From: Euryarchaeota archaeon UBA596
GTDB lineage: Archaea > Thermoplasmatota > Poseidoniia > Poseidoniales > Poseidoniaceae
Direction of reading: 5' to 3'
NCBI GenBank assembly: GCA_002498205.1
Contig: DAGQ01000015.1
Location: forward strand, 1-32,874
DNA: 32,874 bases
A program made the translations under genes and the position numbers. The notes beneath the pieces were generated by a model. The model worked only from the letters and a program-made list of their open reading frames with translations. It made no database searches and had not been told where the DNA came from. Below, one piece after another: positions 1-32,874 of this stretch. The number at the start of each line of letters is the position of its first letter. Within the stretch, counting starts at the first letter, position 1.

Positions 1-1200
1 CCACATATAAATTCCTTTAGATGCTTCTCCCTGAAATCCTCCCGGACAAGAATCATTTGTTATTCTCCCCTCACCAAATAATTTTTTAGCACCATCTTTT
101 TCTACTTTTTCTATGGTTTTAAGAAAATCAGATCCATATTTTTCAGAAAGCATTGGTCCATATATTACTCCTTCATATTTGGAGGAATCTCCAATTGGCG
201 TAGCAATGACTTTTTCCATGAATTTAGCCATAAACTCTTCATAAATATCTTCATGTAAGATTAGATTTCCTAAACTTGTGCAGCGTTGTCCAGCAGTTCC
301 AAATGAAGCCCAATATGCTCCTTGAACGGCATTTTCCATATCAGCAGAGGGCATAACAACAAGTGGGTTTTTACCTCCTAGTTCCAGTGAACATGATACT
401 AGATTTCTTCCACAAACTTCACCAATCTTTTTACCAACCTCTGTACTTCCAGTAAAACTTATTTTGTTTATTTTACCTTCATCAACAGCATCAATAATGT
501 ATTGACCTGCTCCACTACCTTTTCCGTGAACTAAATTAATTACACCATTAGGTAGTCCAGCTTGATGCATTATTCTAGCTAATGCAAATGAGAGAAGTGG
601 GGCATCTTGCGGAGACTTCCAAACACAGGTGTTTCCACACATAATTGCTGGAATCATTTTCCAGAATGGAACAGCGGATGGAAAGTTACAAGCATTTATG
701 ATTCCGCAAACCCCCAAAGGTCTTCGATATGTGAATAATTCTTTGTTAGGTAATTCAGAATTAACAGTTTGTCCATAGAGTCTACGGCCTTCAGATTGGA
801 AGAATAGACACGTATCAATCGCTTCTTGGATTTCTCCACCACATTCTTTTATTGTTTTACCAATCTCACGTGACTGTAGACGGACTAAATCCTCTTTATG
901 GTCCATTAACAAACGGCCCATATTTCCAATAATTTGACCTCTAGTGGGGGCTGGAGTGTTTGACCATTTTGTAAAAGCAGTTCTCGCTGCGGAAATTGCA
1001 TCGTCAACATCTTGTTTTGTTGATAAGGGGAAAAATCCTAAACAATCATTTTTGTTTGCTGGATTAATACTTTCAAATGTTTTTTGATCACTTGCGACTT
1101 TTAATTGTCCGTTAATAATATTGTATCCTTTAACACATGGTAAATTAGTTTCGTTATTAGATTCAATGAAGTCTAAACCGGTTTCAAGTACAGCGGGCAT
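1..1200 (-). CDS. Aldehyde dehydrogenase family protein (NAD(P)+-dependent). N-terminus complete, C-terminus runs off the window start.
   Basis: Absent from the supplied ORF track because there is no stop in the window. My translation of the reverse complement from ATG (1200-1198) stays open for all 400 codons: MPAVLETGLDFIESNNETNLPCVKGYNIINGQLKVASDQKTFESINPANKNDCLGFFPLSTKQDVDDAISAARTAFTKWSNTPAPTRGQIIGNMGRLLMDHKEDL... It carries ALDH hallmarks: FTGSTEVGK, the catalytic-Glu motif LELGGKNP and the catalytic-Cys motif FGTAGQRCTS. Confidence 0.85.
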   Translation of the reverse strand, partial: MPAVLETGLDFIESNNETNLPCVKGYNIINGQLKVASDQKTFESINPANKNDCLGFFPLSTKQDVDDAISAARTAFTKWSNTPAPTRGQIIGNMGRLLMDHKEDLVRLQSREIGKTIKECGGEIQEAIDTCLFFQSEGRRLYGQTVNSELPNKELFTYRRPLGVCGIINACNFPSAVPFWKMIPAIMCGNTCVWKSPQDAPLLSFALARIMHQAGLPNGVINLVHGKGSGAGQYIIDAVDEGKINKISFTGSTEVGKKIGEVCGRNLVSCSLELGGKNPLVVMPSADMENAVQGAYWASFGTAGQRCTSLGNLILHEDIYEEFMAKFMEKVIATPIGDSSKYEGVIYGPMLSEKYGSDFLKTIEKVEKDGAKKLFGEGRITNDSCPGGFQGEASKGIYMW

Positions 1201-1309
1201 AGCACGTCCGAAACAACTCACAATGATGAACTTGATGTAATTAAGGCACTTAGAAAACAGTGGGTTTAAGGATTCCCTAAATTTAACCATGTATGTCGGA
1301 GAGAGGATT

Positions 1310-3562
1310 ATGGCTTCTAAAGGTTCAGATGTATTACAATTGAGGATAGCTAAAGCAATACCTAGTGATGTAGGTTTTGGTAGGGCAAGAATTTCGAGTG
1401 ATAATGAACTTGGTTTGAAACCAGGCGATATTATTGAAATCAAAGGAGAAACAGGAATGACTGCTGCAACCTATTGGAGAAGTCGCCCTGAAGATAGTAA
1501 AATGGATATTGTCCGGATAGATGGGATAATTAGAAAAAATGCTGGAGTATCTTTAGGAGATAAGGTAGAGATACGTAAGGTAGATGTTGTCCCTTGTAAA
1601 AAATTAGTACTTTCACCAGTAATGGTAAATAAGCAAAATAAAAACAAACCTTCTGCAATGCAATTTGGGCCTAATATCGAAGGATTTGCTAGGAGGGGTT
1701 TGAATAAAAGACCAGTAGTAGCAGGAGATAGAATCTTTATTCCAGGAATTACATTATTTGCTGAGACATTACCTTTTGCCGTTCGTTCTACAACACCAAA
1801 AGGAATCGTTCAAGTATTGCCAGAAACTGAAATCGTCATTAAAGATGAACAAGTAGATGAAGAATCATCTGCTGATTCAGAGGGAATTACTTATGAAGAT
1901 ATTGGGGGGATTGGAAACCAATTACAAAAAGTCAGAGAAATGATCGAGTTGCCATTAAAACACCCAGAATTATTTCGTAGATTAGGAATTAGTCCACCAA
2001 AAGGAGTATTGCTTCATGGACCTCCTGGTACGGGTAAAACAATGATCGCAAAAGCGGTTGCAACAGAAACAAATGCACATTTTAAATCAATAAATGGACC
2101 CGAGATTATTAGTAAATATTATGGAGAATCAGAAAAACAACTTAGAGAGATTTTTGATGATGCTGCTGAAAATTCTCCAGCAATAGTTTTCGTTGATGAA
2201 TTAGATAGTATTGCACCAAAACGTGAAGATGTTACCGGAGAAGTTGAACGAAGAGTAGTAGCTCAATTGTTAACTTTAATGGATGGAATGCAAGGTCGTG
2301 ATAATATTGTTGTGATTGGAGCAACCAATCGTAGAGATGCGATAGACCCTGCCTTACGTAGGCCTGGTCGATTTGATAGGGAGATTGAAGTTGGAGTACC
2401 AGATAGAAACGGTAGGGCAGAAATTGTAGATGTACATACAAGAGGTATGCCTTTAAGTGATGATTTTGATATTGAATGGATTTTAGAGAACACTTACGGA
2501 TTTGTAGGTGCGGATGTTTCTGCATTAGTCAGAGAGGCAGCTATGAAAGCATTGAGGAGATATCTTCCTGAAATAGATTTAGATGCTGAAGTAATTCCAC
2601 CAGAAGTATTAGAAAAAATGGAAGTAGTAATGGAAGATTTTAAGCTAGCTATTAGGGAGGTTGAACCTAGTGCACTAAGAGAAATTTATGTTGAAATCCC
2701 AGAAACAGGTTGGGATAAAGTAGGTGGTTTAGAAGAAATTAAAAACAGACTCAAAGAAAGTGTCGAGTGGCCACTAACAAAGCCTGAATTATTTGATCAT
2801 TTTGGGATTAAACCACCTAGGGGAATTGTATTATTTGGTGCGCCTGGGACTGGAAAAACATTGTTGGCAAAAGCGATTGCAAATGAAGCCAAAGCGAATT
2901 TTATATCAATCAAGGGACCCGAAATGATTAGCAAATGGGTAGGTGAATCAGAAAGAGGGATTAGAGAGATATTTAAGAAAGCAAAACAGGCATCACCGTC
3001 TATTATTTTCCTTGATGAATTTGAAAGCATTGCTCATTCTAGATCATCAGGAGGAATGGATGGAGGTGGAACTCAATCTGGAAATAGGGTTGTAAACCAA
3101 TTACTCGCTAGTATGGATGGCATAGAATCTTTAGATGGTGTCATTGTAGTTGCTGCAACAAATAGACCGGAAATGATAGATCCAGCCTTGATTAGAAGTG
3201 GTAGATTTGAAAGAGTATTACATGTGCCTCCGCCAGATGCAAAAGCAATCAAAGAAATTTTTAAAATTCATAGTGAAGGAATGCCATTAGGGAAATTCAA
3301 TCTTGGAGATATTTCAAAGAAGATGATAGGATATACTGGAGCAGATGTAGAATCAGTATGTAGGGAAGCAGCATTAACTGCCATGAGAGAATCCAAGAAA
3401 ACCGTAACAAAGACGCATTTTGAGAACGCATTGAATATGGTAAGACCTACAGTTAATGATGATATGTTAGAATACTACAAGAAAATGGAAGCTTTACTTG
3501 TTAGTGGATTAAGTACTGTTCGTAGAGGAAAGGATACACAAAGAGGTATGGAATCAGTTTGA
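1310..3562 (+). CDS. cdc48: Cdc48/VCP/VAT-type double-ring AAA+ ATPase
   Basis: N-terminal Cdc48-type substrate-recognition domain ([21 protein letters not shown]...). Two AAA modules with Walker A GPPGTGKT (D1) and GAPGTGKT (D2), Walker B VFVDELD / IFLDEFE, and second-region-of-homology [19 protein letters not shown] / [20 protein letters not shown] prefer ATG 1310 (MASKGSD...), preceded by GGAGAGAGG and about 26 nt downstream of TAAATTTAA. The track start at 1289 is an alternative. Confidence 0.95.
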
Positions 3563-3569
3563 GGTGATC
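3561..3569 (+). promoter_or_regulatory. Shine-Dalgarno site GAGGTGATC overlapping the cdc48 TGA stop
   Basis: Nine nucleotides matching the GGAGGTGATC-type SD consensus. The same TGAGGTGA stop/SD arrangement recurs at 6793-6801 (+) and 8255-8262 (-). Related AGGTGAT sites precede the starts at 11415 (-) and 16981 (+). Confidence 0.6.
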
Positions 3570-3571
3570 AT

Positions 3572-3817
3572 ATTAGTATTACTGTTTTTGGATATGAACT
3601 TGTAGGTAGAGAAGTTTTTGATAAAAGTGAAGAATTGCTAGGAATTGTTACTGAGATACATATAAATTACACTAATGGTGGTGTTGAATTCATCTGTGTT
3701 AAGTTAGAAAAAGGAATAAATTCAACTAAATTACCTTGGACTGCTAAAGATAATATTGTACAGGTTCCTCCCAGTGAAATTGAACGGTTAGAAGGCTCAA
3801 TTTTCTTAAGAAGATAG
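3572..3817 (+). CDS. Small PRC-barrel domain protein, with a probable non-canonical ATT start. The track ORF starts at TTG 3635.
   Basis: The frame is open from 3563. The translated stretch ISITVFGYELVGREVFDKSEELLGIVTEIHINYTNGGVEFICVKLEKG... matches the PRC-barrel pattern (l.G..V.d..g..lG.v.di.id...g.v..l.v) beginning upstream of TTG 3635. No in-frame ATG/GTG/TTG lies between 3563 and 3635. A 9-nt perfect SD, GAGGTGATC (3561-3569), sits 2 nt before ATT 3572. Confidence 0.7.
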   Translation: MSITVFGYELVGREVFDKSEELLGIVTEIHINYTNGGVEFICVKLEKGINSTKLPWTAKDNIVQVPPSEIERLEGSIFLRR

Positions 3818-3869
3818 CGTAATCATAACCCAGTAAGCGTATTAAAGCAGTCAATACCGTCGCACTGTT

Positions 3870-3883
3870 AGCGCTTAAGCGCT
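3870..3883. repeat. Perfect 14-bp palindrome AGCGCTTAAGCGCT, 2 nt upstream of the GTG start at 3886
   Basis: Read directly from the sequence; it is its own reverse complement. It lies in the relatively GC-rich 68-nt spacer between the PRC-barrel gene and the DUF4350-like gene. Confidence 0.5.
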
Positions 3884-3885
3884 GG

Positions 3886-5535
3886 GTGCTGATTTTGGTT
3901 AGAAAGAGTTTCAAAAAATATCAACGCCGCGCTTTAATTTCAAGTTTTTATATTGCACTCTTATTCCTTGTATTTCTTTTACTTTCGAGTTATGTAAACT
4001 TAGGAAATGCAAAACAACTTTCTGCTTACGACAATGATTGGGACGATATTTCAGAATTTAGGAAAGAAATTTCTGATTTGGGAATTAGTACAAAAAGTTT
4101 AGTTTCAAGTCCTCTATTGTTGAATGAAATCGAAAACCCAGTTAATACTACGTTTGTGATTAGTGGTATAGAGAAAGATACATTTTCATTACCTTCCATT
4201 GGTTCTGATTCCTCATTTATTAGTTTTAGTGAACCCGAAGGGTATAGTACTTCTGAAATTTCTGCCATTACTAGTTTTGTAGAAAGAGGCGGTACAGTAA
4301 TTGTATTGGATGATTTCGGTTATTCTAGTGGAATTGCAGATGCTGTTGGAATTAGTTACAGTAATCATAGACTATATGATGATGAATATGCTGTTGAATT
4401 AGATTACAATTATGTTTGGATGAATATTAGTCAAAATCATACCGATTGGGAAGATTCAGAAGAATTCCATATAGGCCATTCAAGATGGCATCAAGGAACA
4501 GACCCTACAGGTACTGGAATGCATCCTTGTTCACGTTGGGCTGAAAGCGAAATTACATTTGCTACAAAGGAAGAAGCAGGTTTATGTGGGCATCATTATA
4601 ATTCAACAAGTAAAATGATAGAGTATAATTATGATTACGACTTATTACTTAATGCTCCTTCAGCATTCGAATCTATTGAATTTTCTGGGGCTTTTTCATA
4701 TTATGAAGCAGTAGGTCGTTCTAGCCCTCAATCTTATTTAGACTTGAATAATGATGGAAAAATTACTCTTGAAACTGAAACTGCTCAAACAGAAGCTGAT
4801 GCACAGGGGCCTTTTGACGTCTATATTGAAACCTGTGATTCTTCCGATTGTGCAGATTCTAGTGGAGGTAGAATCTATTTCATTAGTGATGGAAGTGCCT
4901 TAATTAATGCAATTTACAGTTTTGATTCAGCAAATTCAGGAGATTTTGATGAAGATGGTAAATCAATAACAAATATTCCAGCAAACGATAATAGGAAATG
5001 GGCTTTAGATGTAATTGCAGAATCCGCCTTAACAGCTAATAATTTTACAAATAAAGATGCAATATTTGCAAGTAGTGACGCAATGGTAATTTTTGACGAA
5101 AGTAGACATAGTCAAAATGTCTTATTCACAGATGCTTATAATTTAATTTACTTCTTATTAGTATATTTGACAGGAGATGGAATTGGGATGTTATTATTAT
5201 TCATCTTGTTATTTTTGGCATTCGAAGCAGTTTTAATCAAAAAAACAGATCCTGAACCTTGGAGGCATATTTTTAACATAATTTATTATGGATTTGGTGA
5301 TGCAAAAAGATATGGGTATTATACGCGTACTAACAAAATTAAACAAGTATTTTTATCAAGAGTAAGAAATTTAAATGCGCTATCCAGAGAAGAATTTGAT
5401 CGCATGCCTGCTCAAGAATTACAAGATTTGATTAAGGATCCAGTGTTAGTAAAATTTGTTTTTGAAAATAAAAAGTATGATCTTGAACAAACCGTAGCGA
5501 TTGTTAAAAGAATTAAAGGATGGCAAAAGGGTTGA
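3886..5535 (+). CDS. Bitopic membrane protein with a large extracytoplasmic domain, tentatively DUF4350-like
   Basis: GTG start. N-terminal TM (ALISSFYIALLFLVFLLLSSYV) and a second TM near residue 425-450 (IYFLLVYLTGDGIGMLLLFILLFLAFEAVLI), followed by a basic cytoplasmic tail. The segment ERGGTVIVLDDFGYSSGIADAVGISY resembles the DUF4350 core. It sits immediately upstream of a DUF58 gene, as DUF4350 genes often do. Confidence 0.65.
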   Translation: MLILVRKSFKKYQRRALISSFYIALLFLVFLLLSSYVNLGNAKQLSAYDNDWDDISEFRKEISDLGISTKSLVSSPLLLNEIENPVNTTFVISGIEKDTFSLPSIGSDSSFISFSEPEGYSTSEISAITSFVERGGTVIVLDDFGYSSGIADAVGISYSNHRLYDDEYAVELDYNYVWMNISQNHTDWEDSEEFHIGHSRWHQGTDPTGTGMHPCSRWAESEITFATKEEAGLCGHHYNSTSKMIEYNYDYDLLLNAPSAFESIEFSGAFSYYEAVGRSSPQSYLDLNNDGKITLETETAQTEADAQGPFDVYIETCDSSDCADSSGGRIYFISDGSALINAIYSFDSANSGDFDEDGKSITNIPANDNRKWALDVIAESALTANNFTNKDAIFASSDAMVIFDESRHSQNVLFTDAYNLIYFLLVYLTGDGIGMLLLFILLFLAFEAVLIKKTDPEPWRHIFNIIYYGFGDAKRYGYYTRTNKIKQVFLSRVRNLNALSREEFDRMPAQELQDLIKDPVLVKFVFENKKYDLEQTVAIVKRIKGWQKG

Positions 5536-5541
5536 TAAAAA

Positions 5542-6795
5542 ATGTGGACAAGAAAAGCAGCATTTAGTATTACAGGAGGCATCTCTTTAGTTTTGATTGG
5601 AATGATGATTTCAAACTTCCAATTGATGGTAATTGGGTTAACTTTTATTGCATTTACAGTATTAAATGGATGGATTAAGGGACATGGAAATGTCGAGGTT
5701 CAGAGAATTTTATCAGCAGATAATTTGTATAAAGGTGACGATTTATTTGTTGAATTAAGAATAACTAATCGTTCAATGAGGCGTACTCAGCAATTAGAAA
5801 TTTATGATAACGTACCCCATGAGATGAAATTAAGAAGTGGATTAAATTACATGAGAGTGAATTTAGGACCTGGCCAAAGTACTAGAATTAGATATTCTTT
5901 AAGATGCCCCCTCAGAGGTCATTATTCAATAGGGCCAATTAGTATTAGATTCAGAAATACATTCAATTTATTTGCGCAAGAAATGTTTGTTAGCCACCAT
6001 AGTGATTTAATTGTTTTTCCACAAGTTAGAGATGTTGAAGAAGCCTTTATTCGAAGTAGGACTCCAAAAATGTACACTGGTGCTTCAACTTTAAGAACAC
6101 CAGGTCCAGGTTCTGAATTTTACAGTCTGAGGGAATATGTTACTGGTGACCCATTTAAGAATATTAATTGGAAAGCATTCGCTAGAACAGGAGAGTTAAT
6201 GGTAAATGAAAAATGTCGTGATGCTGTAACTGATTTATTTATTATTTTAGATAGTAGAGATATTAGTAGAATTGGAACGGTTCTCAAAAATCCACTTGAA
6301 ATGGGTGCGGTTGCAGCAGCATCTTTAGCATCTTTTTTCATTCAGAGACGAGATAGTGTAGCCCTCGCAATTTATGATGATGGGGTATCATATCTTCCAG
6401 CAGATACTGGAGATAAACAATATTTCAAGATACTAAGTAGTTTAGCTGGGGTTGTACCTAAGGGTTCTATGCCCCTTCAAGCCGTAACAAATTCACTATC
6501 ACCAAGATTTAGTAGAGGATCTCCTGTATTCATAATTAGTAGTATAGAAGGAGACGGAACAGTTCCAAATGCAGTTAGAGATTTAGTTGGAAGAGGTCAT
6601 GAAGTGACAATATTATCTCCGTCAAGTTTAGACTTTGAAAGATTAGTTAGTAGGATTCCTAGAATGAGTTATGAAGTTTTAAAACTTGAACGACAAAATA
6701 GGTTAACAGGTTTAGCAGGCTTTGGAGCATCAGTAATTGATTGGATGCCAGATGTAGAATTATCACAAGCATTATTGCAGGTGAAGGATGTTTGA
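5542..6795 (+). CDS. DUF58 domain-containing protein (family usually partnered with MoxR)
   Basis: Two N-terminal TM helices, then the DUF58 signature SEFYSLREYVTGDPFKNINWKAFARTGELMVNE, followed by a VWA-like region (LFIILDSRD). A 6-nt gap separates it from the upstream gene. Confidence 0.9.
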   Translation: MWTRKAAFSITGGISLVLIGMMISNFQLMVIGLTFIAFTVLNGWIKGHGNVEVQRILSADNLYKGDDLFVELRITNRSMRRTQQLEIYDNVPHEMKLRSGLNYMRVNLGPGQSTRIRYSLRCPLRGHYSIGPISIRFRNTFNLFAQEMFVSHHSDLIVFPQVRDVEEAFIRSRTPKMYTGASTLRTPGPGSEFYSLREYVTGDPFKNINWKAFARTGELMVNEKCRDAVTDLFIILDSRDISRIGTVLKNPLEMGAVAAASLASFFIQRRDSVALAIYDDGVSYLPADTGDKQYFKILSSLAGVVPKGSMPLQAVTNSLSPRFSRGSPVFIISSIEGDGTVPNAVRDLVGRGHEVTILSPSSLDFERLVSRIPRMSYEVLKLERQNRLTGLAGFGASVIDWMPDVELSQALLQVKDV

Positions 6796-6806
6796 GGTGA
6801 TGAATT

Positions 6807-8000
6807 ATGGCAGATGATGTACAACCTCAACAAGAAGGAATGCGAACGCTACATTTAAGATTATTAAGAATTCAATGGCAAGTAGTTACTTTACAACTAA
6901 TTAGTACGATTGCATTACTTTGGATGTATCTAAAAATGGTGGATTTGTATATTGTAGATTCAATTGATCATGCTATGGCCATCCAATTTTTTGATACTCA
7001 ACTAAATTCAGCTAATTTAGAAATGCCATTACCCGCATGGTTGACGGGGGAAGAAGCGATAGGGCTTACTAGATTTTATCCAATAATGGTTCTAAGCATT
7101 GTAATTGGCGGGGGTATGGCAGCATTAACATTTCAAAATCCCGTAATTCAGCGCAGAGTTCGTTTAGGATTATTACTAGCATTTGTATTATGGTTATTTG
7201 GGCCGTTTTTATTAAAATGGTTATTTTCAAATTTTGGAAAAGGAGATTGGTGGATTCCTCCAGATGAATCTGTAGAGTCACTTTTCAAGGGGGTAATAGT
7301 AGTACTAGAAGTTATTTTAATTGGAATTTATATTCTACCTTTAGTCATGGGAATTCGAGGAGTTTGGGGTCTTTCTAAAGGTGCTATTGCATGGGCTACA
7401 GGAATTATGTTACTATTCTTAATTTTGCATGCATTATTGACTTTCCAAATTGTCGAGGATTTATTATTTGGAGTTTCAGGAGATGGTTTAAAGAAGATAC
7501 CTTCTTTGGCAGGAGACCCTACAATTTTAGGATTAATTAGTCCTAATCAATTCAGTCTTTTACAACTTTCATTACTCTTAATAATTTTCCAAGAATCCTC
7601 TATGGGGGTCATCCGTTATCTTGAATATGCATTTAGATTACCTGAAACATGTAAAAAAGATCCAGAATATGTGACACAATTCTACAATTTATTAAACGGA
7701 CATATGGTTCAAACTATTGTATTAATGACACTTTGTGGAATTACAACAATTATAGCATTAGGCTTCCATACTCTTCTTCTTTCTATTGTAGCATCATTAC
7801 CTGGAGACGGTCAATGGGCATATCAAATTCAAGAATCTATTGAATTAGAATTAACTTATGGTGTAGTAATTTCAGCCCTATTATTCTTATTATTGTTAGC
7901 AGGATTAAGATACATATTACCGTGGCAAAGAATTAGTGGATTCGTAGAATCATTATCTCAGAAAAACGTAGAAAACCCTCCCGTTCAAGAGGAAATTTAA
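6807..8000 (+). CDS. Polytopic integral membrane protein of unknown function, roughly 8-9 TM segments by eye
   Basis: Translationally coupled to the DUF58 gene: its TGA stop at 6793-6795 overlaps the SD GAGGTGAT (6794-6801), 5 nt before ATG 6807. Multiple long hydrophobic stretches occur throughout. I recognise no family motif. Confidence 0.75.
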   Translation: MADDVQPQQEGMRTLHLRLLRIQWQVVTLQLISTIALLWMYLKMVDLYIVDSIDHAMAIQFFDTQLNSANLEMPLPAWLTGEEAIGLTRFYPIMVLSIVIGGGMAALTFQNPVIQRRVRLGLLLAFVLWLFGPFLLKWLFSNFGKGDWWIPPDESVESLFKGVIVVLEVILIGIYILPLVMGIRGVWGLSKGAIAWATGIMLLFLILHALLTFQIVEDLLFGVSGDGLKKIPSLAGDPTILGLISPNQFSLLQLSLLLIIFQESSMGVIRYLEYAFRLPETCKKDPEYVTQFYNLLNGHMVQTIVLMTLCGITTIIALGFHTLLLSIVASLPGDGQWAYQIQESIELELTYGVVISALLFLLLLAGLRYILPWQRISGFVESLSQKNVENPPVQEEI

Positions 8001-8248
8001 TTTTTAAAATACTGAATAAATCTACCAATTATTTCTGCTATTGAAAGTGCTAATAATGGAGCAATACATGTGCTAAAGAATAGATTTAACCAAAAGTAAT
8101 CCTCAAACTCATTCCAAATTGAATATGTTAAAAAAATAGTTAGAATTACCGAAAACATTAATCCGACTCTTTCTAAAAAAATTGGATATTTTTTTCCACT
8201 AATTTCTGTTCTTCCCATTAATGTGAGCTCATTAAGCTCTTCTTCCAT
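7997..8248 (-). CDS. Small (83 aa) two-TM membrane protein, last gene of the Roadblock operon
   Basis: ATG at 8248 is preceded on the minus strand by TGAGGTGAAAAATA. The TGA is the stop of the upstream 1051-aa gene and GAGGTGA is a strong SD. Two hydrophobic helices: VGLMFSVILTIFLTYSIW and LNLFFSTCIAPLLALSIAEIIG. Confidence 0.6.
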   Translation of the reverse strand: MEEELNELTLMGRTEISGKKYPIFLERVGLMFSVILTIFLTYSIWNEFEDYFWLNLFFSTCIAPLLALSIAEIIGRFIQYFKN

Positions 8249-8259
8249 TATTTTTCACC

Positions 8260-11200
8260 TCAAATCTCGAAATTCTCAAATTCATTATTTAATTCGTTTA
8301 AAGGATCTTCTTCTTCTTCCTCAGAACTAATATTTCTGCGTTCCCAAGCATGATCTAATTTTGCTAATTCAGCATCAATTGCAATACGATTATCTTCCTC
8401 AATAATATCATCTTCATTATTATTTTCTTCATTAACTTCCTTAGAAGTGATGATTTCCATAGAAGTCCAGCCATCTTCGTCATTTACTGTCTCATTGCTA
8501 ACTTCAACACTTTCAGAATTACTAGCATTATGTGGATTTAATTCACGTATAATTTCCTCAGATACGGAAGGCCTTTCCGATTCTAATTTAATATCTTCAT
8601 GAGGCAGTAGGCCATTTTCTTGAAACCTCCATAGTGATGTTGGTTTTTTAGAACTAAATGTAAGGCCTGTTTCATCTAGTTGTTTCATTGCTTCATCTAA
8701 TGAATTTGCAGTTTTCTCCATAACTACTGCCACACCAGCATCTCCTTGATCAGCTTCTAAGAATATTGAATCTAGTGCAGATTGAATCGTTTCACGTAAA
8801 TTATTTGCTATATGGGGTAATGCTTCAGGCCTATTACATAATGCTTCAAGCCTATATAGAGTTTCTTTTGGAACTCCCAATTCTTCAAGTTGTGTAATCA
8901 TTTGTCTCATTTTTCTCAATAATGTTGTTGATCTTTCAAATTCATCTAGCAATCCTTCTAAATCTAAAACAACTAATTGAACAATTTCTTTTAATTTACT
9001 TTCAAGGCGTTGACGTACAGACCAATTAGTCAATCCTCTAATTGTACTAGCAGTTTCTGGAGTTTGTGATTGTAATAAATCCATAACTTCTGATGATAAT
9101 AAGTATCTGGGGGTTTTTGCAACATTATCTACATTATGTTGAATAATTGTTAAACCTCTTTCTATGGCTCTATCCATCAAAGTTAAACTATATCCAAGCT
9201 CTCTCATCCGATCTAACCTTTGCATTATTGGTGCAAGAGACGAGAAACCATGATCTTGACCTAACAATGCCTGAGCTAATGGTTCATCACGTAATTTTGC
9301 TCTAATTACATTTGCTTCATCAATATCAGATAATGCTGCATCATGTGCATCCTTCAAAGATTCAGCAGTTGAAATCAAATTATTTACTTCAGTTTCAGCC
9401 TCTGATCGTCTTCCACTTAAATCACCTAATTCTCTCATTAATCTACGCCTTTCTTCATGTAATTCTTTTACTTCAGCGTGTAAATGTCCTAATCTTCTTT
9501 CGGAATCTAAGAAATAAGATCTTTCTTCTTCCATTAATTTTCTATGGGATGCAGCTTCTGCATCTAAATCTTCTAATTCTTTATTTTGACTTTCTATTCT
9601 ACGTTCTAATTCATTTGAAATTGCAGTAGCTTGGCGATGTCTTTCTCTTTGTGATTCAAGTTGGTCAGCGACCATTCTATGTCTCCTGTCATCAGCATCA
9701 ATAGATGCTCTTAGTTGTCTTAATCTAATATCTCCCGCTTCAACTTCTGATTTTAATCTAATTTCCTGTTCTGAAAGTTCACTTACCATTCTTTGTAATT
9801 TCTCGCGACTTTCAGATTCACCTACAGCTTGAGCTAATTCTTCAATTCTATGTTCTACCTGATTTTCTAATTCTTTAATTCTATGAGTGAGACTCTCATT
9901 ACGACTTAATGCTAATTCTTGACCATTAGTAGACTCTCTTAAATCCACTTTTAATTGTGAAATTTGATCAACATTATCAGTATTTAATTTTTGCATCTCT
10001 GAGATTCTTGCCCTCATTCCATCTACTTCAACTTTAGAAGATTCATATGATGCTTTAACATTATCACGTTGTCTTTCCATTTTAGCGACTTCTTTAATTA
10101 ATCGTGCTTGTTCTTGTTTTATTTTATCAAACTCTTTAGAATCAATTACAGAAGTAGGCATTAACATTGTTCCACTTTGTGCTTTTGGAAGTAATTTCGC
10201 TCCAGTAGATTTATTCTCTTTCAACGTCCATTCTCCAAGATCTTTTGATAAGTCTTCAATTCCAATTGCAAAACCAAACATTTTCATTAATCTTTTATTT
10301 ATTTGTTTTTCTCTATCTTTTGATCTAGTTCTTGATTTAGCAATATTGTCACAAAATGAATTCAAAGTAAACTTTTTAGTAGTATTCAAATGTTCTTTTA
10401 ATCTTTCAATTTTTGGTAGAGAATATAGTGTTAATTTTGCTTTGGGTGCCGTTGAACTGTAAGCAACATCCTTCATTGATAGTGGTTTAATGGAACGCGC
10501 ACCTACAGGAATCCCTTCACTAATTAAAATATCTAAAACATCTTTTTCATTTTCAACTCTGATATAACCACTTATTGATTCAGAATTTCCTCTTGACAAC
10601 ATTGAAAGTAAATTGTCTAAACCACCTTTACGTTCAAGTGTATTAAGTCCTTCTTCAAGCATACTTCCATCATCATCAGCAATATTTGACATGGGCATTG
10701 AATTTAACTTTGCCATTGAATCAATTAGTATTGCATCATGGTCTGCGCCTTCTGAAACCCATGCTACAATATCTAAATCATCAACTCTCATCATTAAAAG
10801 TGAACCATCTTGCATATGTATTGTAACTCTATTTAATGTAGGTAATTCTAATTTATTTACTACTTTTGATGAACGATCTAATTCAGATTTGATTGTGCTT
10901 GCTAAATTTTCAACATCTACAGGCAATTCTCCTTTTGAATGAATAGTCATGCCTTTTTGAGAAGCTAGTGCCCCTATTACAGATGATCTTTCTGTAAGTG
11001 TGTCTACGAATGAACTTGCTTGTAATGAATCAAATCCACTAGAGAATGAGTGTTTTGCTGTAATTCCAGTTAAGGACGAAATATCATAGAATGCTGCGGG
11101 AACTAATAGCGCAACCTCAGCGAATTCTTTTTGTGACCAAGTAGATCTTACAGTTCTTAATTTATTCTTATTACTTACTTTTTTAAGTTCGTCTATGGCC

Positions 11201-11415
11201 TCTTTAGCACCAATATAATTTTTCTTTTTACCGGTTTTTGCTAAACATCCTACGATTTCTTTTCCTGCTATTAATCTATAACCACATGGAGTTTTAGTTT
11301 TTGGTAAATAATAACTAATTACTCCATAATCAATATCACTACTATTGATTTCTAAATCAGGAGACTCACTCTTTTTTTCTTCACTTCCTAACGGTAAATT
11401 AAACATTTTTATCAC
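8260..11415 (-). CDS. 1051-aa multidomain protein: Roadblock/LC7-like domain, PATAN/DUF4388-like segment, roughly 290-aa coiled coil, helical C-terminal region and acidic tail
   Basis: Residues about 140-240 (SSVIGALASQKGMTIHSKGELPVDVENLASTIK...LNRVTIHMQDGSLLMMRVDDLDIVAWVSEGADHDAIL) fit the Roadblock/LC7 pattern. Residues about 262-310 (GGLDNLLSMLSRGNSESISGYIRVENEKDVLDILISEGIPVGARS) resemble PATAN/DUF4388. Residues about 430-720 are charged heptad-like sequence rich in E/R/K/L/Q. The last 100 or so residues are very E/D/N-rich. No P-loop seen. SD AAGGTGAT lies 4 nt before the ATG. Confidence 0.85.
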   Translation of the reverse strand: MIKMFNLPLGSEEKKSESPDLEINSSDIDYGVISYYLPKTKTPCGYRLIAGKEIVGCLAKTGKKKNYIGAKEAIDELKKVSNKNKLRTVRSTWSQKEFAEVALLVPAAFYDISSLTGITAKHSFSSGFDSLQASSFVDTLTERSSVIGALASQKGMTIHSKGELPVDVENLASTIKSELDRSSKVVNKLELPTLNRVTIHMQDGSLLMMRVDDLDIVAWVSEGADHDAILIDSMAKLNSMPMSNIADDDGSMLEEGLNTLERKGGLDNLLSMLSRGNSESISGYIRVENEKDVLDILISEGIPVGARSIKPLSMKDVAYSSTAPKAKLTLYSLPKIERLKEHLNTTKKFTLNSFCDNIAKSRTRSKDREKQINKRLMKMFGFAIGIEDLSKDLGEWTLKENKSTGAKLLPKAQSGTMLMPTSVIDSKEFDKIKQEQARLIKEVAKMERQRDNVKASYESSKVEVDGMRARISEMQKLNTDNVDQISQLKVDLRESTNGQELALSRNESLTHRIKELENQVEHRIEELAQAVGESESREKLQRMVSELSEQEIRLKSEVEAGDIRLRQLRASIDADDRRHRMVADQLESQRERHRQATAISNELERRIESQNKELEDLDAEAASHRKLMEEERSYFLDSERRLGHLHAEVKELHEERRRLMRELGDLSGRRSEAETEVNNLISTAESLKDAHDAALSDIDEANVIRAKLRDEPLAQALLGQDHGFSSLAPIMQRLDRMRELGYSLTLMDRAIERGLTIIQHNVDNVAKTPRYLLSSEVMDLLQSQTPETASTIRGLTNWSVRQRLESKLKEIVQLVVLDLEGLLDEFERSTTLLRKMRQMITQLEELGVPKETLYRLEALCNRPEALPHIANNLRETIQSALDSIFLEADQGDAGVAVVMEKTANSLDEAMKQLDETGLTFSSKKPTSLWRFQENGLLPHEDIKLESERPSVSEEIIRELNPHNASNSESVEVSNETVNDEDGWTSMEIITSKEVNEENNNEDDIIEEDNRIAIDAELAKLDHAWERRNISSEEEEEDPLNELNNEFENFEI

Positions 11416-11416
11416 C

Positions 11417-11761
11417 TTATATTAACTGAGCAATTGCTTCTTTTTTTGTATCTAATTCATAACTTATTCTACCAAGATTAGGGTTTTCGTCAGTTAAAAT
11501 ACCAATATACTTCCTATCCGGTAATGCACACAAAAGGATAGTTCCATTTTTTGATTCAATCCAACATTGATTAGCATCACCCATGCCACATAATTTCGCA
11601 CTCATATCGATTGTTTGTAGCAGGGCACCAAAGTCCATAAATGAAACGTCTTGTCTTTTAGTACTATAAGTTTGCATCAATTCATTCCCAATATTATCGA
11701 TAATCGCTGCAAATCGAACACTTGGAATATTACAAAATGATGCTAATAATCGTTGTAACAT
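11417..11761 (-). CDS. Roadblock/LC7 (MglB-like) domain protein, 114 aa
   Basis: SVRFAAIIDNIGNELMQTYS...QCWIESKNGTILLCALPDRKYIGILTDENPNLGRISYEL fits the Roadblock/LC7 pattern (pgV.ga.l.d.dG..la ... v.ie...g.l.l..l.....l.vl.d...nlG.v). Its stop lies 1 nt from the start of the 1051-aa gene. Confidence 0.8.
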   Translation of the reverse strand: MLQRLLASFCNIPSVRFAAIIDNIGNELMQTYSTKRQDVSFMDFGALLQTIDMSAKLCGMGDANQCWIESKNGTILLCALPDRKYIGILTDENPNLGRISYELDTKKEAIAQLI

Positions 11762-11891
11762 ACGCCTCTAGATGCATCAGTGTGTAGCCTAGTTCAAGAT
11801 ATTTGGGGGTAATTTAACTCTCTAAATATCGTTTAGTCACTCTATTTTTTGTTACCGAAACATATTTTATCTTTTTTTGAATTTTTCAATT

Positions 11892-11944
11892 GGAAAATTA
11901 AAAATTAAATTGAATAATTATAACTAATATTAATTTAATTTTCC
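11892..11944. repeat. 11-bp inverted repeat GGAAAATTAAA ... TTTAATTTTCC in the 218-nt divergent intergenic region
   Basis: Arms at 11892-11902 and 11934-11944 flank 31 nt of pure A/T sequence. The low-complexity context reduces its statistical weight. Confidence 0.35.
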
Positions 11945-11979
11945 AAAGCAATCAAATCCAAACTATCTTAGCGTATATT

Positions 11980-12648
11980 ATGGACCCGAGAAAATCAGTC
12001 ACATTTGCTTACGATTCAATAGGGTCTGATTTTGGGAAAAAACGTACAAATACATGGGACTTTGTTGTAGAGTGGTTAAATAATTTGATCTCAAAAAATA
12101 CTCAAAAAGAACTAAAAATATTAATTGCAGGTTGTGGAAATGGAAGACATGTTAGATTAGCAGAAGAACTAGGATTCAAAGTATCTGCAATTGATATCTC
12201 ATCCAGTATGGTAAATGCGACAATTAAAGCTGAGAAAGAATGTGGTCGTTCCGGAGAAAATATTTTCAAATCAGATGTTTGTAATTTACAATTTATTGAT
12301 GACGAATTCGATGCTATAATGTGTATTGCAGTATTACATCATTTACCATCCGAATTAAATAAAATTGCTTTGAATGAATTTTCAAGAGTAATAAAAAAGA
12401 ACGGTGAGATATTAATCTCATGTTGGGATCCATCCGCACCCTCCGTAATTAATGGGATAATTGATTCTGAAAATGAAGATGTAGTGTGGGTTTCCTGGAC
12501 TTTACCAGATTCATCTAAGATTTCTAGATATTATCATTTACCTAACATTGAAATGAGGAGTAAAGTATGGAATAATATAGAGGGATTAAATTGTATTAAT
12601 TTTGAACTTAATAATTTCAATCAATTATTCTATTTTGTTAAAGTTTAG
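11980..12648 (+). CDS. Class I SAM-dependent methyltransferase, Trm9/ALKBH8-methyltransferase-like
   Basis: SAM motif I ILIAGCGNGRH. N-terminal YDSIGSDFGKKRTNTWDFVVEWL parallels the Trm9 YD.IA..FS.TR...W motif. Motif FDAIMCIAVLHHL, and a C-terminal ISRYYHL matching the Trm9 RYYH element. Confidence 0.8.
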   Translation: MDPRKSVTFAYDSIGSDFGKKRTNTWDFVVEWLNNLISKNTQKELKILIAGCGNGRHVRLAEELGFKVSAIDISSSMVNATIKAEKECGRSGENIFKSDVCNLQFIDDEFDAIMCIAVLHHLPSELNKIALNEFSRVIKKNGEILISCWDPSAPSVINGIIDSENEDVVWVSWTLPDSSKISRYYHLPNIEMRSKVWNNIEGLNCINFELNNFNQLFYFVKV

Positions 12649-12689
12649 TTTGTCCGATGAGTTGAAGGTTCAGATTCAATGCGAGTATT

Positions 12690-13697
12690 GTGTCGGCGAT
12701 TGAGATTTCACCATGTTCCCGTTGTCGAAAACCAGCGATTTTATTCCAAGAATACTCTGGACAACATTATTGTTCAAGTTGTCTAATAAGAAGTGTTAGA
12801 AAAAGAATTGGCAAAGAATTAAGAAAACAATTAATACTTCCAAAAGGTGGAAAAAAAGAAAAAACAACAATTATGGTTGCAGTTAGTGGAGGTAAGGATT
12901 CTGCGGTTCTTTTGGAGACTTTACACCATTTTTTGAAAGATAGACAAGATGTCACGTTAATTGCGGGTTGTGTAAATGAAGGTATTGAGGGTTATAGACA
13001 ACCTTCAATGGAATGTGCTGAAGAGTTAGCCAATAAACTCGGAATCGAATTTAAGTCTTTGAGTTATAAATCGTTAGGCTTTGATGATATGGACAATGTT
13101 GTAAAAATAATCCCTAAAGTTAGTGAAAAACATGATGAAGTTCGGGGAATGTCACCTTGTTCTTTTTGCGGTGTTTTTAGAAGGCAAGGGATTAACAAAT
13201 TAGCTTCAGAAATTAATGCTGATTATGTTGCTTTTGGACATAATTTAGATGATATGGCACAGACAGTTTTAATGAATTTACAAAAAGGAGATTTAGAACG
13301 AACAATACGTCTAGCACCACATACCTGGGCACCAATTAAAGGAATGGCTCCTAGAATTGTTCCAATAAGATGGATCCCAGAACAAGAAGTTCAAGCTTAT
13401 GCCATGACATTAGATTTACCATTCCATGATGATGAATGTCCACACTCTCATCAAGCATTAAGAATTTTACATAGAGATATTGTTGCTAAGATGGAAGATG
13501 CAGTTCCAGGAACGCGTCATGGTTTAGTACATTCATCAGATTCAATAAAGGAAATGTTTGTAAAAAATAATACTAATGGACAGGTCTCTGATTTTAGCAA
13601 TAAAAGCGCAAATAATTGTAAAATTTGTGGAGAAATCACAAGTCAAGAAATTTGTAAAGCATGTATTATGAAAAAATGGATAATCGATGAATCATAA
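12690..13697 (+). CDS. PP-loop ATPase, tRNA 2-thiouridine synthase of the Ncs6/Ctu1/NcsA-TtuA family
   Basis: PP-loop VAVSGGKDSAVLL. N-terminal zinc finger CSRC...CSSC, central CSFCGVFRR cluster-ligand motif, and C-terminal zinc finger CKICGEITSQEICKAC. GTG start. Confidence 0.88.
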   Translation: MSAIEISPCSRCRKPAILFQEYSGQHYCSSCLIRSVRKRIGKELRKQLILPKGGKKEKTTIMVAVSGGKDSAVLLETLHHFLKDRQDVTLIAGCVNEGIEGYRQPSMECAEELANKLGIEFKSLSYKSLGFDDMDNVVKIIPKVSEKHDEVRGMSPCSFCGVFRRQGINKLASEINADYVAFGHNLDDMAQTVLMNLQKGDLERTIRLAPHTWAPIKGMAPRIVPIRWIPEQEVQAYAMTLDLPFHDDECPHSHQALRILHRDIVAKMEDAVPGTRHGLVHSSDSIKEMFVKNNTNGQVSDFSNKSANNCKICGEITSQEICKACIMKKWIIDES

Positions 13698-14462
13698 TTT
13701 TAAATCAATTATTACAGGTGCATGATCACTAACTATTAGTCCCCCTTCTCGATTGATTTCTGCATTAATTACTAGCTTCGCTGCTGCCTTATTTGCTAAA
13801 AAATAATCTATTCTCCATCCTCTATCGAGAATTCTCGCTCTCCCTCTATTTGACCACCAAGAGTATGGTCCTTTTACATCACCAAATTCCCTTCTACAAA
13901 CATCAACCCACCCATTTTCAAGTATCCTATCGAACCATTCTCTTTCATTAGGTAAAAACCCAGAAGTCATTTTATTTCCAGAAGGATTCCAAATATCATT
14001 TTCCGTATGTGCAATATTTAAATCACCAGCAATAATTACAGGTGAATCTAGATTAACGTATTCATTTAGCCAAATTAAATATTTATCCATCCATTCTTCT
14101 TTGAATGCTTGTCTTTCAATTTTTGAACTCCCACTAGGTAGATATGTATTAATTAATGTCAAATTTCCATGTTTGGTAATTAATATTCTTCCTTCATCAT
14201 CATTTTCATTATTTTTTCCTTTACCAATAATTGTGAAATCTTGATTTGATAGTGTAGCAACTCCAGAATAACCTTTCCTTATTGCAGGATGCCAAGCATA
14301 ATTCATTTCAAGCGGAGGAACCCAATCTTTTGGAAGTTGTTCTTCTAAACAACGAATTTCTTGTAACATTAAGATATCAGGCTTTAAATTATTAATGAAT
14401 TCATCTAAACCTTTGCGTATGGCGGCTCTAATCCCATTTACATTCCAAGAAATTAAACGCAT
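13692..14462 (-). CDS. xth: Exodeoxyribonuclease III (AP endonuclease)
   Basis: MRLISWNVNGIRAA... ILMLQEIR ... IIAGDLNIAH ... SDHAPVIIDL: the canonical ExoIII/EEP motifs over the full length. Confidence 0.95.
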   Translation of the reverse strand: MRLISWNVNGIRAAIRKGLDEFINNLKPDILMLQEIRCLEEQLPKDWVPPLEMNYAWHPAIRKGYSGVATLSNQDFTIIGKGKNNENDDEGRILITKHGNLTLINTYLPSGSSKIERQAFKEEWMDKYLIWLNEYVNLDSPVIIAGDLNIAHTENDIWNPSGNKMTSGFLPNEREWFDRILENGWVDVCRREFGDVKGPYSWWSNRGRARILDRGWRIDYFLANKAAAKLVINAEINREGGLIVSDHAPVIIDLKL

Positions 14463-14466
14463 TTTC

Positions 14467-14946
14467 TCACAGCAAATTATTTACTAATCTATCTAAATTT
14501 TGAATTCTTCCACAATAATGGCATTGTAGAGTCATTGGTGACGTTTTTAACACTTTTAGGCGATGTGGCAAAGGCTCTCTTTCAGCATTACTAATACAAT
14601 TCGAATAAATACAATGTGCAACATTTATCATTTCATCACCGATTTGAATTGATAATTTTTCTGCAACAGAATAATTCCGAATAATAGATACAGAAGCCAT
14701 AGGGGCAATTAATGCTAATCGATCAAGTTCTTCTTGAGTTAATTCTCTATCTTCGATTTTCAATATGTCTTTTGTTCCAAGTTTTCTAGATGGAACATTC
14801 ATCACTAAAGAAATTGGATTTGAATGTCTTCCATCTACATTGAAAATTTGTAATGCCTGTAACACCATTCCACCAGGTATATGATCAATTACAGTACCAT
14901 TTCGAATTGCGGTAACCCTTCTCATTGATTGTTCATCTGCAGTCAT
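14467..14946 (-). CDS. pyrI: Aspartate carbamoyltransferase regulatory chain
   Basis: VTAIRNGTVIDHIP allosteric-domain motif and a C-terminal Zn domain with four Cys (CIYSNC...CHYCGR). Its start overlaps the pyrB stop (ATGA at 14943-14946). Confidence 0.93.
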   Translation of the reverse strand: MTADEQSMRRVTAIRNGTVIDHIPGGMVLQALQIFNVDGRHSNPISLVMNVPSRKLGTKDILKIEDRELTQEELDRLALIAPMASVSIIRNYSVAEKLSIQIGDEMINVAHCIYSNCISNAEREPLPHRLKVLKTSPMTLQCHYCGRIQNLDRLVNNLL

Positions 14947-15887
14947 TAATTTCCACCCCCGATATTTTCTGGAATTGGGACATTTAACATATCACAAAGT
15001 AACGCCATTCTAGTTACTACTCCATTAAACGCTTGTTCAAAATATGCTGCATGTCTTGTAGAATCAACATCAGGATTAATTTCATCTACACGAGGAAGGG
15101 GGTGCATTACAATCATATCCTTTTTTACTGAAGCTAAATCATTTGCAACTAATTTGTATATTCCAGCAACTCTAAAATATTCATCATCATCAGGGAATCT
15201 TTCTTTTTGAATCCTAGTCATATATACTACATCAGCATCTTTTAATTGTGGCTTCAAATCCTCTGTAATTGTCAATTCACCACCTTGTTCCTTTAATTCA
15301 TTAACAATTTCTTCAGGTAAACGCAGACTTTCTGGACTAACTAATGTTAGTTTGCATCCAAATCTAACCAAAGCGTATGAAAGTGAATGAACAGTTCTTC
15401 CAAATCGAAGATCACCAACTAATACTACGTTTAATTTTTCGATTTTTCCATGTGCTTGCTTGATTGTAAATAAATCTAGCATAGTCTGTGTTGGATGATG
15501 TCCAGCACCGTCACCTGCATTTGCAATTGGAACTTTTGCGCAATCAGAGGCGTATTGTGCAGCACCTTGGCGCGGATGTCTTAATGCAATAATATCTGAA
15601 TATCCATCAACCATACGAATAGTGTCGTGTAATGTTTCACCTTTTACAACAGATGAAGATGCTACAGCACCTAAATTAATTACATCTCCACCCAATCTTT
15701 TCATTGCAGTTTCAAATGACATTCTAGTTCTAGTAGATGGCTCAAAAAATAAATTTCCAAGAATCTTCCCTTTTAACAAAGGAAGGTGAAAGTTACCTTT
15801 TGCAACAGGTAATAATTTTTCAGCATCTAATAGAATTCTATGAATGTCATCATTAGTTAAATCGTTCATTGTTATCAGGGAATTCAT
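14946..15887 (-). CDS. pyrB: Aspartate carbamoyltransferase catalytic chain
   Basis: Carbamoyl-phosphate binding motif FFEPSTRTR, plus HPTQ and HPLPR motifs. Length is as expected (313 aa). Confidence 0.97.
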   Translation of the reverse strand: MNSLITMNDLTNDDIHRILLDAEKLLPVAKGNFHLPLLKGKILGNLFFEPSTRTRMSFETAMKRLGGDVINLGAVASSSVVKGETLHDTIRMVDGYSDIIALRHPRQGAAQYASDCAKVPIANAGDGAGHHPTQTMLDLFTIKQAHGKIEKLNVVLVGDLRFGRTVHSLSYALVRFGCKLTLVSPESLRLPEEIVNELKEQGGELTITEDLKPQLKDADVVYMTRIQKERFPDDDEYFRVAGIYKLVANDLASVKKDMIVMHPLPRVDEINPDVDSTRHAAYFEQAFNGVVTRMALLCDMLNVPIPENIGGGN

Positions 15888-16002
15888 GCTCTTCGACCTA
15901 ATCGTTTAGACGGCTATCAATAACCCTTCCCCTATCTTGAAAGGCAAAATAATTGAACTAATAGGGGTGTCTTTCTTGAATAAGAGCATCCTCCGCGCTC
16001 TA

Positions 16003-16968
16003 ATGATAGTGAGCCGAACGCCCCTAAGAGTTTCATTTTGTGGCGGTGGAACGGACTTAGAAGCATATTATTCCACATCAGATGACGGTGGTTGTGTTAC
16101 ATCTGTAGCTTTGAATAAATATGTATATGTGACCGTTAATTCAAGATTTGATGATTCAGTAAGAGTTTCATATTCTGAGATGGAAATTGTTGATGATTTT
16201 GAAAATTTAAATCATCAATTAGTTAAAGAAGCTATGAGGATGACTGGAGTTACTAAAGGGGTTGAAATTACAACAATTGCAGACATTCCTAGTAAGGGGA
16301 GTGGTTTAGGCTCGTCTTCTGCAGTAACAGTCGGATTATTACATGCATTACATTGTTTCGCGGGTAGAAAACCTACTTCTAGACAATTAGCAGAAGAAGC
16401 ATGTAAAATCGAAATAAATATATTAGGTCAAACTATTGGTAAACAAGATCAGTATGCAGTAGCATTTGGGGGTTGTAATCATATTATTTTTAATCAAGAT
16501 GGTACAGTAATTGTAGAAAATATATCTGATGAAATACAATTAAAAGGTAATTTTTCATTAATTTATACAGGCATTACAAGATTAGCAAATGAGATACTTA
16601 AAGATCAAAATAGTAAAACAAGTCAAAATCGAAATAATTTAGATTTATTAGTAGTTCAAGCAAAGAAGGCTAAGAAAATGATTGTTGAGGAAAATTTTTT
16701 GGGATTAGCCAAATTATTAGATGAAACTTGGGCTTGTAAAAAAGAATTAAGTCCCAGTATTTCTAATGATGAAATAGATTTAATGTTTCAAAAATTATTT
16801 GATTGCGGAACCCAAGGTGCTAAACTACTAGGTGCTGGAGGAGGAGGTTTCATCCTTTTTGATGGAAATAATGATGTATTAGAAAAAGTAAAGTCTGTAT
16901 TCCCACAAAATAAAATAATTCCTTTAGAGATTGATAATAGGGGTACTTGTATCCTTTATTCAGATTAG
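16003..16968 (+). CDS. GHMP-family sugar kinase (HddA / COG2605-like)
   Basis: GHMP motif II PSKGSGLGSSSAVTV. The N-terminus MIVSRTPLRVSFCGGGTDLEAYY is typical of the heptose-phosphate/sugar-1-kinase branch. C-terminal GAKLLGAGGGGF. I prefer ATG 16003 over the track's TTG 15937, because family N-termini begin at the M-I-x-S-R-T-P motif. Confidence 0.85.
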   Translation: MIVSRTPLRVSFCGGGTDLEAYYSTSDDGGCVTSVALNKYVYVTVNSRFDDSVRVSYSEMEIVDDFENLNHQLVKEAMRMTGVTKGVEITTIADIPSKGSGLGSSSAVTVGLLHALHCFAGRKPTSRQLAEEACKIEINILGQTIGKQDQYAVAFGGCNHIIFNQDGTVIVENISDEIQLKGNFSLIYTGITRLANEILKDQNSKTSQNRNNLDLLVVQAKKAKKMIVEENFLGLAKLLDETWACKKELSPSISNDEIDLMFQKLFDCGTQGAKLLGAGGGGFILFDGNNDVLEKVKSVFPQNKIIPLEIDNRGTCILYSD

Positions 16969-16980
16969 TTAGGTGATATC

Positions 16981-19350
16981 GTGAAAAAAGAAATGATAAT
17001 GATTTTATGTTTATTTTTTAGTATATTTACTAGTATTATTCCTAATTCAATTGCAGAATCACAAAGTATGGAAGATTCTATTGAGTTATCATTTAATTTT
17101 TTAGATGAGGTTTCGGGTCAAATAATTAGTTCTGCTGAAATTTCAGTTATTGAGGGTTGGACTGGAATAGTGCTCCAACAAAATATTATTAATTCAGGAG
17201 ACTCAATTTTTGTGATGTCAAATCATAGTATTAGATTTAAATTTAATGCAGATGGTTATGAAGAGCAGCATTTAATTTCTAATGTTTATTTAATTGCAGA
17301 ATCAATTAATATAAATTTTAATTCCGAATCTGAGAATTATGAAATCGAAAAAGAAGATGAGGTAAATACTTCAGGAGGAGAAATTGAACTAACTTTCTTG
17401 AACTCTATGTCTTCAGATTCAGATTTAGATTTAAGTTGGTTTGCAAATTATTCATTTTCAATGCATATGGGAGTAAATTTACTTCCAATGAAATATTTAG
17501 GGTTGTCTGGACAAATTGATTTTTGGATTGGTGATAAAGATGAAGTATTACAAAATAATGAGATAGAATTATTTTTAATTTGGCTAAACCAACAAGCTTG
17601 GACAGATTCTTATTTTGGGGGTTGTTGTAAGATAGATGGCGAATTTACTCAAACATCAGAGTTAGTTAAACCAGAAAATAGTTGGATCGATTTAGATTTA
17701 GGGACTTGGGGGTGGAATGAGTCTACACTTTTATCAGTACATTCGGGTTTTACTGGTAATCGTTTGTTAGAAATACCTTTACAGAACGATTTGAGACAAT
17801 TAGCAAATATGAAAATATCAACACCTTCTGATTGGGAATTTAGATATTCTCCAAATTTGGATTTATTGGAAGGTAATCCTACAGAATTTACTGTTAATCG
17901 TAGTTTCTCAGGAATTGGAGGTTCAATTCCAATTACTTTTGGAGAAAATACACCTCCTGTTGTAAACCCTAATGTAATTGGCCATATTGGCTTATCATTG
18001 CCTCTGGATAAAAATATAACATTTGATGGATCAAATTCTGTAGACTCTTCTCACGAAATTGGATTTGGTCCTAATTTAGAATGTATGTGGAAATTTGAAT
18101 CAGGTGATATAATTACCCAATTTTCACAAATGTCAGTTACTGTAAATTTAACAGAACTAGGGTTTTCATCAGATACAAATCTTGAAACAATTTTTGAATG
18201 TACAGATCATCAAGGGCTTACTGATTTTTGGAATAAAAGTTGGTATTTGGATTCTAAATCACCTACTCTCAACACTTTACTCGGAGATGCAGAATGTATT
18301 GATAATCCACTTGAAAATAATTTATTAGAATGTGAAAATTTATTGGTAGAATTTAGTCAAATGTTAAATTTCAATTTATCCCTAGAAGACGATGGCCCTT
18401 CTGATTTACTAGTTTATTGGACATCAAACCATATTGATGGGTGGGCTGCAGATGGAAATGAAATGAGTGTAGTATTTTGGCAAGGTCAAAATTCAAATAT
18501 CAATTTTATTGTAAATGATAAACAACATGAACAAAGAGAATTAGCGATTTGGGAATTAAATTTAAGAGTATCAGATGAAGTTGGAAATGATTTAATGAAA
18601 TCATGGAACGTTACAGTTCTAGATGGGTCCTCTCCAAGAATAAATATGAAGTTAAATAATCAATTTGGTTTGGTTGACCCATATTCTGGTATTTTTTCTG
18701 GAGATACAATCAATATTGATTTGTACCCTAGTTATGATGATATTAATTCTATTGAAGATGTTAGGTTTTTAGTTAGTTTAGACGGAGAAACTTTTGCGGA
18801 TAGTAATGAAGTCGGTTGGGAGGGTATAAAATCTGCAGAGATTCCAAAACTTGAAGTGGGTGTTCATGAATTAGTCGTGAATGCTACAGATTTTTCGGGT
18901 AATTCTGCTGAAGAGCGTTTTCAAATAATTGTTCATCCGCCACCAATTATTGACATCATTAGTGCAGATATTTTTATCTCATCAGAAAAATTAATCCAAG
19001 GAGAAAATGAATTAGAATTTAGATTAGTAAATGCGGGTGGTTCTGAATATGATGTAATAATTTGTATTCAAAGCAAATGTTTAGATTATAATGGAACTAG
19101 TTCGACATTTGAAGGATATGGATTTACAAATTTTACATTGAAATATAATTTAAATGAAACAGAAAATTTAGAAGTAAATTATACATTTAAATCTGGGATT
19201 GAAAATATTCAATTTAACAATAGTTATGAATTTGATTTCGAAGAAAATAATGATTTAGAATTCTCTAATACGATTACAATCGTTATATTTTTCTTTATTT
19301 TCTTTTGTGTATTATTTTTTATTAAAATGAAACCAAGAAAGAGAAAATAA
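16981..19350 (+). CDS. Secreted, C-terminally anchored surface protein with a PKD/Ig-like domain; probable glycoprotein
   Basis: Signal peptide MKKEMIMILCLFFSIFTSIIPNSIAES. PKD-like segment NITFDGSNSVDSSHEIGFGPNLECMWKFESGD. Many N-x-S/T sequons. C-terminal TM plus basic tail ITIVIFFFIFFCVLFFIKMKPRKRK. SD AGGTGAT lies 3 nt before the GTG start. Confidence 0.8.
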   Translation: MKKEMIMILCLFFSIFTSIIPNSIAESQSMEDSIELSFNFLDEVSGQIISSAEISVIEGWTGIVLQQNIINSGDSIFVMSNHSIRFKFNADGYEEQHLISNVYLIAESININFNSESENYEIEKEDEVNTSGGEIELTFLNSMSSDSDLDLSWFANYSFSMHMGVNLLPMKYLGLSGQIDFWIGDKDEVLQNNEIELFLIWLNQQAWTDSYFGGCCKIDGEFTQTSELVKPENSWIDLDLGTWGWNESTLLSVHSGFTGNRLLEIPLQNDLRQLANMKISTPSDWEFRYSPNLDLLEGNPTEFTVNRSFSGIGGSIPITFGENTPPVVNPNVIGHIGLSLPLDKNITFDGSNSVDSSHEIGFGPNLECMWKFESGDIITQFSQMSVTVNLTELGFSSDTNLETIFECTDHQGLTDFWNKSWYLDSKSPTLNTLLGDAECIDNPLENNLLECENLLVEFSQMLNFNLSLEDDGPSDLLVYWTSNHIDGWAADGNEMSVVFWQGQNSNINFIVNDKQHEQRELAIWELNLRVSDEVGNDLMKSWNVTVLDGSSPRINMKLNNQFGLVDPYSGIFSGDTINIDLYPSYDDINSIEDVRFLVSLDGETFADSNEVGWEGIKSAEIPKLEVGVHELVVNATDFSGNSAEERFQIIVHPPPIIDIISADIFISSEKLIQGENELEFRLVNAGGSEYDVIICIQSKCLDYNGTSSTFEGYGFTNFTLKYNLNETENLEVNYTFKSGIENIQFNNSYEFDFEENNDLEFSNTITIVIFFFIFFCVLFFIKMKPRKRK

Positions 19351-19369
19351 TATTAAAAATGGTGAGAAA

Positions 19370-21097
19370 ATGCAATATTCAATATCTGAAATGATAGAAA
19401 AAGAAGAAGTAATTATTCAAAATAGAATAGAACGACTTTCTTTATTTTCAGGCTCAATATTATTTTTAGCAGCTTTTTGGTGTATGTGGCCAATTTTTAC
19501 TAATAATATCGATCCTTTGAAAGTTTTAACTCCAGCTGTAGTTGCTCTTTTATGGGTTGGAATGCTTCCAGATCTTTCCGTTTCAAGTCCCACTACTCGC
19601 TCTAGAATTGGAGCAATAACAAGTATTTTTTGGACACCTCTTGCTGTTTTAGGGATAAACTCAATTTCTAATTCTGGATTTAAATTAATAGGAGGTATAG
19701 TATTAATTATTTGTTCAATGGCATTATTTATTTCATCAAGAAAGATTTTATTTGGGGAATTTAAAGTAGTAAGATATCGCTCAATTATGTATATGATTGG
19801 AGTATTTGCAGGCTTATCTGTATTAATACCTCAAGGTTTTGAGACAAATAATTATGGTATATTCCCCATCTTAGTTGGATTATTAATTTCATTCTCTGAT
19901 TGGTTTGGAAGCGATGAGCAGAAAAATATACGGAGAGAATTCAAACAAAAATTAGATTTAATTGAGGGAGAGTTATTACTCCATAGATCTAAAGGTAGAA
20001 CTGTAGATCAAGCGGCATCTTTAGTTTTAACAGCCTCACAAGAAGGTCACTTGGATCCAAAATTTGGTCTTGAAATTTTATCAAGAGCTAGAGATTCAAT
20101 GACGCGAGCTATTCGTTTAGAAGAAGATATATCAGAAATTAGAGAAGATGCAGAATTAATTATTATGAAAGCTGAAAATATAGCCCCGATGTCTAAAAAA
20201 TCCAGAAAAACATTTATTCAAGCTGAAAGGGAAGTCGAATTAGGTAGTTTAGAAGAAGGAGAATCATTATTTCGTTTAGCAAAAAAACAAGCTAAAGAAA
20301 TTACAGAATGGTGGGATAAAGCAGAAAAAGCAATTAGTAAAGCAAAAAAATTGTTGAGAGAGCATAAAGGTGAAGCAATTCAATCATTAGAAAAAATATT
20401 ATCGGAAGCAGAAACTAATTTACAAAATGAAAACCCAAAAAAATCATTTGAATTTGCAGAATCTATCCCTCTACAGCTATCTTCTGTTGAAGCGAATGCA
20501 GAAATTTCTAATGAATTAATTCAAGTCGCTGAACAAAAAATGAAGGCATCAGAAGGCCTAAATTTAGAATTATGGAATGAAAATTTGAATAGAGCAAAAA
20601 ATGCAATTGAAAAGGGAGATTATAATTTAGGTAGAGGATTGACTGAAAGTATCTTAAGAGAACTAGATAAGGAAAGAGAATCTATGGATTACATTAGGAA
20701 GGCACTAAATAAAAAATCTAAGATTAAATCCAAATGGAAGAATCTAGGAAATAATGAATCTTGGGAATTACGCTTGAAAGAAATTGAAGAAGCCGCTGAG
20801 AACCTGGAATGGAATCATGCAGCAATATTACTTCAACGTTTGAATGAAAGTTTAGAATCGGATACAAAATCATTTTCAGAAGCTAACGAATTATTAGATT
20901 TTGCTAAGAATGAATGGTCTATGTTAAGAGAGAAGTGTGAGAAAATAGGAATTGATATTTTAGATGAAGATCGTAGATATGCAGAACAAAATCTCGCTGA
21001 ATCAATACAATCACTAGAACTTGGTGAATTAGAATTATGTTTAGAAAAGTTGGGAGAATTAGATAAAGCTATGGAAAAACTGAAAAGAAGAGTTTAA
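19370..21097 (+). CDS. Membrane protein (about 5 N-terminal TM helices) with a long cytoplasmic alpha-helical repeat / coiled-coil domain; unknown function
   Basis: Hydrophobic N-terminal 190 aa. The C-terminal 370 or so aa are K/E/L/A-rich with roughly six ~55-aa modules sharing A/E-x3-L/I-x2-G-D/E-x3-A, e.g. NRAKNAIEKGDYNLGRGL, IQAEREVELGSLEEGESLFRLA, YAEQNLAESIQSLELGELELCLE. SD GGTGAG lies 4 nt before the ATG, and the gap to the surface protein gene is 19 nt. Confidence 0.8.
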   Translation: MQYSISEMIEKEEVIIQNRIERLSLFSGSILFLAAFWCMWPIFTNNIDPLKVLTPAVVALLWVGMLPDLSVSSPTTRSRIGAITSIFWTPLAVLGINSISNSGFKLIGGIVLIICSMALFISSRKILFGEFKVVRYRSIMYMIGVFAGLSVLIPQGFETNNYGIFPILVGLLISFSDWFGSDEQKNIRREFKQKLDLIEGELLLHRSKGRTVDQAASLVLTASQEGHLDPKFGLEILSRARDSMTRAIRLEEDISEIREDAELIIMKAENIAPMSKKSRKTFIQAEREVELGSLEEGESLFRLAKKQAKEITEWWDKAEKAISKAKKLLREHKGEAIQSLEKILSEAETNLQNENPKKSFEFAESIPLQLSSVEANAEISNELIQVAEQKMKASEGLNLELWNENLNRAKNAIEKGDYNLGRGLTESILRELDKERESMDYIRKALNKKSKIKSKWKNLGNNESWELRLKEIEEAAENLEWNHAAILLQRLNESLESDTKSFSEANELLDFAKNEWSMLREKCEKIGIDILDEDRRYAEQNLAESIQSLELGELELCLEKLGELDKAMEKLKRRV

Positions 21098-21780
21098 TTT
21101 ATATCTTCATCAAGTAATTTCCTTACATCTTTTTCGACTAGTTCTGGGACCCAATCTAAATCCATCCATTCTATTCTTTGCTTCAAATTTTTATCTAAAA
21201 TAAATGTAGATGTTGTATGGTCGATGAAATATTCAAATGGATGGTGTCTTCCACTAGTCTCAGAATTATTTGTCTCATTTGCTTTGTAAGTTTGTAAACC
21301 CACATCGAATGCCCCCCATACTTCTTCCATTACTGCCATTTCTTCAGGATTCCATGTGCCATCATTATCTGGATCAACATTCCATGATAGAAAATTCCAA
21401 TCTGCAGACATATTTTCTTTCCATTGTTTCATTGATTCAGGAGTGTCAAGCCATGGATCTACTGTTACTGCTAGAATTTCTAATTCTGATTTGTATTCAT
21501 CAGGGAATTGTTGAGATAACCATTTCAGAGATTGAACAACAACTGGGCAAACATCTGGACATCTAGTAAACAGAAATGAAATAACAACTACTTTTCCTTC
21601 ATAATCACTTAAGTTAAATTCAGTACCATTTTCAGTAATTAGAGTAAACATTGGAACATCTTTACTATCAATATCTATTCCATAGAACTCATCAGCGTTT
21701 TTTTCTGCGGCAGGTTCATAACAACCAGGCAATAATATTAGTAACATCAAAAATACAGATAATATTTTATTTAAATTCAT
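21094..21780 (-). CDS. SCO1/SenC-family copper chaperone (thioredoxin fold), probably lipid- or membrane-anchored
   Basis: Signature FLFTRCPDVCPVV (CxxxC copper site) plus a downstream conserved His (IDHTTSTFILD). N-terminal signal with a lipobox-like LLPGC. Confidence 0.9.
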   Translation of the reverse strand: MNLNKILSVFLMLLILLPGCYEPAAEKNADEFYGIDIDSKDVPMFTLITENGTEFNLSDYEGKVVVISFLFTRCPDVCPVVVQSLKWLSQQFPDEYKSELEILAVTVDPWLDTPESMKQWKENMSADWNFLSWNVDPDNDGTWNPEEMAVMEEVWGAFDVGLQTYKANETNNSETSGRHHPFEYFIDHTTSTFILDKNLKQRIEWMDLDWVPELVEKDVRKLLDEDIN

Positions 21781-21792
21781 TTTTATTCCTCT

Positions 21793-23610
21793 TTAATTTG
21801 TATATGGTATATCAACATCTAATTGCATGACATATAATCCAGTTGTGATACAAGATGCATATGTAATTCCATCTTGCCATTCAGCAGCCCATAAAAATGG
21901 AGTCCAACCAAAGTCATAGTAATCAGAATCAAGTTGTGAACCGTCTACACCATGTGGTAAATAGAATGCCACAGTAGAATCAAAATGAACCTCAGTATTA
22001 TTGTCTTCATCATTAGCTGCCATTAGTGTTTCAATATCGACTACCCATAAGCCAGCATGATAATGTGAGATGTATAATCTTCCATCCCATCCACCTCCGT
22101 GGGAAGTATCTGTAGTTTCATCTGTAATGAAATATTCAGAATCAAGATTATGTGGGCTGAAAAGCAACCATTCTTCAGCACTTGGATGAGCTTCACAATC
22201 TGCTCCATAACAATGTTCATGCGCATAAGGAATTTCCCAATCGTGAATTAGTTCCGGTAAGAATCTTAAATTTCCATTTTCCATTTTATATTCGGTTGTA
22301 TCTAAAAGATATGTCATACCAGTTCCAACAGAGGTTGAAAGTACTTCAGTAGCAGCAAGTGTAAGATGTCTTTTCCCTTCATATCCTAAATGGGTAGCGT
22401 CAACCATTTCAGGAAATGGCTCTGTGTAGTGGATATAAGATGAACGTCCGCCATTTTCATTCCCGTTAGTTCCACTATCAGGTAAACCATCATTATCAAA
22501 ATCAGAAAACTCCATCCATTGCCCTACTTCTGGAGCCCTCCATCTACACATAAGGGGATTTCCCAAACCCGCTTTACATGTTGTAGCCATTGGGACATAT
22601 AATTGAGGAGAGTTAGTGGGGTGAGGAACATCAGAAACATCTGCAATTCTTAACCCAGCTTCCCAATATGCGCCATAGAGGTATGTTCTTCCATGTCTTG
22701 GGTCTTCAGTATCATTTCCTGGCCATAATTGTACAGTCATATCGTGAATGTAAATCCAACCACCATTAGTAGAAGCCCAATTAACTTCATACTCTCCAAC
22801 TTTAATTACTGTGTGTCCAACTCCAGATGAAGGAACACCATCTAATATTCTTGCAGCAGAACCTTGTAAATTTAGGTGAGCAATGGTTACTCCTCCACAA
22901 GCTTCACCCACAGCAGTATCACAATCATCATAATCGGGGTTTGCAACAAAAATATACCATTCATTATCAATCATATGTGTATAAAGATTATGTGGTCCAC
23001 TTGGATGATCTGCATCATACCAAGAATCAACATGTATTGGGTTAGTTTTATCTGTTACATCAATTAAATTTACAGATACTTGAAATGGATCTGACCATTC
23101 TCCAACATTAGGATCTGCATATCCTGGATCAATTAATTGATTTTGAGTTATTACATATTCTCGCCCATCATATTCAAGATACTTAACATCTAATACCTGG
23201 GTATTTGGATCATAATATTTCCCTACTTGGGTAATATTTCTTGGATCTGTAACATCAGTAATATGAAATTCAGACCATCCTGCTTGATACACATATGTTC
23301 TACCATCAGGAGCCGTAGCAACTTGAATTTCAGCATTACCCGGATTTGTAAGCGGTTCAAAATCTAATAACTCAACATTCCCAGAAGATAGATTATGCTG
23401 AGATGCGTTTCTGTGGTCATGCCCTTCACCTTGTAAAAGAGGGTCGCCACCACTAAAAATTGGATTTACACTTGTTTCATTCATATCATCATTACTAAGA
23501 AAGAAAATTGAAGTAGAAACTACGCTAATTACTACTAAAAATGTGGTGACTAAGATTAAGATTTCCTTATTCCCAAAATCAATAGGAGTTACAAGTGATT
23601 GTTCACCCAT
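21793..23610 (-). CDS. Extracytoplasmic LVIVD-repeat beta-propeller protein with an N-terminal membrane anchor
   Basis: N-terminal TM ILILVTTFLVVISVVSTSIFFL. Repeated LVIVD-type strands: FHITDVTDPRNITQVG, VNLIDVTDKTNPIHV, GLRIADVSDVPHPTNSP, GLWVVDIETL. His/Cys-rich patches: GEGHDHRN, YAHEHCYGADCEAHPS, SHYHAG. Confidence 0.8.
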   Translation of the reverse strand: MGEQSLVTPIDFGNKEILILVTTFLVVISVVSTSIFFLSNDDMNETSVNPIFSGGDPLLQGEGHDHRNASQHNLSSGNVELLDFEPLTNPGNAEIQVATAPDGRTYVYQAGWSEFHITDVTDPRNITQVGKYYDPNTQVLDVKYLEYDGREYVITQNQLIDPGYADPNVGEWSDPFQVSVNLIDVTDKTNPIHVDSWYDADHPSGPHNLYTHMIDNEWYIFVANPDYDDCDTAVGEACGGVTIAHLNLQGSAARILDGVPSSGVGHTVIKVGEYEVNWASTNGGWIYIHDMTVQLWPGNDTEDPRHGRTYLYGAYWEAGLRIADVSDVPHPTNSPQLYVPMATTCKAGLGNPLMCRWRAPEVGQWMEFSDFDNDGLPDSGTNGNENGGRSSYIHYTEPFPEMVDATHLGYEGKRHLTLAATEVLSTSVGTGMTYLLDTTEYKMENGNLRFLPELIHDWEIPYAHEHCYGADCEAHPSAEEWLLFSPHNLDSEYFITDETTDTSHGGGWDGRLYISHYHAGLWVVDIETLMAANDEDNNTEVHFDSTVAFYLPHGVDGSQLDSDYYDFGWTPFLWAAEWQDGITYASCITTGLYVMQLDVDIPYTN

Positions 23611-23630
23611 TAATAGTCCGTGTGCAGCGT

Positions 23631-23641
23631 TTTTTATTTAT
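23631..23641. promoter_or_regulatory. TATA-like element TTTTTATTTAT, centred between two divergent starts; candidate bidirectional promoter core
   Basis: It is the only strongly AT-rich element in the 53-nt spacer. Its centre lies about 26 nt from the minus-strand ATG (23610) and about 28 nt from the plus-strand ATG (23664). That is the usual archaeal TATA-to-TSS distance and would imply leaderless mRNAs on both sides. Confidence 0.4.
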
Positions 23642-23663
23642 GCATTGGTTACTTGGGACTGGC

Positions 23664-24338
23664 ATGCGCAGAGGGAGTACAAGCCTAATTGTCTGTTTTC
23701 TACTTATTTTACCATTATTTATTGCCCCAGTAGGCTCTCATGATGCTAGTGCATTAACAGTCAATATTAAGCAATCAAATATTGAGCCAAATAATGCTAA
23801 TATTCTACTTGGAGATAGTGTATACTGGATGAATCTTGACTCTAGAGAAAATGTAACACATAGGATTGTTCATGACTCTGATGGAGATGGACTTTACAAT
23901 GGTTCAACCGATTGGGATTCAGGGATTCTATTAGGTTGGACTTCTAATGGAACTTGTATAGATGAAACAGGAAATAAAACACCAGGTTGTGCAGTAACAT
24001 TTGAATTATATTTTAATGAAACATCAGATATTGGTACATATGAATATGTGAATTTAGTATACTTAAATGATACGTTAATTGATAATAGGACATTTACAGT
24101 TACAGTAAAAGCCGACATTCATTTAGAAGCGATAAATACATACTGTTTTGGAGATGACTGTGAAGATGATACAGAGCCTGTAATTAGTATTGAAACTTCC
24201 AATGAAATAGAAAAACCATATTGGTTATTATATGTGTCTGGTATAACAGGAACGTTAGCATTATTATTAGCAATTAAATTGATATTTTTCCCCCCCGCAG
24301 TACAATTAAGTGAAAATAAAGTCTTACAAGAAGAGTAA
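23664..24338 (+). CDS. Secreted, C-terminally anchored cupredoxin-like protein without obvious type-1 copper ligands
   Basis: Signal peptide MRRGSTSLIVCFLLILPLFIAPVGSHDASA. GDSVYWMNLDSRENVTHRIV resembles the cupredoxin GDTV.W.N.D...H.v strand. GTYEYVNLVY occupies the place of the usual G.Y.Y.C..H..M. C-terminal TM LLYVSGITGTLALLLAIKLIFF. Start chosen at ATG 23664, about 28 nt downstream of a TATA-like element. The track start at 23595 would overlap the divergent gene. Confidence 0.6.
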   Translation: MRRGSTSLIVCFLLILPLFIAPVGSHDASALTVNIKQSNIEPNNANILLGDSVYWMNLDSRENVTHRIVHDSDGDGLYNGSTDWDSGILLGWTSNGTCIDETGNKTPGCAVTFELYFNETSDIGTYEYVNLVYLNDTLIDNRTFTVTVKADIHLEAINTYCFGDDCEDDTEPVISIETSNEIEKPYWLLYVSGITGTLALLLAIKLIFFPPAVQLSENKVLQEE

Positions 24339-24353
24339 ATAAAATTGATAAAT

Positions 24354-25088
24354 ATGGGTACGATTAGAAGAGATCATTTACCCTTTTCTATGCCTAATCG
24401 TTCTCATTCACTAATTCAAGAGTGGAGGCATTTGAGTTTTTTACACTGGGAAGTAGATCCTGAGAAATTGAAACCATATATACCTCAAGGAGTTGAAATA
24501 GATTTTTTTAATGGCAAATCATATGTGGGGGTAATTCCATTTTTAATGAAGAACGTTAGGCCACGATTTTTACCTGCTGTCCCAGGTATTTCCACTTTTC
24601 CAGAATTTAATATTAGAACTTATGTTAAGAAAAATGGTAAGGCAGGAGTCCTTTTTTTAACACTAGACGCACAAAGTAGAATCACTTGTACATATGCTCC
24701 ATGGGCTTATGGATTGCCATATAGATATGCTAAATGTAAATTGCAGATAGATAAAGATAATTTTAGTTGGGAATCAAAGAGATCAATAAAAGGATTTGAA
24801 CTTAAAGGTTCATGTGTTGCTATTGGTGAAGAAATTCAAGCAAAATCCAATTCATTGGAGGAATTTCTTTTTGAAAGATATTCGTTATATGTTGAACATA
24901 AAAAATCTGCAAAAATTGCTTATACCTTACACGATCCTTGGAAATTTAAAGAAGCAAAAGCAGAATTAACCGTAAATACGCTTACAGAGTCTTATAACCT
25001 TGGAATTAAAAACCCATTAAAGCCAGATTATGTACATATGTCAGATGGTGTTTATGTTCATACTTGGTCAATAGAAGATTTGGAGTGA
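24354..25088 (+). CDS. DUF2071 family protein
   Basis: IQEWRHLSFLHWEVDPEKLKPYIPQGVEIDFFNGKSYVGVIPFLMKNVRPRFLP...FPEFNIRTYVKKNGKAGVLFLTLDAQS...AYGLPYRYAKC matches the DUF2071 consensus (W.dl.F.Hw.v....l....P.gl..D...G.a.vgvv.F.m...R......F.E.N.RtYV...g..GV.F.sLDa....LPY..A). Confidence 0.8.
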   Translation: MGTIRRDHLPFSMPNRSHSLIQEWRHLSFLHWEVDPEKLKPYIPQGVEIDFFNGKSYVGVIPFLMKNVRPRFLPAVPGISTFPEFNIRTYVKKNGKAGVLFLTLDAQSRITCTYAPWAYGLPYRYAKCKLQIDKDNFSWESKRSIKGFELKGSCVAIGEEIQAKSNSLEEFLFERYSLYVEHKKSAKIAYTLHDPWKFKEAKAELTVNTLTESYNLGIKNPLKPDYVHMSDGVYVHTWSIEDLE

Positions 25089-25092
25089 GAAA

Positions 25093-25473
25093 ATGAGTTT
25101 GGAATCTGATATATTATTACTTGATGGAGAATGTGGGCTTTGTAATAGAATAGCTATTTTTATTGATAAGAGGAAAAAAATAGGGAAAAAATTAACATAT
25201 TTGTCTATTGAATCAGAAGAAGGCCAAAAAATAATTGAGGGCTTCAGCAAAAAACAAAGAAATGCAGATACAGTATATTTAATTCGTAATGGGAAAACAT
25301 ATATTCGTTCTGCTGCTGGAATTAGAATACTACTCTACTTGAAATGGTATTACACTATATGGTATCCTTTTTGTTGGGTATTTCCACTACCCCTTAGAGA
25401 TATTGTATATCGAATTATAGCGAAGTATAGACATAAGTTTTTCAAAAAACCAGAAGTTTGTGTATTCAAATAA
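25093..25473 (+). CDS. DCC-family thiol-disulfide oxidoreductase (DUF393)
   Basis: N-terminal ILLLDGECGLCNRIAIFIDKR (the D-x-x-C-x-x-C DCC motif) and a C-terminal LRDIVYRIIAKYRHKFFKKPEVC. Coupled to the DUF2071 gene by a 4-nt gap, with GGAGTGAG overlapping its stop. Confidence 0.85.
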   Translation: MSLESDILLLDGECGLCNRIAIFIDKRKKIGKKLTYLSIESEEGQKIIEGFSKKQRNADTVYLIRNGKTYIRSAAGIRILLYLKWYYTIWYPFCWVFPLPLRDIVYRIIAKYRHKFFKKPEVCVFK

Positions 25474-25474
25474 A

Positions 25475-27502
25475 TTAGTTTTTAGGAGTCAAACTATACA
25501 TTTTATTTTTTGTATTAATTTCTTCAAGAATTTCTGAAACAAATTGTTCTACGGGTATTCCATTTCTTTGAGCATTATTCAATCCACGAATACTAACTTG
25601 AGTATTATTAACTTCTTCATCACCAAGTATTAGCGTGTATGGTGGCCTTAGTTTTCTCAAATTCTTTATTTTTTTGCCAATAGTTGAATCAGAAAAATCA
25701 GTATCAATTCTTATTCCTAATGAATGTAGTTTTTCAGCAATCATTCTTCCATAATCTGAATGTTTTTCAGAAATAGTAGCAATTGCTACTTGAGTTGGTG
25801 ATAACCAAGTAGGAAATTTCCCAGCAAAATGTTCTATTAAAACTCCACAAAACCGTTCCATGGAACCAAATGGTGCTCGATGAATCATTACTGGTCGATG
25901 CATTTTTCCATCGGCTCCAGCAAATTGCAAATCAAATCTTTCAGGTAGATTATAATCTACTTGTACTGTACCTAATTGCCATTCTCTTCCAAGTACATCT
26001 TTAACTACAAAGTCAATTTTAGGTCCATAAAAAGCGGCTTCTCCTGGCTCTTCAGAAAATTCAACACCAAGGGATTTAGCTGCATTTCTACATGCATCTT
26101 CAGCTGCATCCCATAGATTTTCTAAGCCTACATATTTACTACTATCAGGATCTCTTAAACCAACTCTGACCCTATAATTCTCCATTCCTAATGTTGAAAA
26201 AATAGTTTTTACTAAACTAAGACATCCTAGTAGTTCATCTTCAATTTGATCTTTACGGCAGAAAAGATGAGCATCATCTTGAGTAAAACCTCTAACTCTT
26301 GTCATTCCACTGATTTCTCCTGATTGTTCCCATCTGTATACCGTTCCAAATTCAGCTAATCTTAATGGTAAATCTCTGTAAGATCTAGGTTGTGAAGAAT
26401 ATATTTTGATATGGTGAGGACAATTCATCGGTTTCAGTAAATATCCATCAATTTCACCTTCTTCCATTTTATTCGCTAAATCAGAACAAGAACAACCTTC
26501 ATTAGCAAATTTTTTCATTTGTTCATGATTAATTAATGGCGGATATTGACTTTCTTGGTAGTAAGGGAAGTGTCCACTTGCCTTGTAAAGGTCTAATTTA
26601 CCTACATGTGGGGTAAAAACTTGTTTGTAATATTGTTTGTGAAGTTCAGAAGAAATAAAATTTTGTAATTCTTGACGAATACTAGCCCCTCTCGGGGTCC
26701 AAAGAATTAGTCCTTGACCTACTGTTTCATCAATATGAAATAATTTCATATCTTTTCCAATTACTCTATGATCTCTTAATTTTGCCTCTGAAAGCTGTTT
26801 TATACGCTCTTTGAGTAAATGTTTAGATGGATATACCATTCCATAAATTCGTACTAATTGTTCTTTGGATTGATCTCCTCTCCAATAAGCAGATGAAATT
26901 GAAGTTAATTTAAAATGCATTAAATTTGAAGTTGATGGTACATGAGGACCAAGACATAAATCATACCAATCTCCTTGACGATAAATTGTTGAACCCGTAC
27001 CTTCTCCAATTTTTTCATTAATAATTTCAAGTTTGTATGGATTATTTTCATAGAGTTGCTTTAATTTTTCTTGTGAATATTCAATCCTTTCTATTTTCAA
27101 ATTTTTTCTACATAATTCTTCCATCTTCTTTTCAATTGATCTTAAATCATCTTCTCCAATGTTTTCCATTGCAAAATCATAATAAAATCCATTTTCTACT
27201 GGAGGTCCTATTGTTGGTTTAGCATTTGGATATAGTTCAGAAACTGCTTGTGCTAAAAGATGTGCACAAGAGTGTCTTAGAATATACATGCCTTCATCTG
27301 ATTCAGTTTTAATTCCCTCAATTTCACAATTCTCTAAAATCTCATATGAAAGATCTCTTTGTATTCCATCGATTCTTGCTGCAACACACCCATGTTTTTT
27401 ACCATGAATATCAATAATTACTTCTGCAGCAGTAATTCCAGAAACGTATTCATTGACTTCATTTGTTTCCAAAACCACCGATATTAATGACATGGTTATC
27501 AT
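25475..27502 (-). CDS. thrS: Threonine--tRNA ligase with N-terminal TGS and bacterial-type (N2) editing domains
   Basis: TGS-like N-terminus, editing-domain motif LRHSCAHLLAQAV, class II motifs (YRDLPLRLAEFGTVYRWE; FTQDDAHLFC; HRAPFGSMERF) and a C-terminal anticodon-binding domain. The start could instead be ATG 27493 (MSLIS...). Confidence 0.97.
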   Translation of the reverse strand: MITMSLISVVLETNEVNEYVSGITAAEVIIDIHGKKHGCVAARIDGIQRDLSYEILENCEIEGIKTESDEGMYILRHSCAHLLAQAVSELYPNAKPTIGPPVENGFYYDFAMENIGEDDLRSIEKKMEELCRKNLKIERIEYSQEKLKQLYENNPYKLEIINEKIGEGTGSTIYRQGDWYDLCLGPHVPSTSNLMHFKLTSISSAYWRGDQSKEQLVRIYGMVYPSKHLLKERIKQLSEAKLRDHRVIGKDMKLFHIDETVGQGLILWTPRGASIRQELQNFISSELHKQYYKQVFTPHVGKLDLYKASGHFPYYQESQYPPLINHEQMKKFANEGCSCSDLANKMEEGEIDGYLLKPMNCPHHIKIYSSQPRSYRDLPLRLAEFGTVYRWEQSGEISGMTRVRGFTQDDAHLFCRKDQIEDELLGCLSLVKTIFSTLGMENYRVRVGLRDPDSSKYVGLENLWDAAEDACRNAAKSLGVEFSEEPGEAAFYGPKIDFVVKDVLGREWQLGTVQVDYNLPERFDLQFAGADGKMHRPVMIHRAPFGSMERFCGVLIEHFAGKFPTWLSPTQVAIATISEKHSDYGRMIAEKLHSLGIRIDTDFSDSTIGKKIKNLRKLRPPYTLILGDEEVNNTQVSIRGLNNAQRNGIPVEQFVSEILEEINTKNKMYSLTPKN

Positions 27503-27585
27503 ACTCGCGTTTATGTGGTTATATTTGACAGCGACGCCTCATCAGGCACTAGTTGTGTTATTATGGTGATTCGTTACGTAGTGTC

Positions 27586-28746
27586 GTGGCGCGAATTGGT
27601 GTATTGGTAAATCCTGATGCTGGTCTTGGAGGTAAGTTAGGTTTCAAGGGTAGTGATGGTCGCGCTGAAGAGGCTAGATCTTCTGGTGCTAAAGATCGTG
27701 CAGGGCCTAGGATGAAGGATGCTATGGAGCATGTTTTCAAATTAATCCAATCAAAAAAGTGTTTGGAATTTGAGTTATTTATTTGTGGAGGGAAAATGGG
27801 AGGTAATTGGGTGAAAGATATACCATTTTCAAATTTGAAAATCATTGGTGATTGGCATGGAAAAACTTCAGCAAAAGACACATCTTTAGCTGTAGAATTA
27901 CTTTTAGAAGAAGATATAGATTTAATTTTTTATGCAGGAGGAGATGGAACTACAAGAGATATTATTGAAAAATTAGATTCATTAGATTCTTTGGAAGTAC
28001 CCTTAATCGGAGTTCCATCAGGAGTAAAAATGTATTCTGGCTGTTTTGCAGAAGATACTTTGGCTGCAGCAGAAGTTTTAGCAGCATGGATAAATGGAGA
28101 TTTAGGTTTTTCAACTACTGAAGTTCTTGATATGGATGAAGAGTCATATCGCTTAGGAGAGTGGAAAATAGATATGTTTGGCCAGGCAATTACTCCTGCA
28201 AGTCCTCTTTGGATTCAAGGTAGTAAGCATCAAGTTCAAGCAGTTGGCGAAGATGAAGTTTTAGAATCATTAAGTGAACATATTATGGAACTTTATGTAG
28301 AAAACGAAAATTGTTTAATTGTTTGGGGAGCTGGAGGAAGTTTGAATAAAATTGCAAAACTTTGTCATTTGGAAACAACTCTTCTTGGGATCGATATTAG
28401 TAAAGGAAACGAATTAATAGGCGCTGATTTATCAGAAAAAGAATTAATTTCCATTTTAGAAAATTTTTCTGGAAATGAGATCGTTTTATTATTATCTCCA
28501 ATGGGGGGTCAAGGGTTTTTGATTGGGAGAGGGAATTTACAATTATCTCCCGATGTTTTAAGGAAAATTGGAATTGATAATATCATGGGGGTTGCAACAC
28601 CTGCAAAATTACTTTCAATCTCTCGAATTAGGATAGATACAGGAGATACTTTACTGGATAAAGAAATTAGAGGGAAAAAATATATTAAAATGATACAAGG
28701 ATATAGAACAATAAAAATTGTGAAAATAGAATCACCAAATAACTAA
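27586..28746 (+). CDS. ATP-NAD kinase-like protein (COG3199 family)
   Basis: N-terminal [23 protein letters not shown] and diacylglycerol/NAD-kinase motif [11 protein letters not shown]. Start uncertain: in-frame GTG 27586 ([10 protein letters not shown]...) matches family N-termini and follows GGTGAT at 27565-27570. The track's TTG 27553 is the alternative. Confidence 0.8.
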
Positions 28747-30395
28747 AATTGTTTTGATGATGCCATTAAAAAGCCATAAAATGGTGGGCTTGGTTTTGTT
28801 GGTCTTGTTTTAAATTCAGGATGGTATTGTGTGGCAAAGAAAAAAGGATGATTTGAAATCTCAACAATTTCCATTCTTTGTCCTGTATCATCTTTACCCA
28901 CAAACTTCATTCCCGCGTCCTCAATAGATTCAATTAAATCAGGATTTACTTCATACCTATGTCTATGTCTTTCGTGAATATTTTTATTGCCATTATACAA
29001 TTTAAATGCAATACTTTTTTCATCATTTATTATTGTACGCCGAGAACCTAATCTCATTGTTCCACCTAGGTGTGTTTTTGAGATTTCAGGCATATAAATT
29101 ACAACTGGATGTGGTGTATTATCATTAAATTCTGTTGAATTTGAATCTTTCCATCCTAAGACATTTCTACAAAATTCAATTACAGCAATTTGTAAACCTA
29201 GACAGATTCCAAGGTATGGGGTTGATGAAGTTCTAGCGTATTCTGCTGCCAGAATCTTTCCTTCAATTCCTCTATCTCCAAAACCACCAGGGACTAAAAT
29301 TCCATCAGCATTTTTCAATCTCTCCCACGAATCTGCATGAATTTCAGGATCGGTTTTTGCAACATTATTTTCTAAATTACTTGCTTCAATCCATTCAATA
29401 TTTAATTTTCTAGATGATGCAATAGATGCATGATTTAAAGCTTTAATTACTGATAAATAAGAGTCAGAAAGCCCCGTATATTTCCCTACCATTGCGATAC
29501 AGACCTCTTTATCTAAATCATCTATTTGTATTGCCATCGACATCCATTCATCTAATAATGGTCTATTAACTGGGATTTTAAATTTAAATTTTTGAGATAA
29601 TAATACAAGCGCTCCTTGTTGATCAAGTAAAAGAGGAACTTTGTAAATGTTTGAAACATCACTAGCAGATAGTACAGCATTTGATTCTACATGACAAAAT
29701 AATGCGATTTTTTGTCTAGCATCTTCAGTTAAACTAGTTTTAGAACGACAAATAATAACGTCGGGAGTAATACCTAACCCCCTTAATTCACGAACAGAAT
29801 GTTGTGTTGGTTTTGTTTTTTGTTCTCCAACAGGACCCATTACAGGAACCAAAGAAACATGTACAAAGCAAATATTTTCAGAGCCTACCCTAAATTGGAA
29901 TTGTCTTAATGCCTCAATAAAGGGTGCACTTTCAATATCACCCACTGTACCTCCTAGTTCTACAACACAGACATCTGCAACTTTATTTGTTCCTTGCTCT
30001 GGAACGTGAGCTACATCTTCAATCCAATCTTGAATTGAATCAGTGATATGAGGGACAACTTGTACTGTTTTTCCAAGGTAATCACCCCTTCTTTCAGATT
30101 CGATAACTTTTGAATATATTTTTCCAGTTGTTAAATTATTATCTTTTCCTAAAGTAACATCAAGAAATCGTTCATAATTTCCTAAATCTAGATCAGCTTC
30201 TCCTCCATCATCCAGAACAAAAACCTCTCCATGTTCAAACGGACTCATTGTACCAGCATCGCTATTAAGATAAGGATCAATTTTTATCGCAGTTACATTT
30301 AATCCAGCTGATTTTAGAAGTACACCGATGCTCGAAGCAGTTACACCTTTTCCCAATCCACTAAGGACTCCGCCTGACACAATCACATACTTCAC
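28743..30395 (-). CDS. pyrG: CTP synthase
   Basis: N-terminal [16 protein letters not shown] synthase-domain motif. Glutamine amidotransferase domain with GICLGLQ (catalytic Cys) and [11 protein letters not shown] start at 30395. Confidence 0.97.
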
Positions 30396-30401
30396 GTTAT
30401 C

Positions 30402-30429
30402 AACGGGATACTAATCGATTTGTCCCGTT
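30402..30429 (-). promoter_or_regulatory. Inverted repeat AACGGGA-N14-TCCCGTT in the presumed pyrG 5' leader
   Basis: A 7-bp stem lies 7-34 nt upstream of the pyrG GTG (30395). A TATA-like TTATAAAAAT (minus-strand sense) sits about 55 nt upstream of the start, so the hairpin would fall within the transcript. Confidence 0.3.
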
Positions 30430-30521
30430 TAATTATCATTTTGTATTATTTTTATAATCAGGCCGATAATTTCAGGAGTTATACCTTCAGATTCAAGTAT
30501 TGTCTGCTTAGTCGCTAAGTT

Positions 30522-31472
30522 ATGGGGGGTGCTTCAGAAAGGAGAATTTTAGTCACTGGGGCACTTGGACAAATTGGGATGGAATTATTACGTGCATTGT
30601 CATTAAAACATGGTTCAGATGCAATAATAGCCACAGATATTAGAGATAATAATAATCTAGAAAAAATGGGTATTAAATTTCAAAAATTGGATATACTTGA
30701 TTTGGAAGGTTTGGAAGATATTATTAAAAATTTTGAAATTAATGAAGTATACCATTTAGCAGCAATTTTATCTGCAACAGGGGAGAAAAACCCACGTTTA
30801 TGCTGGGATATTAATGTCAATGGTTTATTGAATGTTTTAGAATTATCAAGGAAATATAAGTACAGAATTTTTTCACCATCATCAATAGCAGTTTTTGGTT
30901 CAGATGTAGGAAAACTAGCATTACAAAATTCCTCATTAAATCCTTCAACAATTTATGGAGTTACTAAAGTAACTGGCGAATTAATGGCTGAATATTATTA
31001 CTCTTCGCATAATGTTGATATTCGAGGTTTACGTTACCCCGGATTAATTTCATGGGAGGTAATGCCTGGCGGAGGAACTACTGATTATGCCGTGGAAATA
31101 TTTCATGCTGCAACATCTTCAAAGAAATATACTTGTTTTGTAGATGAAGAAACTAGACTTCCAATGATGTATATGAAAGATGCTATTAGAGCAACACTTG
31201 AATTAATGGATGCTCCAAGTGAAAAATTGACGATTAGAGGTGGATATAATTTACCTAGTTTGAGTTTTTCCGCTAAAGAACTATCTGAAAAAATTAAAGA
31301 AGAGATACCAGATTTTGAATGTGATTATGTTCCAGACCATAGGCAGGAGTATGCAAACTCTTGGCCTGATGATGTTGATGGATCAATGTCAGAAAAAGAA
31401 TGGGGATTCAGATTAGAATATGATTTAGAGTTAATGTGTAATGAAATGATAAAATCCTTAAAAAATAATTAA
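30522..31472 (+). CDS. tdh: SDR-type (GalE-like) NAD-dependent L-threonine 3-dehydrogenase / epimerase-dehydratase family protein
   Basis: ILVTGALGQIGMEL nucleotide-binding motif (the G-x-x-G-Q-I/L-G variant typical of short-chain TDH), catalytic YGVTKVTGE (YxxxK), and RGLRYPGLIS. Confidence 0.75.
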   Translation: MGGASERRILVTGALGQIGMELLRALSLKHGSDAIIATDIRDNNNLEKMGIKFQKLDILDLEGLEDIIKNFEINEVYHLAAILSATGEKNPRLCWDINVNGLLNVLELSRKYKYRIFSPSSIAVFGSDVGKLALQNSSLNPSTIYGVTKVTGELMAEYYYSSHNVDIRGLRYPGLISWEVMPGGGTTDYAVEIFHAATSSKKYTCFVDEETRLPMMYMKDAIRATLELMDAPSEKLTIRGGYNLPSLSFSAKELSEKIKEEIPDFECDYVPDHRQEYANSWPDDVDGSMSEKEWGFRLEYDLELMCNEMIKSLKNN

Positions 31473-31473
31473 A

Positions 31474-32874
31474 TCAATCATTTTCAAACTCTTCTTCGCC
31501 AATTCCTTCAGGGAAGGTAGGATCATTTTTTGCCCATAATACATCATCAATTCTAAGGATGCTAATAGCGGCCGCAGTAGAACCTGCTAAACATTGCTGA
31601 TGATTTTGTATAGATTCTACAATTCCAGAATCATACATATTGCAAATCGTTCCATTTATGATATTGATGCCTAATTTATTTGCAATTCCAGATTTAGCTG
31701 AAGCTTGTGCAGCATTTAAAGCTAAAATCTGATCAATTGGATCAAATCCAGAATTAATTGCAAGAGTTCTAGGAATTATTTCTAAAGCATCAGCATATGC
31801 AAGAATTGCTAGAGATTCTCTTCCTTCAAACTGTTCCGCCCAGTGTTTTAATTTTCTACTTAGAGCCATTTGGGTAGCACCCCCTCCTGGAAGTACTGCC
31901 CCATCTTCTAAAATTTGACAAGCTACTCCTAATGCATCAGAAAATGAGGTTTCAATTTCTTGAATTAATGTGTCACTACTTCCTCTAATTACTAATGTCA
32001 TTCCAGATTGTTTTGTTCCTTTCAAAATCCAATGTGTTACTCCAGACCAGTTTTCTTCAACACTTGATTCAAAAGAGCCTAAATCACTCTTCTTTGCATT
32101 TGCTGGAGATGCAACAATTGATGCATCACATGTTCTAGATAATAATTCAAAATCAGTTCTTTCAACTCTTCTGTAAGCACAAATTCCATTTAATTCTAAT
32201 AATCTAATTGCTGAATCATCAATTCCATCTCTACAAACTAAAATATCTGGCTTTAATTTCAAAATATCATCAATTTGTTTTGAAATTAATTCTAATTCTT
32301 TTTCTCTAAATGCAGAAATCATTGAAGGCTCAGAAAGCATAATCTTTGAAGTAATCGTAGGTTTTCTTTTTTCAATTCCTCCATCAATTATCAAAATCTT
32401 CCCTTTGGTATGATTTCTTTTCATGTCAGGACTGCATGCCTGCTTTGCTAGAACCAAACCTTCAATTAGGTAACTATCTGTTGCACCACCTCCCTTTCTT
32501 GAAATAATTTTTATGTCATTAGAATTGGCCATAATCTTACCATTTTCCATAGTTTTTGAAACACCTCTCGCTGCTTCACAAGATAGTTTAGAAAGAGCTT
32601 CTTGTAACGAACTCACTCCTTTTCCAGAAAGTGAAGTTTTTGTAACTAGTTCAAGAATATTTGAATCTGTTGAATTAATTTTTAAAGATTCTAAAAATTC
32701 TGTAGATTTTTGATATGCAAGCGAATATCCATTTGCAATTATTGATGGATGAATCCCTTTTACATATAACTCCCAAGCATTTTGTAATAGTTCTGATGCT
32801 AATAGAATTGAAGAAGTCGTCCCATCCTGTACGGTATTTTCTTGATTTGTTGCAATATCAATCAACATTTTTGC
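31474..32874 (-). CDS. Thermosome subunit (group II chaperonin). N-terminus lies beyond the window end.
   Basis: The frame stays open to the window edge (...AKMLIDIATNQENTVQDGTTSSILLASELL, matching the conserved AAKMLVEVAK.QD..vGDGTT region). Equatorial-domain motif VLPGGGATQMAL. Acidic C-terminal tail. The track start M at 32868 is internal. Confidence 0.95.
   Translation of the reverse strand, partial: AKMLIDIATNQENTVQDGTTSSILLASELLQNAWELYVKGIHPSIIANGYSLAYQKSTEFLESLKINSTDSNILELVTKTSLSGKGVSSLQEALSKLSCEAARGVSKTMENGKIMANSNDIKIISRKGGGATDSYLIEGLVLAKQACSPDMKRNHTKGKILIIDGGIEKRKPTITSKIMLSEPSMISAFREKELELISKQIDDILKLKPDILVCRDGIDDSAIRLLELNGICAYRRVERTDFELLSRTCDASIVASPANAKKSDLGSFESSVEENWSGVTHWILKGTKQSGMTLVIRGSSDTLIQEIETSFSDALGVACQILEDGAVLPGGGATQMALSRKLKHWAEQFEGRESLAILAYADALEIIPRTLAINSGFDPIDQILALNAAQASAKSGIANKLGINIINGTICNMYDSGIVESIQNHQQCLAGSTAAAISILRIDDVLWAKNDPTFPEGIGEEEFEND

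Follow-up and report, generated by a model that had tools for sequence, protein, structure and literature searches.

The infC gene of E. coli, encoding IF3, is the classical example of a near-cognate AUU start, and NCBI table 11 includes ATT, ATC, ATA and CTG among its starts. A feedback loop has been demonstrated for infC, as IF3 rejects AUU, the start codon of its own gene (PMC4705826). In archaea, aIF1 discriminates against AUU in a Sulfolobus in vitro system (reviewed in PMC4705826). Thus, AUU should be a poor start unless a Shine-Dalgarno (SD) sequence compensates. In Haloferax, termination-reinitiation keeps an efficiency of 40-60% when the two genes are 13-14 nt apart and loses it at 22-23 nt, and pairs coupled in this way often encode partners in a complex (PMC10666635). 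Adjacency of Cdc48 and PRC-barrel genes is reported to be frequent, and the same authors caution against taking every stand-alone PRC barrel for a division protein (Zhao et al. 2023, bioRxiv 10.1101/2023.03.28.534520).

We analyzed a window of 32,874 nucleotides (the whole of the DNA stretch under study) from Euryarchaeota archaeon UBA596. Near its beginning, a cdc48 gene is followed on the same strand by a small PRC-barrel gene, whose translation very probably starts, under the guidance of an SD, at the ATT at 3572. The features of this junction are as follows.

1289..3562, + strand: cdc48, AAA+ ATPase of the Cdc48/VAT family; open reading frame with 757 codons from the first ATG, ending ...RGMESV-TGA.
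3560..3562, + strand: stop codon TGA of cdc48, the first three bases of a recurrent TGAGGTGA stop/SD overlap.
3561..3569, + strand: SD GAGGTGATC of the PRC-barrel cistron, 9 nt perfectly complementary to the 3' end of 16S rRNA.
3572..3574, + strand: ATT, putative start codon of the PRC-barrel gene, 5 nt after GGTG and aligned with the ATG of orthologues.
3572..3817, + strand: predicted PRC-barrel (CdpB-like) gene of 81 codons plus TAG, with a match to Pfam PF05239 and the length of its orthologues.
3575..3634, + strand: codons 2-21, 5' of any canonical start, with F6, E9, R13 and D17 invariant and the first strand of the barrel.
3635..3637, + strand: TTG, the first canonical start, used by gene callers (60-aa product) and rejected here as the real start.

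This locus resembles infC in that an SD precedes the AUU of one conserved gene, that this gene is truncated by gene finders accepting only ATG, GTG and TTG, and that the weak codon has been kept over evolution. It differs in its setting, an archaeon with aIF1 and aIF2, and in its layout, in which the gene is an internal cistron and the SD overlaps the stop of the cistron before it. Further, the product is a PRC barrel without a link to initiation fidelity, and a feedback loop of the infC type is therefore not expected. The resemblance to termination-reinitiation pairs (PMC10666635) lies in the shared strand, in an SD that sits within the end of the upstream gene or overlaps it, and in a gap of 9 nt, which falls within the Haloferax coupling range. 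The commonest arrangement of such pairs, however, is an overlap of 4 or 1 nt with restart at AUG or GUG, whereas here the gap is +9/+10 nt, the codon is near-cognate and coupling is presumed. Programmed stop-codon readthrough fusions also have two open reading frames in one frame with a single UGA, as in this window, but their conserved in-frame arrangement without another stop is not found here. We regard the predicted AUU start as a new, well-supported case of an already known phenomenon.

The product of cdc48 matches the Pfam families CDC48_N, CDC48_2, AAA (twice) and AAA_lid_3, and its last codons read GGT ATG GAA TCA GTT TGA. Beyond the TGA the frame reads GGT GAT CAT ATT(3572) AGT ATT ACT GTT TTT GGA TAT GAA, continues as CTT GTA GGT AGA GAA GTT TTT GAT AAA AGT GAA GAA TTG(3635) and closes at the TAG at 3815-3817. 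An earlier, sequence-only reading had pointed out that the TGA at 3560-3562 and the PRC-barrel frame are in one phase, that the 24 codons at 3563-3634 contain no ATG, GTG or TTG, and that a perfect SD overlaps the stop. Direct reading confirms all three: GAGGTGATC at 3561-3569 overlaps the TGA and is separated from the ATT by a 2-nt spacer (3570-3571), and the nearest upstream stop in the PRC-barrel frame is the TGA three codons 5' of the ATT. In a genome of 33.5% GC, a run of 24 codons free of canonical starts has by our estimate a chance of about 1 in 3, and is not rare. The bare absence of a start codon thus carries little weight, and the case depends on domain coverage and conservation.

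Alignment of the orthologous regions downstream of cdc48 bears out the same reading's proposal of initiation at AUU. We compared 14 distinct genus-level versions of the locus from congeners and metagenomic relatives, which represent independent assemblies or samples. Thirteen have ATT at the codon homologous to 3572, and one (L008) has ATC. In 20 genomes of other genera the orthologues are 79-81 aa long and begin with an ATG at alignment columns 1-3; the ATT-started product, at 81 aa, is within this range. In three species (L005, L007, L008) the ATT or ATC has a TAA immediately 5' of it and is out of frame with cdc48. Thus, neither an upstream start nor readthrough can supply the N-terminus there. 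The first canonical codon shifts between codon 11 and codon 79 among the 14 sequences or is missing; five of the open reading frames lack ATG, GTG and TTG throughout, and the codon equivalent to TTG 3635 is TTA in nearly all congeners. Codons 2-21 evolve under purifying selection like the rest of the gene (dN/dS 0.18 vs 0.16; about 0.17 overall, at protein divergence of up to 37%). Their variable sites are distributed 8/4/16 over the three codon positions, and they hold four of the ten invariant residues of the protein (F6, E9, R13 and D17). The third base of the start codon is T in 13 sequences and C in one, whereas the neighboring third positions vary at 16 of 20. The comparison shows the predicted coding region to begin at codon 3572, with AUU or AUC in the genus and AUG in other genera.

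Positions 4-58 of the Pfam PRC profile (PF05239) align to residues 8-60 of the 84-aa open frame, scoring 25.1 bits against a cut-off of 21.2, and a whole-genome Pfam scan places PRC at 3584-3742 with 24.4 bits. The domain thus begins 5' of 3635, and the 60-aa version started at TTG has no Pfam PRC match. The claim that the region 3563-3634, which carries the first PRC strand, must be translated is borne out by the Pfam span, the invariant residues and dN/dS. An AF2 model of the 81-aa product has a pLDDT of 87.4 and a pTM of 0.77; residues 11-20 have a pLDDT of 93 and include a strand at 14-16. The best Foldseek matches in the PDB are the CdpB1/CdpB2 PRC barrels of A. fulgidus (8onw and 8qzo, TM 0.71-0.76), along with 1pm3 (TM 0.66-0.77), and a sequence-profile search also finds 1pm3, 8qzo and 8onw. 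In sequence, the product shares just 12-22% identity with the CdpB proteins of solved structure.

The relatives have two PRC-barrel paralogues per genome. On the basis of the model, we assign the predicted protein to the CdpB-type PRC barrels, as one of these two paralogues. It shares with CdpB1/CdpB2 of Euryarchaeota the stand-alone barrel of about 80 aa, the best structural match, the pair of paralogues and the Cdc48 neighborhood; it differs in the low identity, and a role with SepF and FtsZ is suggested here by fold similarity and paralogue number. Judging from fold and gene neighborhood, it is most likely a small adaptor in cell division of the FtsZ/SepF type and/or a partner of Cdc48.

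The 16S rRNA gene is missing from the window's own metagenome-assembled genome (MAG), so the 3' end of the rRNA was taken from the congener G004 (...GATGGATCACCTCCT; also given as ...GGATCACCTCCT). Among 83 ATG starts of the window's genome, the modal spacing from GGTG to the start is 5 nt. The ATT at 3572 has exactly this spacing, which is the modal one at other TGAGGTGA junctions as well. The genome contains 11 TGAGGTGA sites that close an open reading frame of at least 80 codons, and eight of these are followed by ATG at a spacer of 5-8; where there is a start behind the junction, it is ATT or ATC in two of ten cases. TGAGGTGA is invariant in every genus-level sequence, as is the overlap of stop and SD. 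Between cdc48 and the PRC-barrel gene, every member of the genus has 9-10 nt; in L001-L004, L006 and others the distance is 9 nt, which keeps the two genes in frame. We considered an RNA structure that masks the SD until ribosomes translating cdc48 open it, and dropped the idea because the segment 3520-3620 folds worse than 196 of 200 shuffles. The junction RNA is unstructured (z = +1.66).

Low-level readthrough of the cdc48 UGA could provide the N-terminal part of the barrel within a Cdc48-PRC-barrel fusion. In this window and in L002-L004, L006, L035-L038 and L040, the two genes do share a frame and only one TGA separates them, and one public gene call (P0002) is a fusion with TGA read as W. 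The sequence-only reading had offered this explanation, which fails on a point that it named itself: the frame relation with cdc48 varies within the genus. L005, L007, L008, L031, L034 and L039 have a 10-nt gap that puts the two genes out of frame, and in the first three of these the TAA just 5' of the ATT or ATC blocks any fusion in the PRC frame. In other genera the two genes are separated by anything between 8 nt and over 50 nt, all frames occur, and the cdc48 stops are TAA or TAG. The codons between TGA and ATT evolve as an SD plus spacer (GGT GAT CAT, GGT GAG AAT, G GTG AGA TAA), and the stand-alone PRC-barrel product has exactly the orthologue length. The shared frame in the window is incidental, as SD spacing dictates it, and we consider a fusion very unlikely to be the source of the N-terminus. 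Occasional readthrough may happen in this one species, but a conserved mechanism it cannot be. The junction peptide of a fusion would read GMESV-X-GDHISITVFGYELVGR. Global recoding of TGA, already doubted in the earlier reading, is ruled out by stop usage (TGA is an ordinary stop that closes 209 of 679 long open reading frames) and by orthologous cdc48 genes that end with TAA or TAG; in other genera, the Cdc48 orthologues stop after the equivalent residue, whether the codon is TGA, TAG or TAA. An assembly or sequencing error, or a recent inactivating mutation of ATG to ATT in a decaying pseudogene, might be suspected from the ATG at the equivalent position in other genera and from the nature of the genome, a 59%-complete MAG. 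We give this next to no credence, as ATT or ATC is retained in all 14 distinct sequences from independent assemblies and samples and the whole gene is under purifying selection; the same suggestion in the sequence-only reading is accordingly rejected.

The start could instead lie downstream, at the second ATT (3578) or at TTG 3635, giving a product shorter by 2 or 21 residues. TTG 3635 is the sole canonical start and is the choice of gene callers (P0007), but nearly all congeners lack it, the region before it is conserved as protein with four invariant residues, and starting there loses the Pfam match. ATT 3578 falls in column 3, where three orthologues have their Met, and for this genome taken alone it would be a conceivable start; its equivalent, codon 3, is GTT in L002 and L004, however, and it sits 11 nt from GGTG, a spacing found once among the 83 ATG starts. 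We judge a downstream start improbable. Slightly less so, though still unlikely, is a restart that is independent of the codon, in which ribosomes held by the SD after cdc48 resume at any codon at the right distance and AUU is not selected. The invariant stop/SD overlap with its gap of 9-10 nt fits this idea, as do the two TGAGGTGA junctions with ATT or ATC. Yet the start codon is always AUG or a near-cognate of it (AUU or AUC in the genus, AUG elsewhere), never an arbitrary triplet, and its third base is far less variable than the neighboring third positions. Near-cognate starts are also found without a long upstream open reading frame ending at the SD, for example in the genes for aIF2-gamma and for a dehydrogenase on contig C34. 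A GTG inside the SD was also considered as a start (MNKISIT in P0004, MRQISIT in P0006) and rejected: only some relatives have it in frame, a TAA comes after it in L005, L007 and L008, and in this window it lies outside the PRC-barrel frame. In L031, L034 and L039, an in-frame GTG within the SD could serve as the start.

Initiation at ATT 3572 is the reading that we prefer. The locus has conserved, domain-forming sequence 5' of every canonical in-frame start, a conserved codon, an upstream stop and an SD at functional spacing. We predict a cdc48-PRC-barrel operon in which the PRC-barrel gene comes second and AUU 3572-3574 starts an 81-residue protein. The SD GAGGUGAUC, which overlaps the cdc48 UGA, would pair with the 3' end of 16S rRNA, and this pairing would bring the AUU into the P site at the 5-nt spacing from GGUG that the genome prefers. 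The initiator tRNA would then pair with AUU through the first two bases, and the product presumably begins with Met, giving the predicted N-terminal peptide (M)SITVFGYELVGR.

The two genes lie on the same strand with a gap of no more than about 15 nt and an SD at the end of the upstream gene, an arrangement that agrees with the distance rule for termination-reinitiation (PMC10666635). Based on this distance, it is fairly likely that translation is coupled, with ribosomes or small subunits that finish cdc48 9 nt upstream feeding the AUU site. Given the unstructured junction RNA, a free 30S subunit could also bind directly. A weak start codon may keep the output of the small protein below that of Cdc48, or in a fixed ratio to it, a suggestion that we put forward tentatively. 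Alternatively, the AUU is a tolerated outcome of AT drift that is buffered by the long SD.

In public annotation, the NCBI protein of the congener G003 (P0003, MSVTVFGY..., 81 aa) corresponds to the ATT-started product, and the public pipeline thus already starts at the codon equivalent to 3572. Elsewhere, gene callers cut the protein to 60 aa or less (P0005, P0007, P0008, P0010-P0013), because only ATG, GTG and TTG are allowed. Consequently, public protein collections hold mostly wrong versions of a conserved protein of the cell-division type, whose true product is predicted to have 81 aa. Comparison makes the locus a clean example of an archaeal AUU start maintained over a genus, and this start sits at a stop/SD overlap behind Cdc48, in a PRC-barrel neighborhood that had been flagged as frequent but was unexplained.

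We also scanned the genome for coding-like open reading frames without a canonical start, using a six-frame model and overlap filtering; the unfiltered version of the scan was dominated by antisense shadow frames and by frames running into N blocks. At least seven candidate genes in this 1.3-Mb, 59%-complete MAG, the PRC-barrel gene included, start at AUU, AUC, CUG or ACG where relatives have AUG. Two further sites with an ATT after an SD (C53:2731 and C125:283) look non-coding and were discarded. Our literature search found no paper linking Poseidoniales with start codons. Near-cognate initiation might be a regular, lineage-wide feature of SD-led cistrons in these marine archaea, which probably belong to Marine Group II/Poseidoniales, with the PRC-barrel AUU as an expression dial for a low-stoichiometry adaptor tied to Cdc48, but we consider this speculative and rather unlikely. 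Along with the other near-cognate starts, especially the CUG of aIF2-gamma, the PRC-barrel gene points to a freer use, or tolerance, of start codons in abundant marine archaea than is assumed in annotation.

The gene for aIF2-gamma encodes the subunit that carries the initiator tRNA. We found no report of a CUG start for it in the literature search. By analogy, this CUG could do in archaea what AUU does in the infC loop, and the level of aIF2 or the stringency of start-codon selection would control the synthesis of the factor itself. All six congeners examined share the candidate CTG start, and at least four genomes of another family have an unambiguous CUG.

At the junction studied here, cdc48 is followed directly by a small gene for a PRC-barrel protein, with the following features:

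1289-3562, forward strand: cdc48 open reading frame, 3' end ...GGT ATG GAA TCA GTT TGA, with the TGA at 3560-3562
3561-3569, forward strand: Shine-Dalgarno (SD) motif GAGGTGATC, the complement of the 16S rRNA 3' end
3563 to TAG 3815-3817, forward strand: open PRC-barrel frame, the same frame as that of cdc48
3572-3574, forward strand: ATT, putative start codon of the PRC-barrel gene
3635, forward strand: TTG, first canonical start in the PRC-barrel frame, giving a 60-aa product

The sequence-only reading of 3560-3637 had reported the shared frame, the lack of a canonical start before TTG 3635, the SD motif and ATT 3572, all correctly. The cdc48 product carries CDC48_N, CDC48_2 and two AAA domains (Pfam), and the codons ahead of TTG 3635 encode GDHISITVFGYELVGREVFDKSEE. 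The Pfam PRC-barrel model covers residues 8-60 of the 84-aa open frame (25.1 bits vs a gathering score of 21.2), but the 60-aa TTG-started version has no Pfam match. Thus, the HMM alignment, a check that had been proposed, places the start of the domain at residue 8, upstream of the only canonical start.

A six-frame search of 40 related genomes identified the PRC-barrel gene in all seven other congeneric species and in 32/33 genomes searched elsewhere in the family and order, nearly always directly 3' of cdc48. Further versions came from metagenome and assembly look-ups (some of the related contigs are from Tara Oceans samples), for a total of 14 distinct genus-level DNA sequences. Across these, codons 2-21 have 8, 4 and 16 variable sites at codon positions 1, 2 and 3, and pairwise dN/dS is 0.18, compared with 0.16 for codons 22-81. 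Residues F6, E9, R13 and D17 are invariant in a 27-sequence alignment that includes orthologues of other genera. This coding signature shows the N-terminal stretch upstream of the canonical starts to be translated. Orthologues of other genera are 79-81 aa long, with ATG at alignment columns 1-3, so the ATT-started product is exactly ortholog-sized.

The codon homologous to 3572 is ATT in 13 of the 14 genus sequences and ATC in one (locus L008), and is preceded by TGAGGTGA in all of them. Five of the 14 lack ATG, GTG or TTG across all 81 codons; among the rest, the first of these three lies anywhere from codon 11 to codon 79. Almost every congener has TTA at the codon homologous to TTG 3635. 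In genus g14, the usual start column of the orthologue is occupied by CTG (L011) or TTG (L014), and an in-frame GTG lies inside the SD three codons upstream, making the start ambiguous. In L033:100-160 (ENA contig NODE_34113, 2946 nt), unrelated AT-rich DNA stands upstream of ...ggatcagtTTGAGGTGAATAAAATT and the cdc48 3' end is absent, reflecting either a rearrangement that removed cdc48 or a chimeric assembly.

The 16S rRNA 3' end of a congener reads ...GGATCACCTCCT, making GAGGTGATC a perfect 9-nt SD. Among 83 long ORFs of this genome with GGTG within 20 nt of the first ATG, the GGTG-to-ATG distance peaks at 5 nt (30/83). The distance from GGTG to ATT 3572 is exactly 5 nt, and that to a second ATT (3578) is 11 nt. 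There are 11 TGAGGTGA sites whose TGA is the stop of an ORF of 80 codons or more, and 8 of them are followed by ATG at a spacer of 5-8 nt. The junction RNA was not found to be structured by folding (z = +1.66).

Three explanations had been offered for the missing start codon: initiation at AUU, readthrough of the TGA to give a Cdc48-PRC-barrel fusion, and a sequencing error or mutation of ATG to ATT. The orthologous loci, whose alignment had been suggested as a check, retain ATT or ATC behind TGAGGTGA in 14/14 genus sequences, as expected for AUU initiation, and do not retain the frame relation with cdc48. Readthrough accords with the shared frame in the window, but 10 nt rather than 9 separate the PRC-barrel gene from the cdc48 stop in L005, L007 and L008; the two genes are therefore in different frames, and the PRC frame reads ...TAA ATT/ATC. 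In these loci neither an upstream start nor readthrough can supply the PRC N-terminus, and the fusion is rejected. The TGA itself, which closes 209/679 long ORFs in this genome, reads as an ordinary stop; Cdc48 orthologues in other genera have the same C-terminal end residue, with TGA, TAG or TAA as stop. The gap and frame vary freely across genera, and the frame coincidence in the window is a result of SD spacing, meaningless by itself. Sequencing error or mutation is likewise rejected. Comparison of these loci shows the coding region to begin at AUU 3572, and translation very probably starts there. This is a new, well-documented case of a known phenomenon, a near-cognate start codon, in this instance where a stop codon and an SD overlap.

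Public gene calls for this protein are mostly wrong. Among the entries examined, only P0003, from the NCBI annotation of a congener (G003), is the 81-aa product, already started at the ATT codon. Other calls (among P0002, P0005 and P0007-P0013) are shortened to 53-71 aa, starting at an inner TTG, GTG or ATG, and P0002 fuses the PRC-barrel to the Cdc48 C-terminus by reading TGA as W. L031, L034 and L039 have the 10-nt arrangement with AAA or CAA replacing TAA, which brings the GTG of the SD into frame and accounts for MNKISIT and MRQISIT among the public calls.

We propose that the SD would hold the small subunit so that the P site contains AUU, that the initiator tRNA would accept the third-position mismatch, and that ribosomes finishing cdc48, whose stop lies 9 nt upstream, may add to initiation. 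Termination-reinitiation in Haloferax retains 40-60% of its efficiency over a distance of 13-14 nt but no longer works over 22-23 nt (PMC10666635). Third-base variation is much lower in the start codon (13 T, 1 C) than at neighbouring third positions, of which 16/20 vary in the 14 sequences, and ATG never recurs there although one mutation distant, which hints that a weak start may be kept on purpose, e.g., so that little of the small protein is made relative to Cdc48. The weak start may alternatively be due to drift, the genome having a GC content of 33.5% and the long SD acting as a buffer.

AlphaFold2 on the 27-sequence alignment gave a confident model (pLDDT 87.4, pTM 0.77), with pLDDT 93 at residues 11-20 and the first strand at 14-16. 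Among solved structures, the model most resembles the PRC barrels of Archaeoglobus CdpB1/CdpB2 (8onw and 8qzo, TM 0.71-0.76) and MTH1859 (1pm3), and the product is predicted to be a CdpB-type, stand-alone PRC barrel. Four relatives (G003, G004, G018 and G039) each encode two PRC-barrel genes, one Cdc48-linked and one elsewhere, which fits a CdpB1/CdpB2-like pair; the window's own MAG, which is incomplete, yielded no second copy. Many archaeal PRC-barrel genes neighbour Cdc48, a link that is untested (Zhao et al., bioRxiv 10.1101/2023.03.28.534520). The gene order is therefore known already, and what is new is the start codon.

The near-cognate start of this gene is not isolated in the genome. 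Whole-MAG scans for conserved N-termini preceding any canonical start, with checks in relatives, identified (C numbers are contigs of the same MAG):

C34:9658-10758, forward strand: dehydrogenase-like, 366 aa, N-terminal membrane anchor KSKKIIKIGAIIIILIF; ATC directly after TAA
C11:1625-2158, forward strand: cytidylate kinase-like gene; ATT directly after TAA, behind GGAGATGAT
C36:2330-2887, forward strand: RNase HI; ACG where congeners have ATG
C102, reverse-complement coordinate 14343, reverse strand: PfkB/RfaE-like sugar kinase; ATC ATC behind TGAGGTGAT
C90, reverse-complement coordinate 30929, reverse strand: GT2 glycosyltransferase; ATT behind CAGGAGGG
C1:2486-3010 (matched N-terminal part), reverse strand: aIF2-gamma; CTG in place of the ATG of most genera of its family

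The dehydrogenase ATC lies 5 nt behind AGAGGTGAT and, in this genome, abuts an 8-codon upstream mini-ORF (ATG CAA CAC CCT TTA AGA GGT GAT TAA); its counterpart is ATC, ATT or ATA in congeners and ATG in other genera (loci L051-L063). The cytidylate kinase P-loop (GHPGSGTTT) precedes the first ATG by 44 codons, and homologues across the order (L095-L116) start with ATG, GTG, TTG, CTG, ATT, ATC or ATA. For RNase HI (L117-L140), this genome and a relative, G005, read TAA ACG AAT AAG GGG... vs ATG AAT AAG GAG... in congeners; no canonical start occurs until 126 codons in, and the start is probably ACG, or ATC 7 codons later. At the sugar kinase junction a 1447-codon ORF ends in TGAGGTGATT, followed by ATC ATC ACA GAT..., and the conserved motif VIVIGDVMLDRY precedes any canonical start. 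The glycosyltransferase start reads CAGGAGGGATTAAA ATT AGT TCA TTA CCA CAA GTA GCT ACA GTA ATT CCA ACT, with the conserved VIPT motif preceding the first canonical start by 23 codons. A literature search found no paper linking these archaea with unusual start codons.

This genome-wide pattern and the CUG start of aIF2-gamma are of higher interest than the PRC-barrel gene itself. The aIF2-gamma gene opens with 122 codons without ATG, GTG or TTG, and its start reads GGGGGA+TTTAAA, then CTG GCG AAA AAA TTA CCA AAA CAA CCC GAA GTA AAT.... The CUG start might represent an archaeal equivalent of the feedback loop that acts through the AUU of infC. Among the homologous loci (L065-L093) the codon is ATG in most genera of the same family and TTG in one, and CTG is kept in 6/6 congeners examined. 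In another family, at least four genomes (L083, L085, L088 and L092) have no possible start other than CTG, and in L083 and L088 a TGA lies two codons upstream of it.

Follow-up and report, generated by a model that had tools for sequence, protein, structure and literature searches.

We consider the three minus-strand genes between positions 7997 and 11761 of the window (the whole 32.9-kb stretch of DNA that was analyzed) to form an operon for a translationally coupled Roadblock scaffold that is specific to its lineage and probably associated with the membrane. We infer both the assembly and the function, and our confidence in this reading is evenly balanced. The genes encode a free Roadblock/LC7 protein, a large multidomain protein in which a further Roadblock domain precedes a coiled-coil stalk, and a small protein with two predicted transmembrane (TM) helices. 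The family of the large protein is restricted to the Ca. Poseidoniales (Marine Group II), where it occurs in both families of the order, and 1.84 billion representatives contain no relative from elsewhere. The protein matches no characterized family, which agrees with the original remark that its architecture was not recognized as a characterized system. The Ca. Poseidoniales, which are uncultured, rank among the most abundant archaea of the surface ocean, and to our knowledge essentially nothing is known of their cell biology. Across the order the operon is conserved and apparently single-copy, and the C-terminal domain and the rod length of the large protein show it to be under strong constraint. 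On these grounds we regard it as a good candidate for a core function of a structural or organizing kind.

The operon is laid out as follows:

11417..11761, minus strand: gene 1, 114-aa Roadblock/LC7 protein that starts MLQRLL (open reading frame listing)
11412..11416, minus strand: GGTGA Shine-Dalgarno sequence of gene 2, adjoining the TAA stop of gene 1
8260..11406, minus strand: gene 2, 1048-aa multidomain protein (start ATG at 11406, stop codon at 8260-8262)
8255..8259, minus strand: GGTGA Shine-Dalgarno sequence of gene 3, adjoining the TGA stop of gene 2
7997..8248, minus strand: gene 3, 83-aa protein with two predicted TM helices (open reading frame listing, hydropathy)

The three minus-strand open reading frames that had been described are present, at 11417-11761, 8260-11415, and 7997-8248, and the start of the second requires correction. 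As listed, it begins with a GTG at 11415, and because this spurious GTG sits within the Shine-Dalgarno sequence, and because all homologs of the gene 2 protein have the N-terminus MF(N/S)LP, the true start is the ATG at 11406. The large gene of the original prediction is real, but its product therefore has 1048 rather than 1051 amino acids, and of the two gaps that had been given, the 11 nt between gene 2 and gene 3 stands, whereas the 1 nt between gene 1 and gene 2 becomes 10 nt. The strong Shine-Dalgarno sequences noted earlier for both downstream genes are found as GGTGA at 11416-11412 and at 8259-8255, the second abutting the TGA stop. In the diverged loci L012-L017, at 33-41% protein identity, eight of the nine junctions read have a GGTG-type Shine-Dalgarno sequence that adjoins or overlaps the stop codon; the TGA followed by GGTG at the gene 2/gene 3 junction is kept in L001, L012, L016, and L017, and the intergenic gaps across related loci run from -4 to +13 nt. 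With the short gaps and the stop–Shine-Dalgarno arrangement conserved in this way, the trio looks co-translated or translationally coupled, as had been supposed.

The trio is also syntenic in related archaea, well beyond the close relatives, in line with expectation: wherever the locus could be assessed (80 of 80), the small Roadblock gene is the immediate upstream neighbor of the large gene, and the two-TM gene follows the large gene in every lineage but one (L014/L015, where the third gene is replaced), so the two-TM gene is not strictly required. The neighborhood has the order PyrB-PyrI-TtuA, the trio, and then membrane protein-DUF58-DUF4350-Cdc48. About 20 kb of this region is for the most part collinear throughout the Ca. 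Poseidoniales, so that shared synteny by itself says little about a functional link. Indeed, this collinearity and the replacement of the third gene in one lineage would both be expected if the three genes had unrelated functions and were neighbors by descent only, kept together by the rigid gene order of the lineage. We find that explanation improbable, because the short gaps and the stop with its GGTG-type Shine-Dalgarno sequence are conserved even at the identities given above, because flanking genes such as those for a methyltransferase and ExoIII come and go between loci while the small–large pair is never split, and because the gene 1 and gene 2 proteins are both assigned to the dimer-forming Roadblock fold.

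Profile searches that included diverged relatives confirm a Roadblock/LC7 fold for the 114-aa protein, as far as sequence comparison can assign it, and so uphold its original assignment. The family profile matches Roadblock structures of the PDB over its full length (Rv3364c at E 8.9e-6, the Robl_LC7 protein 7f8m at 1.1e-5, the Roadblock/LC7 protein 7yh1 at 1.3e-5, and CvnB5 at 1.9e-5), and Pfam Robl_LC7 (PF03259) is matched by four of the eight members of the family, with a best E of 3.8e-5; the window's own 114-aa sequence, taken alone, has no Pfam match, and its AF2 model (mean pLDDT 43.5) is too poor to use. The name "MglB-like" that had been given to this protein has to be dropped, for there is no MglB-specific similarity: no MglB chain is among the PDB matches at E<=10, where only MglC appears (E 0.014), and the best matches are those to Rv3364c, Robl_LC7 proteins, and CvnB5. 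No other Pfam family was matched by any of the three proteins of the trio.

The large protein can be divided into seven parts:

aa 1-118, 11053..11406, minus strand: N-terminal domain with an invariant MFxLPxG start (family alignment)
aa 119-238, 10693..11052, minus strand: embedded Roadblock/LC7 domain (profile against the PDB, Pfam, hhalign)
aa 239-345, 10372..10692, minus strand: conserved domain LPxGFxLRExKGGxD...GY...GxPVGxR (family alignments)
aa 346-424, 10135..10371, minus strand: conserved basic helix with an RTRSE motif, and variable linker (alignment)
aa 425-705, 9292..10134, minus strand: two-part coiled-coil stalk of 281 aa (periodicity, register map, AF2)
aa 706-945, 8572..9291, minus strand: helical C-terminal domain (alignment; AF2 pLDDT ~50-66)
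aa 946-1048, 8263..8571, minus strand: acidic tail of variable length (composition)

A second Roadblock domain had been placed at about aa 140-240 of this protein, and profile comparisons confirm that the segment at aa ~119-238 has a predicted Roadblock/LC7 fold and that it is the only such domain of the protein, near its N-terminus. The profile of the embedded domain matches CvnB5 at E 3.8e-4, LAMTOR4 at ~0.08, and 7yh1 at 0.096, as well as Rv3364c and 7f8f, with Roadblock-fold proteins making up 14 of the 17 PDB matches listed, and its consensus matches Pfam Robl_LC7 at E 4.8e-5 with 23.5 bits (cut-off 23), over model positions 5-89 of 91. The same Pfam model is matched by three of 15 full-length members of the large-protein family (best E 6e-4), and the window's large protein alone gives an E of 0.11. 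When the embedded domain is compared with the 114-aa family by hhalign, the two align in register at E 9e-4 with a probability of 23%, a marginal similarity.

The domain that precedes it, aa 1-118, has no Pfam or PDB relatives, and hhalign finds no relation between it and the Roadblock domain. The domain that follows it, at aa 239-345, takes in the region (about aa 262-310) in which a PATAN/DUF4388 segment had been proposed, but that proposal finds no HMM support in any search: DUF4388 (PF14332) is absent from the whole protein and from 15 full-length members at E<=0.1, and in searches with the isolated segment it is absent from 13 segments at E<=10 and from the segment consensus at E<=5, while the segment has no match in the PDB. 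The failure of the PATAN call removes the specific link to MglA/MglB polarity modules. Ahead of the tail, indels in the large protein are confined to aa 346-424. The C-terminal domain at aa 706-945 likewise has no significant Pfam or PDB match, so that three domains of the protein (aa 1-118, 239-345, and 706-945) are without known relatives.

The charged heptad-like stretch noted earlier at about aa 430-720 corresponds to a coiled coil at aa ~425-705. In 11 diverse members the stalk is exactly 281 residues long and gapless, with a dominant 3.5-residue periodicity, and it has a conserved break (LAxAxGxxxS, at aa ~517-535) between two uninterrupted heptad runs. AF2 places helices at aa 426-533 and 537-701 with a pLDDT of 50-75, within a model of the large protein that is overall too poor to use (mean pLDDT 45.2). 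In 75 unique sequences, whose identity goes as low as 30%, not one indel falls within the block of 450 residues (reference residues 451-900) that the stalk and the C-terminal domain form. The C-terminal domain is the best conserved part, at 50-55% identity compared with 33-41% for the whole protein, and the helical character predicted for it is seen in the AF2 model, though at low confidence. The tail, which had been described as 100 very acidic residues, contains 15-17 D/E per 50 residues, varies from 80 to 148 aa across the family, and ends in a C-terminal peptide that is conserved, amphipathic, and acidic (DPLNELNNEFENFEI); the last 15 aa are encoded at 8263-8307, and the terminal motif is [DE]xLxxLExxLxx[LIF][ED][LIFM].

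NCBIfam SMC and Rad50 models match the large protein at aa 424-695, with E values from 1.6e-9 to 2e-4, and some members of the family have coiled-coil COG labels in JGI, which might suggest an SMC/Rad50-like chromosome-associated protein. We regard this as very improbable, and the protein was not assigned to the SMC/Rad50 proteins because their defining features fail: the matches are limited to the coiled coil and, at 20-36 bits, fall far short of the cut-offs (567-1087), a Walker A motif is lacking, and no Pfam match to the SMC/Rad50 head or hinge domains was obtained. Neither a Walker A nor an NKxD motif occurs in any of the three proteins, and the large protein thus has no P-loop, as stated originally; the operon and its vicinity encode no NTPase.

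Intermediate-filament rods have a conserved length with an internal discontinuity. A strict rod length and a conserved internal discontinuity are also features of the stalk, as a structural analogy only, suggesting the possibility, one that we consider quite unlikely, that the large protein assembles with itself as a cytoskeletal or lattice protein, in a head-rod-tail architecture comparable to that of intermediate filaments or of coiled-coil-rich proteins from bacteria, and that the small Roadblock protein caps or regulates its assembly. The need for the subunits to pack in register would then account for the fixed rod length, and the globular head and tail domains on either side of the rod, as well as the order-wide conservation of a single-copy protein, would fit such an assembly. 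However, there is no match to Pfam Filament or to another filament family, a constant length is equally expected of a spacer or tether, and the AF2 model is uninformative on this point.

Gene 3 encodes a small membrane protein of hairpin type, and the original two-TM prediction is borne out by two hydrophobic segments, with hydropathy peaks of 1.94 and 2.07:

8171-8188, minus strand: invariant YPxxxE ahead of TM1 (family alignment)
8114-8182, minus strand: predicted TM1, aa ~23-45 (hydropathy)
8021-8095, minus strand: predicted TM2, aa ~52-76 (hydropathy)

Small GTPases are the targets of most characterized Roadblock platforms (PMC10933270; PMC4316618), Archaea encode MglA group 4 and Rup GTPases (PMC4316618), and the best PDB matches of the Roadblock units include CvnB5 and LAMTOR4, both from GTPase systems. 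It is therefore conceivable, if unlikely, that the trio is a small-GTPase regulator like MglB, Ragulator, or CvnB whose MglA/Arf/Rag-like partner is encoded elsewhere in the genome, in which case the Roadblock pair would be a GAP/GEF platform and the stalk and the membrane protein would only localize its activity. What argues against such a role is that no GTPase gene was found within the window or in the flanks (up to ~4-10 kb) of 97 related loci, which extends the original remark that no GTPase was in view, that there is no MglB-specific similarity and no support for a PATAN link to MglA modules, and that some Roadblock proteins, such as dynein LC7 and Rv3364c, have non-GTPase roles. By the published criterion for a coupled MglB, an MglA-family GTPase gene within four genes (PMC4316618), no such gene accompanies the trio. 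The status of an orphan, which had been taken as unusual, is in fact common, as 328 of the 749 prokaryotic MglB homologs in a published census are orphans (PMC4316618).

Roadblock proteins are homo- or heterodimeric platforms, some of which take up a helix of a partner, as LAMTOR1 does with LAMTOR4/5 and the dynein intermediate chain with LC7 (PMC10933270). In the membrane-associated scaffold that we favor, the free Roadblock protein probably binds the embedded domain, given that Roadblock domains act as dimeric platforms, and the two might form a heterodimer, or a dimer of the free protein might stack on an embedded pair that is joined by the coiled coil. The stalk, ~40 nm when fully extended, would set a constant distance between the Roadblock head and the C-terminal domain, the two-TM protein would tie the assembly to the cytoplasmic membrane, and the complex would have a structural role, as a spacer, a tether, or an adaptor, in recruiting or positioning a partner whose gene lies elsewhere and which may or may not be a small GTPase. 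A more specific proposal, which we put forward as doubtful, is that the operon encodes a lineage-specific, membrane-tethered cytoskeletal or organizing element of Marine Group II, with a heteromeric Roadblock head, a coiled-coil ruler fixed at ~40 nm, and no dedicated GTPase. If so, this element would be a prokaryotic counterpart of the Ragulator and dynein intermediate chain scaffolds, independently invented around the Roadblock fold, and would use the conserved C-terminal domain and the acidic peptide at the C-terminus to position its partner. The operon extends the known archaeal uses of the Roadblock fold to a domain carried on a long rigid stalk and encoded alongside a free Roadblock protein and a membrane protein of small size, with no GTPase nearby, and it bears on whether the first Roadblock platforms regulated GTPases or were dimeric adaptors of a general kind. 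It also offers a defined target of three recombinant proteins, for which a deep alignment is now at hand.

The operon resembles several known Roadblock systems in part. Ragulator (LAMTOR1-5) combines several Roadblock units in one assembly and is anchored to the membrane by a separate small subunit (PMC10933270), an arrangement that the co-encoded, co-conserved products of the operon may share, and LAMTOR4 is among the matches of the embedded-domain profile. The operon differs in that no Rag-like GTPases are near it, in that a putative two-TM anchor takes the place of the lipidated wrapping peptide of Ragulator, and in that one Roadblock is fused to a coiled-coil protein of ~1000 aa; the homology is that of the Roadblock fold only. 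MglB and MglC of Myxococcus, of which MglC is in the PDB matches as given above, are likewise small single-domain prokaryotic Roadblock proteins, and in their polarity module paralogous Roadblock dimers bind one another. In contrast, the operon comes from an archaeon and has neither an MglB match at E<=10 nor MglA within four genes, and no RomR- or RomX-like partner is evident, since the trio proteins match no other Pfam family. The best profile matches for both Roadblock units are actinobacterial CvnB and Rv3364c, although the conservons also encode the CvnA sensor kinase, CvnC, and the CvnD GTPase (PMC4316618), none of which is present at the operon.

In dynein, an LC7 Roadblock dimer sits on the intermediate chain, a long, partly coiled-coil scaffold, in a structural role that does not involve a GTPase (PMC10933270). 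The scaffold of the operon differs in that it itself holds a Roadblock domain, and the sequence relation is that of the fold only. We know of no dynein or other motor in archaea. Within the archaea, the Asgard proteins Thor-RB and MKD1-RB (e.g., 7yh1) are single-domain Roadblock homodimers (PMC10933270), matched over the full length of the 114-aa family profile at 1.3e-5. Asgard genomes are rich in Rab-, Rag-, and MglA-like GTPases, whereas the operon described here has no GTPase in view and a unique fused partner.

The trio is a translationally coupled operon that is conserved within, and confined to, the order Ca. Poseidoniales. Its three minus-strand genes encode one free and one fused Roadblock unit, a fixed-length rod, and a small two-TM protein, and no NTPase is encoded nearby. 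ORF calling placed the genes as follows:

11417-11761, minus strand: small Roadblock ORF, 114 aa
8260-11415, minus strand: large ORF as mechanically called
7997-8248, minus strand: two-TM ORF, 83 aa

These ORFs and their junctions agree with the window sequence as it was originally described: the first junction (11407-11416) reads TAA, then GGTGATAAAA, then ATG, and the second (8249-8259) reads TGA, then GGTGAAAAATA, then ATG, with a gap of 11 nt. The large ORF is real, but its predicted length of 1051 aa is not. That length derives from a GTG at 11413-11415 that sits within the Shine-Dalgarno sequence GGTGA (11416-11412), and an MF(N/S)LP N-terminus is common to every large-protein homolog, so the start codon is the ATG at 11404-11406, which gives a protein of 1048 aa and an upstream gap of 10 nt. 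Cotranslation of the three genes, also predicted, is supported by the presence of a stop codon with a GGTG-type Shine-Dalgarno sequence at eight of the nine junctions read in diverged loci, and by short gaps between the trio genes (mostly -4 to +13 nt over 97 loci).

When 1.84 billion representatives were searched exhaustively with HMMER, the query being the N-terminal 427 aa plus the C-terminal domain with the coiled coil omitted, 49 representatives of the large protein were recovered and no match outside this family; about ten are full-length proteins (1020-1089 aa) of 33-41% identity with the same layout. A scan of genome contigs recovers only relatives of at least 74% identity, because its patterns are coiled-coil peptides. 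The only sources of homologs are marine metagenomes and MAGs, carrying the labels Methanobacteriota/Euryarchaeota or Candidatus Poseidoniales (Marine Group II), and the family spans Ca. Poseidoniaceae and Ca. Thalassarchaeaceae. It is annotated as hypothetical in every source, automatic COG labels aside, and our literature search turned up no publication dealing with it or with small GTPases of the lineage. The large protein matched no characterized family in these searches, in line with the initial impression that the architecture is not a recognized system.

Synteny in the closest relatives says little, since the entire neighborhood is collinear there. At loci of 33-41% identity, the flanking methyltransferase, ExoIII, and 205-aa genes are variably present, yet the small Roadblock gene lies directly upstream of the large gene throughout, and in nearly all of them an 84-89-aa two-TM gene lies directly downstream. 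Over 97 loci in all, 80 of them contributed by a metagenome scan, the small gene adjoins the large gene in every assessable case (80/80), four apparent absences being artefacts of ORF start calls. The two-TM gene adjoins the other end in every lineage except one (L014/L015), and is also missing from L063, a contig with a truncated large ORF. The trio is conserved in related archaea, as the initial reading requires, and that its genes are only neighbors with no functional link is, in our estimation, very unlikely.

The window 114-aa sequence alone has no Pfam match, and a profile from the first, shallow homolog sets (74-99% identity) reached the Roadblock structure 7yh1 with E=0.009 only. A family alignment built with the small genes adjoining diverged large-protein members matched four Roadblock-fold structures over its full length, namely Rv3364c (E 8.9e-6), a Robl_LC7 protein (1.1e-5), Roadblock/LC7 7yh1 (1.3e-5), and CvnB5 (1.9e-5), followed by 9jue and then MglC, and Pfam Robl_LC7 (PF03259) matches four of the eight members (best E 3.8e-5). 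These matches bear out the predicted Roadblock/LC7 identity of the protein. The further label "MglB-like" is too specific, because the PDB matches include no MglB chain, and in the tests made here neither the small protein nor the operon classes as MglB. AlphaFold2 on nine sequences of this family gave a mean pLDDT of 43.5, a low confidence at which no fold or interface is readable.

The second Roadblock-like domain, proposed to lie within the large protein, gave E=0.11 at aa 150-213 when the window protein alone was compared with Robl_LC7. The family alignment of aa 119-238 matched CvnB5 in the PDB (3.8e-4), 14 of the 17 matches listed being of Roadblock fold (CvnB5, LAMTOR4, 7yh1, Rv3364c, and 7f8f), and its consensus scored 23.5 bits against the Pfam model (cut-off 23) over model positions 5-89 of 91. 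The small-protein family and this embedded domain align in register by hhalign (E 9e-4), a similarity absent from early profile-profile comparisons of shallow alignments and detectable only once diverged sequences were included. Both Roadblock assignments stand on these profile matches together with the in-register mutual alignment. No relatedness was found by hhalign between the other domain pairs, so neither the PATAN-like segment nor the N-terminal domain is an additional Roadblock copy. From the N-terminus, numbered from the ATG at 11406, the large protein is laid out on the minus strand as follows:

aa 1-118, minus strand: small N-terminal domain, beginning with an invariant MFxLPxG (motif at 11386-11406; family alignment)
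aa 119-238, minus strand: Roadblock domain (family alignment against PDB; Pfam consensus)
aa 239-345, minus strand: conserved domain, LPxGFxLRExKGGxD...GY...GxPVGxR (family alignment)
between aa 345 and the stalk, minus strand: basic RTRSE helix, then a variable linker (family alignment)
aa 425-705, minus strand: coiled-coil stalk of 281 residues (family alignment)
aa 706-945, minus strand: helical C-terminal domain, with the highest conservation in the protein (50-55% identity; family comparison)
after the C-terminal domain, minus strand: variable acidic linker, the whole tail region being 80-148 aa across the family
8263-8307, minus strand: conserved, acidic, amphipathic terminal peptide [DE]xLxxLExxLxx[LIF][ED][LIFM]-COOH (family alignment)

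The PATAN/DUF4388 (PF14332) segment that had been placed at about aa 262-310 came out negative in every HMM test run and has no PDB relatives, though as judged from sequence conservation it is a real conserved domain; the PATAN/MglA framing of the operon should be dropped. The N-terminal and C-terminal domains have no relatives detected in Pfam, NCBIfam, or the PDB, and the matches of the C-terminal domain in the Pfam/PDB searches, such as FliS (E 0.19) and PIK3R6 (0.059), are all at noise level. The tail is strongly acidic in composition, as predicted. From their sequence patterns, both its terminal peptide and the N-terminal MFxLPxG could be docking motifs, the C-terminal pattern presumably resembling MIM1-type helices.

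The long charged heptad stretch of the original prediction proved to be a coiled coil whose length is exactly 281 residues in 11 of 11 diverse full-length members, and across 75 unique full-length sequences, whose pairwise identities fall as low as 30%, reference residues 451-900 have no gaps or insertions. The heptad register continues without interruption through about 416-516 and again through about 533-694, a conserved discontinuity at LAxAxGxxxS parting the two runs, and the stalk would span ~40 nm if fully extended (281 x 0.148 nm, standard coiled-coil geometry). AlphaFold2 of the full large protein (ten sequences; mean pLDDT 45.2, low confidence) backs only two long helices, spanning 426-533 and 537-701, and the predicted helical C-terminal domain. 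When this model was compared with PDB structures by Foldseek, the only matches were generic helical hairpins (PI3K p85 iSH2, EnvC, and RipA), none at E<=0.001, and these were discarded. It is highly improbable that the protein is SMC-like, as the SMC/Rad50 matches cover the coiled coil only, and SMC membership was rejected, as was, at the HMM level, PATAN membership. Neither Walker A nor NKxD motifs occur in any of the three trio proteins, in agreement with the reported lack of a P-loop in the large protein. That the large protein is a self-assembling head-rod-tail cytoskeletal protein seems distinctly unlikely.

The operon is better supported than could be known at first reading, since it spans the order, shows translational coupling, and has a rod of constant length. 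Whether it is a Roadblock-based scaffold we judge to be evenly balanced, and this is the reading we favor. Because Roadblock domains act as homo- or heterodimeric platforms (PMC10933270), the free Roadblock protein would bind the embedded domain, the rod would fix how far this Roadblock head lies from the conserved C-terminal domain, and the two-TM protein would connect the assembly to the membrane. The closest functional analogies for how it might work are Ragulator, which combines several Roadblock units with a membrane anchor, and dynein LC7, whose Roadblock dimer sits on a long scaffold, the intermediate chain, while CvnB, Rv3364c, and Asgard Roadblock proteins are closest by sequence to the operon's Roadblock units. 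A platform regulating a GTPase encoded elsewhere is an unlikely alternative: family searches over the window found no GTPase among its genes and the flanks of the 97 loci hold no ORF with a GTPase signature, as first noted for the window, whereas co-evolving MglA-MglB pairs are usually neighbors; even so, orphan MglB homologs are common (328/749; PMC4316618).

The predicted two TM helices of the 83-aa protein correspond to two hydrophobic stretches (about aa 23-45 and about aa 52-76), and a YPxxxE peptide is conserved near its N-terminus; by the positive-inside rule, this peptide and the C-terminus should be cytoplasmic. In L014 (11221-12567) and L015, the two-TM gene is replaced by one that overlaps the large-gene end by 50 nt and encodes an FG-GAP-repeat protein of 448 aa, which begins with a signal anchor and has a TM helix at its C-terminus.

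The remaining window genes are ordinary archaeal housekeeping genes (partial aldehyde dehydrogenase, Cdc48, PRC-barrel protein, DUF4350, DUF58, membrane protein, methyltransferase, TtuA/NcsA, ExoIII, PyrI, PyrB, GHMP kinase, SCO1, ThrRS, NAD kinase, CTP synthase, epimerase, and thermosome subunit) and several without a family match. Large ORFs at 16981-19350 (789 aa), 19370-21097 (575 aa), and 21793-23610 (605 aa) have no Pfam/NCBIfam match and look like further lineage-specific unknowns, because diverged Poseidoniales loci carry ORFs of similar size, likewise without a Pfam match, where the window has the first two, beside the GHMP kinase gene, a correspondence of position and size only. PRC-barrel proteins (CdpB) serve archaea as FtsZ-division factors, and the window encodes one of about 84 aa at 3563-3814 (plus strand; PF05239, E 1.7e-5) between the Cdc48 and DUF4350 genes, called as 81 aa in L003 and L014. 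A plus-strand cluster of DUF4350, DUF58, and a 397-aa polytopic membrane protein (3886-8000), with no MoxR-type ATPase in view and Cdc48 just upstream, adjoins the operon on the opposite strand across the order. Its convergent membrane-protein gene (6807-8000) and the 83-aa gene share a 4-nt 3' overlap (7997-8000), as they do in the related loci L001 and L016.
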